From positions 1 to 42,938 of IMG/VR virus record IMGVR_UViG_2541047938_000003: a stretch of DNA of 42,938 nucleotides; one strand, given 5' to 3'. Source of the DNA: a virus (Duplodnaviria > Heunggongvirae > Uroviricota > Caudoviricetes). Of the stretch, positions 1 through 42,938 are shown one piece after another. The notes beneath the pieces were generated by a model. The model had not been told where the DNA came from. It saw only the letters and a program-made list of their open reading frames with translations, and searched no databases. The position numbers and the translations under genes are program-made. Positions within the stretch are counted from its first letter, which is position 1. The number at the start of each line of letters is the position of its first letter.

Positions 1-1194
1 ATGATCACCGACACAAAGCTCAGGAAGGCGCTCGGCAAGAAAAGAGATGATATCGAGATTATTTCTGATTCGCACGGGCTCAACGCCAGAATCAGCCAGG
101 CCGGAAAAATATCATTTTTCTATCGGTATCGCTGGGCCGGTAAAGCGGTAAAACTCAATGTTGGTGATTATCCTGCAATGAGTATCACCCAGGCAAGAGA
201 GCGTCGCCAACAATTCAGAAACTGGTTAACTGAGGGACTGGATCCGCGAGAGCAGGTGAAGCTGGATAAGCAGACCCGACAGGAAGCGATGTCCGTTGCC
301 GAAGCGTTCAATTACTGGATTGAAAGGCACTGTATCGCTAACGGGCTAGTTAAAGTCGATTACTATCGCCAGGTGTTTGAGAAACATATCGCCGAACCGA
401 TGAAGAATGTCAAAGTCGATAACACAGCGAAAATGCACTGGATCAACGTCTTCGATTCTATAGAAAGCAGGGTGATGGCTCATTACATGCTTTCGCTGTG
501 CAAACGGGCGTTTAGGTTCTGCGTTAACAGAAGTGTGATCGCCTCAAACCCACTCGAGGGATTACTGCCATCTGATGTCGGGCAAAAGCCTAAAAAGAGA
601 ACTCGCAGGATGGACGATGACGATCTGCGCAAAATCTATCAGTGGTTGAAAAGCCATATGTCGATAGAGTCCGTTTTCCTGGTGAAATTTATTATGCTTA
701 CCGGATGCCGTACGGCTGAGATTCGACTTAGTGAGAGATCATGGTTTCGATTGGATGATAATGAGTGGGTCGTGCCTGCGGGCAGTTATAAAACTCGGGT
801 ACATATTAGAAGGGGACTCTCAGACGCCGCCGTTAACCTGGTCAGAAATCACCTCAAGAAAATAAACACCAATCACCTGGTGACTTCACAACGTAAAATT
901 GATGGCGGGATCAAAGATTCGCCCGTTCATTCACCTGTGGCATCCAATTACGCCCGTTCTATTTGGAATGGAACAGGTATGGCAGAGTGGTCGCTTCATG
1001 ATATGAGGCGGACGATAGCCACAAATCTCTCTGAGTTAGGTTGCCCGCCGCACGTAATTGAAAAGCTGCTCGGGCATCAGATGGTGGGGGTTATGGCGCA
1101 TTACAACCTTCATGACTATATCGATGATCAGAAACACTGGCTCCGCGTTTGGCAGAGCCATCTTGAAGAGATCATCGGAGAGCCCTTCAGTTAA
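1..1194 (+). CDS. int: Tyrosine-type phage integrase (P4-like N-terminus), apparently complete
   Basis: ATG at nt 1; N-terminus [10 protein letters not shown]...[10 protein letters not shown] resembles P4-family arm-binding region; C-terminal HDMRRT...LLGHQ...HY catalytic region (R-H-R-Y). Family assignment from memory. Confidence 0.85.
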
Positions 1195-1433
1195 TTTATC
1201 TTCTTTTTATCCTCCCACTCTTTGATTGACTCAGAGCGCCAGCGGTTAGGGTTGCCGGGCCAGTCAGGGGGTGGGAACGGGCATACGAAGCCCCGAGGCA
1301 TTGTGTCTGCACTTTGCCATGACCAAAGGGTTTTGCGTGAAATTTTGTAGCGACTGGTCAGGTCTGACGTTACCAAAATATCATCCATAGCTCTCTCCAG
1401 TTGCCCGTTCGGGCCATTCAAAATCTTTTTCAA
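1191..1433 (-). CDS. AlpA/Xis-like small HTH protein (putative excisionase or regulator)
   Basis: 80 aa; motif [20 protein letters not shown] typical of AlpA-family HTH; 3' end overlaps integrase 3' end by 4 nt (convergent). Confidence 0.55.
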
Positions 1434-1675
1434 CCAACCTGCCCGGGCAGGGAGCGGAGACGGCGCATGCCGGTCATCGCTGTGGCCACGTAGCTCGCCT
1501 TTCGGTTCACCACCTCCACCCAGACTTTCACGCCTTCAACCTTCACCGTATAAGTCTCTTTCATCTTGCTTCGCCCATAGTCGCCATATGTTTGCAAGTG
1601 AGCCGCCAGCGCAACATCGCAAGCGCGGCGACCAATAGGTGATTGCTTACTGCGATTAATCAGCTTCATCATCAC
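1430..1675 (-). CDS. Hypothetical protein
   Basis: 81-aa ORF tightly packed in the leftward operon (4-nt overlaps on both sides); no recognisable motif. Confidence 0.4.
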   Translation of the reverse strand: MMMKLINRSKQSPIGRRACDVALAAHLQTYGDYGRSKMKETYTVKVEGVKVWVEVVNRKASYVATAMTGMRRLRSLPGQVG

Positions 1676-2556
1676 TGCACTCCCAAAGTGGCTACGACAT
1701 CACTCGCTGTTTCGCGGTTACTGCCTTTGCTGGATATAGCCCGGCGAGCACTGACGCGGTGCAGCGTGAAGCCGTGCTGTTCGTAAAGTTCAATTACGCG
1801 CGGAGCGGTAGAATTGCTGATCACCACTTTCGCCCCCCGCTGGTGGGCTGCCACACAGCTTTCCGTAAGCTCTACCTGGCTATCCCATGAGAACCCACCA
1901 GCCGCGTAGTTAGTGAAACCCGCGGTGCCGGGCAGCGGCTCATAAGGCGGATCGCAGTAAACGACGTCACCATCACCAGCCAGCGCGAGCGTGCGCCTGA
2001 AGCCTGCATTCATGAATACGCATGTGTGAGATTTCCGCTTAAATGCCTTGATCTCTTCTTCCGGGAAATATGGCGCTTTATATTTCCCAAAGCCGACGTT
2101 AAAAAAACCGTCCAGGTTATAGCGAATCAGGCCGTTAAAGCAGTGCCGATTGAGGTAAAGGAATGCTGCTGCACGCTCGACCGCATCCAGCCGCTGCGCG
2201 TTGAATGCTTCACGAATTAACGTATAGTTTTCGGCATCATTAAGATGCCTGAATGCCTTCATTGCCTCATAGATCACCGAATCGGGGACCACCGCCAGCA
2301 TCTGATACAGGTTAATCAGGTCAGCGCTGACGTCAGCCAGAAGGAAGCGTTCGTGCTTGTCTGAGTTAAGGAACACCGAGCCGCCACCCACAAAAGGCTC
2401 AATAAGGCGTTTACCTGCGGGGATCAGGCGATCCAGTTCCGGCAGCAGCGAATATTTGCCGCCAGCCCATTTAAGGAACGGGCGCTGCCAGCTGCGCAGC
2501 GCCGGTTCTTCTATGGGCATCGCCGCAGCTCCACTGCAAACAGATCCGTATCTCAT
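1672..2556 (-). CDS. dam: Dam-family DNA N6-adenine methyltransferase
   Basis: FLKWAGGKYSLLPEL and DPPY motifs; alternative start at 2520 (MPIEEP...) has a better GGAG RBS than the ATG at 2556. Confidence 0.85.
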   Translation of the reverse strand: MRYGSVCSGAAAMPIEEPALRSWQRPFLKWAGGKYSLLPELDRLIPAGKRLIEPFVGGGSVFLNSDKHERFLLADVSADLINLYQMLAVVPDSVIYEAMKAFRHLNDAENYTLIREAFNAQRLDAVERAAAFLYLNRHCFNGLIRYNLDGFFNVGFGKYKAPYFPEEEIKAFKRKSHTCVFMNAGFRRTLALAGDGDVVYCDPPYEPLPGTAGFTNYAAGGFSWDSQVELTESCVAAHQRGAKVVISNSTAPRVIELYEQHGFTLHRVSARRAISSKGSNRETASDVVATLGVQ

Positions 2557-2711
2557 GCTGCCACCTGCTTTTCGTTAAGTTCTTCAGCCAGTCGTTGCGC
2601 CTTCAGTGGGTTGGTAACGACTTCACCCCACGGCAGCAACCATCCGTTTTTCTCTTTGAGCCAGGGAAGGCGCACCGCGCCAACCCTGATTTCGTCGTGA
2701 GCGTGAGTCAT
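2553..2711 (-). CDS. Small hypothetical ORF (52 aa), not in the supplied track
   Basis: ATG at 2711 overlaps upstream stop (ATGA) and its TGA overlaps the ATG at 2556; reads MTHAHDEIRVGAVRLPWLKEKNGWLLPWGEVVTNPLKAQRLAEELNEKQVAA. Hand translation only. Confidence 0.35.
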   Translation of the reverse strand: MTHAHDEIRVGAVRLPWLKEKNGWLLPWGEVVTNPLKAQRLAEELNEKQVAA

Positions 2712-3136
2712 AGGATGGACTCCATTTCGTCGATGTAGAGGCCCTGAGCAATCAGGCGGCTACGGCGGGCGGCACGGGCTATGCACTCCTGCCGTCTACC
2801 TTCCTGCGATTGCTCAATGGCGCGCCGGGTGAACAGGCGCGATTTGCCCTGCGGCGTCACAACCTTCGGCTTCGTGACCAGGTCGAAAGTCCGGTCGCAG
2901 ATGCCGTCCCCGTTGATCCACTTTTCCGACTCAACGATCTGCGCTATCTGTCCGGAGCCGCGGGTAATACCGTTGGCTACCCGGTTAAACTCGATGAGCG
3001 TTACGCCAAACTTCTCAGCGATTTCGCTGCCGGTTACCGGGCGGCCGCGCGTCTGAATCATCCAGATAACGCGCTCACGAAGGCCGGAGAATTGCCCGGT
3101 GCGCCCTGGCCTGCGGTAAAATGGTGTGCGTTTCAT
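2708..3136 (-). CDS. Hypothetical protein, possibly DNA-binding
   Basis: 142-aa ORF in operon context with stop/start overlaps; no confident family. Confidence 0.45.
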   Translation of the reverse strand: MKRTPFYRRPGRTGQFSGLRERVIWMIQTRGRPVTGSEIAEKFGVTLIEFNRVANGITRGSGQIAQIVESEKWINGDGICDRTFDLVTKPKVVTPQGKSRLFTRRAIEQSQEGRRQECIARAARRSRLIAQGLYIDEMESIL

Positions 3137-3750
3137 GCTGCACGCTCTGTGATTTTCTGAATTTCCGATTCCAGATCTGCAAGGAAGCTCTTAACCTCAG
3201 ATTCGATTTCGCGCGCCAGCTCTTCATCGAAATGAATCCGCTTCTTGAAATAGGCGAGGTCAGGCGGCAGGCGATCATCGAAACTAACGAAATCACACCA
3301 TTTCCGCCCGGTGCACATCATCTGTGCATGCATTTGCAGCATGTACTGGCGCTTTGGCTCACCAGTTTTCAGCGTTTCAAGATGGGTCCAGGTGTTGGGG
3401 CATTTGATTTCGATAAGCCCGTCGTCGTTGACAAGTCCGTCCGGGCTGGCTGCGAATCCGGGTATGGTTGGGTGATCGATGAGCCCAACTTCAGTGATTG
3501 CCGCATTGAACTCATTCAGCGCGTACATTTCGCGTGCCACTGGCTCAAGTTCAGTGCCGCGCATCATCGCGGCATTCGAAAACCCTTCCTCCAGCTTCCC
3601 GGTCAGCCGTTGGCAAATCAGCTCGGCCATGTAGTTCTGGCGGCTGGTGGAGTAGCCCGACTTAGTCCGGGCCATGACATCAGCCAGGCGACTGGCTGTG
3701 ACCTTGCCGCAGCGCGCAGCAAACCATTCAGGGGTGCGTTGCTCTATCAT
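3133..3750 (-). CDS. YqaJ-like phage recombination exonuclease
   Basis: N-terminus MIEQRTPEWFAARCGKVTASR is a YqaJ/lambda-exo family signature; sits immediately downstream of the bet-like gene. Confidence 0.8.
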   Translation of the reverse strand: MIEQRTPEWFAARCGKVTASRLADVMARTKSGYSTSRQNYMAELICQRLTGKLEEGFSNAAMMRGTELEPVAREMYALNEFNAAITEVGLIDHPTIPGFAASPDGLVNDDGLIEIKCPNTWTHLETLKTGEPKRQYMLQMHAQMMCTGRKWCDFVSFDDRLPPDLAYFKKRIHFDEELAREIESEVKSFLADLESEIQKITERAA

Positions 3751-4508
3751 TCAGCCTCCGTCTCTGCGACATTGACAGGTTCGGCGTTGTCGACAGCAAG
3801 ACTCATGTCATACATGCGTCGTTTCTCAACTGCGCCGATCACCTGTTTCTCTTCGGCGCTCAGAGCCACCCAGAACTCCTGATACTTAACGGTTCCAAGG
3901 CGCGCGGCGGACTCACCTTTTGCGATCAGTTCCGGGCGGCGGCTATCTGATTCATGGCCCGCATGAACCTCTGCCGTTGTTCCTTCAATTACTCGCTCTG
4001 CCTCGTCCTGGTCGAAGATGCCAGCGAAACCAAAGGCCAGACGCGCGCACTGGATCAGCGTCTTGTGGCGAAGCATGCGGGTAGGGTGGGACTGCCATGG
4101 CTGAGTGTTGCGTTTGCACTCTCCCATGTACTCGGTGACGATGGTCGGGTGCTTACGGTCTTTGCGGTAAATCTTGCAGGTACACGCGCCTTCCTCCTTG
4201 TCGTAAGAGAACTCCATGCCGTCAAACTGAGGATGCTCGTTGATAATGCGAGCCCATCCATCAACGCCGACGACCGGGACAATCCCGCCTTTATCTGGGA
4301 ATGCGTAAATCTCTTTGGTCCATGGGTTCAGGCCGTACTGGTTGGCGACGATCAACAGGGCTGTAAACTGCTCGTCCGTGACGTTGCCACCTTTGAACGC
4401 TGTATTCTTCAGCGTATTCATCAGGTCTGTACCGGCATCCATGCCGAGGCGTGCGGCCAGTTTCCCGGCCATGGTGGAAAGTGCAGTACTCATTGTTAAA
4501 TCCCTCAA
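3747..4508 (-). CDS. bet: Bet/RecT-family single-strand annealing protein
   Basis: Strong resemblance to lambda Bet from memory (TALLIVANQYGLNPWTKEIYAFPDK, VGVDGW, RMLRHKTLIQCARLAFGFAGI). Confidence 0.85.
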   Translation of the reverse strand: MRDLTMSTALSTMAGKLAARLGMDAGTDLMNTLKNTAFKGGNVTDEQFTALLIVANQYGLNPWTKEIYAFPDKGGIVPVVGVDGWARIINEHPQFDGMEFSYDKEEGACTCKIYRKDRKHPTIVTEYMGECKRNTQPWQSHPTRMLRHKTLIQCARLAFGFAGIFDQDEAERVIEGTTAEVHAGHESDSRRPELIAKGESAARLGTVKYQEFWVALSAEEKQVIGAVEKRRMYDMSLAVDNAEPVNVAETEAE

Positions 4509-4511
4509 AAA

Positions 4512-4796
4512 TTAAAACGGGCAGCCGGTACGGTGTTCCCAGTCGTATTCCGCCTGGGCGTAAGCAACTACCGAAATGAAATCGTTGTAGGCCTCGCCAG
4601 CTTTATCGCTGCGAAGCCCTTCGTATGGGCTGGAGTCTATCGGGATCGTGAAGTGGAAGAGGCCGGACGGCTCTTTAGGCATCATGTCGATGATTTTCTG
4701 CGCCCGGTCGTCGATCCACTTCTCTTTCTCGTCGGTGATCTGCTGCTCAGCCCAGCGCCGATCTTCGATGCGGTCGTAAGTGAGGTATGCGTTCAT
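4512..4796 (-). CDS. gam: Gam-like host nuclease (RecBCD) inhibitor
   Basis: N-terminus MNAYLTYDRIEDRRWAEQQ resembles the lambda Gam short form [21 protein letters not shown]; position after bet/exo. Confidence 0.65.
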   Translation of the reverse strand: MNAYLTYDRIEDRRWAEQQITDEKEKWIDDRAQKIIDMMPKEPSGLFHFTIPIDSSPYEGLRSDKAGEAYNDFISVVAYAQAEYDWEHRTGCPF

Positions 4797-4803
4797 GGTT
4801 GCC

Positions 4804-5775
4804 TCAGTAATGAATTTTCGCGCAGGGGATCAGGTTATCTTTCAGAGCGGTAAGCACTTCGATAGCCTGCTCGCGGGTTAAGCTGGTTTGGCTGGTGAGC
4901 GCGTTAACGATGTTGGTGCCGACCGTCTTGCGGTGCTTAACGTCAGCTTCACGCTTTGCCTGCTCATCGGCGAGGCGCTTCTCTTCGGCCAGGCGGGCAT
5001 CTTCGGCCTGTTTGGCCTTCAGGCGCTCGGCTTCAACCGCCGCGGCTTTTTCGCGTTCCGCCCGGGCTTCCGCTTCCTGCTTCTCGCGAGCTGCACGCTG
5101 TTCCGCTTCGACGCGCTGGCGCTCCGCCAGTTCAGCGCGGGCTTTCTCTTCGGCTTCACGGCGCGCTGCGGCTTCAATCTCCGCTTTGTGCTTCGCTTCG
5201 GCATCGCGGCGGGCTTGTTCTGCCGCTTCCTGTTTCAGCCGCTCATCACGTTCACGCTGAGCCTGTTCCGCCAGACGGCGCTGCTCTTCGCGGTCACGGT
5301 CAAAATCCTTGTTCATCAGTAGAGCCATTTCGTGGTCCGCTTCGAACTTGGCAGCCAGCTCCTGATCGAACCTGATGTTCATCTCCAGCGCTTCGGCGTG
5401 CATCGCGTTCATGGCTTCTTCAGCCTTAATGCGTTCCTGCTCGGCTTCCCATTCGGTGAGTGGGCGGCGGGTCGCATCGCGCAGCTCGTCGCAGGCATCA
5501 ACGAATCGCTTAATTTCGGCCTCAGCCGGACGCACAGCCTCTTTCAGGCGCTTCAGGTACTCACGGCCCGGCTTTTCGATTGCCGTCTTGCTGCGGGACA
5601 CCTGCGCTGCCAGAGAGGCAACACGGTCACGGCCTTTCTTCGTGGACAGGTCCGGCACTTCGTTTACAGCCTGGCGGATTTGCTCAAGGTACGCGTCAAG
5701 GCCGCCCGCTACGTAAAGCACTGGGGCCTGTTCCGGCTTGATTTCGATGACAGTTAAGTCCGTTACTTCGCTCAT
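4804..5775 (-). CDS. Hypothetical coiled-coil protein with E/R/A/K-rich repeats
   Basis: 323 aa; the long charged low-complexity stretch explains the many spurious antisense ORFs in the track. Confidence 0.5.
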   Translation of the reverse strand: MSEVTDLTVIEIKPEQAPVLYVAGGLDAYLEQIRQAVNEVPDLSTKKGRDRVASLAAQVSRSKTAIEKPGREYLKRLKEAVRPAEAEIKRFVDACDELRDATRRPLTEWEAEQERIKAEEAMNAMHAEALEMNIRFDQELAAKFEADHEMALLMNKDFDRDREEQRRLAEQAQRERDERLKQEAAEQARRDAEAKHKAEIEAAARREAEEKARAELAERQRVEAEQRAAREKQEAEARAEREKAAAVEAERLKAKQAEDARLAEEKRLADEQAKREADVKHRKTVGTNIVNALTSQTSLTREQAIEVLTALKDNLIPCAKIHY

Positions 5776-5845
5776 GGTTTCTCCTGAAATTTGGATGTGC
5801 AGATCCCGCCCGCGTAATGCCAGGCCGATCGGTTGAATAGGGTGG

Positions 5846-6043
5846 TTACTGCTGCGCGATGGATTTCGCCGGGAACTCGCCGTTGCGGATGATGCTTTCT
5901 ACCGGCCAGCACTCAGCTGACACTTTCTGCTCTGTAGCTGCCAGGCTGCATTCCTGCTGGCTGTCGTAAACGCCGAGAATGACATCCTGATAATCACCGT
6001 TGGTCATTGCCACGGTCAGGACGAGTGCGAATAAAGTTTCCAT
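5846..6043 (-). CDS. Small protein with N-terminal hydrophobic segment (likely start at internal Met)
   Basis: ATG at 6043 preceded by GGGAGGA; METLFALVLTVAMTNG... looks like a signal peptide or TM helix; 66 aa. Confidence 0.45.
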   Translation of the reverse strand: METLFALVLTVAMTNGDYQDVILGVYDSQQECSLAATEQKVSAECWPVESIIRNGEFPAKSIAQQ

Positions 6044-6171
6044 CAGTGAAGAGTCCTCCCGATGGCGACGGCGTAAAGGCGTTTTGCTTCTTCCCACGCC
6101 GGAGCATTGCGATGGAGCACCGCGAACGACGCGAGCCGTTGGGCCTCTCTGATCTGCTGCTGGTTTACCAT
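6043..6171 (-). CDS. Small hypothetical ORF (42 aa), not in the supplied track
   Basis: ATG at 6171 preceded by GAGGAA; stop overlaps the ATG at 6043 (TGATG); MVNQQQIREAQRLASFAVLHRNAPAWEEAKRLYAVAIGRTLH. Confidence 0.3.
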   Translation of the reverse strand: MVNQQQIREAQRLASFAVLHRNAPAWEEAKRLYAVAIGRTLH

Positions 6172-6503
6172 GATTTCCTCTTGGCCTTATCGCGGCGAAC
6201 GGAACGGTTAATACAAGACTTCAACGCATTTATTCAGTGTTTCAATGGGCGGTGGATGGCCGCCGGTTGTCATAAATGGGCAGACTCGAAAATCTGCCTA
6301 TGTATGGCCGATAAAAAACCCGCCGGAGCGGGTCATTCATTCTTTGGTATGCCGCAAAGGGCGTTTAGCGTTTCAACGGGAATGGCAAGTGCGGTGCTGG
6401 TCGCTTCACGGCGTTCCACCTCAGGCAAATATGGCACTGCCTCAGGCCACATCTCAGCCAGTTTTTTAACAGTTGAGACTTTGGTTAGAGCACCTTTAAC
6501 CTG

Positions 6504-7001
6504 CTATTGGAAGGCATCAACTTCATCGTAAAGAACGTTGATGGTTACCGTCGATTCAGTGAGTCGGTCGTGTAATTTTCCAACTTTCTTCAGCGTGCTG
6601 TAACTTTCAGGAACGAAACCCGAATCAATTACAGGCGCGAAGGAAGCTCCGAAGAACAGGTCGCTTTCAAGATCGTGCTTACCAATATGTTTTCCACGGT
6701 GGCGATAGCGATGATCCAAACCGTTCCTGGCTAATTCGTGATACTCACCATTAATAATGACCTTTAAAATTGCAGTTTTAGCGCCGACCTGCATCTTGAT
6801 GAAGGAGTTATCTTTGAAATCTTCCCGAGCCTTAGTTATTTGCTCATCGCTAGTGTTTTCCTGCTTGAGCAATGCCTGTCGAATTTCTTCAACAATTTTC
6901 GCCCTCTCATTAACCGCAGCTTTCGCTTTCTCAAACAATGGGGATGCGAGAAGCAGGTTATGGCATAGCTGATTTTTAATTTCGTTGTTAAGACGAATCA
7001 T
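6504..7001 (-). CDS. Hypothetical accessory protein, first ORF of the leftward early operon
   Basis: 165 aa; AT-rich by eye relative to flanks; contains RYRHRGKH (Rx4H-like). Not arginine-rich, so not N-like. Confidence 0.5.
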   Translation of the reverse strand: MIRLNNEIKNQLCHNLLLASPLFEKAKAAVNERAKIVEEIRQALLKQENTSDEQITKAREDFKDNSFIKMQVGAKTAILKVIINGEYHELARNGLDHRYRHRGKHIGKHDLESDLFFGASFAPVIDSGFVPESYSTLKKVGKLHDRLTESTVTINVLYDEVDAFQ

Positions 7002-7419
7002 TGACTTACCCTCTGTCGTTACCCGCTGATGCGGGAGAAATGCTTTGGCGATGTGGTAGGTGGGAGACCCATTTCGACCCGATTCGGCCTACTTATCTTC
7101 GGCAATAGCTCCTCGGGCCTCGCCGCTTTACGTGCGACATATTCCCGTCCATGAACCCTTCACCACATCCCATAACATTCCCTGTATTGGTCAGCGCCAA
7201 CTCCCTGCCAGTGTTGCCCGTTCTCACGCCGTTCTCGCTCTCGCGCGGGGATACTCTCTCACCGACCGGATCGCACCCGGTGATACAGCACGTTTACGTG
7301 TAGGGGTCTTAACAGGTCATTGACGCTGTAAATCTGCATGTTGTTAAAAAGCAGGCGACTTGCTGTCCGCCGCTGGCTAACTTCGCTCAGCTGTCGATGT
7401 TTCGTTTCGATGGGGTAAA

Positions 7420-7494
7420 TTTAGCGTGATGCTAAATTATGCGCAATAGCAAAATGCTAAATTGTTGAATGGTTTTATTTAGCGTATTGATTAA
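7420..7494. promoter_or_regulatory. OL-like operator cluster: three 17-bp sites of form TTTAGC-N5-GCTAAA
   Basis: 7420-7436 TTTAGCGTGATGCTAAA (perfect palindrome), 7445-7461 AATAGCAAAATGCTAAA, 7478-7494 TTTAGCGTATTGATTAA; same motif recurs right of the repressor gene. Confidence 0.55.
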
Positions 7495-7533
7495 TAAGCG
7501 ATTAAAAATTTACAGCGAAGGAATTCGGGACGT

Positions 7534-7557
7534 AAAAAAGCCCGCGCGATGGCGGGC
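7534..7557 (-). terminator. Rho-independent terminator downstream of the repressor gene
   Basis: Stem GCCCGC/GCGGGC (7540-7545 / 7552-7557) with 6-nt loop, followed on the minus strand by a six-T run. Confidence 0.6.
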
Positions 7558-7577
7558 TTGAGGGGTTTTGCGTGAGG

Positions 7578-8255
7578 TTATGGGATGTTTAGTATTTTGG
7601 CATCAACCACAACGCCGATGATTTTGCAGTTTCCATTAATTTCTAGCATTGGATATGCGGGGTTAAGGGGCTTTAGGAAGCGTCTGCCGGCATCGATTAC
7701 AAGCTTCTTAAAGGTCGCTTCGTTATCGCCTTCTAGCTTCGCGACAACCAGCTTTCCGTTGCGCGGCTCGACTTCAGGATCAACAAGTATCGCTGCTCCC
7801 TCGGGTATGCTCAGTCCAGCCGGGGAGGTCATAGAATCCCCTTTAACGTCCAGCCAGAATGAATCTTCTGAGCAGTCAACAGTCGTGTCATACCAGCGAT
7901 CTATCGCTCTTCGGTGATAAGGTTCTACAGCTTCCATCCATTGCCCCGCGCTTACCCAGCTGATTACAGGATAACTTCCTTTTGTCTCGTTCAGTCCTCG
8001 AAATGCAACGTTCGAAGGTTCTTCACTGGCGTGTAAAACATCCATCCAGCCAAAAGGCAGATCAAGCGCAGTTTCAATTTTGCGAGCCATCTTATCGCCG
8101 ATATTGCGATGAGGGTTTGGTCCCAGTAGCTGACTAAGCGCAGCCGGACTTGTCTCGATGAGCTCGGCAAACTGCGCTTTGGTCATTCCAGACTCGTGCT
8201 GACGCTTCTCGTACAGCGCTTCCAGGTTGGCTTTTCTGATTTCTTTATTTTCCAT
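7578..8255 (-). CDS. cI: cI-like repressor (HTH plus S24 LexA-type autopeptidase domain)
   Basis: Start set at ATG 8255 (MENKEIRK...); HTH region QFAELIETSPAALSQL; S24 motifs GDSM and VVAKL; operator repeats on both sides. Confidence 0.85.
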   Translation of the reverse strand: MENKEIRKANLEALYEKRQHESGMTKAQFAELIETSPAALSQLLGPNPHRNIGDKMARKIETALDLPFGWMDVLHASEEPSNVAFRGLNETKGSYPVISWVSAGQWMEAVEPYHRRAIDRWYDTTVDCSEDSFWLDVKGDSMTSPAGLSIPEGAAILVDPEVEPRNGKLVVAKLEGDNEATFKKLVIDAGRRFLKPLNPAYPMLEINGNCKIIGVVVDAKILNIP

Positions 8256-8273
8256 ACCTGCATTGTTACTGCT

Positions 8274-8339
8274 TTTAGCAAAATGATAAATGTGCAAATT
8301 GCTAAATGATGCTTGCGTAGTATTTAGCATAACGCTAAA
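8274..8339. promoter_or_regulatory. OR-like operators and candidate rightward promoter
   Basis: 8274-8290 TTTAGCAAAATGATAAA; 8323-8339 TTTAGCATAACGCTAAA (perfect palindrome); candidate promoter TTGCGT (8313-8318) - 17 nt - TAAACT (8336-8341) overlapping the operator. Confidence 0.5.
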
Positions 8340-8371
8340 CTCCAAATCAAACGACTCACCCGGAGACACCA

Positions 8372-8605
8372 ATGAGCACTGAACTACACCGCTGGCGCAA
8401 GGCCGCCACTACCGACGAATGGGCGCAGCTCGCAAAGTTGGCTAACACGACGCCAGGTTACCTGGACCAGATCGCCTACGGAAATCGCCGGGCATCTCCA
8501 GAAATGGCATCTGCTATCGAGAAAGGCACGAAGAATTTTCACCGCCAGGCTCCGGTCCTAAAAGAAAGCCTGGTATTCGCATCGCCGCGTGATACTGCGG
8601 CCTAA
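8372..8605 (+). CDS. Cro/YdaS-like small HTH regulator
   Basis: 77 aa, divergent from the repressor; GGAG RBS; HTH-like WAQLAKLANTTPGYLDQIAYG. Confidence 0.6.
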   Translation: MSTELHRWRKAATTDEWAQLAKLANTTPGYLDQIAYGNRRASPEMASAIEKGTKNFHRQAPVLKESLVFASPRDTAA

Positions 8606-8622
8606 CCACGAAAGGGAAAGCA

Positions 8623-9165
8623 ATGCATTCACTTGCGTATCAACACAATACCGGAATACACCCGGGAGCGATGATAAACCGCGCTCAAGCTAAAGCGACG
8701 CCGGACCACGAAAAGATCCGCGATGCGGTCCGTGCCTGGTCATCGGCGCTGGATAATCAGGACGTGGTGTCAGCGCTGATCATCAACGAATACCGGGAGC
8801 AGGGCGGGACCGCCATCAGCTTTCCGGACGACATCAGCCGGGCGCGCCAGAAGCTGTTCCGCTTCCTGGATAACCGCTTCGACTCTGAGCAGTACCGCGA
8901 GAACGTGCGCCAGCTGACGCCCGCAATCATGGCCGTTTTGCCGCTGGAGTATCGCCATCGACTTCTTCCAGAGGACAGTTTTATGTCCCGCTTAGCTCGA
9001 CTTGAGAAAGAAACGAGCGAGGCGAAAGTGGCCGTTGCGATGAACGCCCCGCGTCACCAGAAGCTCAAGGAACTCAGTGAGGGGATTGTAGAGATGTTCC
9101 GTGTCGACCCGGATCTGACCGCGCCGCTGATGGCTATGGTCACTTCGATGTTGGGGGTTATGTGA
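8623..9165 (+). CDS. CII-position regulatory protein (possibly YdaT-like)
   Basis: 180 aa directly after the cro-like gene; family assignment is a memory-based guess. Confidence 0.4.
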   Translation: MHSLAYQHNTGIHPGAMINRAQAKATPDHEKIRDAVRAWSSALDNQDVVSALIINEYREQGGTAISFPDDISRARQKLFRFLDNRFDSEQYRENVRQLTPAIMAVLPLEYRHRLLPEDSFMSRLARLEKETSEAKVAVAMNAPRHQKLKELSEGIVEMFRVDPDLTAPLMAMVTSMLGVM

Positions 9166-9255
9166 TGGGAAGTTTCAAAAATGGCGAAAGCCAGTCTGCG
9201 CGAACAGAACTGGCCTTCAGATGCAAATCGTGTGCACTCATTGCAGGAGGAATAA

Positions 9256-9401
9256 TGGCAAAAAATCCACGCTATTACCATACCGCTGTACATAAAAACA
9301 TAACCCGCGACCGCTTCATCCGCTCGGTTAACCCGATTGTGGCAGAGAAGATGCGCGCCATCCTGGAAGAACTGAAACGTAAGGAGAGTGGCCGTGGGTA
9401 A
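9256..9401 (+). CDS. Small hypothetical protein
   Basis: ATG at 9256 preceded by AGGAGG; 48 aa (MAKNPRYYHTAVHKNITRDRF...). Confidence 0.3.
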
Positions 9402-10293
9402 CGTATCCAATTTAGCCGAAGCCAGAGAGGCCAGAAGGCTCCAGAAACCGCGCACGAATGACGGTAAGGGGTTTGCCTTGCTGCACCGTAAAATTATGGA
9501 TGTGCCGTTCTACAAGGACGCTGAGGCGGCTCATTTATGGGTTCACATGCTCCTGCGTGCTAATCACGAACAGACACTGGTATCTACTGATGTTGGCGAT
9601 GTGATCTGCGAGCGCGGAGAGTTCATCACCGGGCGAAACACACTGGCAATGGAAACGGGTTTGACCGCTGATCGCGTTAAATCCCTTCTCCGTAAATTCC
9701 AGAATCTGGGCATGATCACCACCAAATCGAACAACCGTTTTACTGTTCTAAAAGTGGTCAAATATGACGAATATCAGTCAAATTTTTGTCCAGCAGATGT
9801 CCAGCCAGCGTCCAGCCCAAACATAGTCGTACCAATGCCTGCGGAGGTGGAGTGTCCAGCCGATGTCCAGCCAGTGTCCACAGATAACAATATATTAAAT
9901 AACTTACTACCTAACGGTAGTAAGTATGTCGCAAATGACCAGAAACCCGCTGAAGAGAAAAAGTCTCGTTTGTCATGCGATGAAGTATGGCAATGCCTGA
10001 AAGACGAACTGCCTGAAGCACGGGGATGGAGATGCCTCACTGATGAGCGACGCAATCTGATCCGCACATTCTGGGGTAAGGCTAATAAGATTGCCCGCAA
10101 CCTGGACGGCAAGCCGATGGATATGGACGGTTTCAGAAGCTATCTGCGTTACATCGCTCAGAACTGCCGCTGGATGCTTGAAGACCGACCAGACCAGAAG
10201 TCTGGGAAGACCTGGCGCCGCATGAAATTCGATAAGTTCCTGACCGAAAAGCTCTACATCGAAGTGCGCGAGGGGGATCGTGATGACCGCTGA
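9394..10293 (+). CDS. Replication initiator (lambda O-like role) with internal iterons
   Basis: Winged-helix-like N-terminus; embedded repeats and adjacent AT-rich tract; followed by DnaB helicase. Start may be GTG 9388 or 9394. Confidence 0.6.
   Translation: MGNVSNLAEAREARRLQKPRTNDGKGFALLHRKIMDVPFYKDAEAAHLWVHMLLRANHEQTLVSTDVGDVICERGEFITGRNTLAMETGLTADRVKSLLRKFQNLGMITTKSNNRFTVLKVVKYDEYQSNFCPADVQPASSPNIVVPMPAEVECPADVQPVSTDNNILNNLLPNGSKYVANDQKPAEEKKSRLSCDEVWQCLKDELPEARGWRCLTDERRNLIRTFWGKANKIARNLDGKPMDMDGFRSYLRYIAQNCRWMLEDRPDQKSGKTWRRMKFDKFLTEKLYIEVREGDRDDR
9787..9884. repeat. Candidate origin iterons (about six copies of TGTCCAGCC-like motif) inside the initiator gene
   Basis: TGTCCAGC 9787, TGTCCAGCC 9798, CGTCCAGCC 9810, TGTCCAGCC 9853, TGTCCAGCC 9865, TGTCCACA 9877; followed by AT-rich tract and palindrome CTTACTACC-TAAC-GGTAGTAAG (9904-9925). 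Confidence 0.5.
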
Positions 10294-11716
10294 TTTCATG
10301 GCTGTACCACAAAACCTCGAAGCAGAGCAGAGCGTTATCGGTGGCCTGCTGCTGGATGATGACAACAGCGAGCGAGTCCAGAAGGTTCTGGCGATGCTCA
10401 AGCCTGAATCGTTCTACAGCCGACCTCACCAGCTGATCTTTGCCGAGATGCGCCAGATGTTCCGCGACAACAAGCCAGTCGATGGTCTGACATTGTTCGA
10501 CGCGCTCGAAGGCAAAGGGCTCGCGGAGCAGGTAGGTGGCTTTGCTTACCTGGCGGAGATCGCCAAGAACACTCCCAGCGCTGCAAACATCGTGGCATAC
10601 GCTGCGTCAGTCCGGGAAGCCGCAATGGAGCGCTACGGTATCAGCCGCCTGACCGAAGCTACTGAGCTGCTGTATTCCCGCAATGGCATGAGCGCCACGC
10701 AGAAGTACGAGGCCATTCAGGGTATTTTCACCCAGCTCGCAGACCATTCAAAAACCGGTAGTCGCCGTGGGTTGCGGTCGTTCGGCGAGGTTATGGATGA
10801 CTGGGTAGCAGATCTGGAGAAACGCTTTGACCCTTCAGGCGAACAGCGCGGCATGAGCACCGGCATCCTGTCACTCGACCGGCTGCTGGCGCCGAAAGGT
10901 CTGGTTAAAGGCTCTCTGTTCGTGATTGGCGCAAGGCCAAAGATGGGCAAGACAACCCTGTACGGTCAGATGGCGATCAACTGCGCGGTTCGTGAGAAAA
11001 AGCCAGCGCTGATGTTCAGCCTCGAAATGCCGGGCGACCAGATCCTCGAAAAACTGGTTGGTCAGAAGTCTGGAGTTAACCCGAGCATTTTTTACATGCC
11101 AGCCACGGATGACGCCGATGACCAGTACCAGGGCGATTACGACGGCGACTTTAAGAAGGCGATCGCCACCGCCGGGCGATTGAGTGAAATCGACATGCTG
11201 TACATCGACGATACTCCTGGCCTGTCACTGGCGCACATCGTTAGCGAAAGCCGCCGAATCAAGCGCGAGAAGGGCTGCGTAGGAATGATTTTGGTTGACT
11301 ACCTGACTCTGATGACCGCCGAAAAAGCCGACCGTAATGACCTTGCCTACGGGATGATCACCAAAGGGTTGAAGAACCTCGCTAAAGAGCTTGGCTGCGT
11401 CGTCGTGCTGCTGACCCAGCTCAACCGCGAACTGGAGAAGCGAGTGAATAAACGCCCGTTACCGAGCGATTCCCGCGACACAGGACAGATTGAGCAGGAC
11501 TGCGACTACTGGGTTGGTATCCACCGGGAAGGTGCTTTCGATGACAGCGTGCCGCCGGGAGAAACCGAGTTAATCCTGCGACTCAATCGCCACGGCAGTA
11601 CCGGAACGGTTTATTGCAATCAGATCAACGGGGCAATTTACGACACAGACCAGCAGGCCGCCGCCGCAGAACGACGCGGGCGTGAGCAGCAGCCGAAAAA
11701 GAAAGGGGGATTCTGA
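10283..11716 (+). CDS. dnaB: Replicative DNA helicase, DnaB family
   Basis: DnaB-type N-terminus (QNLEAEQSVIGGLLLDD), Walker A GARPKMGKTT, typical RecA-like core. Confidence 0.9.
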   Translation: MTADFMAVPQNLEAEQSVIGGLLLDDDNSERVQKVLAMLKPESFYSRPHQLIFAEMRQMFRDNKPVDGLTLFDALEGKGLAEQVGGFAYLAEIAKNTPSAANIVAYAASVREAAMERYGISRLTEATELLYSRNGMSATQKYEAIQGIFTQLADHSKTGSRRGLRSFGEVMDDWVADLEKRFDPSGEQRGMSTGILSLDRLLAPKGLVKGSLFVIGARPKMGKTTLYGQMAINCAVREKKPALMFSLEMPGDQILEKLVGQKSGVNPSIFYMPATDDADDQYQGDYDGDFKKAIATAGRLSEIDMLYIDDTPGLSLAHIVSESRRIKREKGCVGMILVDYLTLMTAEKADRNDLAYGMITKGLKNLAKELGCVVVLLTQLNRELEKRVNKRPLPSDSRDTGQIEQDCDYWVGIHREGAFDDSVPPGETELILRLNRHGSTGTVYCNQINGAIYDTDQQAAAAERRGREQQPKKKGGF

Positions 11717-12060
11717 TGACCATAACAATCCGCGGGCAGATTCTTGCAGCCCTGCGTAACAACCCGGGCCTGAACAGTGCTCGTATTGCCAGCATGATCG
11801 GCATGACCACCAAAAAGATTTCCGGCCCGTTAAGTACGTTGTTTGCAGACGGCCTGATCGAGTTCGAAGGCAAGCACGGACAGCGGCTTTATCGGCTGAC
11901 CGATTACGGCATGAAATACGCACCAGAAACAATCCCGGCTATGCCGAAGGGAAATTCGAAGCTGGTGCAGCGTACAGAGGCAAACGTGATCTGCCAGGAG
12001 TGCCGCAACAGCGCGGCGATGAGAAGGGTATTGATGGTTTGGGGGAGGGTAGGGGTATGA
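11716..12060 (+). CDS. Hypothetical winged-helix protein
   Basis: 114 aa; ILAALRNNPGLNSARIASMIGMTTKKISGPLSTLFADGLIE resembles a wHTH; stop overlaps next start (ATGA). Confidence 0.45.
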   Translation: MTITIRGQILAALRNNPGLNSARIASMIGMTTKKISGPLSTLFADGLIEFEGKHGQRLYRLTDYGMKYAPETIPAMPKGNSKLVQRTEANVICQECRNSAAMRRVLMVWGRVGV

Positions 12061-12518
12061 CAAACGTAAGTGCAGTAGAAAAAATGGCTGAATTAATGCA
12101 GCAGATGGAAGAGAACTCGCCCCGAGTTGCTGCTCTCCAGTATTGCCTGACACAGGTTGCGGAAAAAGTCGAAGAAGCAGAAAAGCGCAATGCGGAGCTT
12201 GAAGCCAGATGCGCTGCGCTGAGTGCGGAGAATTCGGGACTGAAGTCAGCGATTGACGCAACTATCGGATGGCAGCAATCAACCGATCCGGAGAATGTCG
12301 AAAGCGTTCGAATGCTGGTCGACGTTAAAACCCCGGTAACCGACGCTTTCCTGGCTGAAGTTCTGGCGCATGGGGTGGAGATGGCGGCTTGCGCTCTTGA
12401 TGACGTAAACCAGTTTAATTACGCAAACATGCTTGACGATTTAGCGCAGAAACTTCGCAAGGACTCCAACACCGCAGACCCGTTAGCCGCTGGCATCATC
12501 ACTGAGGTGGGGGATTAG
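12057..12518 (+). CDS. Hypothetical protein with coiled-coil segment
   Basis: ATG 12057 with G-rich RBS; 153 aa. Confidence 0.45.
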   Translation: MTNVSAVEKMAELMQQMEENSPRVAALQYCLTQVAEKVEEAEKRNAELEARCAALSAENSGLKSAIDATIGWQQSTDPENVESVRMLVDVKTPVTDAFLAEVLAHGVEMAACALDDVNQFNYANMLDDLAQKLRKDSNTADPLAAGIITEVGD

Positions 12519-12521
12519 GGT

Positions 12522-12749
12522 ATGGCTAAGTCACAAATGAAATTGGCTAATCGCGCATGGCGTACAGAAACAAAGGCTTTGGGCTGGCATGAAGGGCGTG
12601 GGATGAATCGCAAGCAATGGAAAACTTTCTGCCGGGAAAATGCCGCCACAACCGTAGAGTCGCAAAAATACAGCGATTGTCCTGTATTTGGCGATCAGCA
12701 AGAAGCCAGAGAAATCGTTGCCGAAGAACTTACCGAATGGACACTATAG
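12522..12749 (+). CDS. Hypothetical small protein
   Basis: 75-aa ORF in operon context. Confidence 0.4.
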   Translation: MAKSQMKLANRAWRTETKALGWHEGRGMNRKQWKTFCRENAATTVESQKYSDCPVFGDQQEAREIVAEELTEWTL

Positions 12750-12758
12750 GACTAACCC

Positions 12759-13430
12759 ATGACCAAACTAACCAAAGAACGCTTGGAAGAAATCGCAGAG
12801 CTTGCAAGAAAGGCGACGTACAAGCCATGTGCAATGCACATGACGAATTTATTGGTAGTATGCGATAGCGAAGTTATCGAGGAAATGGCCCGCCAGTTGC
12901 TTGCAAGCATGGAGCAGGAGCCTGTGTCGTACACCTGTAGTGACGCGTTAGATGATGTTTACTGTGGTAGCGCAGCCATGATGGGGCCCGCTGGCGCTGT
13001 GGGAGAAGTACCACTCTACGCAGCACCACAGTTACCGCAGCCAGCGGTGTTATCAGTGTCTGAGGGCGTGCTTAAAAGCCTCTTACCCGATGTTGAGAAG
13101 TCCGAGTTCTGGTTTGAGCATAATGGGAAAATCTTTTTTGAAGGTGTGAGGTTTAACAATGCGGTATTTGAAGCCTGCCGCGCCGCCATGCTTCAGGGTG
13201 CCGAACTTGTAAGTAATCGTGATGAGTTGCCGGATGGTTGGGTGGCTTGCAGTGAGCGGATGCCGGAGAAAGCTGATGAAGTTTTGTGTGCCAAAGAATT
13301 CGATGGTCCAGGTGATTGGCGCCAAAAGGTTGGTTATTACTTAGCGGGGAAATGGACGGTGTATAGCGCATCATGGACGCCGACCCACTGGATGCCACTG
13401 CCAGCAGCACCGCGGCAGGAGGTGAAGTGA
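12759..13430 (+). CDS. DUF551-like phage protein
   Basis: C-terminal WVACSERMPE...VLCA...GYYLAGKWTVYSASWTPTHWMPLP matches the remembered DUF551 pattern. Confidence 0.55.
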   Translation: MTKLTKERLEEIAELARKATYKPCAMHMTNLLVVCDSEVIEEMARQLLASMEQEPVSYTCSDALDDVYCGSAAMMGPAGAVGEVPLYAAPQLPQPAVLSVSEGVLKSLLPDVEKSEFWFEHNGKIFFEGVRFNNAVFEACRAAMLQGAELVSNRDELPDGWVACSERMPEKADEVLCAKEFDGPGDWRQKVGYYLAGKWTVYSASWTPTHWMPLPAAPRQEVK

Positions 13431-13467
13431 CGAACAAGATGACGAGAGTTACCATAGATATAAATCA

Positions 13468-13489
13468 AGGCCCTTAGGGGCCTTTTATT
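13468..13489 (+). terminator. Rho-independent terminator
   Basis: AGGCCC-TTAG-GGGCCT perfect 6-bp stem followed by TTTTATT. Confidence 0.65.
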
Positions 13490-13523
13490 CTATGATAAAC
13501 GGACTTTGTTTGAGAGTGACGCC

Positions 13524-13850
13524 ATGAAGCCCAAGAAGCTAAATGCTGAGCAGCAATACAAATTAGACCTTGAATTGGTCAAGAAGAAGCCTGCGAACCG
13601 GACCGAGGCAAAAGCCCATTTGGCCGCACAGTTACGGATCAGCAAGTACAAGACGCAGACCTCTTCCAAAATCCGCGTAGGCAGTTTTAAGGGGCGGAAG
13701 AAGGTACATTTCAGTAAGGCGGAACAAGCAGCCAGGGCAGCACTAAATAAAGCAAATGCCATTAGATTTTCCGAAGGGGAGGTCGAGTCCGTCGATACGG
13801 ATAGAATCTCAGAAAGTAACAAACGCTGGCGCGGGAGAACTGCTGACTAA
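13524..13850 (+). CDS. Hypothetical basic protein
   Basis: K/R-rich ~108 aa ([11 protein letters not shown]...); start could also be 13506. Confidence 0.4.
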
Positions 13851-14104
13851 TGTCTGACTGGAATATTGCTGCAAAGCCGCAGGAAGAACGCGACAAGGTC
13901 AACGTTGACCTGGCAGCCTCCGGCGTAGCCTACAAAGAGCGCCTGAACATGCCGGTTATCGCTGAGGTGGTGATGCGTGAGCAGCCCGAGCATTTGCGTG
14001 ATTACTTCCTTGAGCGTCTGAAGTTTTATCGCGAGAAGTCGATAGATTTACCAAGGGCATCCGATCCGCGGTACATGGAAATGGCTGATTCTAATAAAAA
14101 ATAA
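13850..14104 (+). CDS. Hypothetical protein
   Basis: 84-aa ORF immediately following with overlapping stop/start. Confidence 0.4.
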
Positions 14105-14155
14105 GCCCTAACGTGTTGATGACCTTATCAGACCTAAACAGGAGGTTTTTCTAAA

Positions 14156-14695
14156 GTGATTAATATCATTGTTGATTCCAATGCTTGGAATTTTTTACAT
14201 GTGAGTGGGATCTCCTTAAGCAACGAGCTTCTTAGCGATTATAACTTTCAGATAACATTAGAGGTGTCTCGTGAATTGCAGGAGTTAGTGGGCAAGGAAG
14301 GGAAGGAAGCTCTTTATGAATTCTTTGTAAGTGAGACTCAGTCGCTTGAAGAGCCCTTATGCTATTTTGGTTTTTACAATGAGTCAGTGCCTGCTGATGA
14401 ACAGCGGTTTGGTGGATTTGGTGTTGGCGGGTTCGCATCTGTTCATCAAGATGATTATTTTCAGAAAACATTCCGCCAAATAAAATCATCAAAGCGTGGT
14501 ATTTATTATGGCAATGAAGCTGACATGCTGATCGGGTCAAGAGGAATTGGGAACACTTTCATACTAACAGAAGATAATAATAAGTCAGGCCCGATGAAAG
14601 AGGCTGAGAACACTATCTTTGTTTCAAGAAAATTTCCTATGACTGTGGAGCAGTTTAAGGAATATCTTGATCTTGAAACCTCAAAAACTCTTTAG
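14156..14695 (+). CDS. AT-rich accessory protein (moron), function unknown
   Basis: GTG start preceded by AGGAGG; markedly AT-rich by eye; N-terminal IIVDSNAW plus later acidic residues loosely PIN-like (speculative). Confidence 0.5.
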   Translation: MINIIVDSNAWNFLHVSGISLSNELLSDYNFQITLEVSRELQELVGKEGKEALYEFFVSETQSLEEPLCYFGFYNESVPADEQRFGGFGVGGFASVHQDDYFQKTFRQIKSSKRGIYYGNEADMLIGSRGIGNTFILTEDNNKSGPMKEAENTIFVSRKFPMTVEQFKEYLDLETSKTL

Positions 14696-14882
14696 TTACT
14701 GCGCTTTGATTTTTCATAATCACTCCGCCATAATCATGTCATCGGAGCCTGAACAACTCCGGTGACTTCTTCGCATTTAAGGGGACTTAAATGCGACCAC
14801 AATCTGAACTCATCGCCTTGTCACAGATGCAGACATGCACCTGCGATTTTCTGCATTCTGCGGTTTCCGTCAAGGAGGCCGT

Positions 14883-15338
14883 ATGATTATCCCCAAAGAC
14901 GGCATCAAGCTACACCGTGGAAATCTTGGTGCTATCACTCAGCATCTGAAGCCACTTCTCGAAAACGGTGAGTGCTTCCGGCTCCAACTCAAAGACTGGC
15001 GCGAGAAGAGAAGCCTTTCACAAAATAGTCTGAGCCACGTTTGGTACAAGGAAATAAGCGACTACCTGATCAAGTCTGGGCGCACTGACGCAACGCCTGC
15101 ATGGGTAAAGCGAAACCTCAAAAAAACTTATCTGGGTTATGAAGAGGTTGAGTACACCGATTTCGTCACCGGAATTAAGACGATTGAATTAGAACTCCGC
15201 CACACGTCCGATCTGGACACTGGCGACATGCACCATTTCATGTGCCAGGTGGAAGGCTGGTGCGCTCAGTTTGGCCTGGTGCTCACAATCCCTCAAAGCA
15301 GCGAATTTCAGGTGCTGCGCGATAAGCAGGAGGCCTGA
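14883..15338 (+). CDS. ninB: NinB-like recombination protein
   Basis: ATG 14883 after AGGAGG; SLSQNSLSHVWYKEIS resembles lambda NinB SLDQNRKLWACLGDVS. Confidence 0.7.
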   Translation: MIIPKDGIKLHRGNLGAITQHLKPLLENGECFRLQLKDWREKRSLSQNSLSHVWYKEISDYLIKSGRTDATPAWVKRNLKKTYLGYEEVEYTDFVTGIKTIELELRHTSDLDTGDMHHFMCQVEGWCAQFGLVLTIPQSSEFQVLRDKQEA

Positions 15339-15508
15339 TGTCAACTCCACTTTCCCGCGTCATCACAAACGAAATCTTTCGCGTTCCGGCGCGCCGCAAG
15401 CCTAAGCCCGCGGTTAAGCCGTCCGATATCCCGACCCTGAAAGACTACACCGCCCGCCTGGTGGATCAGAAATGGCTGCGTCTCGCAGCGAGGAGAAAAT
15501 CAGCATGA
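15338..15508 (+). CDS. ninE: NinE-like small protein (56 aa), not in the supplied track
   Basis: Hand translation [56 protein letters not shown]; C-terminus resembles lambda NinE; ATGA overlaps on both sides. Confidence 0.55.
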
Positions 15509-16173
15509 GCATGTATCAACGAATTAATGGCGCTGACTGGCGCAATATCTTCGTCGTCGGCGATCTGCATGGGTGCTACACGCTGCTGATGAATGAGCTC
15601 GAAAAGGTTTCGTTCGACCCTGCGCGTGATTTGCTGATCTCGGTTGGTGACCTTGTTGACCGCGGCGCGGAAAACGTCGAGTGCCTGGATCTGATTACTA
15701 TGCCGTGGTTCAGGGCAGTGCGCGGTAACCATGAGCAGATGATGGTTGATGGGCTTTCAGAGCATGGAAACGTCAATCACTGGCTGGTAAACGGTGGCGG
15801 TTGGTTCTTCAATCTCGACTATGACAAAGAGGTGCTGGCTAAGGCTCTGGTTCACAAGGCAGCTGAGTTACCACTCATCATCGAGCTGGTTACCTCCGAT
15901 CGGAAAATCGTAATTTGCCACGCTGACTACCCGCATAACGAATATGCGTTCGACAAGCCGGTCCCGAAAGACATGGTCATCTGGAATCGTGAGCGGGTTA
16001 GCGACGCTCAGGGCGGCATTGTCTCGCCGATAGCCGGTGCTGATCTGTTTATCTTCGGCCACACCCCTGCGCGCCAGCCCCTGAAGTATGCCAACCAGAT
16101 GTACATCGACACAGGAGCGGTGTTTTGCGGAAACCTCACGCTGGTTCAGGTGCAAGGTGGTGACCATGAGTAA
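15505..16173 (+). CDS. ninI: Ser/Thr protein phosphatase, lambda NinI-like
   Basis: Near-identical blocks to lambda NinI from memory: [84 protein letters not shown]. Confidence 0.9.
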
Positions 16174-16450
16174 AACCTACCGCAGCAAGAAGTGGCTCGC
16201 CGCAGTCGGCCAGATTGAGCAATGCGTCCTTTGCGGAGCGTGGGGCGTACAGGTAGCACACCGCAATGAAGGTAAGGGAATTGGCATGAAGACAGACGAC
16301 TGCGCCACCGCCGCTATCTGTGTCACCTGCCATTCAGAGATTGATAACGGGAAGGGGCTTAGCCGTGACGAGCGCCGCCAGTTAATGGATCGCGCCATCG
16401 TCCTGACCATTATTCAGATTGCCCGTCGTGGCTTGGTGGTGCCTGCATGA
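16166..16450 (+). CDS. YbcO-like (DUF1364) putative nuclease
   Basis: Start MSKTYRSKK...; Cys/His pattern CVLCGAW...VAH...CVTCHSEID resembles DLP12 YbcO. Confidence 0.55.
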
Positions 16451-16806
16451 AAATCTACGACATCACACCAATCGGCAAGCCTCGCATGACCCGCGCGGAT
16501 AAGTGGAAGCAGCGTCCACCTGTAATGCGTTACCGCGCTTTTTGCGATGAGGTCCGCCTGCGCAAGTTGACCATGCCTGAATCCGGATCACATGTGACAT
16601 TCGTCCTACCAATGCCACCAAGCTGGAGTAAGAAGAAACGAGCGGAGTTCGCCGGGAAGCCCCACCAGGCCAAGCCAGACTGCGACAACATGCTGAAAGC
16701 CCTGATGGATGCGCTTTATGAGGATGATGCTCACATCTGGGATTGCCGCATCACAAAGGTCTGGGGAGAGAAGGGGCAGATCATTATCGGGGAGTGCGCA
16801 CCGTGA
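16447..16806 (+). CDS. rusA: RusA-family Holliday junction resolvase
   Basis: KPDCDNMLKALMDALYEDD motif characteristic of RusA; nin-region position. Confidence 0.8.
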   Translation: MKIYDITPIGKPRMTRADKWKQRPPVMRYRAFCDEVRLRKLTMPESGSHVTFVLPMPPSWSKKKRAEFAGKPHQAKPDCDNMLKALMDALYEDDAHIWDCRITKVWGEKGQIIIGECAP

Positions 16807-16915
16807 CCAGAGACGAGATAACCCGATATCAGGCCGAAAGCGTTAAGCGCGCCAACCTGCCGCCAATAGCAAAGCACAGCCAGACCAAAACCAACCAGCC
16901 ACAGAAGGAAGCCGC

Positions 16916-17605
16916 ATGAACAGTCAGCAACTGGAATACGTACGTCAGCAGCTCATTGTGGCGACCGCAGACCTCAGCGGGGCGACGAAAGGGCAGCTGG
17001 TCGCTTTCGCCGAGAACGCTCAATTCACCGCGACGGCGCGCAGCCGGGGGCGGAAGAAAGTCTATGACGCGCAGAAAAAGCGCATGGTTAACCCCGACGG
17101 CCCGCCGATGAGCGGCAGTCAGTCACGCGCCAAGGGCTCGTCAATCGCGCTGGTGAGTCCGGTAGAGTTCGGCACCGCATCATGGCGCCGCGCTGTCCTG
17201 TCTCTGGAAGACCATCAGAGAGCATGGTTGCTCTGGACCTACAGCGACAATATCTGCTGGGAGCTCCAGGAGACGATTGTCCGCTGGGCGTGGGAGCAAT
17301 TCAACCAACAATTTGCAGGTGTGCGCATTGCAAAGAAAACGGTAGATCGCCTGCGTCAGCTCATCTGGCTGGCGGCTCAGAATGAAAAAGCAGATATTTC
17401 AGGCAGGGAAGGCTGCTTACGTTATGCGCCAGCTTCTATGATCGGAATTAAACCCGATAACTGGAGCCATAACTATTCTGGCTACTGGCGGGCTATGGGG
17501 GAAATTTTCCAAGGATTGGACAGACAAGCTTTGCTGACGGTTTCTCGATCACGTTCACAACAAAAAACGACTTTTTCGCGGCATGGTATTGCAAAAGTCA
17601 ATTAA
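16916..17605 (+). CDS. Putative late-gene antiterminator (Q-like)
   Basis: 229 aa, last gene before terminator/tRNA/lysis region; family resemblance is memory-based and weak. Confidence 0.5.
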   Translation: MNSQQLEYVRQQLIVATADLSGATKGQLVAFAENAQFTATARSRGRKKVYDAQKKRMVNPDGPPMSGSQSRAKGSSIALVSPVEFGTASWRRAVLSLEDHQRAWLLWTYSDNICWELQETIVRWAWEQFNQQFAGVRIAKKTVDRLRQLIWLAAQNEKADISGREGCLRYAPASMIGIKPDNWSHNYSGYWRAMGEIFQGLDRQALLTVSRSRSQQKTTFSRHGIAKVN

Positions 17606-17671
17606 ATAGCATATATTTCATGTAAATCTGATATCGTCGCCATAGCTTCGTAGGTCGACAAAGAATTAAGA

Positions 17672-17696
17672 GCCTCGCCATCGTGCGGGGCTTTTT
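17672..17696 (+). terminator. Rho-independent terminator (candidate tR'-like)
   Basis: GCCTCGC-CATCGT-GCGGGGC stem (one G-U pair) followed by TTTTT. Confidence 0.55.
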
Positions 17697-17703
17697 CATT
17701 TCA

Positions 17704-17778
17704 GGGTCAGAAGCACAGCGGTTGTGCGTTCGGCTGTTAACCGAATGGTCGAAGGTTCGAATCCTTCCTGTCCCGCCA
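17704..17778 (+). tRNA. tRNA-Asn-like gene (anticodon GUU), phage-encoded
   Basis: Hand-folded cloverleaf: D-stem GCAC/GTGC, anticodon stem TTCGG/CCGAA with loop CTGTTAA, T-arm GAAGG-TTCGAAT-CCTTC, 3' GCCA; one U-U mismatch in acceptor stem. Confidence 0.55.
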
Positions 17779-17813
17779 AATTCGCCGGTCTAGTTCAGTG
17801 GCAGAGGTGGTAA

Positions 17814-18239
17814 ATGCCGAGCAAAGATTACTATCTTAATCGAAGGGCTAGGCTTGCTAAGGCCGTGGAAAAGTTGGGTGGTCGTTGCGCGAGTTGCGGA
17901 TCCGAATATTCGCTTCAGTTTGACCACATAGACCCTTCCACCAAATCAGCAAATGTAAGCGAGATGCACTATCACTCAGATTCGGTGTTTTATGCTGAGG
18001 TTGAAAAGTGCCAACTACTATGTTCTGCATGCCACATTCAGAAAACCAAATTTGACCTTAGCTACTTAGTAGCTGGTGAGCTGAATGGTATGAGCAAGCT
18101 AACAATGGACAGCGTCCAGTTCATCAGAGAAAACTACATTCCACGACATAAGGTTTATGGAGCCAGAGGGCTAGGGAGAATGTTTGGTGTAACACATCAA
18201 ACAGTGCTTTCAGCCTTAAATGGCGAAACCTGGAAATAA
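17814..18239 (+). CDS. HNH homing-type endonuclease
   Basis: CASCGSEYSLQFDHIDP ... CQLLCSACH matches the HNH zinc-finger nuclease pattern; AT-rich; flanked by tRNA-like sequence. Confidence 0.75.
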   Translation: MPSKDYYLNRRARLAKAVEKLGGRCASCGSEYSLQFDHIDPSTKSANVSEMHYHSDSVFYAEVEKCQLLCSACHIQKTKFDLSYLVAGELNGMSKLTMDSVQFIRENYIPRHKVYGARGLGRMFGVTHQTVLSALNGETWK

Positions 18240-18656
18240 GCTGCGCGTCAGAGGTTCGATTCCTTTGCCCGCTCCAGTAAAAGCTTTCCAGTCTGCGATG
18301 ATGGGTTCCCCGGAGTGACTGGAAAGCGACCTGGTTTTGAATGGGCGCTGCTTTTTGCAAAATTGCTGTGTGAAAATACTGACCTTTGGGTTCAGCGCTC
18401 ATCCAAAAGCATCACGTGAATTCACCAACGCTCATGTACTCTCCAGGAAACAATAAGTGATTCTGAAAAGTTCCGGTTAGATATTGCCCCGGTCACCGGA
18501 TGATTTTATCTTTTGGTTCGTGGTGAATCCCCCTATGCGGCGGGGCGTCCAGTCAAACTTTTTTGTCCAGGTTTGTTTGCGCGGAACTAGTCGGCTGGGG
18601 CTGTTCCACCGGGAGGCACCCGGCGCCACCTCCTTGACGGTATTGTTATTTTTCAT

Positions 18657-18683
18657 GCCTGTTCGTCCGAGCAGGCTTTTTTT
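18657..18683 (+). terminator. Candidate rho-independent terminator
   Basis: GCCTG-(10 nt loop)-CAGGC followed by seven T; short stem so moderate. Confidence 0.4.
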
Positions 18684-19092
18684 GCCCGCATTATCTTCAT
18701 TGAAAACTGGCAACTCAGAGAATCATCCAAATTAAAAAAGCAGCAACGAGAGCGATTACTAATACATTCTTCGCTTTTTCTCTTCTGCTGGCCTTCACAA
18801 AAGGATTCACTATCCGGCAGTGGCTACACACAAGTGATTCTGGGTTAATTAACTTTCCGCAGTAGGGGCAGGGCTTGATAATCATTGGTACTAATTAAGT
18901 TGTGAGAACGTAGTCTCATTTAACCACATTTATCGAGTTGTTTTACTAATGGTCTAGTTATTTCAGACATATTCATCAATTTCAGGCTCACGGGAATCAT
19001 CCGCTACGTGCTTTGTTGATAAATCCAGCCCGTGAAGCCTGACCCTTTTCAAACACACACACAGCGCCATCCGAAAAATCGGAGGTGAGGCT

Positions 19093-19371
19093 ATGACCAG
19101 AATGAGCACCATTTACAGCAGACTTTCATATGGAACAGGAACCACGCTGACCGGCTGCGGTGTATCAGCGAAGGCATATGCCGAAACAGCAAAAACAGCA
19201 AAAGAGGTGTCCTGGATGTTGGCCGACAGAATTGCAGGGTTAAGCCTGAGCGACTGGGCAATTATTGTCGGTATCGCATGCACTGTTATTACCTGTGCAG
19301 TGAACTGGTATTTCCGCTGGAAAGAACGGGAGGATCGTCGCAATGGCTATGCCACCAAAGCTGAAGAATAA
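19093..19371 (+). CDS. Holin, S21-like pinholin
   Basis: GGAGGTGAGG RBS; TM segment and C-terminus resembling phage 21 S (…YF..REDRR…); dual-start-like MTRMST. Confidence 0.7.
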   Translation: MTRMSTIYSRLSYGTGTTLTGCGVSAKAYAETAKTAKEVSWMLADRIAGLSLSDWAIIVGIACTVITCAVNWYFRWKEREDRRNGYATKAEE

Positions 19372-19891
19372 ACTAAGCGCAGCGGTCGTTGGTTTGATTC
19401 TTGCCGGGGCTTCCGCCCCCGTGATTCTCGATCAGTTTCTGGATGAGAAAGAGGGTAACAGCCTGACAGCATATCGCGACGGCGGCGGAATCTGGACAAT
19501 TTGCCGTGGCGCCACGATGGTTGATGGCAAACCAGTAGTTCAGGGCATGAAGCTGTCTGCTCAGAAATGTGTCCAGGTAAACGCCATCGAACGCGACAAG
19601 GCGCTGGCGTGGGTTGAGCGAAATATCAAGTTACCACTGACCGAACCACAGAAAGCGGGTATCGCTTCTTTCTGCCCATACAACATCGGCCCCGGAAAAT
19701 GCTTCCCGTCCACGTTCTATAAGCGAATTAACGCTGGAGACCGTAAAGGTGCCTGTGAAGCTATTCGCTGGTGGATCAAAGACGGTGGCCGCGATTGTCG
19801 TCTGACCAAAGGTCAGAAGAATGGCTGCTATGGGCAGGTAGAGCGACGAGATCAGGAAAGCGCGCTGACGTGCTGGGGGATAGACCAGTGA
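19343..19891 (+). CDS. SAR endolysin (T4-lysozyme-like with N-terminal signal-anchor-release domain)
   Basis: N-terminal hydrophobic [19 protein letters not shown]; lysozyme E-D-T region [20 protein letters not shown]; resembles phage 21 R. Confidence 0.85.
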
Positions 19892-20406
19892 GTTTGCGTT
19901 ATCAGCTCATTGCTATTTTGCTGCTGGTGGCCGTCGCATTCATCGCTGGTGATGTATGGAGTAGCCGCGGTTGGGAAAAAAAGTGGGCGGAACGTGATAG
20001 CGCGGAATCATCGCAAACAGCGAACGCGCAGACCGCCGCCCGCATGATTGAACAAGGGCGAATTATTGCCCGTGATGAGGCTGTAAAAGATGCACAAGCA
20101 CAAGCCGCTAAATCTGCTGCCACTGCTGCTGGCCTGTCTGCCACTGTTAGCCAGTTGCGTACCGAAGCAACAAAGCTTGCCGCCCGGCTGGACGCCGCAA
20201 AGCACACCGCAAATCTTGCCGCTACCGTCAGAAGCAAAACAACCGACGCCGACGCCGCTATGCTCGCCGACATGCTCGGAAGTATTGCAGAAGAAGCTCA
20301 GCGATATGCTGGAATCGCTGACGAACGCTACCGCGCCGGGATGACGTGTGAGCGGATTTACGACTCGGTGAGAGAGTCAAACAATAACCCTATAGCCTCG
20401 CAATAA
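19888..20406 (+). CDS. Rz: Rz-like i-spanin
   Basis: GTG start overlapping endolysin stop (GTGA); N-terminal TM ([15 protein letters not shown]) then coiled-coil periplasmic domain. Confidence 0.7.
20090..20344 (+). CDS. Rz1: Rz1-like o-spanin lipoprotein embedded in +1 frame of Rz
   Basis: Lipobox LLASC, proline-rich mature region; entirely inside the Rz ORF. Confidence 0.7.
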
Positions 20407-20438
20407 AAGGGGTTTTAACAGCGGTGATCACTGGGCTT

Positions 20439-20467
20439 TTGACTTTGTTGTCTTTAGGTTAAAATAT
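20439..20467 (+). promoter_or_regulatory. Candidate sigma70 promoter for the downstream moron
   Basis: TTGACT (20439-20444) then 15-17 nt then TAAAAT/AAATAT; spacing not ideal. Confidence 0.35.
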
Positions 20468-20480
20468 TAGTTCTCATAAA

Positions 20481-20948
20481 ATGGAGAATTTAATGTTTAA
20501 GCAATTCAGGCGCAATATTGCCTCTGCAAAGGTAAGAAAGTATATAGCTCACTGGATGGAAGTTATGTCGCTTACATTCAGAAATTCTATGGCAGGAAAT
20601 TATATTGACCAGAAGGATTTAGACAGAATTAGCCTTGTTATTATTAGCACTGCAATCACTGAGGCAAAAGTTTGTAGTGGCATAATCATGACATGTGTTG
20701 CTGATGTGGCGGCTAGAGCAGGCATGACCGAAGAGGATTTAAGTTATCTTCCGTATCAGGTGCTTGCCATAACGAAAGGGGTGGAAGGTCGTTCCCCGTT
20801 AGAGTCTAAGAAAGGTATGCTTGGGCTCATTTCACCTGGTTATGAGTTTTCTGATCAGGATGCGGGTTGGTTCGATACTAATATTGAAATCATAACTAAG
20901 CAGCTTAAAAATGATCTGCGAAGCGTAGTTAACAAGTTGCAAGATTGA
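20481..20948 (+). CDS. AT-rich accessory protein (moron), function unknown
   Basis: 155-aa ORF between lysis cassette and terminase, with its own upstream promoter-like sequence and a strong downstream terminator. Confidence 0.5.
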   Translation: MENLMFKQFRRNIASAKVRKYIAHWMEVMSLTFRNSMAGNYIDQKDLDRISLVIISTAITEAKVCSGIIMTCVADVAARAGMTEEDLSYLPYQVLAITKGVEGRSPLESKKGMLGLISPGYEFSDQDAGWFDTNIEIITKQLKNDLRSVVNKLQD

Positions 20949-21183
20949 TTATTTTCGCGTGATGATTTCATCACCACCTCCGGTTAGTTGCTATTAGTTT
21001 AGATTTTACAACAGGCATTCACCGAGTTCCTGTGATAATGTCGAAACTCATTAATCAGGTGCGCGAGTGTCGGGTAATACCGGTCCGGACGAAGCGTGAC
21101 GCTGCTATAAGTTGGAGGATGGTGCAGACGACCAATATCTTCTGGCTCAATGGTCCGAATCCATTCCTGATTACCACACCCAA

Positions 21184-21211
21184 GCCACTGGCATCCGCTG
21201 GTGGCTTTTTT
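21184..21211 (+). terminator. Rho-independent terminator immediately upstream of terminase small subunit gene
   Basis: GCCACTGG-CATCCG-CTGGTGGC 8-bp stem (two G-U) followed by TTTTTTATT. Confidence 0.6.
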
Positions 21212-21224
21212 ATTGGAGTAAGCA

Positions 21225-22223
21225 ATGGCAAAACCGGACTGGGGCGAGCTTCAGCAACGGTTCCTGTCCGAACATGCCAAAACCGGCATTTCCCCGAAAG
21301 ATTGGTGCGAAGAGCAGGGACTGAATTACACATCTGCGCGGCGCTATATCAAAAAGCCGACTGCGCAAAAAACTGCGCAGAAGAAAGTGCGCAATGCGCA
21401 GACTGAAAAAGCCCCAACAACTGTGCAGCGTGAGCAAACACCAATTGATGCGCATGCAGATGCGCAGGAAAGTGCGCAACCCTTCAACCTGCGCAATTAC
21501 GGGCTGAACGATATGCAGGTAAGGTTTGTTGAGGAATATCTAATCGACCTCAATCGTACCGCCGCTTATCGCCGCGCCGGTTATAAAGGGGAGGGCAACA
21601 CGGCTTACGTTAACGCCTCTCGATTGCTAAGGAATGCTAAGGTCAGCCAGGCAATCCGTGACGCGCTGGACGAACGCTCGCGAAGAGTGAAAGTAACCCA
21701 GGACGAAGTGTTGAAATGGTGGTGGGACATTGCGACGGCAGACGCCACGCAGCTGACTGAACACCACCGCGGCTGTTGCCGTTACTGCTGGGGGCTCGGT
21801 CATAACTACCAATGGCGCGACGCCGTCGAATTCAAGGAAGCCGAGGAAAAGGTTGCCGGGAAGGAAGGAGCCAAGCTACCGCAGGACACTGGCGGCTATG
21901 GTTACGACGGCACCGTAGACCCGAACCCGGATTGCCCGCGCTGCAATGGCGTCGGCATCGGTCGCTCTGTATTTCACGACACGCGTGATTTAACTGGTGC
22001 GGAGCGGCGATTATTCGCTGGGATTAAAGAGGGCAAATCTGGCCTTGAGGTCATCACCCGTAATCAGGATGAAGCAATGAAGATGGTGGCCCAACACCTC
22101 GGCATGCTGAAAACAAAAACCGAACTGAGCGGGCCGAATGGTGAGCCTATCCAGCACAGCCACTCTTTAAGTGCGGAGGATCTCACTGATGAGCAACTCG
22201 CCGCAATTATCGGCGGTAAGTAA
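21225..22223 (+). CDS. terS: Terminase small subunit (Terminase_2-like) with C-terminal Cys-rich region
   Basis: N-terminal HTH-like region; central block RTAAYRRAGYKG...AYVNASRLLRNAKV; CxxC...CxxC pairs near C-terminus; precedes large terminase. Confidence 0.7.
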   Translation: MAKPDWGELQQRFLSEHAKTGISPKDWCEEQGLNYTSARRYIKKPTAQKTAQKKVRNAQTEKAPTTVQREQTPIDAHADAQESAQPFNLRNYGLNDMQVRFVEEYLIDLNRTAAYRRAGYKGEGNTAYVNASRLLRNAKVSQAIRDALDERSRRVKVTQDEVLKWWWDIATADATQLTEHHRGCCRYCWGLGHNYQWRDAVEFKEAEEKVAGKEGAKLPQDTGGYGYDGTVDPNPDCPRCNGVGIGRSVFHDTRDLTGAERRLFAGIKEGKSGLEVITRNQDEAMKMVAQHLGMLKTKTELSGPNGEPIQHSHSLSAEDLTDEQLAAIIGGK

Positions 22224-23607
22224 GCAGGCAGCAGCCAGGGAACTACTCAAGCGGCGCAATGCGCGCGCAAGCCTTCACGACTTCATTCAGTACATTAACC
22301 CCGAATACATCACCAGCAAGTTCTCTCAGACGGTTTGCGATGCTCTGGATCAGTTTTTGCTGGATATGATGAATGGAGTGCGCCCGATTCTGATTCTCGG
22401 CGCGCCGCCGCAGCATGGTAAATCAGATATCGTTTCGCGTTACCTGCCAGCGTATTTCTTCGGCAAGTACCCGGAAATGCGCGTGGGCGCGCTGTCGTAC
22501 TCTGCTGACCTGGCTGGAGACATGAACGCCGATGTTCAGCGCATTATGTCCACGCCGGAATACCGCAACATATTCCCGGGCGCATGGCTGGGTAATAAGC
22601 CCGACGATGGCGTCGCCGTAAAGCGGAACACCGACGAATTCGGCATAGCCAACCATAAGGGGACGTATGTTTGTGCTGGTGTAGGCGGCCCGTTAACGGG
22701 TAAGAAAATCGATCTCGGTATCATCGATGACCCGATAAAAAACGCCAAAGAAGCACTTAGCCCGACAACTAAGAAATCTATCTGGAACTGGTACGTATCC
22801 ACGTTCAAAACGCGTCTGTCCAAAAACAGTGGCGAAATCATCATGGCGACCCGCTGGGCGACAGATGACCTGTCCGGGCGTGTGGTGGAAATCACGCCGC
22901 GCGCTAAGGTGCTGGCGTTCCCTGCAATCAACGAGCAGGGCGAAGCGCTGGTTCCAGAGTTGCACCCAAAAGAGAAACTGCTCGAAACCAAAACTATTCT
23001 CGGGGATTACTTCTGGTCTGCGATGTATCAGCAGTCACCAAAACAGGCTGGTGGCTCCATCTTCAAAGACGAATGGATCAAGTATTACCTCCCGAAAGAC
23101 TTGCCGACCAACTTCGACATAGTCATCCACAGCTGGGATATGACGTTTAAAGACAGCGAAGGCACTGACTACGTTGTCGGTCAGGTGTGGGGTAAAAAGG
23201 GCGCCAATGCTTATCTGCTTCACCAGGTACGCGCGCGCATGAGCTTTACCGCAACGCTGAAAGCCGTTAAATGCATGGCTGACGAATACCCTAAAGGCTT
23301 ACGTAAGCTGGTGGAGGACAAAGCTAACGGCCCGGCGGTTATTGATTCACTGAAAAGCACCGTAGCAGGACTCGTCCCCGTCGAGCCGGACGGCAGCAAA
23401 GTAGCCCGTGCGCATGCAATCACCGCTGTATGGGAAGCGGGTAACGTTTTCCTTCCCCATAAAGACATCGCACCGTGGATCACCGAGACGGTCGAGGAAA
23501 TTACCACGTTCCCTGTCGGCGCGAACGATGACGTTGTCGATGCAATGACGCAGGGGCTACGCGATTTGTATCAGAGAAAAACACTCAGCCCACTGGACAT
23601 CATGTAA
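22189..23607 (+). CDS. terL: Terminase large subunit
   Basis: ATG 22189 after GGAGGA; Walker A-like LILGAPPQHGKSD; ~470 aa. Confidence 0.85.
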   Translation: MSNSPQLSAVSKQAAARELLKRRNARASLHDFIQYINPEYITSKFSQTVCDALDQFLLDMMNGVRPILILGAPPQHGKSDIVSRYLPAYFFGKYPEMRVGALSYSADLAGDMNADVQRIMSTPEYRNIFPGAWLGNKPDDGVAVKRNTDEFGIANHKGTYVCAGVGGPLTGKKIDLGIIDDPIKNAKEALSPTTKKSIWNWYVSTFKTRLSKNSGEIIMATRWATDDLSGRVVEITPRAKVLAFPAINEQGEALVPELHPKEKLLETKTILGDYFWSAMYQQSPKQAGGSIFKDEWIKYYLPKDLPTNFDIVIHSWDMTFKDSEGTDYVVGQVWGKKGANAYLLHQVRARMSFTATLKAVKCMADEYPKGLRKLVEDKANGPAVIDSLKSTVAGLVPVEPDGSKVARAHAITAVWEAGNVFLPHKDIAPWITETVEEITTFPVGANDDVVDAMTQGLRDLYQRKTLSPLDIM

Positions 23608-24950
23608 TGACGAAAAAAAATATCGTTGGTCGTCTGAATGATGGCCTGGTTAGCTTAATGACTTCGCTCGGCGAGAAGATCGGCGCGGTGCGGTATAGCA
23701 GCAGTAAACCCGACGTGCCGGATAAAGAACTGCTCGCGATGTATAAAAAATCGTGGGTGGTGAAAAAGTACATCAACAAAACCGCTGACGACATGCTGAA
23801 GTTGCCCCGTAAATTTTCGGGCGATGTCGATAGCTCCATAACCAAGCGCATCGCAGACGCTGAAAAAGAACTGAAATTAAACTCAGTCTTTCACAGCGCG
23901 CTGGGATGGGCCTCTCTGCTGGGTGACTCGCTAATCGTGGCTATCACTGATTGTGCCGATGACCAGATTGCCTTGCCGCTCAATTTGCAGAGCGAAGATA
24001 TCGTTAAATTCCTGGTGTTTCGAAAAGGTGAGTACACGCCGGACAGTAATGTCATCACCGACATACGTTCGGACTGTTTTGGTGAACCGCTGACGTATCA
24101 ACTTGACGTCGGAACGAAGCAACTCAGATTTCACCATAGCCGCTGCTGCCGAACGAAGCTTGGAAATCACAGCATTAAGGATCGCGCGAAGTTTGGCACG
24201 TCAGACCTTCAGGCGCCCTACGAGCATATCAAAACGTTCGACACTGCAATCCTGAGCACCGGCGACACCATTCAGGAAGCAAATGTCGATGTGCTGTTTA
24301 TCCCCGGCATGAATAACCAGATCGCAGCGGGTCAGGAAGGGCAGGTGCGCGAATACGCCAGGGTGATGAAGGACACCAAATCTTCAACCGGGATGTTATT
24401 GATTGATGCTGGCGATACCCAGGCGCAGGGGCGCTATGAGCAGAAAAACGCGCAATTTACCGGGCTGTCGGATGTGATCAGCAAAATGGCGATTGTACTG
24501 GCCGGGGCGCTGGACAGACCTATAACAGTTCTCTTTGGGGAGTCGGCCAGTGGGTTCAGTAGTGGCGAGGAAGACAACAAATCCTATTACGAGACGATTA
24601 ACGGCCTGCAAGAATCCCGGCTTCGCCCTATGCAGGATTTCGCCGACCAGTTCACGCTGGACAAACTCGCCATTACGGAAAGCCTTACCTACGAATACCC
24701 GACAATCGACAGCATTAACGAGGCAGACGAAGCTAACCGGTTTAGCCAGTATGCGACGGGCTTCAATACGCTGGTAACGTCGTCAATTCTGACGGAAGAA
24801 GTCGCAATCAGGGAGATGATTAACCGCGGCGTGCTGAAGACGGTCACCGAAGAAGAAATTAAGGGGATCGTCAGCACTGGCGGTAATTCTGGTTCATGGG
24901 GTGGTTATGGAACTAAAACTGCTACTGGAGCGCCAGCAGGGGCGGCGTAA
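23607..24950 (+). CDS. Portal protein
   Basis: 447 aa immediately after terminase large subunit (TAATG overlap); size and position typical. Confidence 0.65.
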   Translation: MTKKNIVGRLNDGLVSLMTSLGEKIGAVRYSSSKPDVPDKELLAMYKKSWVVKKYINKTADDMLKLPRKFSGDVDSSITKRIADAEKELKLNSVFHSALGWASLLGDSLIVAITDCADDQIALPLNLQSEDIVKFLVFRKGEYTPDSNVITDIRSDCFGEPLTYQLDVGTKQLRFHHSRCCRTKLGNHSIKDRAKFGTSDLQAPYEHIKTFDTAILSTGDTIQEANVDVLFIPGMNNQIAAGQEGQVREYARVMKDTKSSTGMLLIDAGDTQAQGRYEQKNAQFTGLSDVISKMAIVLAGALDRPITVLFGESASGFSSGEEDNKSYYETINGLQESRLRPMQDFADQFTLDKLAITESLTYEYPTIDSINEADEANRFSQYATGFNTLVTSSILTEEVAIREMINRGVLKTVTEEEIKGIVSTGGNSGSWGGYGTKTATGAPAGAA

Positions 24951-25758
24951 GCCTCGCCGCCGGAGGATGCGCCCCCCAACACCGAGTAAGCGCGCTGAGG
25001 TCTGGTACCGGGATCGGCTTACAGAGTTCATTGACGGAATGGTTCAGGCCTACATTGATGAGCTGGACAAGCCTACCCTGACTGATGCCACTGATATTAC
25101 TCCGCTGTCTGTTACGGCGCGACTTGCCGCTGTCATGCAGCGCCTGGCGAGCATTTCCATCAAGGAAGTCGCCGCCAGGCTCTCTGCCGGGTTCGTCGCG
25201 CGCGCGAACTTTCAGAACAAAGAACAGACGCAGCGCACTTTCTTCCAGGCTTTTGGAATCGACCTTACCGGCTTGCTCGGCGATGGAGCGATAAAGCCGG
25301 AAATGGAAAAGGCGGTAAGTGACAACGTTGATCTGATCACCTCCATCCATACCGATTTTATCCACGATATCGGCGAAGCGGTTTTCGCCAATATGAAGGA
25401 CGGTGGTCGGCATGAAAACCTGATCGACATTATCAAAGAGCGTGGCGGAGTTACCCGAAGCCGTGCGAAATTCATCGCGCGCGACCAGACTTCAAAACTT
25501 AACGCTGACTTCACAGAAGCCCGGAACGTTGCGCTGGGCCTTGATATTTACGAGTGGGGCGGCACAGGGGATGAGCGTGAAAGGGACAGCCATTTAGTGC
25601 TTAACGGCATGCTCTGTAAATACTCCGACCCGACAGTCTATTCAGACGACGGCGGCAAGACCTGGAAGAAGCGATCAACCATCGGGGCATTTATCGGCAA
25701 ACCTGGTGAAGATTACCAGTGCCGGTGCCTCGCTCTCCCTTACGTCTCATGGGATTAA
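24901..25758 (+). CDS. Head morphogenesis protein (Mu F / SPP1 gp7-like)
   Basis: C-terminal block YEWGGTGDERERDSHLVLNG...CRCLALPYV resembles the Mu F family minor head protein domain. Confidence 0.7.
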   Translation: MVMELKLLLERQQGRRKPRRRRMRPPTPSKRAEVWYRDRLTEFIDGMVQAYIDELDKPTLTDATDITPLSVTARLAAVMQRLASISIKEVAARLSAGFVARANFQNKEQTQRTFFQAFGIDLTGLLGDGAIKPEMEKAVSDNVDLITSIHTDFIHDIGEAVFANMKDGGRHENLIDIIKERGGVTRSRAKFIARDQTSKLNADFTEARNVALGLDIYEWGGTGDERERDSHLVLNGMLCKYSDPTVYSDDGGKTWKKRSTIGAFIGKPGEDYQCRCLALPYVSWD

Positions 25759-25761
25759 TTT

Positions 25762-26910
25762 ATGAAGTGGAAACGAACACCGCAGGGGTACGTGATTACC
25801 ACTGCGACGATAACCCGTGCCGGGCCGATTGAGTATTACGGCCACGAACTCGGGTTAACCGGCAGCGATGCCAACAAAAAAATCACCGTTATCCGCACCC
25901 TCGACGAACTGTCTAAACCCGAAACACTCGCTTCCTTCAACGGCCTCCCGTTCACCATTACTCACCCCGATGACGGGGAGGTGACCGCTGCAGACCATAA
26001 AGACAAGGCATCTGGTCACATTGCTAACACACGCATCGAAGGTGGTGAGGTGGTTTGCGACGTTTATCTGACTGATGCCGCAGCAATAGAGACGCTCGAG
26101 GAGACGGGGATACGTGAGGTTTCAGTGGGTTATGAGCCTGCGGAGCTGGTGGAGCGTGGCGGGAAGTTTTACCACATTAACATTCGCGGCAATCACGTCG
26201 CGGGCGTGGCAGAGGGGCGTTACGGACCTCAGTGTAAGTTAAACGACAAAAAAGGTAAGCCAATGTTCAAAACATTAACTGATGCCCTGCGTTTCCTGAA
26301 GGGCAAAAAACTGAAGGATGCGGAAGGCGCCGCGCTAACTCCTGATGAACTGGTCGGAATGATCGCCGCACTGGAAAAAGCTCTGGAAGATTTGAGTGGG
26401 CAGGGAACAGAAGAAGCGACGGCGCAGGCTCAGGAAGTGCTGGCGCAACTCGCAGACCTCAAGAAACAACTGGAAGGCATGACCGGGGCGCCGGTGACCA
26501 CCGATGAAGATCCAGGTACTGCTGGTGGCGATGACAAGGACACGAAAATCGCTGCGCTTGAAACCGAAAACGCCGATCTTAAAGCGAAGATTAAGGCGCT
26601 GGAAGACGAGCTTGAGCAACTGAAATCTGGCAATGAAGCCAGCACTACACTTGCTGACGCAAAAGCCCGGTTCCCGAAAGTAAATTTCAACGATGCCAAA
26701 TCAGCGCGTGACGTTCGCGCCGCTGTTCTGGTGAGCACTAAGGCATTTAACGATGCCCAGGTTAAAACAATGACCGACAGCGAAGTACGTGCCGCTTACG
26801 CAGCCATTCAGGCGACCTCTAAGCCGCGTAGTGAAATCGGTGCTCACCTGCTCAACGACTCCTCGAAACAAAGCACCAAAACCGCAACTCAACGCCTTGG
26901 GGGTAAATAA
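25762..26910 (+). CDS. Putative scaffolding/prohead core protein with C-terminal coiled coil
   Basis: 382 aa between morphogenesis and capsid genes; acidic coiled-coil C-terminal half. Confidence 0.45.
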   Translation: MKWKRTPQGYVITTATITRAGPIEYYGHELGLTGSDANKKITVIRTLDELSKPETLASFNGLPFTITHPDDGEVTAADHKDKASGHIANTRIEGGEVVCDVYLTDAAAIETLEETGIREVSVGYEPAELVERGGKFYHINIRGNHVAGVAEGRYGPQCKLNDKKGKPMFKTLTDALRFLKGKKLKDAEGAALTPDELVGMIAALEKALEDLSGQGTEEATAQAQEVLAQLADLKKQLEGMTGAPVTTDEDPGTAGGDDKDTKIAALETENADLKAKIKALEDELEQLKSGNEASTTLADAKARFPKVNFNDAKSARDVRAAVLVSTKAFNDAQVKTMTDSEVRAAYAAIQATSKPRSEIGAHLLNDSSKQSTKTATQRLGGK

Positions 26911-26912
26911 TC

Positions 26913-27395
26913 ATGGCATTTGGATTCACTGACTGGGACGGTGCCGACGGCACTATTAAACCAGGTTCAATCAAACGCGCCTCCAGCTCTAACGATAAAA
27001 TCTGGGGCGAAGAGAACCTGACGGATACACCACTGGCCTACGGTACTTTCGTGGCAGTTAACCCGCTTGGCGGAGTAATGCCACTGGCAGCTGATACCCG
27101 CATTCACGGCATTGTCGTTCGCGATATCTACGGTGAAGCGTCACCAGCTAACAAGCAGGCAAACATCGGTCACTTCTCTCACGGTGACTGCGTGGGCGCC
27201 CTGACCGTAGATGCAGCAGACTTTGCTCGCGGCGACACCGCTTACATCATCCCTGCCGGGGCAGATGCTGGCAAGGTTACCAATGTGGCAATCGGCAATA
27301 TTGATTTGGGTTACTGGGTTGAGGATGTAAGCGCAGGTAATAACTGCGTGGCGATCACCCTGGGTTACGTACAGAAAACGGCAGCAGGAGTATAA
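26913..27395 (+). CDS. Head structural protein (possible decoration protein)
   Basis: 160 aa directly upstream of the capsid gene. Confidence 0.4.
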   Translation: MAFGFTDWDGADGTIKPGSIKRASSSNDKIWGEENLTDTPLAYGTFVAVNPLGGVMPLAADTRIHGIVVRDIYGEASPANKQANIGHFSHGDCVGALTVDAADFARGDTAYIIPAGADAGKVTNVAIGNIDLGYWVEDVSAGNNCVAITLGYVQKTAAGV

Positions 27396-27398
27396 CCA

Positions 27399-28367
27399 AT
27401 GCCAATGGAAGCCGCAGATTTTGAAAACGTACTGCAAGAGGTGCTAACTGAGCGCGATATGCAGTTGCAGGAAAAAGAGTTGCCGGAAATTAACATCGGT
27501 GAAGCATTGCCGGTTAAAGAAGGGTTGGACTTCGCTCTGGAGTACGTTGATTTCGGCGTATCTAAAGTTGTCGGCTCTGTAAAAGACGGCATTATCGGTA
27601 ATAAAACCAACAGCCTGAAAACTATCGATAGCGATATCGAATGGATGAAAGCGCCTGTTGGACAGTGGGCAAAGGCCGCCACCTGGACGCAGCAGGAACT
27701 GGAGAAGATCGCCCGCCTGAACATCAACCTGCAATCCAAAAAGCAGGATGACCTGTACGCAAACGCCCTGGCAACGATTCAGTATGCTGGATACGTGGGG
27801 CATGGCGGAGTGAAGGGGCAAGAAGGGTTATTGACTGGCTCTGCTGTTCAGTTGATTACCGATCCAGCCAACAAGACCATTACTGATATGACGTCAGATG
27901 AATTCGTTAAGCTGGTGCTGGATGCTTACAACGTGGCGTGGCGCAAGTCCAGCTACCGCATTCAGCCTACGCATATTGCAATGGATGCCAGCGACTTTAT
28001 GCTCGCCATGCAGAAGTTCGACCCAACGCCAGTAATCGTAGGAACTGACCTGCTTCCTATTGCTGCGATGGATCGGATTATGGCTGCACTGCGTAAAGCG
28101 TCAGGTAACGAATCGTTCAGCATCACGTTTGTTAAGGTGCCAAGTAATTATGCGGTCGGCATCAAGGCGGGAAAAACGCGTCTGGCGGTTTACACCTACG
28201 AGGCTGATTACCTTGAAATGGAAGTTCATATGCCAGAGCTTCTGGCTGTGCGCTCCCGCGACCTGTTGACCTATGAGTGTGGCTATCGTTCTGCCTTCGG
28301 TGGTGCGATGTGGAAACAGCCGCAGTCCGCGGTGTATGTGGATTACAAATCCTCTCCGGCAGAGTAA
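27399..28367 (+). CDS. Major capsid protein (by size and position)
   Basis: 322 aa, follows scaffold and decoration candidates. Confidence 0.6.
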   Translation: MPMEAADFENVLQEVLTERDMQLQEKELPEINIGEALPVKEGLDFALEYVDFGVSKVVGSVKDGIIGNKTNSLKTIDSDIEWMKAPVGQWAKAATWTQQELEKIARLNINLQSKKQDDLYANALATIQYAGYVGHGGVKGQEGLLTGSAVQLITDPANKTITDMTSDEFVKLVLDAYNVAWRKSSYRIQPTHIAMDASDFMLAMQKFDPTPVIVGTDLLPIAAMDRIMAALRKASGNESFSITFVKVPSNYAVGIKAGKTRLAVYTYEADYLEMEVHMPELLAVRSRDLLTYECGYRSAFGGAMWKQPQSAVYVDYKSSPAE

Positions 28368-28381
28368 TCACAGGGGGTAGC

Positions 28382-28744
28382 ATGGATTTCACCGTTCGTT
28401 ACCCCGAGTTCGCCAGTGTTGCCCCTGCTCGAATAGAAGGGGCGCTACAGGATGCAGCAAACCAGATGAGCCGCAAAGTATGGAACAAGCTCTATGAGCA
28501 AGGGCTTCATGCTTTAGCGGCACATCTTCTTTATGCCTCAGGTGCGTTAACCCCTTCCGGAAATTCCAGCGGCAAAACTGCCCAGTCAATAACCAGTCGT
28601 TCAGTGGCTGGATTGTCTTTAGGGTATTCCGCCCCGGATGCCGGGTTTGGTGCAAATCACGATGGTTATGCCTCCAGTTCTTACGGCCAGGAATACATCA
28701 GGTTACGTAAGCTGGTGGGCGTCCACGTGCTGGCGATTCGTTAG
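28382..28744 (+). CDS. Head-tail connector/completion protein (putative)
   Basis: ATG 28382 (MDFTVRYPEF...), ~120 aa after capsid gene. Confidence 0.4.
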   Translation: MDFTVRYPEFASVAPARIEGALQDAANQMSRKVWNKLYEQGLHALAAHLLYASGALTPSGNSSGKTAQSITSRSVAGLSLGYSAPDAGFGANHDGYASSSYGQEYIRLRKLVGVHVLAIR

Positions 28745-28759
28745 GGCGGAGTGTTTCTC

Positions 28760-29332
28760 ATGACGCCAGAAGAAACCTTAAGACTAACCACGGAATATCT
28801 GAAGAACCTTCAGGCGATGAAAACCCATTACGTCGCCGTAGGTTTGCCAGCGGGCAAGGTGGGAAATAAAACCCACGATGACGGAACATCGATAATTGAG
28901 ATCGGGGCGGTTCACGAGTTCGGTGCTGAAATCGATCACCCTGGCGGGACGGGGTATATGGCAACCGGTGGAAAAGCTACGTTTACCCGCAAGACCTTCA
29001 TGGGTCCGGTTAGCGGATTTACAGCGGCTCACAAGATAACGATTCCTGAACGATCCTTTCTTCGCGCTCCTTTCACCCTCAAAAAGTCGGAAATTAACCG
29101 GGCAATCGAAAAGGCCTGTGAAGCCGTAGGCTCCGGGCGTATGGATGCTGACACCGCATTAAATTTGATAGGCGCGACGGCGCGAAATATCAGCGTGAAG
29201 GCCTTTGAGACTGCCGGGTATGGCACGTGGTCAGATATCACTGCTGCAACTAAAAAGGCTAAAGGATCGTCTGCGCCGTTAATTGATACAGGCGCCCTGC
29301 GTGGTGCCATAACGTGGGAGGTTCGTAAGTGA
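28760..29332 (+). CDS. Structural protein (putative head-tail joining)
   Basis: ORF in structural operon; start at MTPEETL. Confidence 0.4.
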   Translation: MTPEETLRLTTEYLKNLQAMKTHYVAVGLPAGKVGNKTHDDGTSIIEIGAVHEFGAEIDHPGGTGYMATGGKATFTRKTFMGPVSGFTAAHKITIPERSFLRAPFTLKKSEINRAIEKACEAVGSGRMDADTALNLIGATARNISVKAFETAGYGTWSDITAATKKAKGSSAPLIDTGALRGAITWEVRK

Positions 29333-29685
29333 GCGACTTATCAGACCTTGATATGAGCGACGCATTAATCGGCTGGGAACAGCCTGTAAAACTCAAAACC
29401 CGTACTGAAACCACCATCGATTTTGAACCGTCCGTGACTGTTAGCAGCCAGGACATTCTGGCGGTGGTGCAAAGTGCGAACAAAGAGAATCTGACGCTGG
29501 ATAGCCTGGACTGGTCGAAAGAATATCTGCTGATTCATGCACGGCTGAAAATTGAAACCGGTCAGTTTATTGAGAAGGGAGGCAAGGATTACAAAGTCGT
29601 GTCCCCGGCTGATTACATGGATTATGGATTCTGCGCCGTCATAGCTGAGGAAACCCGGCTCCCGCTACTGGTGCCAACGCCATGA
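29329..29685 (+). CDS. Structural protein, unknown
   Basis: 118-aa ORF with overlapping stop/start in structural operon. Confidence 0.4.
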   Translation: MSDLSDLDMSDALIGWEQPVKLKTRTETTIDFEPSVTVSSQDILAVVQSANKENLTLDSLDWSKEYLLIHARLKIETGQFIEKGGKDYKVVSPADYMDYGFCAVIAEETRLPLLVPTP

Positions 29686-30170
29686 CACAACCCCATCTGA
29701 AAGCGGTCGCGCGTTTCGTGCGTGACCTTCTGGACTACGACGAGCAACTGATCAAGTTCGACCGCCGGAACGTGCAGGCGTCCGACTTTTCCACCAGTTA
29801 TATCGTGGTAAACGGCTCACTACCGCAATCAGTGCTGGCCCGGGGCCAGCGCTTTAATGGTGACGCTGAAGTGATGACTTATAGCGCCTCAGTGAGTCAC
29901 GCGATTGCCCTGGAGTTTTACGGGGATAAGGCTTACGTCAATGCTGAAAGCTTCCTGATGCTGAGTGAAAGCCAGCACGCCAACGAACTGCGCCGCACGC
30001 ATTCACTCACCATCATGGCCGTCTCAAACATCATCGATGTGGGGCAACTCCTGGGGCAGTCCCACGGCAACCGTGTTCACCTGAGTTTCAATGTTCAGTA
30101 TGCCCCTGCGCGGGACGTGCAGACACTGCGCATCGATACGCCGCAGTTTCAATTTTTAGAGGATAAGTAA
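29682..30170 (+). CDS. Structural protein (putative tail completion/terminator)
   Basis: 162 aa immediately upstream of the sheath-like gene. Confidence 0.4.
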   Translation: MTQPHLKAVARFVRDLLDYDEQLIKFDRRNVQASDFSTSYIVVNGSLPQSVLARGQRFNGDAEVMTYSASVSHAIALEFYGDKAYVNAESFLMLSESQHANELRRTHSLTIMAVSNIIDVGQLLGQSHGNRVHLSFNVQYAPARDVQTLRIDTPQFQFLEDK

Positions 30171-31673
30171 ATGTCGGCATCAATTAATAACGTCATTAAT
30201 GTGACGCTTCTCGAAGAGGGACGGGCGGCGGCGCGAGATAACATCAACGTTTGCGCAATGCTTACCAGCCAGACGGGGGTATTGAGCACCGCTGAACGCT
30301 GGCGTTCATACAAAAGCGCATCTGCTGTCGAACAGGACTGGGGGGCTTCTTCGGTCACCGCAGCATTTGCGAATGTGTTTTTCGGGACCAGCCCTAACCC
30401 GGTATCCGCGGGCGGCACGCTGATCGTCGGTTACTGGAACGCTGCCGGGGAAACGCTGCCTGCGACCAGCGGTGTACTGCGTGGCGGTGAGATTTCTCAG
30501 GCAGTCGTACTGCCAGCGTTACGCGAGAAGTCTGACTGGTCATTCAGTATTGAGATTGACGGTACGAAGCACGATGTGACCGAAATTAATGGCATGACGG
30601 CGACGACACTGGCAGATGTAATCGCCCAAATCCAGGCGAAAATTACGCCAGATGTTGCATCGGTTGTTTTTGATGGCAGCCGTATAGCGATTACCAGCAA
30701 ATCGACAGGGACTAACTCTGTTGTTGGTTATCCGACAGTGCTGGATGGTGGCTCTTTTATTGGCGATCTGCTGGCGGTTGCGGAGGGTTCCGGCGCTTCG
30801 CTGGTAAACGGTAGCGCATCAACTGAGATTTCACCGGAAACACAACTGGAATCTCTCAGCAAACTCAAAGCGCAGGTCAACGTAAAAGGCGCGGCCTTCA
30901 TCGACAAAATTCTCGATGCGCAGGTGCCGTTGATCGCTTCATGGGCTAAAGCGAACGCGGTAATCGTGTATGAGACATTTACCGGTTCGGCAGCTCTGGA
31001 AGTTGATCCGACTAACCCGGCATGGGCGGTAACACTCGCCAGCCAGAGTAATTTCCGCATGCTCTACAGCAAATCAGGCAACCGGAAATTTAGTGTTAGC
31101 TATATGGCGCGCACGCATACCGTTAATTTCAACGGAGAACGCACTGCAATCACTTTGCACCTCAAAACGATGAACGTGCCGGCCGAAAGTTATGAGCAGA
31201 CGGAGATCGACAAAGCGAAGCGCGTAGGTCTCGACATCTACACCACGATTAAAGACGTTCCCTGCGTGCTGTCAAGCGGTGCTAATGATTTTGTCGACAA
31301 CGTCTATAACCTGATGGCCTACGTTGACGCAGTGCAGACGGATTCCTTCAACCTCCTTAAAACCACGCCGACTAAAGTCCCACAAACCTATTATGGCGTT
31401 GATCAGTTAGAGGACTGTGTAGAGAAAACCACGCATGGGTTTGTGAAGGCTGGGGTGTTCAATCCGGGTACCTGGACGCTGCCTGACTTCTTCGGGGATC
31501 GGGATATGTTTCTGCGAAATATCGAGCAAAACGGGTATTACGTGCTGGCCGGTGACCTGAAAGACCAGTCAACCGCAGACAGGCAGGAACGCAAATCCCC
31601 GGTTGTTCAGGTAGCAGTGAAGAATGCTGGTGCTGTTCACAGTGCCGATATCATCATCAATTTCAATAAATAA
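30171..31673 (+). CDS. Tail sheath protein (putative)
   Basis: 500 aa followed by a ~140-aa tube-sized protein, chaperone and tape measure; consistent with a contractile tail. Confidence 0.55.
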   Translation: MSASINNVINVTLLEEGRAAARDNINVCAMLTSQTGVLSTAERWRSYKSASAVEQDWGASSVTAAFANVFFGTSPNPVSAGGTLIVGYWNAAGETLPATSGVLRGGEISQAVVLPALREKSDWSFSIEIDGTKHDVTEINGMTATTLADVIAQIQAKITPDVASVVFDGSRIAITSKSTGTNSVVGYPTVLDGGSFIGDLLAVAEGSGASLVNGSASTEISPETQLESLSKLKAQVNVKGAAFIDKILDAQVPLIASWAKANAVIVYETFTGSAALEVDPTNPAWAVTLASQSNFRMLYSKSGNRKFSVSYMARTHTVNFNGERTAITLHLKTMNVPAESYEQTEIDKAKRVGLDIYTTIKDVPCVLSSGANDFVDNVYNLMAYVDAVQTDSFNLLKTTPTKVPQTYYGVDQLEDCVEKTTHGFVKAGVFNPGTWTLPDFFGDRDMFLRNIEQNGYYVLAGDLKDQSTADRQERKSPVVQVAVKNAGAVHSADIIINFNK

Positions 31674-31683
31674 GGAGCGGTAA

Positions 31684-32115
31684 ATGTCTAAGATTGTTAT
31701 CAGTGCAGATACCGCGACCATCGTTCTGAATGGGCGAATCATCACGGATATCGCTGCGGGGGACTACGTCACGCTGACGCCATCCAATCCTCTTACAAGC
31801 CGCGCCAATAGTGCGAATAACGGCGTCACAATCTCCGGGCGTGTTGATGCCGGGGTGCATGTGATGGTGATACGTGTCCAGAAATTTTCTAACGATGATA
31901 TCTGGCTTAACCAGCAGCGCAACGCCGCGATCCCCGTTGTCCTTAACGGCTCAGTTAAAGAGTCGTTCGTGCGCGACGGCGCGGCACTGAAGGAAACCTA
32001 CGATCTACAGGCCGGTTCTATCACTACACAACCGACGCAAACCAAAAACAACCAGGACGTTAACGCACTAATGGAATACACCATTGAGTACCGCAATGTC
32101 GTGCGTAACGTATAA
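31684..32115 (+). CDS. Tail tube protein (putative)
   Basis: 143 aa between sheath and chaperone. Confidence 0.5.
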   Translation: MSKIVISADTATIVLNGRIITDIAAGDYVTLTPSNPLTSRANSANNGVTISGRVDAGVHVMVIRVQKFSNDDIWLNQQRNAAIPVVLNGSVKESFVRDGAALKETYDLQAGSITTQPTQTKNNQDVNALMEYTIEYRNVVRNV

Positions 32116-32123
32116 GGCCAGAT

Positions 32124-32537
32124 ATGTCTAAAGAACAGCAGAAAAAAGCACTCGAGATGATCAAGGCGGTCTACGATGACGGTTTTGCTGAGATTAACGG
32201 CAACCGCTACGACTTTGCAGCGATGACGCACAAAAAACGCCGCAAGGTTTTTGCCTTCTTCACAGGCATTGCCTCTGAGTTATCGCGGCAGTCTCTTGAG
32301 TTTCTGGACTCAGAGCGATTCGAGGAAATTGAACGCCTGATGTTCGATTACGTTCTGTTTGACGGTGTGCAACTGTCCAAGCAGCCGGAACACTTCGAAT
32401 CCTACCCTGGTGATTACGTCATGCTAATCACAACAGCGCTTCAGGTTATCAGCCTGCCTTTTATGGGCGGGAGCAATATGAACTCACGTTCAGAAGCTCC
32501 AGACGTTCAGAAATTTACGTTAAAGCCTCGAACATAA
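32124..32537 (+). CDS. Tail assembly chaperone (putative)
   Basis: 137 aa immediately upstream of tape measure; a -1 frame stays open from 32414 to 32704. Confidence 0.5.
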   Translation: MSKEQQKKALEMIKAVYDDGFAEINGNRYDFAAMTHKKRRKVFAFFTGIASELSRQSLEFLDSERFEEIERLMFDYVLFDGVQLSKQPEHFESYPGDYVMLITTALQVISLPFMGGSNMNSRSEAPDVQKFTLKPRT

Positions 32538-32690
32538 GCGACGACATGAGCATGTATCTGGCGCTGTCAAAGGCCGGATACGGCCCCTATCACGAACTAG
32601 TTAAATTAGACACACCAGATCTGTTTGACATGCTTGAGTTCGAGAATATCAGCGCAGACATTCAACACTACGAGATGGAGAAGGCGCGGA

Positions 32691-34487
32691 ATGGCGATAG
32701 TTAACGAGCTTATTACCAAATTCGGTTTTATCGGTAATCTGGCGCCGCAGGAAACCTTCAATGCAAATCTGAAAGCGTCTATTGGTTTGCTTGCCGGGCT
32801 TGGAGCCGCTATCGCCGGTTCGGCTGCGGGGGTTGCTGGCTGGGTGACGTCTGTCAGTCAGTCTATTGATCCGCTGGTCCAGTTCTCCCGGGAAACGGGG
32901 GTGGCGATCGAGACCGTTCAGTCACTGGGTTACGCGGCGTCTGTAAATGGCTCAAGTGTTGATGCGTTGCAGGCTTCGCTAGGTGAGATGACAAAAAGAG
33001 TGGGGGAGTTCGTTTCCACCGGCGAGGGGGAGGCGAAAGACGTTGCGGAAAGGCTGGGCCTTCAGTTCAAGGATATGAACGGGCAGGTAAAAAACTCCGA
33101 TGTGATATTTCGTGAACTGGCCGACAAACTGCACGGCATGAGCCAGGCAGAGAAGTTTTCTGTTCTGGATAAGATGGGTATCGACCGTTCCATGGTGCAG
33201 TTGCTATCCATGACGGGCGAAGAAATATCTTCGTTGCAGAACAAGGCCGAAGCGCTTGGTGTTGTCACGCAAGACCAGGCCGATCAGTTTGCAGCCTACA
33301 ACGATTCTCTGACAACGCTGGGGAAAGGCTTTGATGGTATCAAATTTCAGGTTGCCGTCGGATTTGTGCCGGTACTGAAAGACCTGGTGGATGGGTTTAC
33401 GGACTTTCTCATTGCTAATAAGGATCTCATCAAAAACGGGCTGGCCCATCTTGGGGAAATTATCTTCTCCGTTATGGGTATGATCCGTCGCTTCCTGCCG
33501 ATTATTGGTCTTATTACCACCGGATTTGTAGCCTGGAAAATTGCTGCTATAGGACTTAGAACGGTGCTGGCAACCATATTCTCTCCTGTCGTACTGATCA
33601 CTGCCGCCATTATCGCTCTCGTTCTTGTTATCGATGATTTGCTGACGGCTATGGAAGGTGGCCAAAGCGTTATTGCTGATTTCTTCAAAGATAACTGGGG
33701 AATAGATATTGTTCCCGCACTGAAAGAGGCGAAAGCGTCGCTCATGGCTTTCATAAACTACGCCATTGGCGTGTTTAAACCGCTTGCTGATGCGATTGCC
33801 TCCATGTTCAGGATGGTGTGGCATCTCATCACAGGTGCGTTTACGGGTGATTTTCAGGATGCGATGAAGGATGCGCAGAATATCTTTGATTCTCTTATAG
33901 CGTTTATCACTGGTGCATTTGGTGTCGTTGGTGATGCGATTAAATACGTGTTTGGCGATGCCGGCTCGTTTGTCGTTGATGTATTCACTACTGCCATCGA
34001 AAACACGAAGCTGATGTTCTCAGCACTATGGAAGTTAGTCACTGGCGATTTTGAAGGTGCATGGGGGGATGTGGTAAAAATCTTCGATAACGGCGTCGAA
34101 CTGATGAAAAAACCATTCACGGCTTTTATTGACTGGGCGAAAAACATCTTTGCTGGGCTGGGGGAATACATCAGCAATATTATCAGCAACGCTGCTTCAA
34201 ATGCCTGGAATGCGACAAAGTCATTCTTCGGGGTCGGTGAGGATGAACAGCAGCAGGGAGTAACCGGCGGCGGTAACGGCGGCATGAGTCCTGGTGGTAT
34301 TCCTTACGGCATGAATGCTGCGGTGGGACTCGGTGGTGGTGGCGTGACAAGCAATTCAAGCGTCAGCCAGCAGAACACGATTCACATCAACACATCCGAT
34401 CCGGTTGTCGCCGGGAATACTGCGGCAGATAGCCTGCAACAAAACATGAAGGATGCCAACCGGTTGAGTGGCAGAGGAGGTCGGTAA
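32691..34487 (+). CDS. Tail tape measure protein
   Basis: ~600 aa; N-terminal TMP-like region, central hydrophobic segments, Gly-rich C-terminus. Confidence 0.8.
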   Translation: MAIVNELITKFGFIGNLAPQETFNANLKASIGLLAGLGAAIAGSAAGVAGWVTSVSQSIDPLVQFSRETGVAIETVQSLGYAASVNGSSVDALQASLGEMTKRVGEFVSTGEGEAKDVAERLGLQFKDMNGQVKNSDVIFRELADKLHGMSQAEKFSVLDKMGIDRSMVQLLSMTGEEISSLQNKAEALGVVTQDQADQFAAYNDSLTTLGKGFDGIKFQVAVGFVPVLKDLVDGFTDFLIANKDLIKNGLAHLGEIIFSVMGMIRRFLPIIGLITTGFVAWKIAAIGLRTVLATIFSPVVLITAAIIALVLVIDDLLTAMEGGQSVIADFFKDNWGIDIVPALKEAKASLMAFINYAIGVFKPLADAIASMFRMVWHLITGAFTGDFQDAMKDAQNIFDSLIAFITGAFGVVGDAIKYVFGDAGSFVVDVFTTAIENTKLMFSALWKLVTGDFEGAWGDVVKIFDNGVELMKKPFTAFIDWAKNIFAGLGEYISNIISNAASNAWNATKSFFGVGEDEQQQGVTGGGNGGMSPGGIPYGMNAAVGLGGGGVTSNSSVSQQNTIHINTSDPVVAGNTAADSLQQNMKDANRLSGRGGR

Positions 34488-35293
34488 TGGGGATTCTAGA
34501 CGGCCTCATGCAGGCGCAATCCTCGGGCAAAGATACTGTTAAAAAGGTAGGGATCGGCGGGTTCTCAATGTTTGCGCGAGTTAGCGACGCTACTGAATAC
34601 CCATCTCAAGTTCCGGTAGACGTGCTGGAGGACGGTAGTAACGCGTCTGACGATATTATCAATGGCCCGCTGACGATAAAAATCAGCGGTGTTGTTGCCG
34701 ATATTTTTGTCGATGCGAAACCAAACTCTTCTTTTAGCCTGATGCCAGATTATTCGAAGTATGGTGAGGTGCTGGAGTACATCCCCGCAAAGACGCAGCA
34801 GCAGTTGCAAAAAATGAATGAGATTGCCGACCGCGCAGAGCAGGCCATCTTAAAGGCAAAACGCCTGGCTGATAAAGGAGCCGACCTGTTTGGGCTGGTG
34901 GGCAACCCGTCTACTGGTGGCGCTAAAGGTATACGCGAGCAATTTCTCGACTTCATTGAGGGGGTGTACTACGGCAAGCAGCTTATTTCCGTGGAGGTGG
35001 ATTATCGCACCCATGAAAATATGGCGTTAAGCGGCCTGACCATCAGTACCGACAATCAAACGATGGAAACTAAGTTTGAAGCCAGTTTTACAAAAATCAC
35101 CTTCACGCAACTGACTACCGCACCGATTGAGCAGCACTTCAAATCCCCCTCGGCAGCTGCTAAATCAAAAACGGCGGGCGTTGCTAATAAGGGGGCGCAG
35201 ACACCCGCTGATAATTCTAAAAAAAGTAACGGGACCAGCCAGTCAAAATCAGTCATGACCTCGTTAAAAGGGGCGGCGAAATCTTTATTCTAA
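34487..35293 (+). CDS. Tail/baseplate assembly protein, unknown
   Basis: 268 aa after tape measure. Confidence 0.4.
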   Translation: MGILDGLMQAQSSGKDTVKKVGIGGFSMFARVSDATEYPSQVPVDVLEDGSNASDDIINGPLTIKISGVVADIFVDAKPNSSFSLMPDYSKYGEVLEYIPAKTQQQLQKMNEIADRAEQAILKAKRLADKGADLFGLVGNPSTGGAKGIREQFLDFIEGVYYGKQLISVEVDYRTHENMALSGLTISTDNQTMETKFEASFTKITFTQLTTAPIEQHFKSPSAAAKSKTAGVANKGAQTPADNSKKSNGTSQSKSVMTSLKGAAKSLF

Positions 35294-35305
35294 TGAGAGC
35301 AACGT

Positions 35306-35641
35306 ATGGATCCGATAACCAACATCACTGACGAACCTATCCAGCGGCATGTTCTGATTTTTGACCGTGGTGAGGCTGTGGTCACTATTCGTTATCTGCC
35401 TACGGTTGAAATGTGGAAAATGCGCGTGGAGTACAACGGTGATTACATCGACGGCGTGAAGCTGTCCCTCGGGACGCTACATTTTCGGCACAAGAACTGG
35501 CCTTTCGACGTTGTGTTACTTTGCGCTGACAATTCCGGCATTGACCCATATCGGGCTGACGACTTCGCCAGTGGTCGCATCGAAATGTATCTGGTCACGC
35601 CGGAAGAGATGATTGATATTCGCGGGGGAGACGTGCCGTGA
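35306..35641 (+). CDS. Tail/baseplate protein, unknown
   Basis: 111-aa ORF in operon. Confidence 0.4.
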   Translation: MDPITNITDEPIQRHVLIFDRGEAVVTIRYLPTVEMWKMRVEYNGDYIDGVKLSLGTLHFRHKNWPFDVVLLCADNSGIDPYRADDFASGRIEMYLVTPEEMIDIRGGDVP

Positions 35642-36585
35642 TGGATACTTTTTACCGTGATTATCGGCTGACGGTGGGGATCGGCAATCAAGCAGTGATT
35701 ATCGAGCCACCGATCACCGTGTCATTCAAGGCGCTGGAAACTGTGGACAAGAAGTCACTCGGCAAGCTGAGTGTGTCCATCAACGGGCTAAAGCCTTCCA
35801 CGCGTCTGCAATTGCTCAAGTCCGAAGATGAAGAGAAGTATATCCCCGTTCGACTCGAGGTTGGTTACGACGGCAAGCTGCGCCAGGTATTTCAGGGTTC
35901 GGTTAAAAGCGGAGCAGTAAAGCGTGAGGGGGCGATCCACATCGTCAGCCTGGAATGTGAAGACGGTGGCCACGACTATATCAACGCCTTCACATCGCGC
36001 ACGGTACGCGGGAAAGATCAGGTCGTCGATTCTGTCTTGCAGGATATGCCAAACACGAAAAAAGGCTCTGTGACGAAGCAACAAGCACTCATCAGGCCGA
36101 AGGTTCTGGTAGGTAGCTCCAGTAAAATTCTTACCGATACCCTTGCGCCCGACGAGTCATTTTTCATCAAAGATGAGCGCGTCCACATCCTCAAGGCTAA
36201 TGAGGTTACATCGGGTAACATTCCAGTCGTGAATGCGCGTAGCGGCCTGCTAAATACGCCTCAGGCTACGAAGATTAGCGCGCAGGATGACGGCGGGAAA
36301 AAGGCCAAAAAGCCGACCAATGAGCCTGATACGGATCCGGCAGGCAAAAAAGATACTGACTCGAGTACCTTAGCCAAATCCTCGAAAGGGCAGATCGTAT
36401 TCGATACGAAACTGAATCCTATGCTGGTGATCGGTGGGCTTTGCGCTGTTGAAAGCGTGACGAACCCCGCGTTAAACGGGGTTTATAAGATATACCAGAT
36501 TGAAACCAGCGGGCAGAACAACGGGGCAGCCTGGTATCAGAAGGTGGTATGCCAGCCTGCCGGAAATTACTCAGTTGTTAACTGA
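35638..36585 (+). CDS. Baseplate hub-like protein (putative)
   Basis: 315 aa; position between tape measure and spike/baseplate genes. Confidence 0.45.
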   Translation: MMDTFYRDYRLTVGIGNQAVIIEPPITVSFKALETVDKKSLGKLSVSINGLKPSTRLQLLKSEDEEKYIPVRLEVGYDGKLRQVFQGSVKSGAVKREGAIHIVSLECEDGGHDYINAFTSRTVRGKDQVVDSVLQDMPNTKKGSVTKQQALIRPKVLVGSSSKILTDTLAPDESFFIKDERVHILKANEVTSGNIPVVNARSGLLNTPQATKISAQDDGGKKAKKPTNEPDTDPAGKKDTDSSTLAKSSKGQIVFDTKLNPMLVIGGLCAVESVTNPALNGVYKIYQIETSGQNNGAAWYQKVVCQPAGNYSVVN

Positions 36586-37104
36586 AGATTTTACTTCTTG
36601 CGTTACGCTGGAATTGGTTTTTTCTGGTGGGTGACGATCTGAAAGCCAGCCAAGAGCAAAAATAATGACTGTGAGAATAAAAATTTTCTCGCCTATTGAA
36701 AACTTCACCTTACCACCTGCATTTTTAAATGCCGTTTTCTCCTCGGTTGATAGTTTTCTAAATTGCTTATGGGTTAATACCATGACCAATGGGCGAGGTG
36801 GTTGAATATCTTCCTGACCATCCTCTAACAACGTTGAGTCCGAAAAGAAACCAAGCCGCTCAGGTGCTTGTTCCTCTACGTTCTCAGCGTGTTTACCGGT
36901 GGAGTTCTTTTGACCCGCGAGCAAGTTTCCACTCGTGTAAGACAAACCGGTACCGGGAATGCCTGCGGTTGCCTTTACCCCTTTTTTACCAACGTTCAGG
37001 GTAGCACCAGCCTTACCAATTGATGCGCTAGTAATGCCTGTTTTACCTATGTTTATATGAATGCCTGGTGCAATTTTGATGCGCTGTCTGAATTTGAATC
37101 CCAT
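36571..37104 (-). CDS. Reverse-strand accessory gene: DUF4236-like N-terminus with C-terminal TM helix
   Basis: MGFKFRQRIKIAPGIHINIGKTGITSASIGKAG...GIPGTGLSY matches the remembered DUF4236 pattern; hydrophobic IFILTVIIFALGWL; strong RBS AAGGAGAG; AT-rich; opposite strand to all flanking tail genes. Confidence 0.6.
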   Translation of the reverse strand: MGFKFRQRIKIAPGIHINIGKTGITSASIGKAGATLNVGKKGVKATAGIPGTGLSYTSGNLLAGQKNSTGKHAENVEEQAPERLGFFSDSTLLEDGQEDIQPPRPLVMVLTHKQFRKLSTEEKTAFKNAGGKVKFSIGEKIFILTVIIFALGWLSDRHPPEKTNSSVTQEVKSSVNN

Positions 37105-37219
37105 GAGTGACTCTCCTTAGTATTAAACGCTGGCGCAGGTTCGCTCTACGGCGATTAGTATGAGTATTTATCTAGCCATCCATTGAACCCACTCTGGCGG
37201 TTTTTTATGGGCTTAATTT

Positions 37220-37837
37220 ATGATCGAAGAACTTCACGACACTATCGGCCTGGGTGTTGAATTTGCTCTGGCCGATGTTCACACCATTGTTGTCGCAAAA
37301 ATAACGTCTGTAAATGACAAAACAATCAGTTGCGTCCCCGTTATCAATCGGGTTGTGAAAGGGAGCAGCAAGCAACTCCCAGAGTTCATTGAAGTCCCCC
37401 CGGTAATTTTGCAAGGCGGTGATAGTTATATCGCCGAACCAATTGCGGCTGGTGACTATTGCCTCGTCCTTATCTCTGAGCGTTGTTATGACGCTTGGTA
37501 TGCGGGTAGCGACTTTGTTTCACCACTTGAAATGCGTATGCACGATTATTCAGATGGCTTCGCTCTGTGTGGGGTTAACCCACAGGCTACCGCGATCAAT
37601 ATCCCTAAGAAGAACAGGATGATGAAGGGGGATTCTGACCACGAGGGTGATTTAAACCTCACAGGAAATATTACCCAGAAAGATGGTAAGACGACTCTGG
37701 AAGAATGCGATGTTCTGAATGTACTTCAATATTCCCAGGTAAAGACAGGCGGTAAGTCTGGGGTGTCTGGTTCATTTCGAAGCGATGACGGGAAAACAAT
37801 CACAGTTACCAACGGTATTGTCACGGAGATCTCATGA
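37220..37837 (+). CDS. Baseplate spike/gpV-like protein (putative)
   Basis: 205 aa at the start of the baseplate gene block. Confidence 0.45.
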   Translation: MIEELHDTIGLGVEFALADVHTIVVAKITSVNDKTISCVPVINRVVKGSSKQLPEFIEVPPVILQGGDSYIAEPIAAGDYCLVLISERCYDAWYAGSDFVSPLEMRMHDYSDGFALCGVNPQATAINIPKKNRMMKGDSDHEGDLNLTGNITQKDGKTTLEECDVLNVLQYSQVKTGGKSGVSGSFRSDDGKTITVTNGIVTEIS

Positions 37838-38214
37838 TTGTTTCAGCACTTGATAAAAATGACGACTGGGGATTTGGGCGCGGGAAGGCAAACTATATAA
37901 CTGGCGGTGCTGCTATCGCGCAGAAAGCCAAATGCCGGATCCGCTCGTTCAAAAACGATAATCCTCTCCACATGGATGACAACATCGACTGGCTTTACCT
38001 GTTATCAGAGAAAAACACCGAGCAGGAGATTCTGCGGGAGATAGAGCGCGTGACGCTGGCGACGGATGGGGTTATGCGCATTACCGCTCTGGCGATGGAG
38101 GTCAATAAGGCCACCCGGTCACAAAAAATCGAACTCAGCATTGAGACCGTCTATGACCAGCAGACGATCACCTTCCCGGTCAACGGAGCGTTGAAGAATG
38201 GCACTACAGTTTAG
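37834..38214 (+). CDS. Baseplate protein (gpW/gp25-like, putative)
   Basis: 126 aa immediately upstream of the J-like gene. Confidence 0.4.
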   Translation: MIVSALDKNDDWGFGRGKANYITGGAAIAQKAKCRIRSFKNDNPLHMDDNIDWLYLLSEKNTEQEILREIERVTLATDGVMRITALAMEVNKATRSQKIELSIETVYDQQTITFPVNGALKNGTTV

Positions 38215-39379
38215 CGACAACGGCCTTGAGACAAGCACTCTCCGGGAGTTATTTCAGGAACTGAGCGACGGATATAAGGGAATTTATGGTCAGGATATCG
38301 ATTTAGACCAGGAATCTCCCGACGGTCAACGCGTGGCAATCGAAGCTCAGGCTCGGGCAGATATTGAAGCCGCGCTGCAATGGCTTTATTCCCAAATGGA
38401 CCCCGATTTTAATACTGGTGATATGCAGCAGATTATCGCCAAACTTCACGGGCTTTTCCTTCGCCCCGGCTCCCGGTCTCAGCGTGACCTTAAAGTCACA
38501 ACAGACAGGCCGGTGCTTCTCTATAGCGGGTACAAGATACGGGACCAGGCAAATCAGGTCTGGGCTATCCGACAGGACGTGACCGTTCCGGCGGGCGTCA
38601 CAACAGCCACCTTTTTTGCTCAAAACTTTGGGAAAGTTACTGGGCTTGTGAATGACACCTTCACTCAACTCACACCAGAACCAGGGATTGTGAGCATTAT
38701 CTCTGATTCCGCGGTTGTGGTCGGTCGGGATGAGGAAACGCCTGAAGAATTCAGGCAACGCCGGAACCGGTCGCTTGAGAACCCGGCAACAGGTAGCACT
38801 GGGGCGGTTTTCGCTAAAGTTGCTCAACTGACAGGTGTAATTGATCTGAATATCGGAGAGAACGACACAAAAATTGATAATCCGACGACGGGTATCCCGG
38901 CCAATTCAATATGGCTGGTCGTTGAGGGGGGAGCGATTTCAGAAATTGTGGAGGTGATGGTTAAACAGAAAGGCGGTGGAACGGGAACGAAAGGCAGCAT
39001 AACCGGACGTTTTACCGAGACCCTGATTCGGCCTGACGGCACTTCATTTCTGATAGCCCATGAACTTCAGTTTGATCGGCCCATCTATAAGCCGCTTCAT
39101 ATCAGGCTTAATGCCCGCCGGAAGATTCAAAGCGAACCGATAGATATCGATACTCTCAAAAAATCTCTTGCATCACGCACCATGCATATTGGTGAGTCTG
39201 TGGATGCCAATGAATTTTATGAGAATGGGTATGGGGTAGGACGGGTAAATTTTGTGCTGACCAATCTGCAAATTAGCAGTAATGGGGCAGATTACACCGA
39301 TGCTGAGTTATCGCCAGGCTTTCAGGGAAAGTTCACGTTGAGTGTGGAAAATATAGACGTTAACGAGGTGGTCCAGTGA
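38198..39379 (+). CDS. Baseplate J-like protein
   Basis: 393 aa; size and order (W-J-I-fibre) typical of contractile-tail baseplates. Confidence 0.55.
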   Translation: MALQFSDNGLETSTLRELFQELSDGYKGIYGQDIDLDQESPDGQRVAIEAQARADIEAALQWLYSQMDPDFNTGDMQQIIAKLHGLFLRPGSRSQRDLKVTTDRPVLLYSGYKIRDQANQVWAIRQDVTVPAGVTTATFFAQNFGKVTGLVNDTFTQLTPEPGIVSIISDSAVVVGRDEETPEEFRQRRNRSLENPATGSTGAVFAKVAQLTGVIDLNIGENDTKIDNPTTGIPANSIWLVVEGGAISEIVEVMVKQKGGGTGTKGSITGRFTETLIRPDGTSFLIAHELQFDRPIYKPLHIRLNARRKIQSEPIDIDTLKKSLASRTMHIGESVDANEFYENGYGVGRVNFVLTNLQISSNGADYTDAELSPGFQGKFTLSVENIDVNEVVQ

Positions 39380-40098
39380 ATGACGACATCATTAACCGCT
39401 ACACGCTAATGCTCATCAAACAATATTGGGAAAAGAAAAAAGCAAGATCAGAGATACAGGCCATGCTCAGGCACTGGCAAATCATCGCCGATTTTATTCG
39501 TAACCCAGATAACTTTGATCTCGACCGGGTTACCGGATACCGGCTTGATGTCATTGGCCGGATAGTCGGCCTTCACCGTAGTGTGCCTGCTGTTATTGCC
39601 CGTGTATTTTTCGGGTTTGACGGACATCTGAATACCGCAGGCTTCGACAGTAAATCTAATGCGGCGTATGTCGGCGCACCTTTCTACAGCAAGTTTTCGC
39701 CGGCATATGGTGACTATCAACTGGCTGACAATGAGTATCGCAGGTTCCTTCGGGTCAAAATTGCGCGAAACGCCGCAGGTGCAACGATAGCGTCAGACGA
39801 TCGGGTCAGCCTGCAGGATGTTATACAGACGGCTTTCAACGGCGAAGCTTACGTGACCGACAGAAAAGACATGACGCTTGCTTTGAACGTTTCGCCGCGG
39901 GTATCAGTTGAAGAGTTACGCCTGATTGTGAAGCTTGGCCTGCTGCCGAAACCTGCGGGCGTTCGATACGATTATTTTTATCAGGTGACTCCTGGTCTGA
40001 CATTCGGTTTCTCGCGAAACCCTTCGGCCAGAGGATTCGCCAGCAAGTTTAATACCGCCTACCAGGGCGGTTTTTTTTCGAGGAAAATCCATGTCTAA
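39376..40098 (+). CDS. Baseplate/tail protein I-like (putative)
   Basis: 240 aa between J-like and tail-fibre genes. Confidence 0.45.
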   Translation: MNDDIINRYTLMLIKQYWEKKKARSEIQAMLRHWQIIADFIRNPDNFDLDRVTGYRLDVIGRIVGLHRSVPAVIARVFFGFDGHLNTAGFDSKSNAAYVGAPFYSKFSPAYGDYQLADNEYRRFLRVKIARNAAGATIASDDRVSLQDVIQTAFNGEAYVTDRKDMTLALNVSPRVSVEELRLIVKLGLLPKPAGVRYDYFYQVTPGLTFGFSRNPSARGFASKFNTAYQGGFFSRKIHV

Positions 40099-40981
40099 GA
40101 TTGTACGATATCAGGGAGATGTTCGGGCTTTTGCCTCTGATGCACAGGGAATGGAAAGAACCGTGTTTGGTGGAACAAATCAGGCGGATGACCTGACCTC
40201 GCAAATTACGGCATCTTTCCTTCGCGGATGGGGCATTGTTGGCGCTTCCGAACACCCCTCGCTTGAGGACTTCAATGCGGCAATGTATGCAATGAGTCAG
40301 TTCATTGCGTATCAGCACCAAATGGGGGTTCCAGAGTGGCATGCAGAACAGGAATATCATATCGGTTCGATCTGCACACATAACGGTGAATCTTATCAGT
40401 CCTTACAAAATGCAAATATTGGTAGCCAGCCGCCATCAGCAAAATGGACTCCTGTATTAACGTCAAAAAACGGTCTCGCAAACCTTGGTTTGGGAGAAGG
40501 CTCAGCGTTACCCGTTGGTGTACCTGTACCATATCCACTGGCTACACCACCAACAGGATGGATGAAGTGCAACGGTTCATCTTTCAATAAAACGTTACTA
40601 CCTGCGTTGGCTGCTGTTTATCCATCCGGCGTCCTTCCAGACCTGCGGGGTGAATTCATTCGTGGTTGGGATGATGGGCGAGGTGTAGATAGCGGGCGCA
40701 AGCTAATGAGCGCCCAGGAAGATGCCATAAGAAATATCTCCGGAACAGTTCGCATAGTATCCAACTCATATAATCAAAACACAGCAAGGCAAATGACTGG
40801 GGTATTTGGATGGAGTGAGTCATCGGCTGGAGATACCACTAATTTTGTACTTACAGCCGCATCAAACACATCCGGGTATAAAAATGGTGGGTTTACATTT
40901 GATGCTTCATCACAGGTTCCAACGGCCCTGGAGAATCGACCGAGAAACATTGCGTTTAACTACATTGTGAGGACCGCATAA
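40091..40981 (+). CDS. Tail fibre protein (constant N-terminal part plus current-orientation variable C-terminus)
   Basis: Crossover repeat lies inside the ORF near codon 130 (GLANLGLGEG); followed by a tail-fibre assembly gene. Confidence 0.7.
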   Translation: MSKIVRYQGDVRAFASDAQGMERTVFGGTNQADDLTSQITASFLRGWGIVGASEHPSLEDFNAAMYAMSQFIAYQHQMGVPEWHAEQEYHIGSICTHNGESYQSLQNANIGSQPPSAKWTPVLTSKNGLANLGLGEGSALPVGVPVPYPLATPPTGWMKCNGSSFNKTLLPALAAVYPSGVLPDLRGEFIRGWDDGRGVDSGRKLMSAQEDAIRNISGTVRIVSNSYNQNTARQMTGVFGWSESSAGDTTNFVLTAASNTSGYKNGGFTFDASSQVPTALENRPRNIAFNYIVRTA

Positions 40982-41584
40982 ATGGAACAGGTGATTTTAG
41001 ACGAAAACGGATATGCAACAACAGATGGTCAGATAACGGTCTACAACTATGATGGAGAAACGCGCGAATACATGACGTTATCAGTTGAGTATCTTGTTGC
41101 TGGTTTTGGTATCCCTGCGCATTCCAGCACTGATGCACCGGGTGAGCACAAGGACGGTTTTGCAATCTGCCGCAATGCAGATTCAACCGGGTGGGAATAT
41201 GTTGCAGACCATCGCGGTGAAATCATCTATAGCACCGAAACAGGAGAATCGAAAGAAATCACAGCTCTGGGTGATTACCCTGAAAATACAACCACTATCG
41301 CCCCGTTAACGCCATATGATAAATGGGATGGTGAGAAATGGGTGACGGATACTGAGGCACAGCATAGCGCCGCAGTAGAAGCGGCAGAAGCACAGCGCCA
41401 GTCACTGATTGATGCAGCAATGGCTTCCATCAGTCTGATTCAACTGAAATTACAGGCCGGACGGAAGCTGACGCAGGCAGAAACAACCAGGCTTAACGCT
41501 GTGCTGGATTACATTGACGCGGTGACGGCAACAGATACCAGCACCGCGCCGGATGTCATCTGGCCTGAACTGCCGGAGGCGTAG
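40982..41584 (+). CDS. Tail fibre assembly protein (Tfa/U-like)
   Basis: C-terminal …LDYIDAVTATDTSTAPDVIWPELPEA typical of Tfa chaperones. Confidence 0.7.
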   Translation: MEQVILDENGYATTDGQITVYNYDGETREYMTLSVEYLVAGFGIPAHSSTDAPGEHKDGFAICRNADSTGWEYVADHRGEIIYSTETGESKEITALGDYPENTTTIAPLTPYDKWDGEKWVTDTEAQHSAAVEAAEAQRQSLIDAAMASISLIQLKLQAGRKLTQAETTRLNAVLDYIDAVTATDTSTAPDVIWPELPEA

Positions 41585-42014
41585 GCCATTCAATATCTGG
41601 CGCACTGGAGGTATCAACCAGTTCCAGTGCGTTCAGATAATCCAGCCACAAATTATATTGCGCCAGTTCCTCACCTTTCAGACGACCAATAGCCGCTTTA
41701 CCAGGCCATTGTTTACTGTTCATGTATTCGTTGGCATGGTTAATCAATAATTGCCTCTCTGATTCGGCCTGTTCAATAAGTTCCTCATGTGATGGTGGAG
41801 GTATTTCAACCCATGTAGGATTGCCATAACCGTCCGACCCTCTGATTTTTCCAGTCGGCGGGAATCCTAAAAACTGGGTTGCATCCTCCTCGCTAATATC
41901 AGTGAATGTGGCGATTTCATCTTCGCTCAATTTATAATCGGAAATTGACGCAGCAGGATAGAATAATGCATTCTTTGGATCAAATTTATACATTTCAATT
42001 ACCCCGCTATCCAT
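41556..42014 (-). CDS. Alternative tail fibre assembly protein (inverted orientation)
   Basis: C-terminal …LDYLNALELVDTSSAPDIEWPTPP parallels the + strand Tfa; convergent and overlapping its 3' end. Confidence 0.7.
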   Translation of the reverse strand: MDSGVIEMYKFDPKNALFYPAASISDYKLSEDEIATFTDISEEDATQFLGFPPTGKIRGSDGYGNPTWVEIPPPSHEELIEQAESERQLLINHANEYMNSKQWPGKAAIGRLKGEELAQYNLWLDYLNALELVDTSSAPDIEWPTPPAVQAR

Positions 42015-42337
42015 CTGTATGCGACTGGCATACTTCCAACCTGTGAAACATCAAACCCCTGCCTCGATTTTCGCAACACATTTACGGCCCCTTTATTTGC
42101 TCCGGAATCTGATGCACAAACGATAACTTCGAAATCGTCATACGGAAATGGTATCGGGAATAAAATGTTAGTTTGATTTGATGCCATAGCAAATCCCCGC
42201 TGTATTATTCTCCCCGACGGGTCTCTATTCCATCCTGTCCCAGATGTCCATTCTGACATACTAGGTATCTGATTTTCCCCTGTTCCCACATTCCGTTTTG
42301 CCGCTTCTCCCAAACCAACCTTTTTTATAACCATCAA
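41999..42337 (-). CDS. Alternative tail-fibre C-terminal variable segment (promoterless, expressed only after inversion)
   Basis: Minus-strand ORF whose 5' end is at the right crossover repeat; begins …VGLGEAAKRNVGTGENQIP, in register with GLANLGLGEG of the + strand fibre at the left repeat. Confidence 0.6.
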   Translation of the reverse strand: MMVIKKVGLGEAAKRNVGTGENQIPSMSEWTSGTGWNRDPSGRIIQRGFAMASNQTNILFPIPFPYDDFEVIVCASDSGANKGAVNVLRKSRQGFDVSQVGSMPVAYRWIAG

Positions 42338-42389
42338 AAATCTGGTGATGCTTCGCCGTTTCTCCTGTTTTCATAACAGGAGAAATCCC

Positions 42390-42938
42390 ATGATTTACGG
42401 TTATGCCCGAGTATCAACAAACCACCAGGATACTGAATTGCAACTAACGGCGCTCAAGTCAGCGGGTTGTGAGAAAATTTTTGAAGAGCATGCCAGCGGG
42501 AGGAAATCGAATCGGCCGGTTCTAAAACGGCTGATCGCCACTATGCAGCCGGGGGATGAACTGGTGGTCTGGAAGCTGGACAGGATAGGCCGCAACGTTC
42601 TGCATGCGCTGTTGATGTTCCAGCAGTTACAGGAAAAGGGTATCAACTTCCGCAGTATTACCGATGGCGTGGATCTCAAAACAGCCAGCGGCCGCTATAA
42701 CTTTCGTAACATCCTTTCCGCAGCACAATATGAATCTGATCTTAATAGCGAACGTACCTTAGCAGGGCTGGCCGTAGCCAGGGCAAAAGGGCGAGTTGGT
42801 GGTCGCAGGCCTAAGTTCACGAATGAGCAATGGCGGGAAATGGGGGAGCGGATGGCAACCGGTGAATCACGACAAAGCGTATCAAAAACGTATGGAGTAG
42901 GGCTCTCAACTCTGTATAAAAAGTTTCCAGCTAGCTGA
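42390..42938 (+). CDS. Serine DNA invertase (Hin/Gin/Cin/Pin family)
   Basis: MIYGYARVSTNHQDTELQ... catalytic Ser region; AGGAG RBS; C-terminal HTH; immediately outside the invertible segment. Confidence 0.9.
   Translation: MIYGYARVSTNHQDTELQLTALKSAGCEKIFEEHASGRKSNRPVLKRLIATMQPGDELVVWKLDRIGRNVLHALLMFQQLQEKGINFRSITDGVDLKTASGRYNFRNILSAAQYESDLNSERTLAGLAVARAKGRVGGRRPKFTNEQWREMGERMATGESRQSVSKTYGVGLSTLYKKFPAS

Follow-up and report, generated by a model that had tools for sequence, protein, structure and literature searches.

A stretch of DNA of 42,938 nucleotides (IMG/VR record IMGVR_UViG_2541047938_000003, analysed at its full length and referred to below as the window) carries, between its replication and nin modules, a markedly AT-rich gene for a 179-aa protein. 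The question that this locus raises is what the protein does, and whether the two small genes directly in front of it share in its function. The original prediction saw in the region an accessory island, found the 179-aa protein loosely reminiscent of PIN-like nucleases and suggested that the preceding small basic and acidic proteins could be its partners in a toxin–antitoxin or abortive-infection (Abi) cassette. The PIN-likeness and the accessory island were borne out by our analysis, whereas the cassette with the small proteins as partners was not.

The window represents a lambdoid prophage of E. coli. Its segment 13400–14900 shares 99.9% identity with a prophage in E. coli strain L6-21, and the same phage is present on two IMG/VR contigs. 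The genes are arranged in the order repressor, cro-like gene, YdaT, replication protein, DnaB-type helicase, ren-like gene, several small genes and a DUF551 gene, after which come the region studied here, ninB/YbcN, ninE, a phosphatase gene, rusA, Q and a gene for tRNA-Asn. All the features described below lie on the + strand. The gene layout was found as predicted: two small ORFs occupy 13524–13850 and 13850–14104, with identical RefSeq annotation in E. coli L6-21, and the 179-aa gene (14156–14695; phrog_26388), called here the PIN gene, begins with GTG at 14156, ends with a stop codon at 14693–14695 and has the ribosome-binding site AGGAGG (14140–14145) 10 nt upstream of its start. The gene downstream, at 14883–15338, is indeed of the NinB/Orf-like type (phrog_72, E = 2.9e-40; 'YbcN family' in RefSeq) and is the first gene of the nin module. 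The reported AT-richness is also real: the GC content of the PIN gene is 0.39 (GC3 0.37), compared with 0.49–0.52 (GC3 0.53–0.60) in the neighbouring genes and 0.515 in the whole window. The dN/dS of the PIN gene relative to its Scandinavium orthologue is 0.059, thus indicating that the gene is real and under strong purifying selection.

A terminator had been placed at 13468–13489, and an intrinsic terminator between the DUF551 and p108 genes was found there (13467–13493), in a tR2-like position of the early right operon. It consists of a 7-bp stem with 5 G-C pairs, AAGGCCC-TTAG-GGGCCTT (13467–13484), followed by TTTTATTCT, and this includes the T tract. The folding energy of the RNA is -14.9 kcal/mol (z = -2.8), and one of 200 shuffled sequences folded equally well. 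Terminator-like sites are not in excess in the region, where five were counted against a shuffle expectation of 3.0 ± 1.7. We take the terminator as real because the hairpin sits within the 93-nt gap downstream of the DUF551 gene and its stem is kept, with wobble or two-sided changes, in three other prophages (L003, L004 and L025).

To judge what kind of protein the PIN gene encodes, we used the structure prediction that had been proposed as a check. The AF2 model of the 179-aa protein (pLDDT 78.8, pTM 0.78) has a three-layer alpha/beta/alpha fold with a central parallel sheet (core strands S1–S4). When the model was submitted to Foldseek, the top matches were all PIN-like, with a probability of up to 0.94 (Shigella VapC, 3tnd) and with E-values of 0.03–0.1, which are individually weak. 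The profile of the family gave a sole match in the PDB, the PIN protein 1o4w (E = 0.076, covering the first strand and the second helix); with a wider family profile (A2) this weak match was lost, and an unrelated protein was returned at E = 0.74. Alignment of the A2 profile with Shigella VapC (3tnd_A) by hhalign covered only the region of strand S4 and was not significant, and nothing significant came out of a Foldseek search of the viral structures in BFVD. Because the sequence links are weak, the assignment of the protein to the PIN group rests on the predicted fold and the pattern of the active site.

The predicted catalytic residues are D7, E36/E40, D123 and D140 (in T138-x-D140). In the model, D7 follows strand S1 (residues 2–6), E36/E40 follow strand S2 (29–32), D123 stands at the start of the helix 121–129 and D140 follows strand S4 (134–138). 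These acidic positions are the ones that define the PIN-like active site (PMC5499597). None of 46 distant members of the family departs from D7, E40 or D123, and all have D or E at position 140, in the T-x-D motif. The modelling thus showed that the 179-aa protein has a predicted divergent VapC-like PIN fold with the complete set of metal-binding acidic residues, in agreement with the guess from its N-terminus. The family also has a glycine-rich insert of its own (residues 62–95). Within it the motif FGF...EQRxGGFGxGxF (residues 71–92) is the best-conserved family-specific segment and is of low confidence in the AF2 model. A conserved motif outside the PIN core with predicted flexibility, a common trait of binding loops, would suit a PIN-like scaffold without catalytic activity, whose effect comes from binding to a host or phage factor and not from cleavage, and the persistence of the gene without an antitoxin would be easier to understand if its product were harmless. 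The conservation of the four canonical acidic positions in more than 46 distant members would, however, be unexpected in an inactive protein, so we regard an inert scaffold as very unlikely and prefer an active nuclease.

The family to which this protein belongs is widespread. Its close relatives (48–96% identity) were found in Enterobacterales only, whereas an exhaustive profile search collected 182 cluster representatives, defined at 50% identity, in Proteobacteria; they are ~180–200 aa long and all unannotated. Longer members were considered as fused-domain proteins, an idea that was rejected as their N-terminal extensions look like mis-called starts. The search against PIN-like and Abi profiles that had been suggested for the 179-aa protein was negative, and no member of the family matched Pfam, NCBIfam or PADLOC; a Pfam scan of 46 members gave only noise, one of the 46 touching PIN_9 at E = 0.07. 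Among 5426 complete E. coli genomes, 3 carried the PIN gene, and it was absent from all 50,697 phage records searched. A theta gene of the 84-aa type described below is carried by 24 complete E. coli genomes, and the PIN gene accompanies it in 3 of the 24 prophages. The literature held nothing relevant for the RefSeq accessions, the PHROG or PIN genes in lambdoid nin regions. It is clear from these searches that the PIN family is uncurated. Its members travel in Proteobacteria on prophages, plasmids and integrative elements, and have no constant neighbour. A widespread family with an intact predicted active site and no fixed partner thus lies outside every curated domain library.

Bacterial PIN-fold nucleases are best known as VapC toxins that are restrained by an adjacent antitoxin. 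The predicted VapC fold, together with the small genes directly upstream, would fit a type II toxin–antitoxin or Abi module in which p108, the theta homologue or both restrain the PIN toxin, and in which its release on phage attack kills the lysogen. The identity of the upstream proteins bears on this reading. The acidic 84-aa protein (13850–14104), which had been regarded as an antitoxin-like partner, proved to be an ordinary homologue of the theta subunit of DNA polymerase III. It matched Pfam PF06440 with E = 1.1e-34 and 118.4 bits (cut-off 34.6), NCBIfam PRK10969 with 107.9 bits (cut-off 97) and phrog_1105 with E = 2e-39, and the RefSeq annotation is concordant. Being above both curated thresholds, it resembles E. 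coli HolE and the HOT protein of phage P1 and is an already known type of protein. Theta and P1 HOT are known to bind epsilon, the proofreading subunit, and to stabilise it (PMC2528190), and by analogy the 84-aa protein may be a replication accessory protein that binds the proofreading subunit of Pol III. Unlike HolE and HOT, it is encoded in a lambdoid early right operon and carries a C-terminal tail of 10–15 residues.

The other small gene encodes p108, a basic protein of 108 aa (13524–13850; phrog_14068), whose ORF starts with ATG and is coupled to the theta ORF, its stop codon overlapping the theta start in TAATG. It matched no Pfam, NCBIfam or PADLOC family and occurs both with and without theta and the PIN gene. 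The same theta (91% identical) and p108 (94% identical) are followed by unrelated genes in other E. coli prophages, and near-identical copies of the two adjoin unrelated cargo in GB089, FDAARGOS_1277 and AR_0061. The alternative genes that follow them encode a 216-aa protein, an 82–86-aa protein and a 181-aa protein with two transmembrane segments.

The PIN gene, for its part, is not tied to the small genes. We compared 12 distinct enterobacterial and 6 remote contexts. An intact theta homologue lies within 1.2 kb upstream of the PIN gene in 7 of the 12 enterobacterial contexts, two have only theta fragments and three have no theta at all. In these three the upstream neighbour is a 677-aa cytosine DNA methyltransferase (Phytobacter, L014/L050), a DUF551 gene (L045) or a 420-aa membrane protein (L044). 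In Pantoea up to three other cassettes stand between theta and the PIN gene. Theta is missing from all the remote contexts. One of these is a Pseudomonas lundensis prophage, where the PIN gene is part of a moron island among the tail genes, on the strand opposite to them, adjoining a YafO toxin gene; the others are a prophage end, a site beside a Vibrio filamentous phage, an integrative element near hsdR, a conjugative Nitrosospira plasmid beside the relaxase, and a moron island among head genes. Scans of the alternative cargo genes and of the neighbours of the remote members returned no defence or Pfam annotation, PADLOC-DB v2 included.

Some arrangements would speak for a toxin with its antitoxin. 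In two Pantoea-type prophages (L011 and L040) the theta stop overlaps the PIN start, and in P. lundensis a small upstream ORF (65/99 aa) overlaps the start of the PIN gene, with the YafO gene adjacent. Some remote members, that of P. lundensis among them, look like morons expressed in the lysogen, which would fit a defence or toxin–antitoxin function better than an early lytic role. Furthermore, non-canonical antitoxins of VapC-like toxins, such as VapS, do exist (PMC13373217). On the other side, no RHH, AbrB, PhD or HTH domain was detected in the proteins upstream of the PIN gene, and PADLOC-DB v2 gave no match beyond noise for the PIN protein, theta or p108. A consensus scan, which weak or atypical sites may escape, revealed no sigma-70-like promoter in 13485–14155, an Rfam scan of 12500–15500 found no RNA family, and no tandem or direct repeats fit for a type III antitoxin were seen within the window. 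A VapBC-type module was thus looked for by two of its marks, an adjacent DNA-binding antitoxin and an autoregulated promoter, and rejected since neither was found. The independent occurrence of the genes (the PIN gene without theta or p108 in three enterobacterial and all remote contexts, and theta and p108 before other cargo), together with the lack of a promoter or operator, antitoxin domain, repeats and RNA in these scans, led us to reject the three-gene toxin–antitoxin or Abi interpretation that had been proposed; we consider it highly improbable. The p108 gene and the theta homologue are cargo independent of the PIN gene, whose product is unlikely to be the toxin half of a two-gene addiction module.

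It had been suggested that related prophages be examined for different cargo at this junction, and they do hold different genes at exactly the same place. The comparison showed that the PIN cassette is a single gene, made up of a ribosome-binding site and an ORF, in a variable slot that is occupied by unrelated genes in other prophages. On the right, the slot is bounded by a conserved joint upstream of ninB (14705–14882), which has homology with phi80, HK639, HK225, phage 82 and GB089. Homology among the variants begins ~10 nt past the PIN stop codon, at TTGATTTT(C/T)CATAATCA (window 14705). The joint contains a promoter-like TTGATT-17-CATAAT (14706–14734), a perfect 10-bp inverted repeat (14772–14781 and 14786–14795), a hairpin (14828–14845) and a 31-aa ORF (14791–14886). 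Like the terminator, it is an ordinary lambdoid feature. On the left, the joint is the 3' end of theta, and the variants diverge in the C-terminal tail of the protein, around codon 77. The tail of the 84-aa protein doubles as a recombination joint of the cargo slot, which is not a feature of P1 HOT or HolE.

Copies of the joints were found in several relatives. In Pantoea prophages, a 65–69-nt copy of the theta 3' end that includes GGAGG precedes each of two to four successive small genes, most of which end with an intrinsic terminator, and the PIN gene is one of them. The ~190-nt ninB-upstream joint stands duplicated on both sides of the PIN cassette in E. asburiae and in one IMG/VR contig. 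The theta ORF of Raoultella is split, and the PIN gene lies within it along with the initial 55 nt of the ninB joint. These joint copies, duplications and the split theta are signs that recombination has recurred at two conserved joints, by which cargo has been exchanged and stacked.

A free-standing nuclease of the homing type could leave similar traces. In T4-like phages the homing genes of the Seg and Mob types are single, AT-rich, sporadic genes wedged between conserved genes, with duplications of flanking sequence, and the PIN cassette shares all of these traits. It could be imagined that the PIN protein selfishly cuts the theta/hot–ninB junction of relatives that lack the gene and is copied in by recombinational repair. 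This would explain the association with theta (theta or its fragments flank the PIN gene in 9 of the 12 enterobacterial contexts, at differing positions), the split theta of Raoultella with its 55 nt of ninB joint, the joints duplicated around the cassette in L004 and L044, the tight boundaries of a one-gene cassette, its AT-richness in every host and its patchy distribution; if true, PIN would be a new fold for the homing lifestyle. However, the non-nuclease cargo of the same slot has the same joints and repeats, which argues that theta and PIN are linked through the slot and not through any property of the PIN gene itself, and three enterobacterial and all remote contexts are without theta. 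The same two observations led us to reject theta and PIN as a functional pair. The fold of the PIN protein also differs from that of Seg and Mob, we know of no PIN-fold homing endonuclease, and VapC-like PIN enzymes are RNases. We therefore hold the homing explanation to be highly unlikely, and prefer to see the PIN gene as exchangeable cargo of a recombining slot. The locus illustrates how such a lambdoid cargo slot is built and refilled, with the theta 3' end and the ninB-upstream sequence as joints that are duplicated when cargo is stacked, and this architecture helps to predict the sites of other accessory genes.

In every enterobacterial context the PIN gene is co-directional with the early operon (pR or pL), and its neighbours there include orphan DNA methyltransferases, theta, SSB, Erf and RecT. 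As the gene has no promoter of its own that we could detect, lies between the terminator and the nin genes and follows the direction of the early operon, its transcription most likely belongs to the delayed-early phase that follows infection or induction. This setting, between the replication and recombination modules and with theta linked in most enterobacterial contexts, might also suggest a structure-specific nuclease of DNA metabolism, acting on flaps (FEN type) or Holliday junctions and working with the products of the replication, theta, NinB and RusA genes. The PIN-like superfamily does contain 5' nucleases (PMC5499597), and the PIN domain of an archaeal Holliday-junction helicase (5f4h) was among the structural matches. 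The best of these matches, however, were RNases of the VapC type and not FEN-type enzymes, and the remote members sit in moron islands, on a conjugative plasmid and by a filamentous phage, away from replication genes. The PIN gene is also rare and dispensable, being carried by 3 of the 24 theta-bearing E. coli prophages, and its absence from isolated phages tells against such a role. We thus consider a role in DNA metabolism unlikely.

The interpretation that we favour, and to which we attach moderate probability, is that the PIN protein is solitary cargo, a delayed-early nuclease, likely RNA-cutting, which serves in phage conflicts, while the genes upstream of it are independent. The PIN gene would be read together with the early operon upon infection or induction. 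Its product would be a Mg2+/Mn2+-dependent endonuclease and its substrate, by analogy with the VapC enzymes, most probably RNA. The benefit to the phage lies most plausibly in interfering with the nucleic acids of the host or of competing elements, by way of counter-defence, takeover of the host or exclusion. Two observations speak against this interpretation: the gene is missing from the sequenced virulent and isolated phages, which would not be expected of a general lytic-cycle function, and some remote members have the look of lysogen-expressed morons, as described above for P. lundensis. An active nuclease made early in infection would be a candidate single-gene weapon in phage–host or phage–phage conflicts; the sparing of its own carrier would then need an explanation.

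Compared with the known VapC proteins, of which the Shigella VapC/MvpT (3tnd) and Caulobacter VapC1 (5k8j) served as comparators, the PIN protein differs in several respects. It is 179 aa long, against ~130 aa for VapC, owing to the glycine-rich insert (62–95; ~35–45 aa) and a C-terminal extension of a strand and a helix, and no Pfam PIN model detects it. Whereas VapBC is an autoregulated two-gene operon, the PIN gene belongs to a phage early operon and has neither an adjacent VapB-type antitoxin nor any conserved partner. VapC-fold nucleases can serve in phage defence and pair with non-canonical inhibitors, as in VapKSC, where a VapC-like toxin is controlled by a STAS-domain partner and a kinase (PMC13373217). 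There are no STAS or kinase genes near the PIN gene and the sequences are unrelated, so the analogy with VapKSC is one of function only.

The slot also resembles the known mosaic of lambdoid nin regions (phage 82 orf33–orf151, X92588; phi80 IR4), with which it has in common the conserved boundary upstream of ninB (phi80, HK639, HK225 and phage 82) and cargo that varies between otherwise similar prophages. The cargo here, however, is a PIN-fold gene that was absent from all the phage records searched, and unlike in the nin regions of phage 82 and phi80, the cassettes of the Pantoea relatives are separated by theta 3'-end repeats and terminators. What is new here is a solitary, insert-bearing PIN family that travels as cargo of mobile elements and is unrecognised by the curated PIN models.

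We also looked at p108 in its own right. Its family was found in prophages of Enterobacterales only and has two conserved blocks. The AF2 model of the protein (pTM 0.41) is non-compact and consists of a helical hairpin, a beta-hairpin and a helix.

The conserved ninB-upstream joint, about 190 nt long, was found twice in two loci from other prophages, L004 (5288-5476 and 6527-6716) and L044 (about 3300-3560 and 4540-4720). In both, the copies flank the PIN cassette, thus showing that cargo genes stack in the slot between the theta gene and ninB through recombination at this joint. Phages phi80, HK639, HK225 and 82 all share the corresponding region of the window (14705-14886), which includes a promoter-like sequence, TTGATT-17-CATAAT (14706-14734), a perfect 10-bp inverted repeat, CGCATTTAAG/CTTAAATGCG (14772-14781 and 14786-14795), and a 31-aa ORF (14791-14886) equivalent to orf33 of phage 82. 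In phi80 the counterpart of the inverted repeat carries the annotation IR4; in phage 82 the annotation reads 'possible regulator-binding site'.

Alternative cargo proteins in the slot include a 181-aa protein with hydrophobic segments at its N- and C-termini (L025, 2089-2634), a 216-aa protein (L003, 4692-5342), an 82-86-aa protein (L024, 2221-2481) and a 420-aa protein whose membrane segments are C-terminal (L044, 2000-3262). When these four were compared with Pfam and PADLOC, no matches were obtained.

In Pantoea-type prophages, the theta/hot gene has given rise, from its 3' end, to a repeat of 65-69 nt that is present in arrays of 2-4 copies (L008, 4970-5995; L011, 5933-6960; also L033-L036 and L046-L049). 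The repeat codes for PRGxDPIYQKEE and includes a GGAGG site; each copy is immediately followed by a small cargo gene, and most of these genes are closed by a near-identical intrinsic terminator, CCGCCCnnnGAGGCGGTTTTTT. The whole looks like a gene-cassette array bounded by repeats. In Raoultella ornithinolytica, the theta ORF itself is split (L039, 4849-5758), with codons 1-20 upstream and codons 33-84 downstream of the PIN gene, which is accompanied there by the initial 55 nt of the ninB-upstream joint. This arrangement, located at a contig end, is an aberrant product of recombination or insertion.

Upstream of theta, the C-terminal block of the 108-aa basic protein p108 (window 13524-13850), RFxExxVxSVD...KRWRGRTAD, recurs in a 60-aa protein that replaces p108 in E. 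coli MLI104K1 (L002, 3836-4018) and differs from it outside this block. Since both proteins overlap the theta start codon, the conserved tail may have a role in coupling to theta, or it may be a further recombination joint. Another mosaic joint is marked close to the DUF551 gene's 3' end, at about 13400 of the window: from this position onward the window matches E. coli L6-21 at 99.9% identity, whereas their DUF551 proteins directly upstream share only 50% identity.

In four independent contexts (L014, 3910-5943; L039, 1437-3284; L040, 5838-6410; L008, 7118-7783), orphan genes for DNA methyltransferases (cytosine-5 type, Dam and MT-A70) also lie a short way from the PIN gene, and L040 has a PAPS-reductase-like gene near it as well. 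Together this suggests a setting in the early operon where anti-restriction functions are common. Further along the window, a tRNA-Asn (GTT) gene (17704-17778) lies directly downstream of the Q antiterminator gene, and L001 and L002, which are related prophages, have tRNA-Asn at this position too.

Follow-up and report, generated by a model that had tools for sequence, protein, structure and literature searches.

The tRNA gene cluster of phage T4 contains the gene for SegB, a GIY-YIG homing endonuclease that is absent from close relatives, recognizes a 27-bp site around the T-loop motif of tRNA genes and cuts inside those genes (PMC2330249). SegB is inherited nearly 100% of the time in crosses and spreads flanking DNA of the tRNA region as well, and its expression is thought to be coupled to processing of the tRNA transcript (PMC2330249). 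[quoted passage not shown] Mycobacteriophages and other large phages also carry HNH genes within their tRNA arrays (PMC6409571, PMC5966550), and those of the mycobacteriophages have been linked to diversity of the tRNA repertoire (PMC6409571). Nuclease genes have further been found at boundaries of genetic exchange between phages (PMC10448857).

The locus described here lies in a window of 42,938 nucleotides, which is the whole stretch of phage DNA that was analyzed, and it joins these already known free-standing endonuclease genes in phage tRNA clusters. It is of a less common kind, in that the HNH gene has disrupted, and so destroyed, the tRNA gene of a temperate phage in which it is lodged. 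Like SegB, the protein is encoded by a free-standing gene in a phage tRNA cluster that has no counterpart in close relatives. The two nevertheless differ in superfamily (GIY-YIG for SegB, HNH here), in placement (SegB sits between two intact tRNA genes) and in host (SegB belongs to a virulent T-even phage, the window to a temperate lambdoid phage), and the activity of SegB has been demonstrated, whereas that of the present protein is predicted. The T5 enzymes are alike in HNH family and tRNA-gene location, but T5 is a virulent phage with a large tRNA array. We know of no report of a T5 gene that splits a tRNA gene. The HNH genes of mycobacteriophages and large phages share the association between an HNH protein and a tRNA array, but they are usually intergenic within long arrays.

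Two other systems invite comparison. In Aeromonas phage Aeh1, mobE splits nrdA, and both protein halves still assemble an active enzyme. There, too, the endonuclease ORF interrupts a host gene with no intron or intein around it, but the split product works, whereas the tRNA-Thr of the window has lost its anticodon arm and cannot function. Clusters of tRNA genes are found downstream of Q in lambdoid and Stx phages, an example being ileZ-argN-argO of 933W. The 933W cluster likewise lies between Q/tR' and the late genes, with Q-dependent expression presumed, but its isoacceptors are different (Asn, Thr, and Gly or Arg in loci of the window type), and in the window an endonuclease gene has invaded one of the tRNA genes. 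Our literature search found no description of this particular insertion.

The insertion site is a small tRNA cluster between Q/tR' and the lysis genes of an E. coli lambdoid prophage. Its features, in window coordinates, are the following.

16916 to 17605, + strand: gene for antiterminator Q, 229 aa (an ORF that is annotated as 'bacteriophage antitermination protein Q' in a 100%-identical E. coli L6-21 record)
17621 to 17699, + strand: short leader RNA resembling Rfam isrJ, with a hairpin and U-run terminator at its end
17704 to 17778, + strand: tRNA-Asn(GUU), called by ARAGORN and by the Rfam tRNA model (63.9 bits; gathering score 29)
17784 to 17805, + strand: 5' remnant of tRNA-Thr(UGU), 22 nt, GCCGGTCTAGTTCAGTGGCAGA (22/22 identical to ENT1 and M37H)
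17806 to 18239, + strand: inserted cassette, 434 nt, made up of a ribosome-binding site and the 141-aa HNH ORF
17814 to 18239, stop included, + strand: HNH ORF, 141 aa (Pfam and PHROG matches)
18240 to 18271, + strand: 3' remnant of tRNA-Thr(UGU), 32 nt (32/32 identical to positions 38-69 of the ENT1 and M37H genes)
18272 to 18276, + strand: CTCCA, a 3' end of tRNA-Gly(UCC) type fused to the Thr remnant (from comparison with locus L016)
18283 to 18327, + strand: hairpin with perfect 11-bp arms, 18283-18293 and 18317-18327 (inverted repeat and predicted fold)

The Q gene marks the locus as the leader of a late operon, and its counterpart in loci L005-L007 matches PF06323. The leader RNA starts just 3' of a sigma-70-like promoter (17589-17617), matches the Rfam isrJ family over 17621-17694 (68.7 bits) and ends in a terminator that was read off the sequence. 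This layout of Q, promoter and leader matches a lambdoid pR'-tR' late leader, and the RNA is in all likelihood the pR'-tR' transcript, whose terminator, in the putative role of tR', Q would read through. From 17600 to 18450 the window is 100% identical to the E. coli L6-21 chromosome, whose record annotates Q, a tRNA-Asn and an 'HNH endonuclease' (WP_001568783.1) in this region and nothing more.

The tRNA-Asn gene begins 4 nt past the leader RNA and is the single tRNA that ARAGORN predicts in the whole 42.9-kb window. Its minimum free energy fold is a cloverleaf whose sole defect is a U4·U69 mismatch in the acceptor stem, its discriminator base is G and its CCA is encoded. The acceptor stem recurs together with the mismatch in a very different tRNA-Asn allele (locus L123), and compensatory changes affect 16 of the 19 consensus pairs among eight phage tRNA-Asn genes that were compared. 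With a cloverleaf, a GUU anticodon and a score above threshold, the gene is predicted to encode a functional tRNA-Asn. A first-pass annotation of the window had already proposed a tRNA-Asn-like sequence here with a GUU anticodon and a U-U mismatch in the acceptor stem, and the ARAGORN call, the Rfam score and the fold all bear it out.

The next gene in the cluster is a broken one. An intact 75-nt tRNA-Thr(UGU) with the sequence GCCGGTCTAGTTCAGTGGCAGA-ACGGCAGCCTTGTAA-GCTGCGCGTCAGAGGTTCGATTCCTTTGCCCGGCACCA is present in Enterobacter phage ENT1 (locus L002, starting at position 1756) and in the E. coli M37H prophage (locus L014, starting at position 1376). In the window, a spacer aattc (17779-17783), which has the same 5 nt in uninterrupted relatives, leads from tRNA-Asn to a 5' remnant that covers the acceptor 5' strand and U8-A9 and continues through the D-stem 5' strand and the D-loop into the D-stem 3' strand, of which it keeps the first 2 nt. 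The cassette then stands in place of 15 nt of tRNA-Thr, ACGGCAGCCTTGTAA, that would have completed the D-stem with its last 2 nt and supplied G26, the anticodon-stem 5' strand and the complete anticodon loop. Its noncoding part consists of the 8 nt GGTGGTAA, which complete a GAGGTG ribosome-binding site. Because the cassette and the displaced 15 nt have a terminal TAA in common, the right boundary can be placed only to within 3 nt. The 3' remnant that follows runs from GCTGC to GCCCG; it starts with the anticodon-stem 3' strand, continues through the variable loop and the T-arm and stops after 6 nt of the acceptor 3' strand.

An nhmmer search with a tRNA profile built from 162 phage tRNAs detected 18237-18268 as the 3' part of a tRNA (E = 0.021), and neither ARAGORN nor Rfam called a tRNA at the split tRNA-Thr. 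In the lineage of the window, the acceptor 3' strand has also lost its pairing with the 5' strand. This tRNA-Thr is a pseudogene and lacks what a functional tRNA-Thr(UGU) requires, because 15 nt including the entire anticodon loop have been replaced by the cassette. Splicing of an intron could not bring it back, since the anticodon loop is missing and all but 8 nt of the insert are coding. It is secure that the cassette lies inside tRNA-Thr, that tRNA-Asn is intact and that the 3' end is a chimera of Thr and Gly sequences. The HNH gene that the first-pass annotation placed after tRNA-Asn is corroborated by the ORF and its Pfam and PHROG matches. That annotation also took 18250-18276 to be tRNA derived with no matching 5' half. 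The 5' half is in fact located directly upstream of the HNH gene, and the tRNA origin stands with tRNA-Thr as the source through 18271, whereas the terminal CTCCA belongs to tRNA-Gly and not to tRNA-Thr.

The remnant ends in GCCCG-CTCCA, whereas the true tRNA-Thr ends in GCCCG-GCACCA, and the fusion point is a TGCCCG that both tRNAs have in common. The tRNA-Gly of L016 ends in ...TGCCCGCTCCA and is followed by the same downstream sequence as in the window. From the T-arm onward, the remnant and the next ~200 nt match the tRNA-Gly(UCC) 3' end and downstream flank of the E. coli MS 115-1 prophage, and the same stretch also matches phage HK639, whose tRNA-Gly is a nonfunctional chimera. An uninterrupted tRNA-Thr with an identical chimeric end occurs in E. 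coli OW1E2 (L015), and the true Thr end, GCCCGGCACCA, is retained in other HNH-bearing loci (L009, L012 and L021-L034), so the fusion is independent of the HNH insertion. It reflects a second, separate event of recombination between the conserved T-arm and acceptor sequences of neighboring tRNA genes. The chimeric nature of this 3' end had been overlooked at first pass. The 11-bp perfect inverted repeat that had been noticed just downstream is confirmed and folds stably (-23.3 kcal/mol, z = -3.96 for 18283-18327). Its stem is preserved in HK639 with one paired change and one G-U change, and this conserved hairpin is part of the downstream block and not of the HNH insertion.

The 141-aa protein matches the Pfam HNH family PF01844 (23.4 bits; cut-off 21.4) and phrog_4234, 'HNH endonuclease' (1.5e-21). 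Its motif CxxC...DH...CQLLC..CH is invariant, with C25, C28, D37, H38, C66, C70 and H74 unchanged in 14 homologues of identity down to 37%. An AF2 model (pLDDT 87) has an N-terminal helix, an HNH core and a C-terminal three-helix domain, and this last domain is probably the one that recognizes sequence. A Foldseek search of the model against the PDB gave no significant match (best E = 0.22). Its best matches, at E values of 0.2-3, are HNH domains (T5 SciA, Cap5, ZRANB3 and T4 endonuclease VII) and HTH proteins, which fit the domains predicted from the model but prove nothing. A sequence search of the PDB returned just a 13-bit match to an HNH protein (5h0m), and a search of NCBIfam returned nothing meaningful. 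Membership in a defense system was considered and rejected, the PADLOC match being only 15.5 bits. A mean dN/dS of ~0.2 over 11 alleles indicates purifying selection on the ORF. Two copies have decayed, one with an internal stop (L026) and one by truncation (L035), as in the life cycle of homing endonucleases.

Public assemblies contain the exact protein in 465 indexed blocks. At the ten places that were inspected, the HNH gene lies between the Q gene and the holin gene, beside three unrelated Q families, and the hosts of cluster members are E. coli, the Enterobacter cloacae complex and Salmonella Tennessee. A scan of one genome per species found no relative. The two junctions, ...AGA/GGTGGTAAATG and TGGAAATAA/GCTGCGCG (slashes mark the boundaries), keep their positions in all 27 other full-length copies that were compared, although a few loci show single-base variants. 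The neighbors vary around them: a tRNA-Asn (A), a very different tRNA-Asn (B), tRNA-Gly or tRNA-Phe upstream, and tRNA-Arg, a Thr-type flank or a Gly-type flank downstream. In type-B loci the 5' remnant comes from a different tRNA-Thr allele, GCTGGTTTAGCTCCAATGGTAGAG, whose intact form is common in E. coli prophages. The filled type-B loci bear the type-A 3' half of the donor, which fits co-conversion and generic recombination equally. The 3' remnants of different loci carry scattered point mutations, as expected for a dead gene.

There are also signs of recent movement. One and the same 426-nt CDS allele is found with three different combinations of flanks. Assembly GCA_010994105.2 contains two prophages (L004 and L005) that are unrelated apart from a shared ~1.35-kb block, which is 100% identical, starts exactly at the left junction of the cassette in the D-arm and ends ~65 nt into the holin gene. 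Left-flank homology at this junction amounts to just ~22 imperfect nt, which makes a break-stimulated event a more plausible origin of the shared block than chance recombination. The same insertion point is found in different contexts, together with evidence of recent transfer.

Empty sites are found at the same position in related genomes. ENT1 has the order Asn-Gly-Thr and the M37H prophage Asn-Thr-Arg, both without the HNH gene, and uninterrupted tRNA-Thr genes with a matching left or right flank occur in L002, L014, L015 and L123. The left flank of the window is identical to that of the empty M37H locus at 263 of 301 positions, the right flank to that of the empty OW1E2 locus at 299 of 300, and the left flank of type B to that of the empty L123 at 299 of 301. 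These matches are one-sided; a search for a filled and an empty allele with near-identity on both sides found none. The gene is polymorphic in presence and absence at this locus among related genomes, and the alignments to related phages and prophages identify it as an insertion, with intact tRNA-Thr genes elsewhere (ENT1 and M37H). The first-pass suggestion of a homing endonuclease inserted "into or beside" a tRNA cluster, leaving a remnant, can therefore be sharpened to "into" by the uninterrupted alleles; homing itself is what we infer.

The upstream flank of type B has 835 matching records, and most of those among the matches listed are annotated with tRNA-Asn and tRNA-Thr. Its matches to E. 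coli genomes end just within the left edge of the cassette, and this flank and the adjacent Asn and Thr genes are present in hundreds of E. coli genomes. The HNH element is rare in E. coli: the cassette occurs in 4 of 5426 complete genomes, and susceptible-looking Asn-Thr clusters are common.

Sequence identity among homologues drops quickly, from 98% to 58% and then to 45% or less. The 58% homologue belongs to a 15-tRNA array of an uncultivated phage, in which an orphan tRNA 5' fragment, GCTCCTATAGCTCAGTTGGTAGAGC, is followed by the HNH gene and then, without a gap, by an intact tRNA-Thr(UGU) (L036). A 40% homologue (L040) is flanked by an intact tRNA-Ser(UGA) and a tRNA 3' fragment, and a 38% homologue has an orphan tRNA 5' fragment upstream that is broken at the same D-arm position. 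In 26 of 63 more distant viral loci from IMG/VR, tRNA genes lie within 1.2 kb of the HNH match, and in nine of these 26 the ORF ends a few nucleotides from, or 10 nt inside, an intact downstream tRNA (Lys in five, Tyr in two, and Gln and Thr in one each). A tblastn search of 50,697 deposited phage genomes found no relative of at least 60% identity and none with this insertion. The relatives below 60% are mostly in phages with large tRNA arrays, and the distant ones include phages of Mycobacterium, Streptomyces and Stenotrophomonas and large Escherichia phages. Most of the HNH genes in mycobacteriophage and other large-phage tRNA arrays resemble the present one in the N-terminal HNH half and no further, and their C-terminal domain is of another, Cys-rich type.

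It is conceivable, if rather doubtful, that the protein and its 58%, 40% and 38% homologues form a clade of tRNA-gene-specific endonucleases. Their ancestral site would be the junction of the D-arm and the anticodon stem, because in three lineages an orphan 5' fragment broken there lies directly before the ORF. Some members of such a clade may be accompanied by a copy of that isoacceptor that is intact and resistant, as in L036 and L040.

We consider it probable that the window contains a free-standing, homing-type HNH gene that was inserted in a phage tRNA-Thr(UGU) gene and is spreading among lambdoid tRNA clusters. Homing is well supported by the population evidence and by precedent. The Q-dependent late promoter would drive a common transcript of tRNA-Asn and the HNH gene. 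While the phage grows lytically or the prophage is induced, the enzyme could then cut or nick uninterrupted tRNA-Thr alleles, or a site near them, in coresident or coinfecting lambdoid phages, and repair off the HNH-bearing copy would transfer the cassette to the recipient along with the flank downstream of it. A donor would be immune because its own site is disrupted by the cassette. Free-standing homing endonucleases often cut away from their own gene. Since cutting at a distance is common, the target need not be the anticodon and D-arm region of tRNA-Thr.

Alternatively, the gene could be a fixed, nonmobile nuclease 'moron' that was inserted once, serves another role such as superinfection exclusion, host DNA degradation or defense, and reached its various contexts by lambdoid shuffling. 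A dN/dS of ~0.2 would equally fit a function from which the phage benefits, the element is scarce although potential targets are many, and the region is a mosaic hotspot, as the chimeric tRNA-Gly of HK639 and the chimeric tRNA-Thr of OW1E2 attest. No perfectly matched filled/empty pair was found, so mosaic recombination after a single ancient insertion could explain much of the diversity of contexts. What makes this account unlikely is that the identical block of L004 and L005 has its edge exactly at the junction, which would not be expected without a break there. In addition, distant homologues are again found at tRNA genes or tRNA fragments, the near relatives M37H and ENT1 manage without the gene, and the weak PADLOC match speaks against a role in defense. 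Another idea is that the tRNA remnants are kept because they help to process or stabilize the HNH or late mRNA; the T-arm/acceptor mimic that follows the stop codon, for instance, could serve as an RNase P/Z site or protect the 3' end. The remnants are present in every copy examined and the T-arm still folds, and for SegB and the T5 F-Tfl genes tRNA processing has been proposed to control endonuclease expression (PMC2330249). Such a role is improbable, because the point changes to the T-loop, T-stem and CCA in L022, L023, L024, L029 and L033 have the appearance of neutral decay, the 37-nt remnant folds no better than shuffled versions of itself (z = -1.4) and retention of the remnants simply follows from the insertion.

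Two further readings have still less to recommend them. An intron-like element whose splicing restores tRNA-Thr might be imagined, since both ends of the tRNA are still present and group I introns are known in bacterial tRNA genes (PMC2330249). This reading is effectively refuted: the anticodon loop and the anticodon-stem 5' strand are deleted and not merely separated, 8 noncoding nt in an insert of 434 nt leave no room for a ribozyme, and Rfam matched no intron family at E <= 10. ARAGORN makes no tRNA-Thr call, the acceptor strands are unpaired in the lineage of the window and the 3' remnants are mutated in other loci. The HNH gene is thus not part of a self-splicing intron or an intein, and its host gene is an RNA gene. 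A split or trans-joined tRNA was rejected on the same grounds. The protein could instead be an HNH nuclease that works with terminase in packaging, as in some cos phages. HK97-like phages do have small HNH proteins of about this size that assist terminase. We rejected this reading, to which we give only the slightest chance, on position and dispensability: the gene is between Q and the lysis genes and not next to terminase, from which the whole lysis cassette separates it in matching loci, it is absent from the closely related M37H prophage and ENT1, and it occurs alongside different terminase types (Terminase_2 and Terminase_6N).

The case leaves the current view of how homing endonucleases work unchanged. 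What it provides is a base-by-base record of a selfish nuclease gene inactivating a phage tRNA gene, with both empty and filled alleles. It draws attention to tRNA-Thr remnants overlooked in present annotation, since tRNA-Asn and the HNH gene are all that the identical RefSeq record lists, and it nominates a small, two-domain enzyme of 141 aa that may recognize tRNA-gene DNA. It also suggests a concrete way in which temperate enterobacterial phages could come to turn over their tRNA sets so fast. If the tRNA-specific clade is real, then it would drive the gain, loss and replacement of phage tRNAs in temperate enterobacterial lambdoid phages and in large virulent phages alike.

The tRNA-Asn gene of the window is preceded by a short putative transcription unit whose features are as follows:

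17589-17617, sigma-70-like promoter
17621-17694, 74-nt RNA matching the Rfam isrJ family (68.7 bits), within a whole promoter-to-terminator stretch of 17589-17699

The isrJ-like RNA ends in a hairpin and U-run (up to 17699), and the gap between it and the start of the tRNA-Asn gene is only 4 nt. This family, which is classified as a 'Salmonella sRNA', looks like the short late leader transcript of the lambdoid pR'-tR' type. The U4·U69 mismatch in the acceptor stem of tRNA-Asn (17704-17778) is shared with the prophage allele at positions 991-1065 of L123, a type-B tRNA-Asn/Thr locus with an empty site. The two alleles have the same acceptor stem (GGGUCAG/CUGUCCC) and differ throughout their D, anticodon and T arms. 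Because it is kept in alleles that otherwise diverge to this extent, the mismatch may be under selection and not a sign of damage.

Chimeric tRNA genes also occur in phage HK639 and in E. coli OW1E2. Phage HK639 carries a pseudo-tRNA-Gly (L001, about 1614-1688) with a 5' half resembling the tRNA-Gly of the Enterobacter phage ENT1 and a 3' half that matches the tRNA-Gly of the prophage in E. coli MS 115-1 exactly. The MS 115-1 tRNA-Gly resembles E. coli glyT. The junction of the two halves is in the anticodon loop; the acceptor stem and the anticodon stem are both unpaired. ARAGORN does not call this gene, and it is not annotated in the HK639 record. RefSeq annotates a 74-nt tRNA-Thr in E. coli OW1E2 (L015, 1167-1240). 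The 3' strand of its acceptor stem has the Thr/Gly chimeric sequence GCCCG-CTCCA and lacks one nucleotide. A normal acceptor stem is unlikely to form from this sequence, which may be a mis-called pseudogene.

The interval from the tRNA remnant to the holin gene of the window contains two further structured elements:

18283-18327, hairpin whose 11-bp arms pair perfectly and which folds stably (-23.3 kcal/mol, z = -3.96), with a counterpart in phage HK639 (L001, 1695-1739)
18495-18687, match over the whole length of Rfam STnc100 (71.7 bits, E = 5e-15)

Relative to the window, HK639 has one paired change, affecting both arms, and one G-U change, and its stem is maintained. This pattern suggests that the hairpin 3' of the tRNA-Gly-type end is a conserved RNA or DNA structure. 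The STnc100 match is closed by a strong terminator-like hairpin (18657-18676) and lies inside the 1.35-kb block that moves together with the HNH gene.

In five distant homologues from IMG/VR (L061, L096, L104, L107 and L110), the HNH ORF overlaps an intact downstream tRNA-Lys gene by 10 nt, and its stop codon (TAG or TAA) coincides with tRNA-Lys positions 8-10. In one of the two co-resident prophages of GCA_010994105.2, the holin gene is truncated, and the block common to both prophages ends about 65 nt inside it. What follows (L004, 4332-4555) is a second copy of the Q 3' end and isrJ leader of the other prophage, 99.6% identical to L005 2665-2888. This permuted order, in which the shared block is joined to the second copy, suggests that the arrangement arose from an illegitimate or tandem-copy recombination event.

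Follow-up and report, generated by a model that had tools for sequence, protein, structure and literature searches.

An STnc100-family small RNA gene and a convergent 56-residue gene between Q and the holin gene of a lambda-like Escherichia coli prophage

Make-up of the Q-to-holin interval

The window, a stretch of 42,938 nucleotides, was analysed at 18240-19092, a region that separates the antiterminator region from the lysis genes in an E. coli lambda-like prophage. It is bounded by the stop of an HNH gene at 18239 and by the holin start at 19093 (plus strand); the Q gene lies further upstream (16916-17605, plus strand; PF06323, E = 2.7e-71) and the holin/SAR-endolysin/spanin cassette follows on the other side. 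The first-pass annotation had found no convincing coding sequence here and had considered decayed cargo or a noncoding RNA. Indeed, no long ORF is present, the longest ones overlapping the region being 92, 83, 78 and 56 amino acids, but the 56-residue ORF on the minus strand (18715-18885) is under purifying selection. Rather than an empty leader or decayed toxin cargo, the 0.75 kb gap holds a member of the STnc100 small RNA family, the 56-residue minus-strand gene and a holin control region, and the interval is therefore mostly ordinary. Two overlapping opposite-strand ORFs of 83 aa (18484-18735, plus strand) and 78 aa (18477-18713, minus strand) had been regarded as chance, which is justified since they have no Pfam match and overlie the RNA gene; both were ruled out as genes. 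The AT-rich stretches that had been described are found at 18850-19000, with a GC content of 0.35-0.41 over 18650-19000. The interval is a mosaic with at least four recombination joints. E. coli KL53 has a counterpart with 99.9% identity over 18240-19092.

The region had also been placed in the late-operon leader. It does lie between Q and the lysis cassette, but the true late-promoter leader is located upstream, at 17589-17697 on the plus strand (Rfam isrJ). There, the late promoter (17589-17617) and an isrJ-like unit (17621-17694) directly after Q were identified, with tR' at 17671-17697. The sequence at this stub position differs by Q family, and the stub of lambda-like Q carries the pause sequence AACGATGGG.

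Directly behind the HNH gene, positions 18240-18279 (plus strand) correspond to the T-arm, the 3' strand of the acceptor stem and the CCA of a phage tRNA-Gly(UCC). This segment aligns with the HK639 homologue and with the 3' end of tRNA-Gly in E. coli FAM21845, where the tRNA is intact and annotated, and neither ARAGORN nor Rfam called a tRNA at this position. The 5' part of the tRNA is evidently replaced by the HNH gene, with the 3' 40 nt left behind. The remnant lies upstream of 18331, where the interval had previously been taken to start. It is followed by a perfect 11-bp hairpin found in the repeat search (GCTTTCCAGTC / GACTGGAAAGC, 23-nt loop; 18283-18327, plus strand), which belongs to the usual spacer behind tRNA-Gly. 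This spacer (18253-18417) shares 92-93% identity with HK639 and 77-83% with further tRNA-Gly phages, and by direct reading the stem is kept in FAM21845 and HK639 via G-U pairs.

The STnc100-family RNA and its pseudoknotted 5' domain

The RNA gene at 18495-18687 (plus strand) matches Rfam RF02076 over the full model (positions 1-206) with 71.7 bits (gathering score 47; E = 1.7e-13, whole window). It also has the family's position and orientation, behind Q and ahead of the lysis genes on the strand of the late operon, so that of the two possibilities raised before, the noncoding RNA was the correct one. The unit lies 880 nt past the Q stop. The STnc100 family itself is already known, and the window adds a member; the start site and the pseudoknot described below are additions at the level of the family.

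With only 12 weak matches among phage records, distant BLAST of the small RNA proved too insensitive for the family, and IMG/VR was instead scanned for the pattern. In the window and 123 other loci, of which 119 were IMG/VR stretches, 138 copies with the core boxes were counted. All copies with a recognisable Q or lysozyme lie downstream of Q, upstream of lysozyme and on the same strand. Near-identical E. coli prophages have a member as well, as does HK639, and some phages carry tandem arrays of 3 to 5 units. The slot is conserved across three unrelated Q families (PF06323, PF06530 and PF03589): each of them has its own promoter and terminator stub first, and the same STnc100 unit comes only afterwards, i.e., STnc100 is a unit separate from pR'. 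A full-text literature search with the core box sequence gave no paper.

Members of the family have been described between pR' and the lysis genes as expressed, Hfq-bound RNAs, known as EcOnc27/sRNA103 and related to PasD (PMC12711010, PMC4104026). In EDL933 STnc100 copies are transcribed and one was positive in a Northern blot (PMC5331693), the copy behind stx2B encodes the Hfq-bound small RNA EcOnc27/sRNA103 (PMC12711010, PMC7873438), and for PasD an Hfq RIL-seq interactome exists (bioRxiv 10.64898/2026.05.13.724894). The comparison with the cargo slot of Stx phages, made in the first-pass annotation, was apt, as the family adjoins stx2B downstream in Stx2 phages (PMC12370729, PMC12711010, PMC4104026). 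The window copy resembles STnc100/EcOnc27/sRNA103/PasD in its full-length covariance-model match and in its strand and slot (pR'/tR' to holin), and has in common with its relatives the core boxes GUGGUGAAUCC and CACCGGGAGGCACCCGG and a U-tailed intrinsic terminator. However, it is preceded by a tRNA/HNH segment where the relatives follow an stx or esterase gene, its tail (CUCCUUGACGG...) is unlike that of most variants, and its convergent partner is, unlike in the relatives, a protein gene.

A sigma-70 promoter is predicted at 18484-18512 (plus strand; TTGCCC at 18484-18489, a 17-nt spacer and TATCTT at 18507-18512). It scores 8/12 against the consensus, which is weaker than in most relatives. 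At the position that it occupies, the match reaches at least 8/12 in 60 of 101 distinct family members, with the end of the -10 element mostly 6 nt (5-8) before GTGGTG; shuffled upstream segments reach this score in 5.7%. In Salmonella LT2 an RpoD ChIP-exo signal is reported at STnc100 copies (PMC10794520). The copy of NCTC9040 has a better promoter, and its sequence upstream of 18520 is unlike that of the window copy. Due to the weak promoter and the upstream sequence not shared with NCTC9040, expression of the window copy is uncertain. Comparison of about 90 variants places the RNA start probably at ~18520. With this start, the first ~25 nt of the Rfam model would be promoter, which suggests that the STnc100 model includes promoter sequence. 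The disease-associated polymorphisms at +90 and +103 after stx2B (PMC12711010) may accordingly alter the promoter and not the RNA.

The structured 5' domain (18520-18629, plus strand) was derived from RF02076 and the comparison of variants. It consists of P1 (18520-18525 with 18624-18629), the P2 hairpin (18529-18545), P4 (18583-18592 with 18599-18607), P5 (18609-18623; CCGGG-AGGCA-CCCGG) and a pseudoknot between 18549-18554 (CCAGUC) and 18593-18598 (GGCUGG) in the P4 loop. P1, P2, P4, P5 and the terminator form in the MFE fold of the window copy, and CCAGUC/GGCUGG was read directly. In an alignment of 86 sequences compensatory changes were found in all six pseudoknot pairs and all eight P4 pairs, and 91.6% of the cells are paired, compared with 42-49% when the partners are slid. 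In an alignment-free test, 64 of 83 variants form at least six contiguous pseudoknot pairs versus 5.7% of shuffled ones. Since the folding energy of the single window sequence is ordinary (z = -0.63), support for the structure comes only from comparison, and the covariation supports a pseudoknot within the 110-nt 5' domain. Both the pseudoknot and the GUGGUG start are readings made here and are absent from the Rfam structure line. The junction and loop sequences are near-invariant, and the junctions are nearly unchanged across Escherichia, Salmonella, Citrobacter and Klebsiella phages with unrelated Q proteins. Sequence conservation is strong within the helices as well, which is unusual for a plain base-pairing small RNA.

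Downstream of this domain a single-stranded tail, CUCCUUGACGGUAUUGUUAUUUUUCAU (18630-18656, plus strand), is mostly unpaired in the MFE fold and unpaired in the centroid fold. By analogy with the architecture of Hfq-dependent small RNAs (PMC4104026) it is a candidate seed and Hfq-binding region. Read directly, the tail and the last bases of P1 give CACCUCCUU, which is anti-Shine-Dalgarno-like. The terminator-like hairpin noted before at 18657-18683 (plus strand) proved to be a good intrinsic terminator forming the 3' end of the small RNA, as seen in the terminator scan, the Rfam alignment and the fold: the hairpin at 18657-18676 has eight pairs, five of them G-C, and a loop of 4, and is followed by a T7 run at 18677-18683. 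An intrinsic terminator lies within 120 nt downstream in 73 of the 138 copies. Among the remaining ones a large variant class was examined and showed a conserved non-coding extension of ~190 nt with a terminator at its end. As this extension has no conserved frame and its own terminator, a leader of a small ORF was rejected for the copies without a nearby terminator.

The convergent 56-residue gene and the region before the holin

The minus-strand gene at 18715-18885 runs antisense to the late operon and ends ~30 nt from the terminator of the small RNA, so that both genes converge on the hairpin. Its protein, in which a basic linker joins a zinc ribbon (CPYC...CSHC) to a hydrophobic helix at the C-terminus, NVLVIALVAAFLIWMIL, is predicted to be a zinc-ribbon protein with a C-terminal membrane helix. 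Homologues are 84-96% identical, and some are named DUF2116 family Zn-ribbon protein. They are always encoded on the opposite strand between Q and the holin, with three different holin types alongside. Five lineages, found in E. coli, Citrobacter and Salmonella, carry an intact ORF, and both CxxC pairs are kept in the five aligned DNA copies. Variable sites are distributed 9/9/20 over the codon positions, and pN/pS is 0.19-0.28 in comparisons with the window copy and with the Salmonella copy (window versus Salmonella copy: Fisher p = 5e-5). In Salmonella the ORF forms an island of 85% identity, whereas the flanks are 43-54% identical. At the sequence level this is purifying selection.

Scores against Pfam DUF2116 (PF09889; 24.6 bits, cut-off 26.8) and Zn_ribbon_3 (23.5 bits, cut-off 27) stayed below the thresholds. 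A defence role or a known phage function was not supported, as PHROGs gave weak matches to families of unknown function and NCBIfam and PADLOC nothing meaningful. The ATG of the ORF has no clear Shine-Dalgarno sequence in front of it, and in the three E. coli genomes that were examined PGAP left the ORF unannotated. Within an AT-rich stretch (GC 0.35-0.37), TGGTTAAAT at 18918-18926 (minus strand) is a possible extended -10 promoter of the gene; the consensus scan gave no call. It is kept as TGGTTTAAT in the Salmonella copy, where the remaining upstream sequence is unalignable.

A conserved element at 18981-19045 (plus strand) precedes the holin. It contains a long hairpin of CAGGCTCACGGG (18983-18994) with CCCGTGAAGCCTG (19029-19041), enclosing a conserved block of 34 nt. 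With 75-100% identity it lies directly upstream of lysis cassettes with differing holins in E. coli, Salmonella Gifsy-2, Citrobacter and Klebsiella phages, usually beginning right after a terminator. Compensatory changes were found in 3 of 13 stem pairs, and the fold z-score is -3.1 for 18940-19095. The element has no Rfam match, and neither the consensus scan nor direct reading revealed a sigma-70 promoter within it. In the adjoining translation-initiation region of the holin (19067-19095, plus strand; holin family matches PF16080 and phrog_20), a hairpin of CCAUCCGA / UCGGAGG is predicted to sequester part of the Shine-Dalgarno sequence GGAGGUG (19081-19087), followed by the dual-start motif Met-Thr-Arg-Met. 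By direct reading the hairpin is kept in relatives by compensatory variants, e.g., CACCCCG/CGGAGGUG and CACCCGC/GCGAGGUG. We take this hairpin to be analogous to the sdi structure of lambda S.

Proposed action, related systems and alternative roles

We consider it likely that the interval is a lambdoid late-operon 'moron' slot with two small, convergent and self-contained genes, followed by the lysis-cassette leader. Host sigma-70 RNA polymerase would start at ~18520 and halt at the 18657-18683 terminator, giving an RNA of ~165 nt with the pseudoknotted 110-nt 5' domain, the single-stranded U/A-rich tail of 27 nt and the terminator hairpin with its U-tail. For the window copy we infer, by analogy with its relatives, that this RNA is made in the lysogen, binds Hfq and acts in trans via its tail on host or prophage mRNAs. 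After induction, Q (16916-17605) would load onto polymerase at the late promoter (17589-17617), and the Q-loaded polymerase would pass tR' (17671-17697), the tRNA/HNH segment and the terminator of the small RNA before it reaches the holin. Since Q-modified polymerase would have to pass it, this terminator may double as a second barrier that silences the lysis genes in the lysogen. The second gene, on the opposite strand and ending at the same hairpin, would provide the 56-residue zinc-ribbon membrane protein.

With respect to targets, no direct-test target of any STnc100 member is known; the links to fimZ/espA and stxB come from overexpression or in-silico work. In the window, the tail CACCUCCUU pairs with the Shine-Dalgarno sequence of the holin with -23.5 kcal/mol. 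At the family level, targeting of the own holin ribosome-binding site is unsupported: over 101 loci the tail does not co-vary with the start of translation of the first gene downstream, with -18.6 kcal/mol for cognate versus -18.5 kcal/mol for non-cognate pairs.

Convergent small RNA pairs have been described at the moron site 3' of pR' in eight Sakai prophages (PMC4104026). Like these pairs (Tree et al. 2014, PMC4104026), the window has two convergent units sharing one hairpin. However, the described pairs consist of a sense small RNA and an anti-sRNA (AsxR, AgvB; 51-60 nt, with a conserved 3' region of ~42 nt), whereas the antisense unit of the window is a selected 56-residue ORF, and neither AsxR (RF02703) nor AgvB (RF02702) matched at E <= 1 on either strand of 17500-19200. 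Because the antisense unit is a conserved ORF, the locus was not assigned to the AsxR/AgvB type. StxS and lambda 6S RNA are likewise short terminated late-leader RNAs which the lysogen makes and which Q-modified polymerase reads through, as proposed for STnc100. In the window, though, their role falls to the isrJ-like unit (17621-17694), while STnc100 comes later and stays unchanged with three unrelated Q families. STnc100 thus does not co-vary with the Q family, each Q family has its own stub and STnc100 follows all three, which rules out both a pR'-tR' leader of the StxS/6S type and a qut-type element. Put of HK022/HK639 is likewise a structured RNA at or near the start of a lambdoid phage transcript, but it has ~70 nt and two stem-loops and lies in early operons, where it lets polymerase read through terminators (PMC9378689). 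STnc100 has ~110 nt and a pseudoknot, lies in the late region and is itself terminated shortly downstream; by size, architecture and its own termination a put-like antiterminator was excluded.

The compact, multi-helix pseudoknotted fold with near-invariant junctions and loops is closer to aptamers and protein-binding RNAs than to typical seed-bearing small RNAs. Together with the invariable position after tR' and before the lysis genes, on the strand of the late operon and behind any Q type, and with the tandem arrays of 3 to 5 units, it would also fit a 5' domain that acts in cis on the late transcript, instead of or besides a small RNA acting in trans, and tunes transcription or translation of the lysis genes, whether by binding a ligand or protein as an aptamer, by affecting processing or stability, or by binding polymerase. 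We regard this as unlikely. The copies examined have a strong terminator 40-70 nt or ~190 nt downstream, these terminators vary in sequence without conserved alternative pairing with the domain, relatives yield discrete small RNA-sized products that bind Hfq, and Rfam riboswitch and ribozyme models were unmatched at E <= 1. Moreover, the promoter is at a fixed distance, which implies that a 5' end at P1 matters. A related idea, which we put forward as quite unlikely, is that the 5' domain, which would begin with the first transcribed base and is closed by P1 and locked by the pseudoknot, is a dedicated binding module for a protein, RNA polymerase or a small molecule and provides a Q-independent input to the late/lysis region, with the Hfq-type tail being secondary. 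If so, the tandem arrays of 3-5 units would be a dosage device or a decoy.

The RNA might also be a functionless by-product of a second terminator that guards the lysogen against leaky transcription of the lysis genes. There is a strong terminator between the tRNA/HNH segment and the holin, several terminators are common in lambdoid Q-to-lysis intervals (four are annotated in HK639), and StxS first arose as a by-product of termination (PMC7547250). However, a bare terminator needs neither a promoter at fixed distance nor a 110-nt structure with compensatory changes across genera, and StxS proved functional, so that this explanation appears very unlikely. A simple spacer or decayed cargo, without any product of its own, is the least probable and extremely improbable in our view, although the missing long ORF, the tRNA remnant at 18240-18279 and the mosaic structure with its recombination joints would agree with it. 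A mere conserved spacer is contradicted by the RF02076 match above the gathering score, the selection on the small ORF, the covariation and the pre-holin element kept across genera. As for cargo, near and distant nucleotide searches of phages and complete E. coli genomes revealed no gene remnant under the interval and no residual similarity to annotated cargo genes, the matched regions carrying only a few 'hypothetical protein' calls as annotated CDS, and Pfam searches with the chance ORFs gave nothing either. At neither the nucleotide nor the protein level is there residual similarity to a toxin gene or other cargo, and the sole decayed item is the tRNA-Gly fragment.

The pseudoknot backed by covariation gives mutational work on an abundant prophage RNA a concrete fold to test. 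The predicted 56-residue zinc-ribbon membrane protein and the pre-holin element are conserved and adjoin the genes that time lysis. For annotation, Q-to-holin gaps of lambdoid prophages should not be taken as empty leaders. Their typical contents are a Q-specific stub RNA, at least one STnc100-type small RNA gene, small antisense genes and a conserved lysis-cassette leader, all of which are overlooked by gene callers.

Layout of the locus and the late promoter stub

The window is a lambdoid prophage of E. coli. Four complete E. coli chromosomes carry the interval between the stop of its HNH gene and the holin start (18240-19092) with 99.6-99.9% identity, and in 7 of 5426 complete genomes its coverage is 80% or more. 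Upstream, the Q antiterminator gene (16916-17605, + strand; PF06323, E 2.7e-71) is followed by a promoter-like site TTGCAA-17-TATATT (17589-17617, +), which overlaps the Q stop codon, and directly after it by a 74-nt isrJ match (17621-17694, +; Rfam, 68.7 bits) with a hairpin and U-run at its end. With this arrangement 'IsrJ' looks like the pR'-to-tR' stub transcript of phages with a PF06323-type Q, the counterpart of StxS or lambda 6S. Phages with other Q families carry stubs particular to those families.

The HNH endonuclease gene (17814-18239, +) lies within a phage tRNA array (17704-18279), in which tRNA-Asn (17704-17778, +) is intact and the next tRNA reduced. Positions 18240-18279 are the 3' 40 nt of a tRNA-Gly(UCC) with an intact counterpart in FAM21845, and the HNH gene occupies the place of the remaining tRNA-Gly part and of a tRNA-Thr of relatives, which carry tRNA-Ile/Thr/Gly or Asn/Gly here. 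The spacer behind the remnant holds a perfect 11-bp hairpin (18283-18327) that travels together with tRNA-Gly in HK639 and other phages. At the other end, the holin gene with a dual start (19093-19371, +) is followed by a SAR-type lysozyme gene and a DUF2514 spanin-like gene.

The first-pass annotation had described the interval as containing AT-rich stretches and a terminator-like hairpin, with no convincing ORF. Indeed, the longest ORF overlapping it has 92 aa, the ORFs of 83 aa (+) and 78 aa (-), which overlap each other, are without family match, and GC falls to 0.35-0.41 across 18650-19000. The hairpin (18657-18676, followed by a T7 run), one of only three terminator-like sites in a stretch of 3.1 kb, is the terminator of a match to the prophage small-RNA family STnc100 (Rfam RF02076; 18495-18687, +), which covers the entire model and scores 71.7 bits (gathering score 47). 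The suggested noncoding RNA is thus there, as already known biology.

Position, start and fold of the STnc100 unit

We compared 138 STnc100 copies with two core boxes, from the window and 123 other loci (119 from IMG/VR, the others from E. coli and HK639). Wherever Q or lysozyme was recognisable, STnc100 lies on the same strand, 3' of Q and 5' of lysozyme. It was found behind three unrelated Q families (PF06323, PF06530, PF03589), each of which first has its own promoter and terminator stub and only afterwards the STnc100 unit; the lambda-like stub shows AACGATGGG after the -10 element, the PF06323 stub is the isrJ-like unit, as in the window. Since a Q-specific stub precedes the same unit behind all three families, STnc100 as the late-promoter leader was ruled out. 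The order points to 17589-17697 as the true pR'/tR' of the window phage and to STnc100 as a separate unit in the path of the late transcript. In some IMG/VR lambdoid contigs, three to five STnc100 units, every one with a terminator of its own, follow each other in tandem in the stretch from Q to the lysis genes (comparison loci L007 342-1038, L012 1702-2340 and L022 4349-5513). The arrays of L011 and L022 have a neighbouring isrI match.

Of 101 distinct upstream segments, 60 contain a promoter-like sequence that matches the consensus at 8/12 positions or more (typically TTGAC-N17/18-TAAATT) and ends mostly 6 nt (5-8) before GTGGTGAATCC; shuffled sequences reach this score in 5.7%. This fixed distance places the predicted RNA start at the first G of GUGGUG, and with such a start the Rfam model would open with ~25 positions of promoter DNA. 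The RpoD ChIP-exo signal at STnc100 copies of Salmonella LT2 (PMC10794520) agrees with independent promoters. In the window the homologous site scores 8/12 (TTGCCC at 18484-18489, a 17-nt spacer, TATCTT at 18507-18512), which would put the start at about 18520. The copy of the NCTC9040 prophage has TTGAAA-17-TAAATT, and its homology to the window begins at 18520, so recombination at the start site appears to have provided the window copy with a different and weaker promoter region. Otherwise divergent promoters, e.g. in L003, L005 and L013, keep a GAATG motif within the spacer (about -24 to -20), which may be a protein-binding site. Array-type copies (L007, L012, L022, L026 and similar) are without the TTGAC-N17/18-TAAATT promoter and have a 16-bp palindrome 30-45 nt 5' of GTGGTG, ATAAGATTAGTCTTAT or ATAAAGTTAGCTTTAT, which looks like a candidate operator.

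A terminator follows within 120 nt in 73 of the 138 copies. Among the remaining ones, the large variant class that was examined has a conserved extension of ~190 nt without reading frame, ending in GCCCGCC...GGCGGGCTTTTTT, and its RNA would be ~300 nt long instead of ~165 nt. In L005, L008, L024, L025 and similar loci this non-coding extension, with conserved …CCTGGTAAATCGGTAGCTCGGACTATTAGG…, has its own terminator.

The fold was evaluated on 86 distinct cores, aligned from sequence only. It comprises P1 (GUGGUG/CACCAC), the hairpins P2, P4 and P5 (CCGGG-AGGCA-CCCGG), and a pseudoknot in which the six bases following P2 pair with the P4 loop, also of six bases (18549-18554 with 18593-18598 in the window). 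Paired cells amount to 91.6% overall versus 42-49% with the partners slid by 1-3 columns; P1 and P5 are invariant by the way the set was collected and thus uninformative for or against the fold. Compensatory changes affect all six pseudoknot pairs and all eight P4 pairs. In an alignment-free test, at least six contiguous pseudoknot pairs were possible in 64 of 83 variants versus 5.7% after shuffling, with pair sets such as CCAGUC/GACUGG, CUAGGC/GUCUAG, UCUGGUUA/UAACCAGA and AAUGGCG/CGCCAUU. The pairing is absent from the Rfam structure line, and the RNAalifold structures of the preprint on the EPEC sRNA PasD, a relative of STnc100 (bioRxiv 10.64898/2026.05.13.724894), are incapable of displaying a pseudoknot. 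The single-sequence folding energy of the window copy is ordinary (z = -0.63).

3' of P1 follow the tail CUCCUUGACGGUAUUGUUAUUUUUCAU and then the terminator, matching the usual 3'-half layout of Hfq-dependent sRNAs. Tail and last P1 bases read CACCUCCUU and could pair with the holin Shine-Dalgarno sequence (-23.5 kcal/mol). However, cognate combinations of tail and start region have no greater stability than non-cognate ones over 101 loci (-18.6 vs -18.5 kcal/mol), and for this reason we refrain from naming the phage's own holin as a target of the sRNA.

A small antisense gene and the leader of the lysis cassette

The absence of any coding sequence, as first described, is contradicted by a 56-aa ORF on the minus strand (18885-18715; product MIIKPCPYCGKLINPESLVCSHCRIVNPFVKASRREKAKNVLVIALVAAFLIWMIL). 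Its homologues form four clusters with 84-96% identity, some named DUF2116-family Zn-ribbon proteins at NCBI, and come from prophages of E. coli, Citrobacter and Salmonella. There they always occupy the opposite strand between Q and holin, beside holins of three different families. Five lineages keep the ORF intact with 4/4 cysteines, variable sites by codon position are 9/9/20 (chi-square p = 0.04), and with the window copy or the Salmonella copy as reference pN/pS is 0.19-0.28; these two copies differ by 14 synonymous and 11 non-synonymous changes (Fisher p = 5e-5). In the Salmonella locus identity is 85% in the ORF versus 43-54% in the flanks, and the ORF lies upstream of STnc100, in the window downstream. 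Opposite order and ORF-confined homology argue that both are independent modules. Pfam scores of the protein are slightly under threshold, and PHROGs, NCBIfam and PADLOC gave no useful match. A clear Shine-Dalgarno sequence is absent before the gene, and its only conserved promoter-like feature is an extended -10-like TGGTTAAAT (18918-18926, -).

Its stop lies 30 nt from the sRNA terminator hairpin. This mirrors the convergent sRNA pairs '3' of PR' in the moron insertion site' of eight Sakai prophages (Tree et al., PMC4104026), but the window has a protein gene where those have an AsxR/AgvB-type anti-sRNA; these two families gave no match at E <= 1. HK225 (L128 1252-1662) and Louie (L129 1252-1892) have other antisense ORFs in the slot, of 137 aa and of 138 and 75 aa, as well as the element before the holin. 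Antisense cargo is common in the Q-to-holin slot.

No other part of the interval is shared as widely as 18979-19092, which recurs with 75-100% identity directly 5' of the lysis cassette in HK225, mEp237, Louie, Gifsy-2 and many Klebsiella phages. The first part of this stretch consists of a long hairpin (18983-18994 with 19029-19041) that encloses a conserved 34-nt block; it starts right after a terminator in most phages and is without an Rfam family or an evident function. This ~65-nt element (18981-19045) also occurs in L128, L130-L133 and many IMG/VR loci, in four genera and before different holins. The second part, a short hairpin preserved by compensatory variants, sequesters the holin Shine-Dalgarno sequence before the Met-Thr-Arg-Met dual start and resembles the known sdi-type control of holin/antiholin starts.

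Proposed function of the interval

EDL933 has 11 transcribed STnc100 copies, one confirmed by Northern blot (PMC5331693), and a copy 75 nt 3' of stx2B overlaps the Hfq-bound sRNA EcOnc27/sRNA103 (PMC12370729, PMC12711010, PMC7873438). We consider it probable that the moron slot is filled by two small autonomous genes, of which the sRNA would work in trans through Hfq, while its terminator would double as a safety barrier that Q-modified polymerase overrides. The main alternative, a conserved pseudoknotted domain with its own cis or binding function, draws on the fold and the invariance of the domain, but is improbable given that strong terminators of variable sequence are always present and that relatives yield Hfq-bound products of sRNA size. 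The promoter and covariation data fit poorly with an RNA that is a pure by-product of the terminator, which we regard as quite unlikely, and also with an empty spacer or the decayed cargo considered at first, which is hardly credible; the tRNA-Gly fragment is the only decayed element.

What was noticed in the interval is real and is explained by an RNA family already described, at the genomic position where its members are known to lie. Beyond this, the sequence analysis adds a corrected, predicted start, a pseudoknot supported by covariation, an overlooked putative small protein gene and a conserved element before the holin.

Follow-up and report, generated by a model that had tools for sequence, protein, structure and literature searches.

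Morons, as defined for the lambdoid phages HK97 and HK022, are insertions made up of a promoter, a gene and a terminator. Phages also produce small stable RNAs with resemblance to tRNA: the C4 RNA of P1/P7 and the CI RNA of P4 are processed by RNase P, and species 1 and 2 of T4 are stable tRNA-like RNAs. Among RNAs with a tRNA-like domain, tmRNA is several hundred nucleotides long and lacks a D stem. Accessory genes of temperate phages are a main source of new functions in host–phage conflict. As gene callers detect nothing but ORFs, RNA cargo in accessory slots has hardly been catalogued.

Here we describe a region of a 42,938-nt stretch of DNA (IMG/VR record IMGVR_UViG_2541047938_000003, hereafter the window), an E. 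coli prophage of lambdoid type with myovirus-type late genes. Positions 20439–21213, in the variable slot that separates the lysis genes from terS, the gene for the small terminase subunit, probably represent two adjacent accessory cassettes with separate functions, ORF151 being followed by a tRNA-like RNA gene with its own presumed promoter and its terminator. The locus resembles the morons of HK97 and HK022 in being accessory DNA in a variable late slot, with an ORF of atypical composition, promoter-like and terminator elements at its borders and cargo that is swapped. It differs from them in that two units are stacked, the second of which is an RNA gene, in that the window shows no separate terminator for the ORF, and in that one particular box and one particular hairpin, both conserved, form the borders and recur with various cargoes.

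Layout of the accessory region

The GC content dips to 0.36–0.44 across the region compared with 0.52–0.58 in the flanks. ORF151 has a composition unlike that of its neighbours, with a GC content of 0.41 (GC3 0.39) against 0.54–0.55 for the genes encoding lysozyme, spanin, TerS and TerL. The first-pass annotation, made from the sequence alone, had placed an AT-rich ORF of 155 aa at 20481–20948 on the plus strand, and the ORF is indeed located there (Table 1). Its true start is most likely the ATG at 20493, giving 151 aa, since GGAG is found six nucleotides upstream of it and the RefSeq/PGAP annotation and all homologues begin at MFK. The same annotation had assigned the ORF a promoter consisting of TTGACT and TAAAAT. 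A sigma-70-like site is present upstream, but pairing TTGACT with TAAAAT (20460–65) leaves a spacer of 15 nt, and AATATT is the better reading of the -10 element. The homologues in Cedecea and L291 keep the -35-like and TAAAATATT blocks, with a spacer of 17 nt. Matches of 9/12 arise readily by chance in AT-rich DNA (six sites as good in the 4 kb scanned, compared with 3.8 ± 1.9 expected), and this candidate promoter is therefore no more than plausible.

Table 1. Features of the accessory region, in positions of the window
Feature	Position	Strand	Remarks
Candidate ORF promoter, sigma-70-like: TTGACT (20439–44), 18 nt, AATATT (20463–68)	20439–20468	+	9/12 consensus
Shine-Dalgarno sequence GGAG, 6 nt before ATG 20493	20483–20486	+	Read from sequence; homologues keep ATGGAG/ATGGGG
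ORF151, orphan protein gene, 151 aa (alternative ATG 20481, 155 aa)	20493–20948	+	Product predicted to be soluble and all-helical
Conserved box with the imperfect inverted repeat CAGGCA-N9-TTCCTG, followed by extended -10 TGTGATAAT (21031–21039)	21006–21040	+	Kept across phages
tRNA-like RNA gene, 124 nt including encoded A73-CCA; predicted non-decoding, class-II-like topology	21053–21176	+	Covariance model R1, 121.8 bits, E 7e-34
Acceptor stem, 5' strand AAUCAGG, pairs with CCUGAUU (21166–21172), 7 bp	21053–21059	+	A73 at 21173, CCA 21174–21176
D arm, stem CGCG (21062–65)/CGUG (21095–98)	21062–21098	+	Enlarged D loop 21066–21094: A14, G15, inserted hairpin
Mini-hairpin in anticodon-arm position, GCU-GCUAUA-AGU, 3 bp, 6-nt loop	21101–21112	+	Least certain helix
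Long bulged hairpin in variable-arm position: 5 bp, AAU bulge, 3 bp, 7-nt loop (21124–21130)	21116–21141	+	Conserved apex GGUGC..CCAAUA
Invariant C in C48 position (21148), then T arm AAUGG-UCCGAAU-CCAUU	21148–21165	+	Alignment, structure test
Intrinsic terminator, stem 21182–21207, T-run to 21211; 3' joint common to cassettes	21182–21213	+	11 pairs, 6 G-C

A strong intrinsic terminator had been noted at 21184–21211, immediately ahead of terS, and assigned to the ORF. Its hairpin and T-run are present, but it is the 3' end of the RNA unit and ends ORF transcripts only secondarily. The start of terS at 21225 is right behind it, with the RBS of this gene (GGAG, 21215–18) in the terminator tail. 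A terminator scan identified no terminator-like site between 20948 and 21182, and the 230 nt that separate the ORF stop from the terminator hold a second unit and are no mere UTR.

The region had been read as one self-contained lysogenic-conversion moron. A promoter and a 155-aa ORF would then be followed by a long 3' UTR and a terminator, and 20949–21181 would have no function of its own. We consider this very improbable. The atypical GC content of the ORF would fit such a unit, as would the presence of a promoter-like site, an ORF and a terminator with no other terminator intervening, so that transcripts from 20439 would end at 21211. However, the supposed UTR is conserved without the ORF: positions 21006–21213 have 92.8% identity to non-coding DNA of phage mEp390, which does not carry ORF151, and 41 variants of the RNA occur in unrelated contexts. 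This stretch has a tRNA-like fold supported by covariation and its own conserved box. Close homologues of ORF151 have other cargo past the box, and distant ones (L006, L288 and L157) have terminators of their own. The single promoter-gene-terminator unit is thus better replaced by two units in tandem.

Structure and conservation of the tRNA-like RNA

The 41 distinct variants of the RNA, from enterobacterial prophages and phages, were aligned with MAFFT without structural input. Because retrieval relied on exact patterns around the D stem and the T loop, and acceptor pairing served as a filter, the invariance of these regions and the support for the acceptor helix are partly by construction. 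A first 15-mer scan of viral contigs gave mostly chance matches, which were filtered by the 3' half. Among the matches listed from a scan of genome contigs with GGTGCGCGAG..GGTTCGAATCC, most were likewise chance matches beside ordinary tRNAs of high-GC genomes, the real loci being those in Erwinia, Serratia and a few others.

In the proposed fold, 95.5% of cells across the 41 variants were paired, compared with 31.7–44.5% when partners were slid. The covariation score was 0.434 against 0.116 or less, a value reached by 0/500 shuffles. Double changes were found in 16/29 pairs; since the variants form only about six clades, fewer independent events underlie these changes than the counts of covarying cells suggest. 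These clades, which comprise prophages of E. coli, Cedecea, Serratia and Erwinia as well as viral contigs, all keep the architecture, with compensatory changes in the non-canonical helices too. The presence of G-U pairs (G11-U in 40/41 sequences) makes the fold specific to the plus strand.

The acceptor stem of Serratia-type variants reads AGUUGGG/CCCAGCU. For the pair that closes the hairpin inserted in the D loop (columns 21–40), 19 sequences have GC, 14 have CG and 5 have UG, and the insert is missing from variant L020. The mini-hairpin was paired in 85% of cells, with covariation between clades in 3/3 pairs; an alternative for the E. coli type is that the 3' strand of the mini-hairpin extends the long hairpin, four of whose five outer pairs showed double changes. 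The T stem had double changes in 3/5 pairs, with 99% of cells paired. Conserved in the family are U8, A14, G15, C48 and a 5-bp T stem with the T loop UUCGAAU. The window copy is the sole variant without A16 and with U55C (UCCGAAU for UUCGAAU), and these changes, being unique to it, suggest that this copy could be impaired.

In the window, ARAGORN called a single tRNA gene, tRNA-Asn at 17704–17778. The RNA was absent from the ARAGORN calls for the window and the homologous loci, from Rfam 15 and from GenBank and RefSeq annotations. It did not match the Rfam tRNA model even at E = 10, and the best overlapping matches to other Rfam 15 families, Y RNA-like and C4 antisense RNA included, were at most 17 bits against gathering thresholds of 39–75. 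No description of it was encountered in the literature searched with keywords and sequence strings; most subscription journals lay outside the coverage of this search, and absence is not proof. The covariance model of the family also scores real tRNAs, the tRNA-Asn of the window with 27 bits and a class II tRNA-Ser with 18.8 bits, the variable arm of the latter being aligned with the long hairpin of the RNA.

Compared with canonical phage tRNA genes such as that for tRNA-Asn in the window, the RNA is alike in its 7-bp acceptor stem, discriminator base and CCA, U8, 4-bp D stem, G15/C48, 5-bp T stem, T loop of the UUCGAAU type, short leader and terminator. Unlike these, it lacks an anticodon arm (5 bp, 7-nt loop, U33), a 3-bp stem with a loop of 5–6 nt being found in its place, and the sequence ahead of CCA is 121 nt long. 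Its D loop contains the hairpin insert, and the arm at the variable position is over-long and has a conserved apex; the second position of the 7-nt loop in this long hairpin is C, not U.

With the tRNA-like domain of tmRNA it shares an acceptor/T-arm module with CCA, the lack of an anticodon and a long helix at the site of the variable arm. In contrast to tmRNA, it possesses a D stem, has U3-A70 rather than G3-U70, contains neither a tag reading frame nor pseudoknots and measures 124 nt, where the Rfam tmRNA model has 374 positions. On the Cedecea homologue (L003) that model covered 18 nt of the T arm and acceptor with 16 bits against a gathering threshold of 47. Identification of the RNA as a tmRNA, a Y RNA or C4 was ruled out by ARAGORN, which called no tmRNA, together with the Rfam results. 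C4, CI and T4 species 1 and 2 are alike in being small stable phage RNAs with tRNA-like acceptor features that are matured by tRNA enzymes, as would apply here. The RNA differs from this group in its location in the late region instead of an immunity region and in having no match to any Rfam family, C4 included; nor do its conserved loops have an extended complementary target in the prophage.

A decaying phage tRNA gene, or the remnant of an attachment site, could in principle leave a functionless tRNA-like element. The lack of an anticodon arm and the failure of ARAGORN and Rfam to detect the element agree with such an origin, as do the changes of the window copy at two otherwise invariant positions and the absence of an encoded CCA from some variants. 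This explanation is nevertheless most improbable, as about six clades have kept the non-canonical architecture through compensatory changes, and the positions of D-loop/T-loop tertiary contacts and C48 are invariant. An attP copy, moreover, has the 3' part of a tRNA only, whereas both acceptor strands are present here, and int (1–1194 of the window) is about 20 kb away. A stretch that looks like a UTR holds a conserved, structured, tRNA-shaped RNA missed by standard tRNA finders, Rfam and public annotations.

Joints, exchange of cargo and possible action of the RNA

The box upstream of the RNA gene occurs once in the window compared with zero expected, and copies were found in phi80, ZF40, mEp390, many Klebsiella phages and 187 E. 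coli genomes, with varying cargo behind it. It is presumed to be the promoter of the RNA gene and at the same time a cassette joint. It has no -35 element and is followed by almost no cargo in phi80 and L287, and its role may therefore differ from, or go beyond, that of a promoter. RNA variants without the box have -10-like elements 8–13 nt ahead of position 1. In the window, the extended -10 TGTGATAAT would start a transcript about 6–7 nt ahead of the RNA, with termination at 21182–21211.

The terminator hairpin also closes cassettes with other cargo, and in L157 it closes an ORF151 homologue. Between box and terminator, E. coli XJ55 has an ORF of 128 aa and Klebsiella phage KPP5665-2 one of 68 aa. 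Where other phages share this terS and this RNA, the place of ORF151 is taken by an ORF of 73, 201 or 59 aa. Conversely, the ORF151 homologue of L291 is followed by the box and a 75-aa ORF, that of L287 (96% aa identity to ORF151) by the box, a phi80-like hairpin and a convergent gene, and that of L157 (29% identity), behind its own copy of the terminator, by the box, the RNA and the terminator again. Cargo therefore differs even where terS or the ORF is shared, which bears out the earlier proposal that the slot between the lysis genes and the terminase is an accessory region. The joints show that protein or RNA cargo has been swapped between unrelated enterobacterial phages and could be used by annotation pipelines.

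The RNA element lies 48 nt ahead of terS in 12/46 contexts and elsewhere directly ahead of HNH endonuclease genes, with the RBS of the next gene in the terminator tail. This placement, and the lack of a terminator behind the ORF in the window, would suit an element that is mainly a cis-acting RNA-processing module, in which RNase P and 3' trimming split the lysis/accessory mRNA from the packaging/head mRNA and set their stabilities, the RNA itself being a by-product. The conserved features are those that RNase P and 3'-end enzymes read (acceptor, T arm and elbow), and tRNA-like processing signals have precedents in MALAT1/mascRNA and in bacterial tRNA-mRNA co-transcripts. We regard a processing module as unlikely, however: it would need no conserved GGUGC..CCAAUA apex, no D-loop insert, no encoded CCA and no dedicated promoter and terminator, and the element also precedes unrelated small ORFs. 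A target for antisense pairing of the two conserved RNA segments was not found in the 43-kb prophage at a threshold of at least 15/18 matches, short seeds being below that bar. The CCAAUA of the RNA is complementary to the RBS region of terS over 6 nt, a match at chance level.

Most likely, then, the RNA is a tRNA mimic that binds a tRNA-recognising factor of the host, of a defence system or of the phage. It retains the parts that would be read by RNase P, by the enzymes of 3' trimming and CCA addition and by other factors that recognise shape, namely the 7-bp acceptor, A73-CCA, U8, the D stem, G15/C48 and the T arm with its loop. It would be excised in the manner of a tRNA and accumulate as a stable non-decoding RNA. 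In a more far-reaching form, which we put forward tentatively and consider rather unlikely as a whole, the RNA would be the first known representative of a new class, that of anticodon-less phage tRNA mimics. It would be matured by the tRNA machinery, possibly aminoacylated (A73 and the class-II-like body), and would act in trans on a target that reads tRNA, for example as a decoy for a defence toxin or nuclease directed at the acceptor end, or by engaging the ribosome, perhaps as a small ribonucleoprotein with the orphan protein described below, whose fold may be Cbp3-like. If expressed, the RNA would provide a small system, open to genetics, in which to study tRNA mimicry by E. coli phages, and a handle on the tRNA-reading enzyme, defence system or ribosomal step that the prophage targets.

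ORF151 protein and its genomic contexts

Searches of Pfam, PHROGs, PADLOC and NCBIfam assigned ORF151 to no family. It was found in 2/5426 complete E. coli genomes, and its homologues, which extend down to 29% identity, are equal in length, with substitutions biased toward the third codon position. The earlier statement that the product contains no recognisable motif was followed up by HMM and structure searches and stands at the sequence level; at the level of the fold, one outlying match was obtained. An AF2 model based on an alignment of eight sequences had a pLDDT of 93.3, and a fold search with this model gave a single outlying match, a homologue of the chaperone Cbp3 from Brucella (PDB 6rwt_A, 8% identity), while Foldseek gave no match against BFVD. 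With a lower-confidence model from five sequences (pLDDT 76), Foldseek gave no match against the PDB. None of the eight family members matched any Pfam family, PF03981 (Ubiq_cyt_C_chap) included, even at E = 1, and ORF151 differs from Cbp3/ubiquinol-cytochrome c chaperones in having no respiratory-chain context. A phmmer search against the PDB had suggested a TAL-effector-type repeat protein; this was an artefact of many tiny matches summed on a repetitive target and was unsupported by family profile, fold searches or family conservation.

The RNA is located directly 3' of an ORF151-family gene in the window, in Cedecea (81% aa identity, with a different RNA subtype) and in L157 (29% aa identity, with E. 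coli-type RNA). Both elements being very rare, their adjacency in three allele combinations could point to a functional protein–RNA pair, in the way of SmpB/tmRNA or Ro/Y RNA. Against this, most RNA loci (31 clusters among 49) have other upstream genes, five contexts of the ORF151 family (L291, L287, L288, L295/L296 and L006/L292) are without the RNA, and common joints, box and terminator, in the same slot alone favour adjacency. A dedicated pair is accordingly quite unlikely, and the ORF151 protein would instead be an accessory factor separate from the RNA.

ORF151 follows the spanin gene directly in all contexts seen (window, Cedecea, L288, L006 and L296), a position that makes transcription with the late operon possible, perhaps in addition to transcription from its own weak sigma-70-type promoter; lacking a terminator of its own here, its transcripts would run into the RNA cassette. 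The distant homologue of L288 begins 41 nt past the Rz stop, with no promoter evident. Given this arrangement and the constant place behind the spanin gene, a late-expressed, lysis-linked role fits the data no less well than expression in the lysogen does. More specifically, ORF151 might be a late-expressed helper of the lysis genes, one that regulates or chaperones a lysis membrane protein from the cytoplasm, for instance, rather than a conversion factor expressed in the lysogen. We hold this to be possible but doubtful. It would explain why the gene is the first past the spanin gene even though the lysis cassettes differ, and Cbp3, the sole outlying fold match of the predicted structure, acts as chaperone for a newly synthesised membrane protein. 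The gene is, however, absent from almost all phages with such lysis genes and so is not needed for lysis. The family also persists in decayed prophages without late genes, in L288 beside purB and in L006/L292 as tandem paralogues beside tRNA-Ser, which fits a benefit to the host.

The Q gene of the window is intact as judged by Pfam. NZ_CP190333 carries pseudogenised Q and O genes; its early regions differ from those of the window, so that the two are not collinear at a fixed offset.

The ORF151 gene and its surroundings

The window represents a complete-looking lambdoid prophage with myovirus-type late genes, in which the orphan gene ORF151 lies downstream of genes for a P21/HP1-type holin, a Phage_lysozyme endolysin and a DUF2514 spanin (Pfam). 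The first-pass annotation described the region 20439–21211, between the lysis cassette and the terminase small subunit gene (terS), as one self-contained promoter-gene-terminator moron. The open reading frame, the GC drop, the hairpin and the position before terS were all recovered, and the interpretation as an accessory slot holds; the single unit does not, as the region contains two units, the second being a 35-bp box and a tRNA-like RNA gene in a stretch that looks like an untranslated region. A moron alone would be ordinary, and the hidden, unannotated RNA family is the part worth pursuing.

Coordinates of features in the window and, where indicated, in compared loci
Feature	Position	Strand	Remark
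Integrase	1–1194
CI-like repressor	7578–8372	-
Q antiterminator	16916–17605
tRNA-Asn (GTT)	17704–17778	+	about 100 nt 3' of Q
HNH-like ORF	17814–18239	+	141 aa, weak HNH motif, downstream of tRNA-Asn
STnc100 match	18495–18687	+	sRNA (Rfam)
Zinc-ribbon ORF	18715–18885	-	56 aa, DUF2116/Zn_ribbon_3
Lysis cassette	19093–19891
ORF151	20493–20948	+	151 aa
Box	21006–21040		35 bp
tRNA-like RNA gene	21053–21176	+	124 nt, between box and terminator
Terminator hairpin	21182–21207		11 pairs, then T-run
terS	21225–22223		Pfam Terminase_2
Box, phi80 (L010)	2501–2535
Box, locus L011	3001–3037
Box, locus L012	2501–2535
Box, locus L287	4520–4548
Tandem ORF151 paralogues, L006	8001–9249		= L292 3232–4480

The proposed 155-aa frame (20481–20948, + strand) is present, with its start moved to the MFK-encoding ATG at 20493, as in RefSeq/PGAP and every homologue; GGAG at 20483–20486 lies six bases 5' of this codon. 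The frame is AT-rich as claimed, with a GC content of 0.36–0.44 against 0.52–0.58 on both sides (by gene, 0.41 against 0.54–0.55 for lysozyme, spanin, terS and terL). Regarding the suggested promoter (TTGACT...TAAAAT), a consensus scan found TTGACT at 20439, but TAAAAT is only 15 nt away and AATATT, ending at 20468 after an 18-nt spacer, is the better -10. Both blocks are kept, with a 17-nt spacer, in the homologues from Cedecea and locus L291. Because the match is 9/12 and sites of such quality are near chance frequency (six in 4 kb; 3.8 ± 1.9 in shuffles), this promoter is a reasonable candidate only. The predicted strong terminator before terS was confirmed, with the second unit between it and the ORF; a sequence scan identified no terminator-like site between the ORF151 stop and 21182.

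ORF151 is a genuine protein-coding gene, third codon positions holding most differences between close homologues (61/92 and 47/76). A word-indexed search of 5.8 billion clusters returned four relatives of 65–99% identity. When 1.84 billion representatives were searched exhaustively with a profile, seven were returned, of which four are full-length and about 29–38% identical. No member matched any Pfam, PHROG, PADLOC or NCBIfam family, in agreement with the earlier remark that the product has no recognisable motif. A confident AlphaFold2 model from eight sequences (pLDDT 93.3, pTM 0.89) predicts eight helices, and a possible Cbp3-like fold of this model is a lead only. A relationship to TAL effectors (phmmer E 6e-6) was rejected: the value adds up some 15 hits, each of at most 4 bits, in which a single 30-residue stretch matches each repeat, and it weakened with the family profile, the motif not being conserved in the family.

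All family members with readable surroundings are downstream of a lysis cassette. The gene directly follows the spanin gene, or its remnant, in the window, Cedecea, L288 and L006, and is separated from it by one small ORF in L296. L288 is a decayed prophage beside purB, whose homologue starts 41 nt past the Rz stop and ends in a terminator of its own; L006/L292 is a decayed prophage beside tRNA-Ser with two tandem paralogues. These diverged paralogues, P0004 and P0006, come from a JGI isolate genome, where tRNA-Ser/yccA borders them on one side and a transposase on the other; no further phage late genes are left in the remnant. ORF151 may be a factor expressed in the lysogen or, equally, a late lysis-linked accessory.

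A conserved tRNA-shaped RNA without an anticodon

The stretch between ORF151 and the terminator is more than plain untranslated sequence: 21006–21213 is conserved in phage mEp390, which has no ORF151. When the region was compared with 50,697 phage records by megablast, mEp390 alone matched, over this segment only (92.8% identity, DNA annotated as non-coding). The predicted RNA has a 7-bp acceptor stem (AAUCAGG pairing with CCUGAUU, then A and CCA), U8-G9, a 4-bp D stem (CGCG/CGUG) and a D loop that starts with A14-G15 and holds an inserted hairpin, with GNRA or UUUU loops in some clades. A26 separates the D stem from a 3-bp mini-hairpin with a 5–6-nt loop in the place of the anticodon arm. Between the latter and the C48 place, marked by a single invariant C, stands a long hairpin (5–11 bp, AAU bulge, 3 bp, 7-nt loop) with a sequence-conserved apex; a canonical T arm (AAUGG-UCCGAAU-CCAUU in the window), A73 and usually CCA complete the molecule. 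Variant L020 lacks the D-loop insert and has an ordinary 12-nt D loop, and some clades end in ACCU, ACUA or without CCA. Where a phage tRNA gene does not encode CCA, RNase BN and the CCA-adding enzyme carry out the maturation.

After filtering, 41 distinct variants remained from pattern scans that covered IMG/VR and the species-representative genomes; among them are those of Erwinia rhapontici and Serratia sp. L9 prophages. These were aligned by MAFFT without structural input, the structure was written onto the alignment and pairs were counted. Standard pairs filled 95.5% of 1187 cells, compared with 31.7–44.5% when the 3' partners were slid by 1–3 columns, and 16 of 29 pairs had changes on both sides. 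The covariation score of 0.434 exceeded the slid controls (≤0.116) and was reached by none of 500 shuffles. Covariation was seen in the T stem, long hairpin, mini-hairpin and closing pair of the D-loop insert, none of which was used for sequence selection; the acceptor stem also covaries (Serratia type AGUUGGG/CCCAGCU), but the sequences had been pre-filtered on acceptor pairing. The 75%-identical RNA of a Cedecea neteri prophage has the T stem GUGGG/CCCAC, equivalent to three compensatory pairs. The fold contains G-U pairs (G11-U, for instance, is present in 40 of 41 sequences) and is therefore specific to the + strand, a point against a DNA site of the cos or pac kind. The gene thus encodes a conserved structured RNA of tRNA shape lacking an anticodon.

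The family covariance model (R1) scored 121.8 bits on the window copy, 27 bits on the window tRNA-Asn and 18.8 bits on a class II tRNA-Ser. Its alignment of the latter placed the variable arm on the long hairpin and the anticodon region on the mini-hairpin, indicating a class II tRNA topology in which the anticodon arm is stunted. Since a 7-nt loop with U33 at the proper place is absent, ARAGORN did not call the gene and Rfam 15 gave no match even at E = 10, the RNA cannot decode. The sole related Rfam hit was obtained with the Cedecea copy, in which 18 nt matched the T arm/acceptor of tmRNA. Keyword and raw-sequence-string searches of the searchable literature found no description of this RNA.

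The window copy alone among the 41 variants lacks A16 after A14-G15 (21066–21068) and carries U55C in the T loop (UCCGAAU for UUCGAAU, 21154–21160). Both changes are in the elbow, and the copy scores 14 bits below that of mEp390; they could be a compensating pair or early decay.

Exchange of cargo at conserved joints

The box (consensus CATTACAGCAGGCATTCACTGAGTGCCTGTGATAATG) and the terminator hairpin (AAGCCACTGGCATCCGCTGGTGGCTTTTTTATTGGAG) are both far more widespread than the mEp390-type region. The box occurs in phi80 (after rha), ZF40, many Klebsiella phages and 187 complete E. coli genomes, and the cargo bracketed by box and terminator may be a 128-aa ORF (E. coli XJ55), a 68-aa ORF (Klebsiella phage KPP5665-2) or almost nothing (phi80). 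Cargo is exchanged at these conserved joints. At its end the box has TGTGATAAT, which makes a good extended -10, and no -35 accompanies it. The box also contains the inverted repeat CAGGCA-N9-TGCCTG, whose changes between copies are uncompensated, a pattern more in keeping with an operator than with an RNA hairpin. It may be a regulated promoter, an operator or a recombination joint. Box copies are >90% identical across unrelated enterobacterial phages with different upstream genes and downstream cargo. For the copies of phi80 and L287, nothing but a hairpin and a convergently oriented gene lies downstream.

The tRNA-like RNA is rare: of 5426 complete E. coli genomes two carry it, and mEp390 is the only deposited phage that does; the 831 bases spanning ORF151 and the RNA recur without a mismatch (100% identity) in two RefSeq E. 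coli chromosomes (2/5426). Across 52 non-redundant loci, the ORFs upstream of the RNA fell into 31 clusters, with Rha-like regulators and many small orphans among them. Downstream, one 330-aa terS, of the same type as that of the window, was commonest (12/46), the remainder being an HNH endonuclease or small ORF. These neighbours place the RNA in an accessory slot immediately before the packaging genes.

Three allele combinations, those of the window, Cedecea and L157, have the RNA downstream of an ORF151-family gene; in L157 the ORF ends in its own copy of the cassette terminator, followed by box, RNA and terminator. The RNA is absent after the family gene in L288, L295, L296 and L006, in L291, where a box and a 75-aa ORF follow, and in L287 (protein 96% identical), where a box, a phi80-like hairpin and a convergent gene follow. 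The simplest reading is that ORF151 and the RNA are separate cassettes shuffled at common joints, while a functional pairing is conceivable in view of the great rarity of both parts.

Proposed expression and role

ORF151 would be transcribed with the late operon and perhaps also, in the lysogen, from a promoter of its own; its transcripts would run into the RNA gene and stop at 21211, and the RNA could additionally be made from the box promoter. Variants without a box have -10-like elements 8–13 nt upstream of position 1, which supports the view that the RNA is transcribed independently, with a short leader such as RNase P removes. RNase P would cut the 5' end at 21053, tRNA 3'-end enzymes would trim at CCA, and the processed RNA might build up as a stable tRNA mimic. 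The conserved long-arm apex and D-loop insert suggest a specific partner, and the intact acceptor/elbow module suggests one that ordinarily recognises the shape of tRNAs. Our first-ranked role is that of a mimic or decoy acting in trans, ahead of a cis processing signal of the late transcript; a decaying pseudogene ranks last.

Several further features of the prophage were observed. The placement of tRNA-Asn after Q resembles that in phages L and Sf6. The STnc100 match (71.7 bits, gathering score 47, E 2e-14) is in the late-operon leader, between the HNH-like ORF and the holin gene, and the zinc-ribbon ORF just 5' of the latter has a hydrophobic segment at its C-terminus. The lysis cassette resembles a pinholin and SAR-endolysin pair, the holin matching the P21 S and HP1 families and the lysozyme having a hydrophobic N-terminal stretch. 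TerS is unusually long (332 aa), with the Terminase_2 domain from residue 94 only and CxxC...CPRC motifs inside. NZ_CP190333, one of the two RefSeq chromosomes with the identical ORF151/RNA region, has an early region unlike that of the window and annotated internal stops in the replication gene (12275–13183 of locus L001) and the Q antiterminator gene (17029–17838 of L001); in this strain, expression of both cassettes would be possible from promoters only.

Follow-up and report, generated by a model that had tools for sequence, protein, structure and literature searches.

A Predicted -1 Frameshift in the Tail Assembly Chaperone Gene of an XM1-Like Escherichia coli Prophage

Organization of the Tail Locus

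The window considered here, the whole stretch of 42,938 nucleotides that was analyzed, has the setting of an XM1-like E. coli prophage, and all features described below lie on its + strand. The tail sheath gene (30171..31673) is identified by its match to XM1 gp6 (PDB 7kh1; E = 6.4e-157) and by Pfam DUF3383, and the tail tube gene (31684..32115) by its match to XM1 gp7 (PDB 7kh1; E = 2.8e-35). Directly downstream of the tube gene lies an open reading frame for a 137-aa protein (32124..32537), which ends with TAA at 32535-32537, matches phrog_16705 over its full length, and is read here as a short, gpG-like tail assembly chaperone. It is followed by a 52-aa ORF (32546..32704), annotated as such in RefSeq and GenBank, and by the tape measure gene (32691..34487; phrog_8125, E = 1.3e-215; Pfam PhageMin_Tail), whose start is the same in RefSeq for a 98% identical prophage. 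The order is sheath, tube, chaperone pair (32124-32704), and tape measure, with the pair placed between the tube and tape measure genes as in G/GT-type systems. Records of this phage group either omit the small ORF or label it, like the chaperone, a hypothetical protein.

The frame that is -1 relative to the chaperone gene is closed on its upstream side by TGA at 32411-32413 and stays open from 32414 to 32704, comprising 96 sense codons and a stop at 32702-32704, so that it overlaps the tape measure gene, which begins with ATG at 32691, by 14 nt (ATGGCGATAGTTAA). An earlier note on this DNA had described this frame as ending at the tape measure start, and translation confirms both its extent and the quoted end of its peptide (...MSMYLALSKAGYGPYHELVKLDTPDLFDMLEFENISADIQHYEMEKARNGDS, followed by the stop). 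The earliest ATG, GTG, or TTG in the frame is the ATG at 32546, 9 nt past the chaperone stop. The chance that the 44 codons upstream of this ATG would be open is approximately 0.12 (3 stops per 64 codons); openness of the -1 frame alone is thus within chance, whereas its conservation exceeds chance. The portion that concerns us is an extension of 80 codons plus TAA (32462..32704), of which the annotated 52-aa ORF is the C-terminal part and whose conservation in 57 diverse representatives begins with its very first residue. If codons 32124-32462 were read, followed by a slip of one base back and then by 32462-32701, the product would be a gpGT-like fusion of 193 aa (32124..32704), a prediction from conceptual translation only.

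The Chaperone Protein and Its Family

AlphaFold2 assigns pLDDT values above 90 to most of residues 11-110 of the chaperone and below 50 to residues 117-136, with confidence collapsing beyond residue 114. The model predicts a folded domain at residues 1-114 and a disordered tail at 117-136. The protein shares 34% identity with XM1 gp8, while searches of Pfam, NCBIfam, and PDB sequences with the chaperone or the fusion found no family. Against Pfam Phage_TAC_9 (PF10876), the window protein has no match even at E = 0.1 and none of 36 family members matches (0/36); XM1 gp8 scores 21.9 bits and the homologue of Vibrio phage 1.154.O, labeled tail assembly chaperone in its GenBank record, 24.6 bits, the gathering threshold being 25. 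Judged from these comparisons, the link of the window chaperone to Phage_TAC_9 is only transitive. Fold matches to named tail assembly chaperones, such as XkdN/YqbN (PDB 3klu), are weak.

The family set assembled for comparison comprises 142 distinct junctions from 303 loci, with chaperone identity down to about 33%. Cultured phages with the same arrangement are XM1, VBM1, Athena1, 1.154.O, 1.052.A, and fEV-1; Vibrio phage XM1 and Yersinia phage fEV-1 carry the signal described below, unannotated.

Coding Constraint in the -1 Frame

Synonymous sites were compared among 47 distinct close relatives. In the gene body, 97 of 103 zero-frame third positions are variable and their diversity is 0.365; from 32457 to the stop, 6 of 27 are variable and diversity is 0.058. 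The drop in zero-frame synonymous variation occurs exactly at 32457; past there, variation tracks the -1 frame, and positions 32457-32466 are invariant. The 8 bases between the chaperone stop and the ATG at 32546 follow the same pattern, as 32539, 32542, and 32545, which are the three -1-frame wobble positions of this interval, vary and the other five are invariant. Inside the small ORF, wobble diversity in the -1 frame is 0.326. These patterns support coding selection on the -1 frame before its earliest ATG is reached.

Across the family, 130 of 132 complete distinct junctions keep the -1 frame open over 75-84 aa past the slip site. In the 57 diverse representatives, conservation of the extension sets in with the codon next to the motif; the extension consists of a basic linker (YGREQYELTFRSSRRSEIYVKASNISDD) and a conserved C-terminal domain (GYG...LDTP.LFD.LEFE.I..DI). 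Within the overlap, mean pairwise identity is 51% in the -1 frame vs 42% in the zero frame. The zero frame has its last conserved residues at P112 and F113, both invariant, beyond which the tails vary from 7 to 29 residues. Moreover, 16 junctions have a -1-frame stop one codon upstream of the heptamer, and 13 of these also have a zero-frame stop 21 nt downstream of it; with stops on both sides, the frame change in these 13 is confined to the 31 nt that hold the motif. Diversity pattern, conservation, and bracketing all indicate a -1 frame that overlaps the zero frame and is translated ahead of its own start codon. One naturally fused homologue (P0001; Kluyvera, 178 aa) owes its fusion to an indel upstream of the slip site, is truncated at its end, and was treated as an error or mutation and given no weight.

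The Slip Site in the Window and Across the Family

The earlier note had found the zero frame to be without a canonical XXXYYYZ heptamer, and direct reading of the sequence bears this out, as the window contains no X_XXY_YYZ heptamer in that frame. The search of the region for slippery sites returns G_CCT_TTT, conserved at the codon level, which the note missed because the motif of the window is degenerate. We propose G_CCU_UUU at 32456..32462, covering Pro112-Phe113 and located 25 codons ahead of the chaperone stop, as the -1 slippery site, on the grounds of the invariance of 32457-32466, the codon-position switch, and the family motif. Shift-prone zero-frame motifs between 32453 and 32537 are limited to the tetramers U_UUU, A_AAG (32522-32525), and a weak G_GGC. 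The U_UUU tetramer at 32459-32462 is intact and is a shift-prone Z_ZZN tetramer with cognate A-site re-pairing, and P-site re-pairing from CCU to GCC keeps two of three pairs. In E. coli, H_HH.U_UU.Y ranks with the most efficient heptamers, and among tetramers U_UUY is second only to A_AAG for shifting (PMC4066793). The efficiency of the non-canonical heptamer of the window may be low. Near 32511-32517, A_AAT_TTA is a canonical heptamer, but it lies in the wrong frame and was set aside.

At the Pro-Phe position, the 142 junctions read C_CCT_TTT (75), G_CCT_TTT (40), T_CCT_TTT (16), C_CCT_TTC (5), A_CCT_TTT (2), and C_CCT_TTA (1; junction L192, in which Phe is replaced by Leu and the motif is retained), while the remaining 3 read CCG TTT TTG, which places a G_TTT_TTG motif one codon later. 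Canonical heptamers (C_CCT_TTT, C_CCT_TTC, or C_CCT_TTA) are the family majority (81/142), and N_CCT_TTY/A occupies the homologous position in 139/142. The Pro codon is CCT in 139/142, whereas another conserved Pro of the same genes is encoded by CCC (35), CCG (31), CCA (30), and CCT (23); the Phe codon is TTT in 136/142, with other conserved Phe positions split about 50:50. Across the 47 close relatives, position 1 of the heptamer is G, A, or T and in no case C (0/47). By this comparison, G_CCU_UUU is read as a degenerate form of the family's canonical C_CCU_UUU.

Downstream RNA Structure

A possible stimulatory stem-loop (32470..32500) begins 7 nt past the heptamer, with GGAGC (32470-32474) pairing to GCUCC (32496-32500) and enclosing UGAAC/GUUCA. 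RNAfold gives -20.2 kcal/mol for 32463-32545 (z = -2.0). Over the family, mean z is -0.99 for the downstream 60 nt vs -0.37 for the upstream 60 nt (p = 0.003), and several lineages have stems of 7-11 bp downstream. No shared pairing register is preferred in an ungapped alignment of 60 diverse junctions, and a single conserved downstream hairpin was rejected given the lack of a common register and an MFE z-score excess that is modest only. In the clade of the window the stem-loop region is invariant and offers no substitutions for covariation, and no covariation was found; an Rfam search of 32300-32800 returned no match. The case for a downstream stimulator in the window is weak.

It is conceivable, though we regard it as rather doubtful, that a Tyr-to-Leu change in the enterobacterial clade destroyed C_CCU_UUU and left G/A/T_CCU_UUU, with single-tRNA slippage on U_UUU over a mismatched P site, helped by a clade-specific stem-loop, and with an extra A_AAG giving a second fusion isoform with a different linker in this variant. 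If so, the clade would provide a natural series on the degeneration of a chaperone signal at a kept product ratio.

Proposed Mechanism and Alternatives

Very probably, 32124-32537 and the 52-aa ORF make up a single tail assembly chaperone gene that ribosomes read in two frames. The frameshift extension suggested by the earlier note is supported by synteny, by coding selection ahead of the ATG, and by the family-conserved motif. We infer that the majority of ribosomes would translate the zero frame to the TAA at 32535-32537 and produce the 137-aa protein, while a minority would slip one base back with Pro-tRNA on CCU and Phe-tRNA on UUU (32457-32462). After the slip, which the hairpin at 32470-32500 might promote, Phe-tRNA would again be fully paired with UUU and Pro-tRNA would match GCC at two of its three bases, and the slipped ribosomes would proceed in the -1 frame to the TAA at 32702-32704, yielding the 193-aa fusion of the shared N-terminal domain and the 80-residue extension. 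If lambda gpG/gpGT is a guide, the shared domain may coat the tape measure protein, the extension may recruit the tube protein, and the efficiency of the frameshift would set a fixed, low ratio of long to short product. In the virion proteome of fEV-1, Gp17 was detected and Gp18 was not, and a six-frame search reported nothing at this place, although chaperones are not expected in virions. The predicted -1 linker peptides are EQYELTFR, SEIYVK, and ASNISDDMSMYLALSK for the window and LTIPSR, GSAENFIQK, and TNVSDEMFTYLALVK for fEV-1.

An unlikely alternative places the -1 shift of the window mainly at the A_AAG tetramer (32522..32525), four codons before the stop, so that the fusion would keep the zero-frame tail. 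This site would reproduce the lambda G/GT geometry by its nearness to the stop, and no tetramer shifts more readily in E. coli than A_AAG (PMC4066793). However, the codon at this site in the 47 close relatives is AAT in 35, AGT in 6, AAG in only 4, and AAA in 2, and G_TTA_AAG (32519-32525) was rejected as a conserved slip site on the same grounds. Furthermore, the switch in constraint starts at 32457 and not at 32522, the -1 linker encoded by 32462-32521 is conserved across the family, and a tail of 7 codons, as some members have, is too short to hold such a site. From its sequence, A_AAG is a possible minor, variant-specific second slip site, and it may add a minor second isoform in this variant.

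Still less probable is that the 52-aa ORF is an independent gene translated from the ATG at 32546, perhaps by termination-reinitiation, without any frameshift. The closeness of this ATG to the chaperone stop would suit such a route, and both RefSeq and GenBank annotate it so, with separate hypothetical proteins on record (WP_019076900.1; fEV-1 g18; XM1 2_9); in 39 of 57 diverse representatives, the earliest ATG is found within extension codons 28-31. The earlier note had offered this reading as a substitute for the frameshift, and it is disfavored by the wobble-only variation ahead of the ATG and by the lack of an ATG in the extension of 9/57 representatives, 4/57 having no ATG, GTG, or TTG at all. 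In addition, the coding pattern in the -1 frame is already present upstream of the ATG, the 29 residues ahead of the Met are conserved family-wide, including the motif TN(V/I/L)S(D/E), and Vibrio phages VBM1 and 1.052.A retain the extension without an annotatable small ORF. An independent gene would also leave the fixed CCT TTT codons unexplained. Shine-Dalgarno pairing at ATG 32546 (-2.1 kcal/mol) is the weakest of 12 starts tested, a minor argument, as three other genes are about as weak. About 60% of diverse members have a Met where the small ORF is annotated to begin, and some independent initiation there is thus conceivable.

Productive slippage of RNA polymerase usually requires T runs far longer than four. 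Such transcriptional slippage, in place of ribosomal frameshifting, is a most improbable source of the long form: six Ts occur in many relatives (CCCTTTTTTG) and a non-ribosomal route has been proposed for T4-like chaperone genes (Vladimirov et al., 2022, as cited in PMC12846349), but the T run is only four long in the window and throughout its clade (CCTTTTA), and tRNA re-pairing better accounts for a Pro codon held at CCT and for the C favored at position 1.

Significance

A -1 frameshifted tail chaperone is a known phage device that has so far been unannotated in this phage group; the papers on fEV-1, XM1, and the PLPE group contain no mention of frameshifting, though it may have been noted elsewhere. 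Reading the two ORFs as one frameshifted gene corrects the annotation of widespread small contractile-tailed phages and prophages of the XM1 and fEV-1 type, among them prophages of E. coli, Citrobacter, Kluyvera, Salmonella, Yersinia, and Pantoea alongside many contigs of marine or freshwater origin. For XM1, the virion structure has been solved, with an assembly pathway proposed without mention of a chaperone, and the missing chaperone pair of this phage is predicted to be gp8/gp9. Gene finders would gain C_CCU_UUU, well supported, and its degenerate variants among bacterial -1 frameshift signals. The general picture of tail assembly is unchanged.

Comparison With Known Systems

Conservation of the tail assembly chaperone frameshift among long-tailed dsDNA phages was reportedly described by Xu, Hendrix and Duda in 2004. 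For lambda, the gpG/gpGT frameshift and the binding model have been reviewed (PMC5009743). The window resembles lambda in having an overlapping ORF pair between the tube (major tail) and tape measure genes, a second ORF in the -1 frame that needs no start of its own, a slippery site within the first ORF, and, as predicted here, an abundant short product and a rare one with an added C-terminal extension. It differs in its slip site, which is C/G_CCU_UUU rather than the G_GGA_AAG of lambda and lies at a domain boundary rather than at the gene end. The G/GT-type geometry advanced in the earlier note is thus matched by the -1 frame overlap and the gene order and departed from by the slip site, which lies 25 codons upstream of the end; the distance from slip site to stop, 25 codons in the clade of the window, is 8 codons in many relatives. 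Further differences from lambda are a dual-coding stretch of 75 nt whose -1 frame shows the higher conservation, an extension of 80 aa as opposed to about 140, and the absence of detectable sequence similarity between the lambda and window chaperones.

With P2 gpE/gpE+E' and Mu-type pairs, the locus shares a myovirus setting and the order tube, chaperone pair, tape measure. The slip site of P2 is T_TTT_TTG, and a T-rich slippery run is found here as well, since many relatives read CCC_TTT_TTG and three read G_TTT_TTG. However, the chaperone of the window belongs to another protein family, without a Pfam match, and its T run is only four bases long. The family consensus C_CCU_UUU is also the heptamer of the NS1' site of West Nile and Japanese encephalitis viruses, though that site operates in an unrelated gene of a eukaryotic RNA virus, at very high efficiency and with a pseudoknot.

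A parallel in reasoning is the TAC-N/TAC-NC frameshift of Pakpunavirus and Andersonviridae, which was inferred by comparative genomics (PMC12846349). There too, a downstream "hypothetical protein" was re-read as the C-terminal portion of a protein made by frameshifting, on the strength of a -1 frame free of interruptions and of conservation of a T-rich motif (GTTTTT; PMC12846349). The phage group and the protein family are different, and the present case adds the contrast in codon usage, the bracketing by stop codons, and the analysis of synonymous sites.

Gene Order and the Open Frame

The window (1-42938) is an entire temperate prophage that carries an integrase gene (1-1194), a DnaB helicase gene (10280-11716), terminase, portal, and capsid genes, and an XM1-like tail and baseplate module, its tail being of the "dwarf" or "minimalist" myovirus type of Vibrio phage XM1 and Yersinia phage fEV-1. 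On the + strand, the tail sheath gene (30171-31673; match to XM1 gp6, PDB 7kh1, E 6.4e-157) and the tail tube gene (31684-32115; XM1 gp7, PDB 7kh1, E 2.8e-35) are followed in the ORF map by a 137-aa ORF (32124-32537), a 52-aa ORF in the -1 frame relative to it (32546-32704), and the tape measure gene (598 aa; phrog_8125, E 1.3e-215; Pfam PhageMin_Tail), whose ATG at 32691 overlaps the 3′ end of the small ORF. Automatic ORF calling puts the tape measure start at TTG 32625 (620 aa, adding 32625-32690); ATG 32691 is backed by its use in RefSeq for a 98% identical prophage and by a conserved MA(I/V)VNE N-terminus, and its overlap with the extension stop (32702-32704) lies within ATGGCGATAGTTAA. 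Of 5426 complete E. coli genomes, only 5 hold a near-identical prophage with the same tail region, and their annotations list the two small ORFs as hypothetical proteins in their own right. Within the otherwise co-directional tail and baseplate module, a DUF4236 ORF on the - strand (36571-37104, 177 aa, E 4.9e-19) looks like an inserted accessory gene (moron).

The earlier note described the -1 frame as open from 32414 through 32704, and translation agrees: 96 sense codons precede the stop, and the peptide is the one quoted there; a TGA at 32411-32413 shuts the frame on the upstream side. The probability that the 44 codons ahead of the ATG stay open by chance was calculated at about 0.12, so the open frame by itself proves nothing.

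Shift of Coding Constraint in Close Relatives

From 58 IMG/VR contigs of 80-100% nucleotide identity, 47 distinct sequences were aligned. In the chaperone body, nearly all variation falls at zero-frame third positions (mean diversity 0.365, 97 of 103 sites variable). From 32457 to the stop these positions are almost invariant (0.058, 6 of 27 sites variable), the residual variation lies mostly at -1-frame wobble positions, and positions 32457-32466 do not vary at all. In the eight bases between the stop and ATG 32546, all three -1-frame wobble positions are variable and the other five bases invariant, and within the small ORF -1-frame wobble diversity is 0.326. This pattern indicates that the -1 frame is under coding selection before its first possible start codon and that the change starts at CCT TTT (32457-32462). 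The first candidate slip site, G_TTA_AAG near the stop, was rejected as unconserved, AAG giving way to AAT in most relatives, to AGT in six, and to AAA in two.

A Conserved Pro-Phe Motif

No canonical zero-frame XXXYYYZ heptamer is present in the window, in agreement with the earlier note, which had found none; the conserved Pro-Phe motif reads G_CCT_TTT there (32456-32462). A protein search with the conceptual fusion (predicted 193 aa) recovered homologues with identities as low as 43%. P112 and F113, both invariant, close the conserved part of the protein in alignments of 20 and 36 members, and the zero-frame tails beyond them vary in length and sequence. Scanning of viral, genome, and metagenome contigs turned up 303 loci, which carry 142 distinct junction sequences. 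At the Pro-Phe position, 75 of these carry C_CCT_TTT, 40 the G_CCT_TTT of the window clade, 16 T_CCT_TTT, five C_CCT_TTC, two A_CCT_TTT, and one (L192) C_CCT_TTA, in which Phe is changed to Leu and the slippery pattern retained; three have T_CCG_TTT then TTG, which yields G_TTT_TTG one codon on. The Pro codon is CCT in 139 of the 142 junctions, which are phylogenetically non-independent, versus CCC 35, CCG 31, CCA 30, and CCT 23 at another conserved Pro, an internal control drawn from the same genes. The Phe codon is TTT in 136 of 142, and TTT and TTC are roughly even at other conserved Phe positions. Judged from these sequences, codon choice at the site is fixed.

Counted from the motif in the -1 frame, the extension is 75-84 residues long in 130 of the 132 junctions that are complete. 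It is conserved from residue one, with the approximate consensus F.R.RYRL.(V/I)........(Y/F)(I/V)...TN(V/L)S(D/E)......L.K.GYG.......DT..(F/L)LD..E(F/Y)E.I...I. Over the 24-codon two-frame overlap, mean pairwise identity is 51% in the -1 frame versus 42% in the zero frame. Zero-frame tails after the slip site (homologous to 32463-32537) are bimodal in length, at seven codons (51 distinct junctions) and 24 codons (72). Long tails share a conserved ...KKPM* end, apparently a by-product of the KTNVS motif in the -1 frame. Sixteen junctions have a -1-frame stop one codon ahead of the heptamer, and 13 of them have their zero-frame stop 21 nt after it, so that in these 13 the frame change must fall within 31 nt containing the motif.

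The small ORF is annotated separately in some records, and the earlier note had raised its independent start at ATG 32546 as an alternative. This reading fares poorly, since -1-frame coding selection precedes the ATG, and the extension lacks any ATG in 9 of 57 diverse representatives and any ATG, GTG, or TTG in four. The selection and the conserved motif together argue for the frameshift extension of the chaperone that the note had proposed.

Atypical relatives were also seen. Locus L151 (IMGVR_UViG_3300009506_000379) has C_CCT_TTT and an extension that diverges after about 20 residues and ends after 44, probably through a contig indel or as a decayed copy. In one metagenomic relative (L031/L093/L197, IMGVR_UViG_3300012233_000029; protein P0091), a deletion has brought the tape measure's C-terminal half into frame behind the -1 extension, giving a fused ORF of 314 aa counted from the annotated Met. 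The Kluyvera cryocrescens protein P0001 (178 aa, C-terminus cut short) enters the -1 frame about 10 codons before the slip site (...DYVMVVT, then HRVAGHQPAFYGRE...); it was rejected as a natural fusion and probably reflects an indel or sequencing error.

Cultured Phages and Probable Chaperone Identity

Yersinia phage fEV-1 has the canonical C_CCT_TTC, and Vibrio phages XM1, VBM1, Athena1, 1.154.O, and 1.052.A have C_CCT_TTT then TTG; all six retain the same extension, annotated as a short downstream ORF (XM1 2_9, fEV-1 g18) or not at all (VBM1, 1.052.A). Publications on fEV-1, XM1, and the PLPE group are silent about frameshifting. In the fEV-1 virion proteome Gp17 was detected and Gp18 was not, which is uninformative on a fusion because chaperones are not virion components and the preparation also held 240 host proteins.

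The window protein, 34% identical to XM1 gp8, matches no Pfam or NCBIfam family; its XM1 and 1.154.O homologues score 21.9 and 24.6 bits against Phage_TAC_9, just below the cutoff of 25, and the 1.154.O record names a tail assembly chaperone. AlphaFold2 models residues 1-114 with confidence and leaves 117-136 disordered, so the modelled folded domain stops at the slip site. A Foldseek comparison with viral models gave weak matches, several with chaperone names. What identifies the protein as a chaperone is mainly its position, size, and recoding signature, rather than its fold.

Proposed Mechanism and Comparison With Known Systems

The motifs that drive -1 shifting most efficiently in E. coli include H_HH.U_UU.Y heptamers; of the tetramers, U_UUY ranks second there after A_AAG, with frequencies between fractions of a percent and a few percent when aided by a stimulator (PMC4066793). 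The window's G_CCU_UUU retains the tetramer, and two of the three Pro-tRNA pairs could re-form on GCC. The check for downstream structure returned a predicted stem-loop 7 nt downstream (32470-32500; z = -2.0); across the family no shared stem-loop register was found, and the downstream region is just modestly more structured than the upstream one. A downstream stimulator is plausible on these predictions. An A_AAG at 32522-32525, specific to the window's variant, could add a minor second isoform. Transcriptional slippage is an unlikely source of the long form, as the T run is four Ts.

The candidate pair represents phage recoding of an ordinary kind, in a group of phages whose records do not annotate it, and the comparative evidence for it is unusually clean. 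In lambda, a ratio of about 1:30 is reported for gpGT to gpG, the chaperone pair made by -1 frameshift (PMC5009743), and the E. coli U_UUY range is comparable to it (PMC4066793; PMC5009743). The proposed slip site would lie at a domain boundary, as opposed to the end of the gene.

What the first reader, a model, noticed from the sequence alone, without database searches (positions are those of the whole stretch)
36571..37220. Reverse-strand DUF4236-like membrane-anchored gene embedded in the tail/baseplate operon
Every flanking structural gene is on the + strand, but this AT-rich 177-aa ORF is on the minus strand with a strong RBS and an AT-rich upstream region (37105-37220) that could hold its promoter. 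The N-terminus matches the remembered DUF4236 pattern and the C-terminus has a predicted TM helix. An independently transcribed insertion inside a tail module is typical of lysogen-expressed cargo such as superinfection exclusion or defence genes.
Basis: partly seen in the sequence, partly recalled or inferred. Interest (0 to 1): 0.55.

Follow-up and report, generated by a model that had tools for sequence, protein, structure and literature searches.

The report
Prophage membrane cargo gene between baseplate genes
A small backwards-facing gene wedged between two tail-baseplate genes of an E. coli prophage is real add-on cargo that encodes a membrane-anchored protein of unknown function, probably used by the dormant virus to keep out rival viruses, but that role is inferred and not shown.

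Summary
ORF 36571-37104 (minus strand, 177 aa) has a strong SD, a full-length Pfam DUF4236 match (E=4.9e-19), one C-terminal TM helix, and clearly lower GC than its neighbours.

It is not a tail component. In distant relatives (Yersinia fEV-1, Vibrio phages) the hub and spike genes abut. In 68 enterobacterial relatives the same junction holds at least seven alternative cargoes, all envelope proteins; 28 of the 68 carry a DUF4236 gene. All eight full-length homologues whose context was examined sit at this junction.

In Salmonella and Yersinia relatives the gene lies directly downstream of a P22-Mnt homologue, beside arc-like and antirepressor genes. That is the position sieA holds in P22 immI. 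The window keeps only remnants of that module (shared leader, degraded terminator). The gene is still under purifying selection (dN/dS about 0.2).

There is no homology to SieA, no hit to known defence models, no fold match and no literature. No convincing promoter lies in 37105-37219.

Best reading: a lysogen-expressed inner-membrane accessory protein, most likely for superinfection exclusion. The cargo status is solid; the function is inference. Moderate interest.

The parts
36571..37104 (-). DUF4236-TM cargo gene (177 aa). Its last 15 nt overlap, convergently, the 3' end of the hub gene.
   Evidence: ORF; Pfam PF14020 E=4.9e-19; PHROG 18347, unknown function, E=5.6e-79; GC 43.6%, GC3 39%; dN/dS 0.21-0.26 against other class D copies.
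36934..37098 (-). DUF4236 domain (aa 3-57): basic, glycine-rich, six-strand antiparallel beta-meander, predicted to be cytoplasmic.
   Evidence: Pfam. AF2 strands 7-58 with pLDDT about 90. 9 K/R, 0 D/E and 12 Gly in aa 1-60. 0-1 nonsynonymous against 2-5 synonymous changes among class D copies.
36784..36924 (-). Acidic, disordered linker (aa 61-107). It varies in length and is nearly absent in the 147-155 aa homologues.
   Evidence: pLDDT below 50 for aa 65-107; 9 D/E; alignment A1; highest dN of the gene.
36634..36783 (-). Conserved juxtamembrane motif (LTxKQFRKLSxxEKxxFKxAGGKVK, aa 108-136) plus the TM helix (aa 137-157). This is the core shared with class B cargo and with the long variants.
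   Evidence: Invariant residues L110 T111 K113 L118 S119 F126 G130 G131 K132 S136 K140 G152 W153 L154. BLASTP to class B E=2e-8 to 5e-12. AF2 helix 137-157. Only 4 true cluster representatives among 1.84 billion proteins.
37113..37118 (-). Shine-Dalgarno AAGGAG, 8 nt upstream of the ATG.
   Evidence: Sequence.
37105..37161 (-). Leader that is homologous to the mnt-DUF4236 intergenic region of the Salmonella relatives.
   Evidence: Alignment A3. No unusual RNA structure, z=-0.26.
37162..37187 (-). Possible degenerate remnant of the 3' end of an mnt-like gene, including a TAG at 37172-37174. Weak similarity only.
   Evidence: Alignment A3 against L079/L080; a clearer remnant is seen in L035. tblastn with Mnt finds no hit in the window.
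37188..37211 (+). Degraded copy of the hairpin-plus-T-run terminator that closes the cargo island just before the spike ATG in relatives. It corresponds to the ant-distal terminator.
   Evidence: Boundary comparison; L079/L082 ant-end sequences; P22 ant terminator upstream of gene 9; not called as a terminator in the window.
37286..37314 (-). Candidate antisense promoter inside the spike gene (TTTACA-17 nt-AACAAT, 9 of 12). Unproven.
   Evidence: Exact motif in 64 of the 68 cargo-bearing relatives and a one-base variant in the other 4; absent in 5 cargo-less relatives. It overlaps the conserved codons HTIVVAKITxVN, so this is not decisive.
35638..36585 (+). Baseplate hub gene (E217 gp41-like); left border of the cargo hotspot.
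   Evidence: Pfam PF22759 E=2.9e-9; PHROG 196, baseplate hub, E=5e-51.
37220..37837 (+). Membrane-puncturing spike gene; right border of the cargo hotspot.
   Evidence: Pfam PF18352 E=1.3e-17; RefSeq annotation.

Best explanation
The gene is horizontally acquired prophage cargo (a moron-type gene). It sits in a recombination hotspot between the baseplate hub and spike genes of an E217-like contractile-tail prophage of E. coli.

It encodes a bitopic inner-membrane protein with N-in, C-out topology. The parts are a basic cytoplasmic DUF4236 beta-meander, an acidic disordered linker, a conserved juxtamembrane motif, one TM helix and a 20-residue periplasmic tail.

In the wider prophage family this gene belongs to an immI-type accessory module: Mnt-like repressor followed by DUF4236 on the antisense strand, and arc-like plus antirepressor on the late strand. 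It occupies the place that sieA holds in P22. The window carries a derivative in which mnt, arc and ant have been deleted.

Inferred mechanism: the protein is made in the lysogen. Its expression is probably reduced once antisense late transcription starts. It acts at the inner membrane to block genome delivery by incoming phages that use the same kind of tail-tip or tape-measure machinery, i.e. superinfection exclusion.

Shown: insertion status, domain architecture, hotspot, immI linkage in relatives and purifying selection. Inferred: topology, expression in the lysogen and exclusion activity.
For: 1. Insertion. The hub and spike genes abut or overlap in Yersinia fEV-1, Vibrio 1.052.A, VBM1, L074 and L076 (gap 5-36 bp). 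In the window they are 634 nt apart.

2. Hotspot. 68 enterobacterial relatives carry seven alternative cargo types at this junction, and every one is a predicted envelope protein: signal-peptide protein, bPH_2 two-TM protein, DUF7424 lipoprotein, secreted OB-fold protein, motif+TM+periplasmic domain, and DUF4236-TM with or without the signal-peptide protein.

3. Foreign composition. GC 43.6% and GC3 39%, against 47-64% GC3 in the flanking genes.

4. Fixed location. All eight full-length homologues whose context was examined (53-92% identity; Escherichia, Salmonella, Yersinia, Pantoea, Kluyvera) sit at this junction antisense to the late genes.

5. immI linkage. In Salmonella L079/L080 and Yersinia L082/L083 the gene is directly downstream of and co-oriented with an Mnt homologue (40% identity to P22 Mnt, E=1e-10), next to an arc-like gene and a P22_AR_N antirepressor. 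The P22 annotation shows gene 16 | sieA(-) | orf59a(-) | mnt(-) | arc, ant(+) | gene 9. sieA is prophage-expressed and blocks DNA injection at the inner membrane (PMC10883804).

6. Descent from that module. The window shares the 57-nt leader with the mnt-DUF4236 spacer and keeps the degraded ant-side terminator.

7. Topology. The N-side flank is K-rich. Long variants carry a two-Cys domain after the TM, and Vibrio homologues carry SH3_3 after the TM. 72 of 89 DUF4236 homologues have a TM-like segment after the domain.

8. Still functional. dN/dS is 0.21-0.26 among class D copies.

9. Recurrence elsewhere. Klebsiella phage RCIP0034 has an antisense DUF4236 gene just upstream of its spike gene. 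Pasteurella Pmp2 has hub, a 100-aa gene, then DUF4236. Acinetobacter Ab11510-phi has Arc, Arc, AntA and DUF4236 upstream of the TMP. C. difficile phiCD146 has DUF4236 between the tail chaperone and the TMP, the same slot as the HK97 gp15 exclusion moron (PMC3594210).
Against: - There is no experimental or transcript evidence.
- No sigma-70-like promoter lies in 37105-37219. With mnt deleted, the ancestral promoter is gone. The only candidate (37286-37314) overlaps conserved spike codons and occurs equally in loci with plus-strand cargo.
- No terminator follows the gene, and it overlaps the hub gene by 15 nt.
- There is no homology to SieA (hhalign probability 0.4%), no PADLOC or NCBIfam hit, and no significant fold match.
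- The bulk of the protein is predicted to be cytoplasmic and only about 20 residues face the periplasm. That is unusual for a protein that would have to meet an incoming tail tip.
- The DUF4236 domain also occurs in large Klebsiella (137-149 kb) and Brevundimonas (about 350 kb) phages and in many non-phage bacterial proteins, so the domain itself does not imply exclusion.
Confidence: 0.45

Rival explanations
1. The protein is a lysogen-expressed membrane protein with another role. One option is an abortive-infection or membrane-perturbing defence triggered from the cytoplasmic side, with the basic DUF4236 domain as sensor. The other is a host-fitness or envelope-stress factor of the Bor/Lom type. 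In neither case does it block DNA entry.
For: It has the same cargo and moron features as the best explanation. Most of the protein is cytoplasmic, which suits sensing inside the cell better than meeting a tail tip in the periplasm. The alternative cargoes at the hotspot are diverse envelope proteins with no common exclusion signature. Morons are known to have many different roles (PMC3594210).
Against: There is no match to any known Abi or defence model. The strict tie of the full-length subfamily to one tail type and one junction, and the sieA-like position beside mnt, point more specifically to exclusion of like phages.
Confidence: 0.27
2. The protein serves the phage's own lytic cycle or regulation. 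For example, it could act as a membrane factor in lysis timing or in immI (antirepressor) control, or its antisense transcription could tune expression of the spike and downstream baseplate genes.
For: The DUF4236 gene is co-oriented with structural genes in Pasteurella Pmp2 and C. difficile phiCD146. It is co-oriented with the antirepressor in Acinetobacter Ab11510-phi. It is also present in large Klebsiella and Brevundimonas phages. Antisense arrangements inside late regions are reported to couple expression of embedded genes to late transcription in phi80 (PMC11364771).
Against: The gene is absent from many otherwise near-identical prophages and is replaced by unrelated cargo, so it is dispensable for virion production. 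In this family it is antisense to the late operon. The lysis cassette lies elsewhere in the prophage.
Confidence: 0.15
3. The gene is a silent, decaying leftover. Deletion of mnt, arc and ant removed its promoter, and the ORF persists only because the event is recent.
For: No promoter was detected in the spacer. There are remnants of the neighbouring module. The periplasmic domain found in the long variants is missing.
Against: The ORF is intact in all 14 class D loci, with 92-100% protein identity. dN/dS is 0.21-0.26, with almost no nonsynonymous change in the DUF4236 domain despite dS of 0.14-0.18. The strong SD is retained. Short variants without mnt also exist in diverged lineages, L081 and L084-L086.
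Confidence: 0.08
4. The protein is a conserved structural or assembly component of the baseplate.
For: Its location between the hub and spike genes, and the recurrence of DUF4236 genes near hub, spike or TMP genes in other phages.
Against: It is on the opposite strand to the operon. It is absent in 40 of 68 cargo-bearing relatives and in all 5 distant relatives with the same baseplate genes. It has foreign composition and a TM anchor.
Confidence: 0.03

Closest known systems
P22 sieA, in the sieA-orf59a-mnt / arc-ant (immI) region
   Same: Both genes are antisense and embedded between late structural genes. Both lie on the mnt side of a divergent mnt / arc-ant module, with a terminator before the next late gene (P22 annotation; Salmonella and Yersinia relatives). 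Both encode small proteins of about 160-180 aa with no signal peptide and predicted inner-membrane location. SieA is prophage-expressed and blocks DNA injection by like phages (PMC10883804).
   Different: There is no sequence or profile similarity (hhalign probability 0.4%). SieA has three predicted TM helices and no DUF4236 domain, whereas this protein has one TM and a large cytoplasmic domain. P22 is a podovirus with ejection proteins; this prophage has a contractile tail with a TMP, hub and spike. In the window itself mnt, arc and ant are absent.
HK97 gp15 moron (YebO-like superinfection exclusion protein)
   Same: Both are small single-pass inner-membrane proteins encoded by an insertion inside the tail operon of a temperate coliphage. 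For gp15, exclusion depends on the incoming phage's tail and tape-measure region (PMC3594210; PMC10883804). In C. difficile phiCD146 a DUF4236 gene occupies the same chaperone-TMP slot.
   Different: gp15 belongs to a different family and has no DUF4236 domain. gp15 has the canonical moron promoter and terminator and is co-oriented with the tail operon. Here the gene is antisense, and no promoter or terminator could be identified.
Pfam DUF4236 (PF14020) proteins
   Same: Full-length, high-scoring match to the domain. The protein shares the family's dominant architecture of N-terminal DUF4236, linker and TM segment, seen in 72 of 89 homologues.
   Different: The juxtamembrane motif plus TM core is confined to a tiny Enterobacterales prophage subfamily: 4 cluster representatives in 1.84 billion proteins. 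Other members carry SH3_3, zinc-ribbon, TM2, HTH or TPR partners. No member has a known function.
Prophage defence genes embedded antisense in late regions (phi80 Tai/Ati noncontiguous operon)
   Same: Both are prophage accessory genes lying within or against late transcription. In phi80, expression of the embedded gene fell when Q-dependent late transcription was switched on (PMC11364771).
   Different: The proteins are unrelated. The search of the Tai paper found no mention of transmembrane segments. No partner counter-defence gene is seen here.

Membership tests
Pfam DUF4236 (PF14020) | HMM match above the gathering threshold across the whole domain. | tested here: met
   E=4.9e-19, 69 bits against a cutoff of 27, profile positions 1-55 of 55.
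Moron (Juhala/Hendrix sense; PMC3594210) | An extra gene inserted between two genes that are adjacent in related phages. | tested here: met
   Hub and spike abut in 5 relatives. 68 others carry alternative cargo at the same junction.
Moron (Juhala/Hendrix sense; PMC3594210) | Nucleotide composition distinct from the surrounding genes. | tested here: met
   GC 43.6% against 51.5% (lowest 3.2% of windows); GC3 39% against 47-64%.
Moron (Juhala/Hendrix sense; PMC3594210) | Own promoter. | tested here: inconclusive
   No consensus site in 37105-37219. The candidate TTTACA-17-AACAAT lies inside the spike gene at 37286-37314, but it overlaps conserved codons.
Moron (Juhala/Hendrix sense; PMC3594210) | Own terminator. 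| tested here: not met
   The gene's 3' end overlaps the hub gene by 15 nt. There is only a weak hairpin 250 nt further on inside the hub gene. By contrast, the plus-strand cargoes of relatives have clear terminators.
Moron (Juhala/Hendrix sense; PMC3594210) | Expressed from the repressed prophage. | not testable with these tools
   Needs strand-specific RNA-seq or a reporter in a lysogen.
P22 SieA family | Sequence or profile homology to SieA. | tested here: not met
   hhalign probability 0.4%, E=0.14.
P22 SieA family | Position antisense between late genes, on the mnt side of an immI module. | tested here: inconclusive
   Met in the Salmonella and Yersinia homologue loci. In the window only remnants of the module remain.
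P22 SieA family | [quoted passage not shown] | not testable with these tools
   The membrane location is only predicted. Exclusion needs phage assays.
HK97 gp15 / YebO family | Sequence homology to gp15/YebO. | not tested
   No gp15 sequence was compared. Pfam and NCBIfam scans gave only DUF4236.
Known anti-phage defence systems (PADLOC-DB 2.0) | Match to any defence-protein HMM. | tested here: not met
   No hit at E<=1 for this protein, and none for the five alternative cargo proteins.
Baseplate structural proteins of E217-like myophages | Conserved presence and co-orientation within the baseplate operon. | tested here: not met
   Opposite strand. Absent in 45 of 73 related loci.

The most novel reading that the evidence does not exclude
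DUF4236-TM proteins could be a widespread, so far unrecognised class of immunity-region accessory proteins, a 'SieA of contractile and long-tailed phages'. They would act from the cytoplasmic face of the inner membrane to stop genome delivery through the tape-measure and spike conduit. They would be genetically coupled to Mnt/Arc/antirepressor (immI-type) modules and to hub-spike or chaperone-TMP junctions in phages of Enterobacterales, Acinetobacter, Pasteurella and Clostridioides.
Probability: 0.25. Interest if true: 0.65.

Novelty: new member of a known kind. Interest (0 to 1): 0.42.

Why it matters
- **A testable role for an unstudied domain.** If the inference holds, it would assign a first function to DUF4236, a domain family found in bacteria and phages that has no literature. 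It would also add a new protein family to the few known injection-blocking exclusion systems. Per the SieA paper, those studied so far act on short-tailed or long non-contractile-tailed phages (PMC10883804).
- **A natural cargo slot for screening.** The hub|spike junction emerges as a cargo slot filled only by envelope proteins, with at least seven types. It gives a compact, comparable set of candidates for screening prophage-encoded surface or entry defences.
- **Possible immI linkage.** The repeated pairing with Mnt/Arc/antirepressor modules suggests that immI-type regions carry exclusion genes more generally than in P22.
- **Practical relevance.** Such genes affect how susceptible lysogens are to therapeutic phages.

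Tried and rejected
- **Megablast against cultured phages:** the region gave no match. The family is known only from prophages and metagenomic viral contigs.
- **PADLOC and NCBIfam:** nothing for this protein or for the alternative cargoes.
- **Literature searches for DUF4236, PF14020 and IPR025330:** one incidental mention, otherwise only Plasmodium gene identifiers.
- **Homology to P22 SieA:** rejected.
- **Periplasmic domain of the long variant:** only weak NTF2/SnoaL-like matches (E>0.08), not used.
- **RNA element in the leader or junction:** no stable structure (z=-0.26) and no Rfam match.
- **Promoter in 37105-37219:** none convincing.
- **Test of the antisense promoter-like motif in the spike gene:** I asked whether it tracks minus-strand cargo. 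It does not discriminate, because it is present with plus-strand cargo too.
- **Word-index homologue search with the C-terminal half:** it returned nothing, so I replaced it with the exhaustive search.
- **First P22 fetch:** it covered the wrong part of the genome and was repeated.
Full report
**Observation**

The window is a complete E. coli prophage. It has an integrase at 1-1194, an S24 repressor at 7578-8372, and the lysis, head, tail and fibre genes. It is 100% identical over the tested 3.2 kb to two E. coli chromosomes and 99.6% identical to three more. Only 8 of 5,426 complete E. coli genomes carry this tail region.

An AAGGAG Shine-Dalgarno lies 8 nt upstream of the ATG. The flanking genes, all on the + strand, are the tape measure, a Dit-like protein, a Pam3-gp18-like plug, an E217-gp41-like hub (35638-36585), a membrane-puncturing spike (37220-37837), a gp25-like sheath initiator, baseplate J and DUF2612.

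The remembered DUF4236 pattern is a true, full-length Pfam match: E=4.9e-19, 69 bits against a cutoff of 27, at aa 3-57. There is one hydrophobic segment. The best 19-residue window has a mean Kyte-Doolittle value of 1.87, and AlphaFold predicts a helix at residues 137-157.

The gene is compositionally foreign. Its GC is 43.6% against 51.5% for the window, in the lowest 3.2% of same-sized windows. Its GC3 is 39% against 47-64% in its neighbours. The 115-nt upstream spacer is only mildly AT-rich (13th percentile). It contains no sigma-70 consensus site.

**It is cargo, not a tail part**

In the closest cultured relatives of this baseplate module, the hub and spike genes overlap or abut with no intervening gene. 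These are Yersinia phage fEV-1, Vibrio phage 1.052.A and VBM1. The same is true of two viral contigs, L074 and L076.

I fetched 73 related loci from bacterial genomes and IMG/VR using the spike protein as query. I then measured the hub-spike gap in each. Five are empty. The other 68 fall into discrete classes:

| Class | Loci | Strand | Content |
|---|---|---|---|
| A | 23 | minus | 120-aa signal-peptide protein |
| B | 3 | minus | 147-157-aa protein: juxtamembrane motif, TM and a ~90-aa two-Cys outer domain |
| C | 7 | plus | two-TM bPH_2 protein (PF03703, E=1.5e-15) |
| D | 14 | minus | the DUF4236 gene alone (this window) |
| E | 5 | plus | DUF7424 lipoprotein |
| F | 2 | plus | secreted OB-fold protein |
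| G | 14 | minus | a 40-61%-identical DUF4236 homologue followed by the class A gene |

Every alternative cargo is therefore a predicted envelope protein. None matches a known defence model.

The plus-strand cargoes have the textbook moron layout. A promoter-like element (ttgtaaggtgatattat) precedes the gene, and a strong hairpin-plus-T-run terminator sits immediately before the spike ATG. The window retains a degraded copy of that terminator at 37188-37211.

**The gene's own family and its fixed address**

A search of 5.8 billion proteins found full-length relatives only in Enterobacterales: Escherichia, Kluyvera, Salmonella, Yersinia and Pantoea. More distant hits share only the N-terminal DUF4236 domain, which is fused to SH3_3, zinc ribbons, TM2, HTH or TPR partners.

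In 72 of 89 homologues a TM-like segment follows the domain. The general architecture is therefore an N-terminal DUF4236, a linker, a TM, and an optional outer domain.

I examined the genomic context of eight full-length homologues of 53-69% identity. Every one lies at the same hub|spike junction, antisense to the late genes.

The alignment shows three length variants:
- Short-linker forms of 147-155 aa.
- The 167-177-aa form, as in the window.
- 248-252-aa forms that add the class B periplasmic domain.

The invariant core is the motif LTxKxxRxLS...F..AGGK...S...K plus the TM, which ends in GWL. Class B cargo shares this core without DUF4236.

An exhaustive HMMER search with residues 104-177 found only four genuine cluster representatives among 1.84 billion proteins. 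This core is therefore restricted to this prophage lineage.

**Link to an immI-type module**

In Salmonella (L079, L080) and Yersinia (L082, L083) the junction reads as follows. In late-gene orientation it is hub (+), DUF4236 (-), Mnt/Arc-family gene (-), arc-like (+), P22_AR_N antirepressor (+), terminator, spike (+). The Salmonella RHH protein is a true P22 Mnt homologue (40% identity over 70 residues, E=1e-10).

The annotated P22 genome has the same order: gene 16 (+), sieA (-, own promoter), orf59a (-), mnt (-), arc and ant (+), terminator, gene 9 (+). The DUF4236-TM gene therefore occupies the sieA position.

P22 SieA is prophage-expressed. [quoted passage not shown] The two proteins are not homologous (hhalign probability 0.4%), and SieA has three predicted TM helices.

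The 57 nt upstream of the window's ATG align with the mnt-DUF4236 spacer of the Salmonella loci. Class G locus L035 retains a recognisable piece of the mnt 3' end, and the window shows a weaker one. The terminator next to the spike corresponds to the ant-distal terminator. The simplest history is that the window's arrangement arose from an immI-bearing ancestor by deletion of mnt, arc and ant.

Despite that loss, the gene is intact in all 14 class D loci and evolves under purifying selection. dN/dS is 0.21-0.26. The DUF4236 domain has 0-1 nonsynonymous against 2-5 synonymous differences, and the linker and tail evolve fastest.

**Recurrence in unrelated phages**

- In Klebsiella phage RCIP0034, a 105-aa DUF4236 gene lies antisense between the hub region and the spike of a different E217-like baseplate.
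- In Pasteurella phage Pmp2 the order is Dit, plug, hub, a 100-aa gene, DUF4236, then a TM2 membrane protein, with an antirepressor nearby.
- In Acinetobacter phage Ab11510-phi the order is Arc-like (-), Arc-like (+), an unknown gene, an AntA antirepressor, DUF4236, two genes, then the tape measure.
- In C. difficile phages phiCD146 and phiCD38-2 the DUF4236 gene sits between the tail chaperone and the tape measure. That is the slot of the HK97 gp15 exclusion moron (PMC3594210).

On the other hand, DUF4236 domains also occur in large Klebsiella (137-149 kb) and Brevundimonas (about 350 kb) phages. The domain alone does not define a lysogeny function.

**Structure**

AlphaFold with a 65-sequence alignment gives the following:
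- A confident six-strand antiparallel beta-meander for residues 7-58 (pLDDT about 90).
- A disordered acidic linker at 65-107.
- A small alpha/beta element at 109-134 (pLDDT about 70).
- A TM helix at 137-157.

Three things support an N-in, C-out topology. The N-side flank of the TM is lysine-rich. The long variants carry a two-cysteine domain after the TM. The Vibrio homologues carry SH3_3 after the TM.

**Mechanism**

The following points are shown:
- It is an insertion at a hotspot.
- It has foreign composition.
- It has a membrane-anchored architecture.
- It is linked to immI in relatives.
- It is under purifying selection.

The following points are inferred:
- The protein is made in the lysogen.
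- It acts at the inner membrane to exclude phages that use the same delivery machinery, by analogy with sieA and gp15.
- Late antisense transcription would switch it off during the prophage's own lytic growth, as reported for an embedded defence gene in phi80 (PMC11364771).

The weak points are:
- There is no identifiable promoter once mnt is gone. The only candidate, TTTACA-17-AACAAT at 37286-37314, lies inside the spike gene. The exact motif is present in 64 of the 68 cargo-bearing relatives, with a one-base variant in the other 4, and it is absent from the five empty ones. It overlaps conserved codons and does not track cargo strand.
- There is no terminator.
- The periplasmic tail is very short.
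- There are no experimental data.

I put about 0.45 on the exclusion-type reading and about 0.27 on another lysogen-expressed membrane function such as abortive infection or host fitness. A lytic-cycle or regulatory role gets about 0.15, a silent remnant about 0.08, and a structural role about 0.03.

**Novelty and verdict**

The kind of feature, an accessory gene inserted in a tail operon of a temperate phage, is well known. RefSeq already labels the protein as DUF4236-domain-containing.

What appears to be undescribed is:
- The hub|spike junction as a dedicated slot for envelope-protein cargo.
- The DUF4236-motif-TM subfamily's exclusive address there.
- Its repeated pairing with Mnt/Arc/antirepressor modules.

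I found no paper on DUF4236 function. I rate it a new member of a known kind, of moderate interest (0.42), with a clear experimental path.

Noticed in passing
Related loci L050, L033, L075 (class C); L066, L021, L047 (class E); L036, L054 (class F), at the hub|spike junction: Plus-strand cargoes at the same junction have the full moron layout: a promoter-like ttgtaaggtgatattat, the gene, then a strong hairpin-plus-T-run terminator right before the spike ATG. They encode a two-TM bPH_2 protein, a DUF7424 lipoprotein and a secreted tRNA_anti-like OB-fold protein. None matches PADLOC.
   Followed up: partly
L016, L040, L065 and others (class A); L035, L007, L046 (class G): The commonest cargo is a 120-aa signal-peptide protein with no family match. 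Its start codon is only about 21 nt from the spike ATG, so its promoter must lie inside the spike gene. In class G it sits directly downstream of the DUF4236 gene in an operon-like pair.
   Followed up: partly
window 37286-37314 (minus strand), inside the spike gene: A sigma-70-like TTTACA-17 nt-AACAAT lies antisense within spike codons 23-32. The exact motif is in 64 of the 68 cargo-bearing relatives and a one-base variant in the other 4. It is absent in the five relatives with an empty junction. The Val (GTA) and Ile (ATT) codons inside the hexamers never vary in the distinct sequences listed, while neighbouring third positions do.
   Followed up: partly
L079 4361-5931, L080, L082 4481-5937: Salmonella and Yersinia relatives carry a P22-like immI module (Mnt homologue, arc-like gene, P22_AR_N antirepressor) inside the baseplate operon of a contractile-tail prophage.
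   Followed up: partly
L091 (Acinetobacter phage Ab11510-phi) 1670-3824: A divergent Arc-like pair, an AntA antirepressor and a DUF4236 gene lie just upstream of the tape measure gene. This is an independent case of immI-type genes next to DUF4236 in a tail module.
   Followed up: partly
L001 (E. coli strain 1506) 7082-8001: A related prophage is truncated by an IS1A insertion or deletion right next to the class A cargo gene. Only the spike-to-fibre part of the tail module and the integrase-side genes remain.
   Followed up: no
L082/L083 (Yersinia) 11295-12095: A 266-aa NUMOD3-domain (homing-endonuclease-like) gene is inserted antisense between the sheath and tube-region genes. This is a second insertion site in the same tail module.
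   Followed up: no
window 6504-7001 (-), 14156-14695 (+), 17814-18239 (+), 20481-20948 (+): Other low-GC pockets of the prophage hold an Nmad5-domain protein (nucleotide-modification associated), an HNH-endonuclease-like ORF downstream of the antiterminator region, and two ORFs with no Pfam match. They may be further cargo genes.
   Followed up: no
window 36270-36370 (hub codons about 212-245): The hub protein is about 35 residues longer than in fEV-1 and the Vibrio phages. It contains a lysine- and aspartate-rich low-complexity stretch (GGKKAKKPTNEPDTDPAGKKDTDSS). The only terminator-like hairpin on the minus strand downstream of the DUF4236 gene (36303-36318) falls within it.
   Followed up: no
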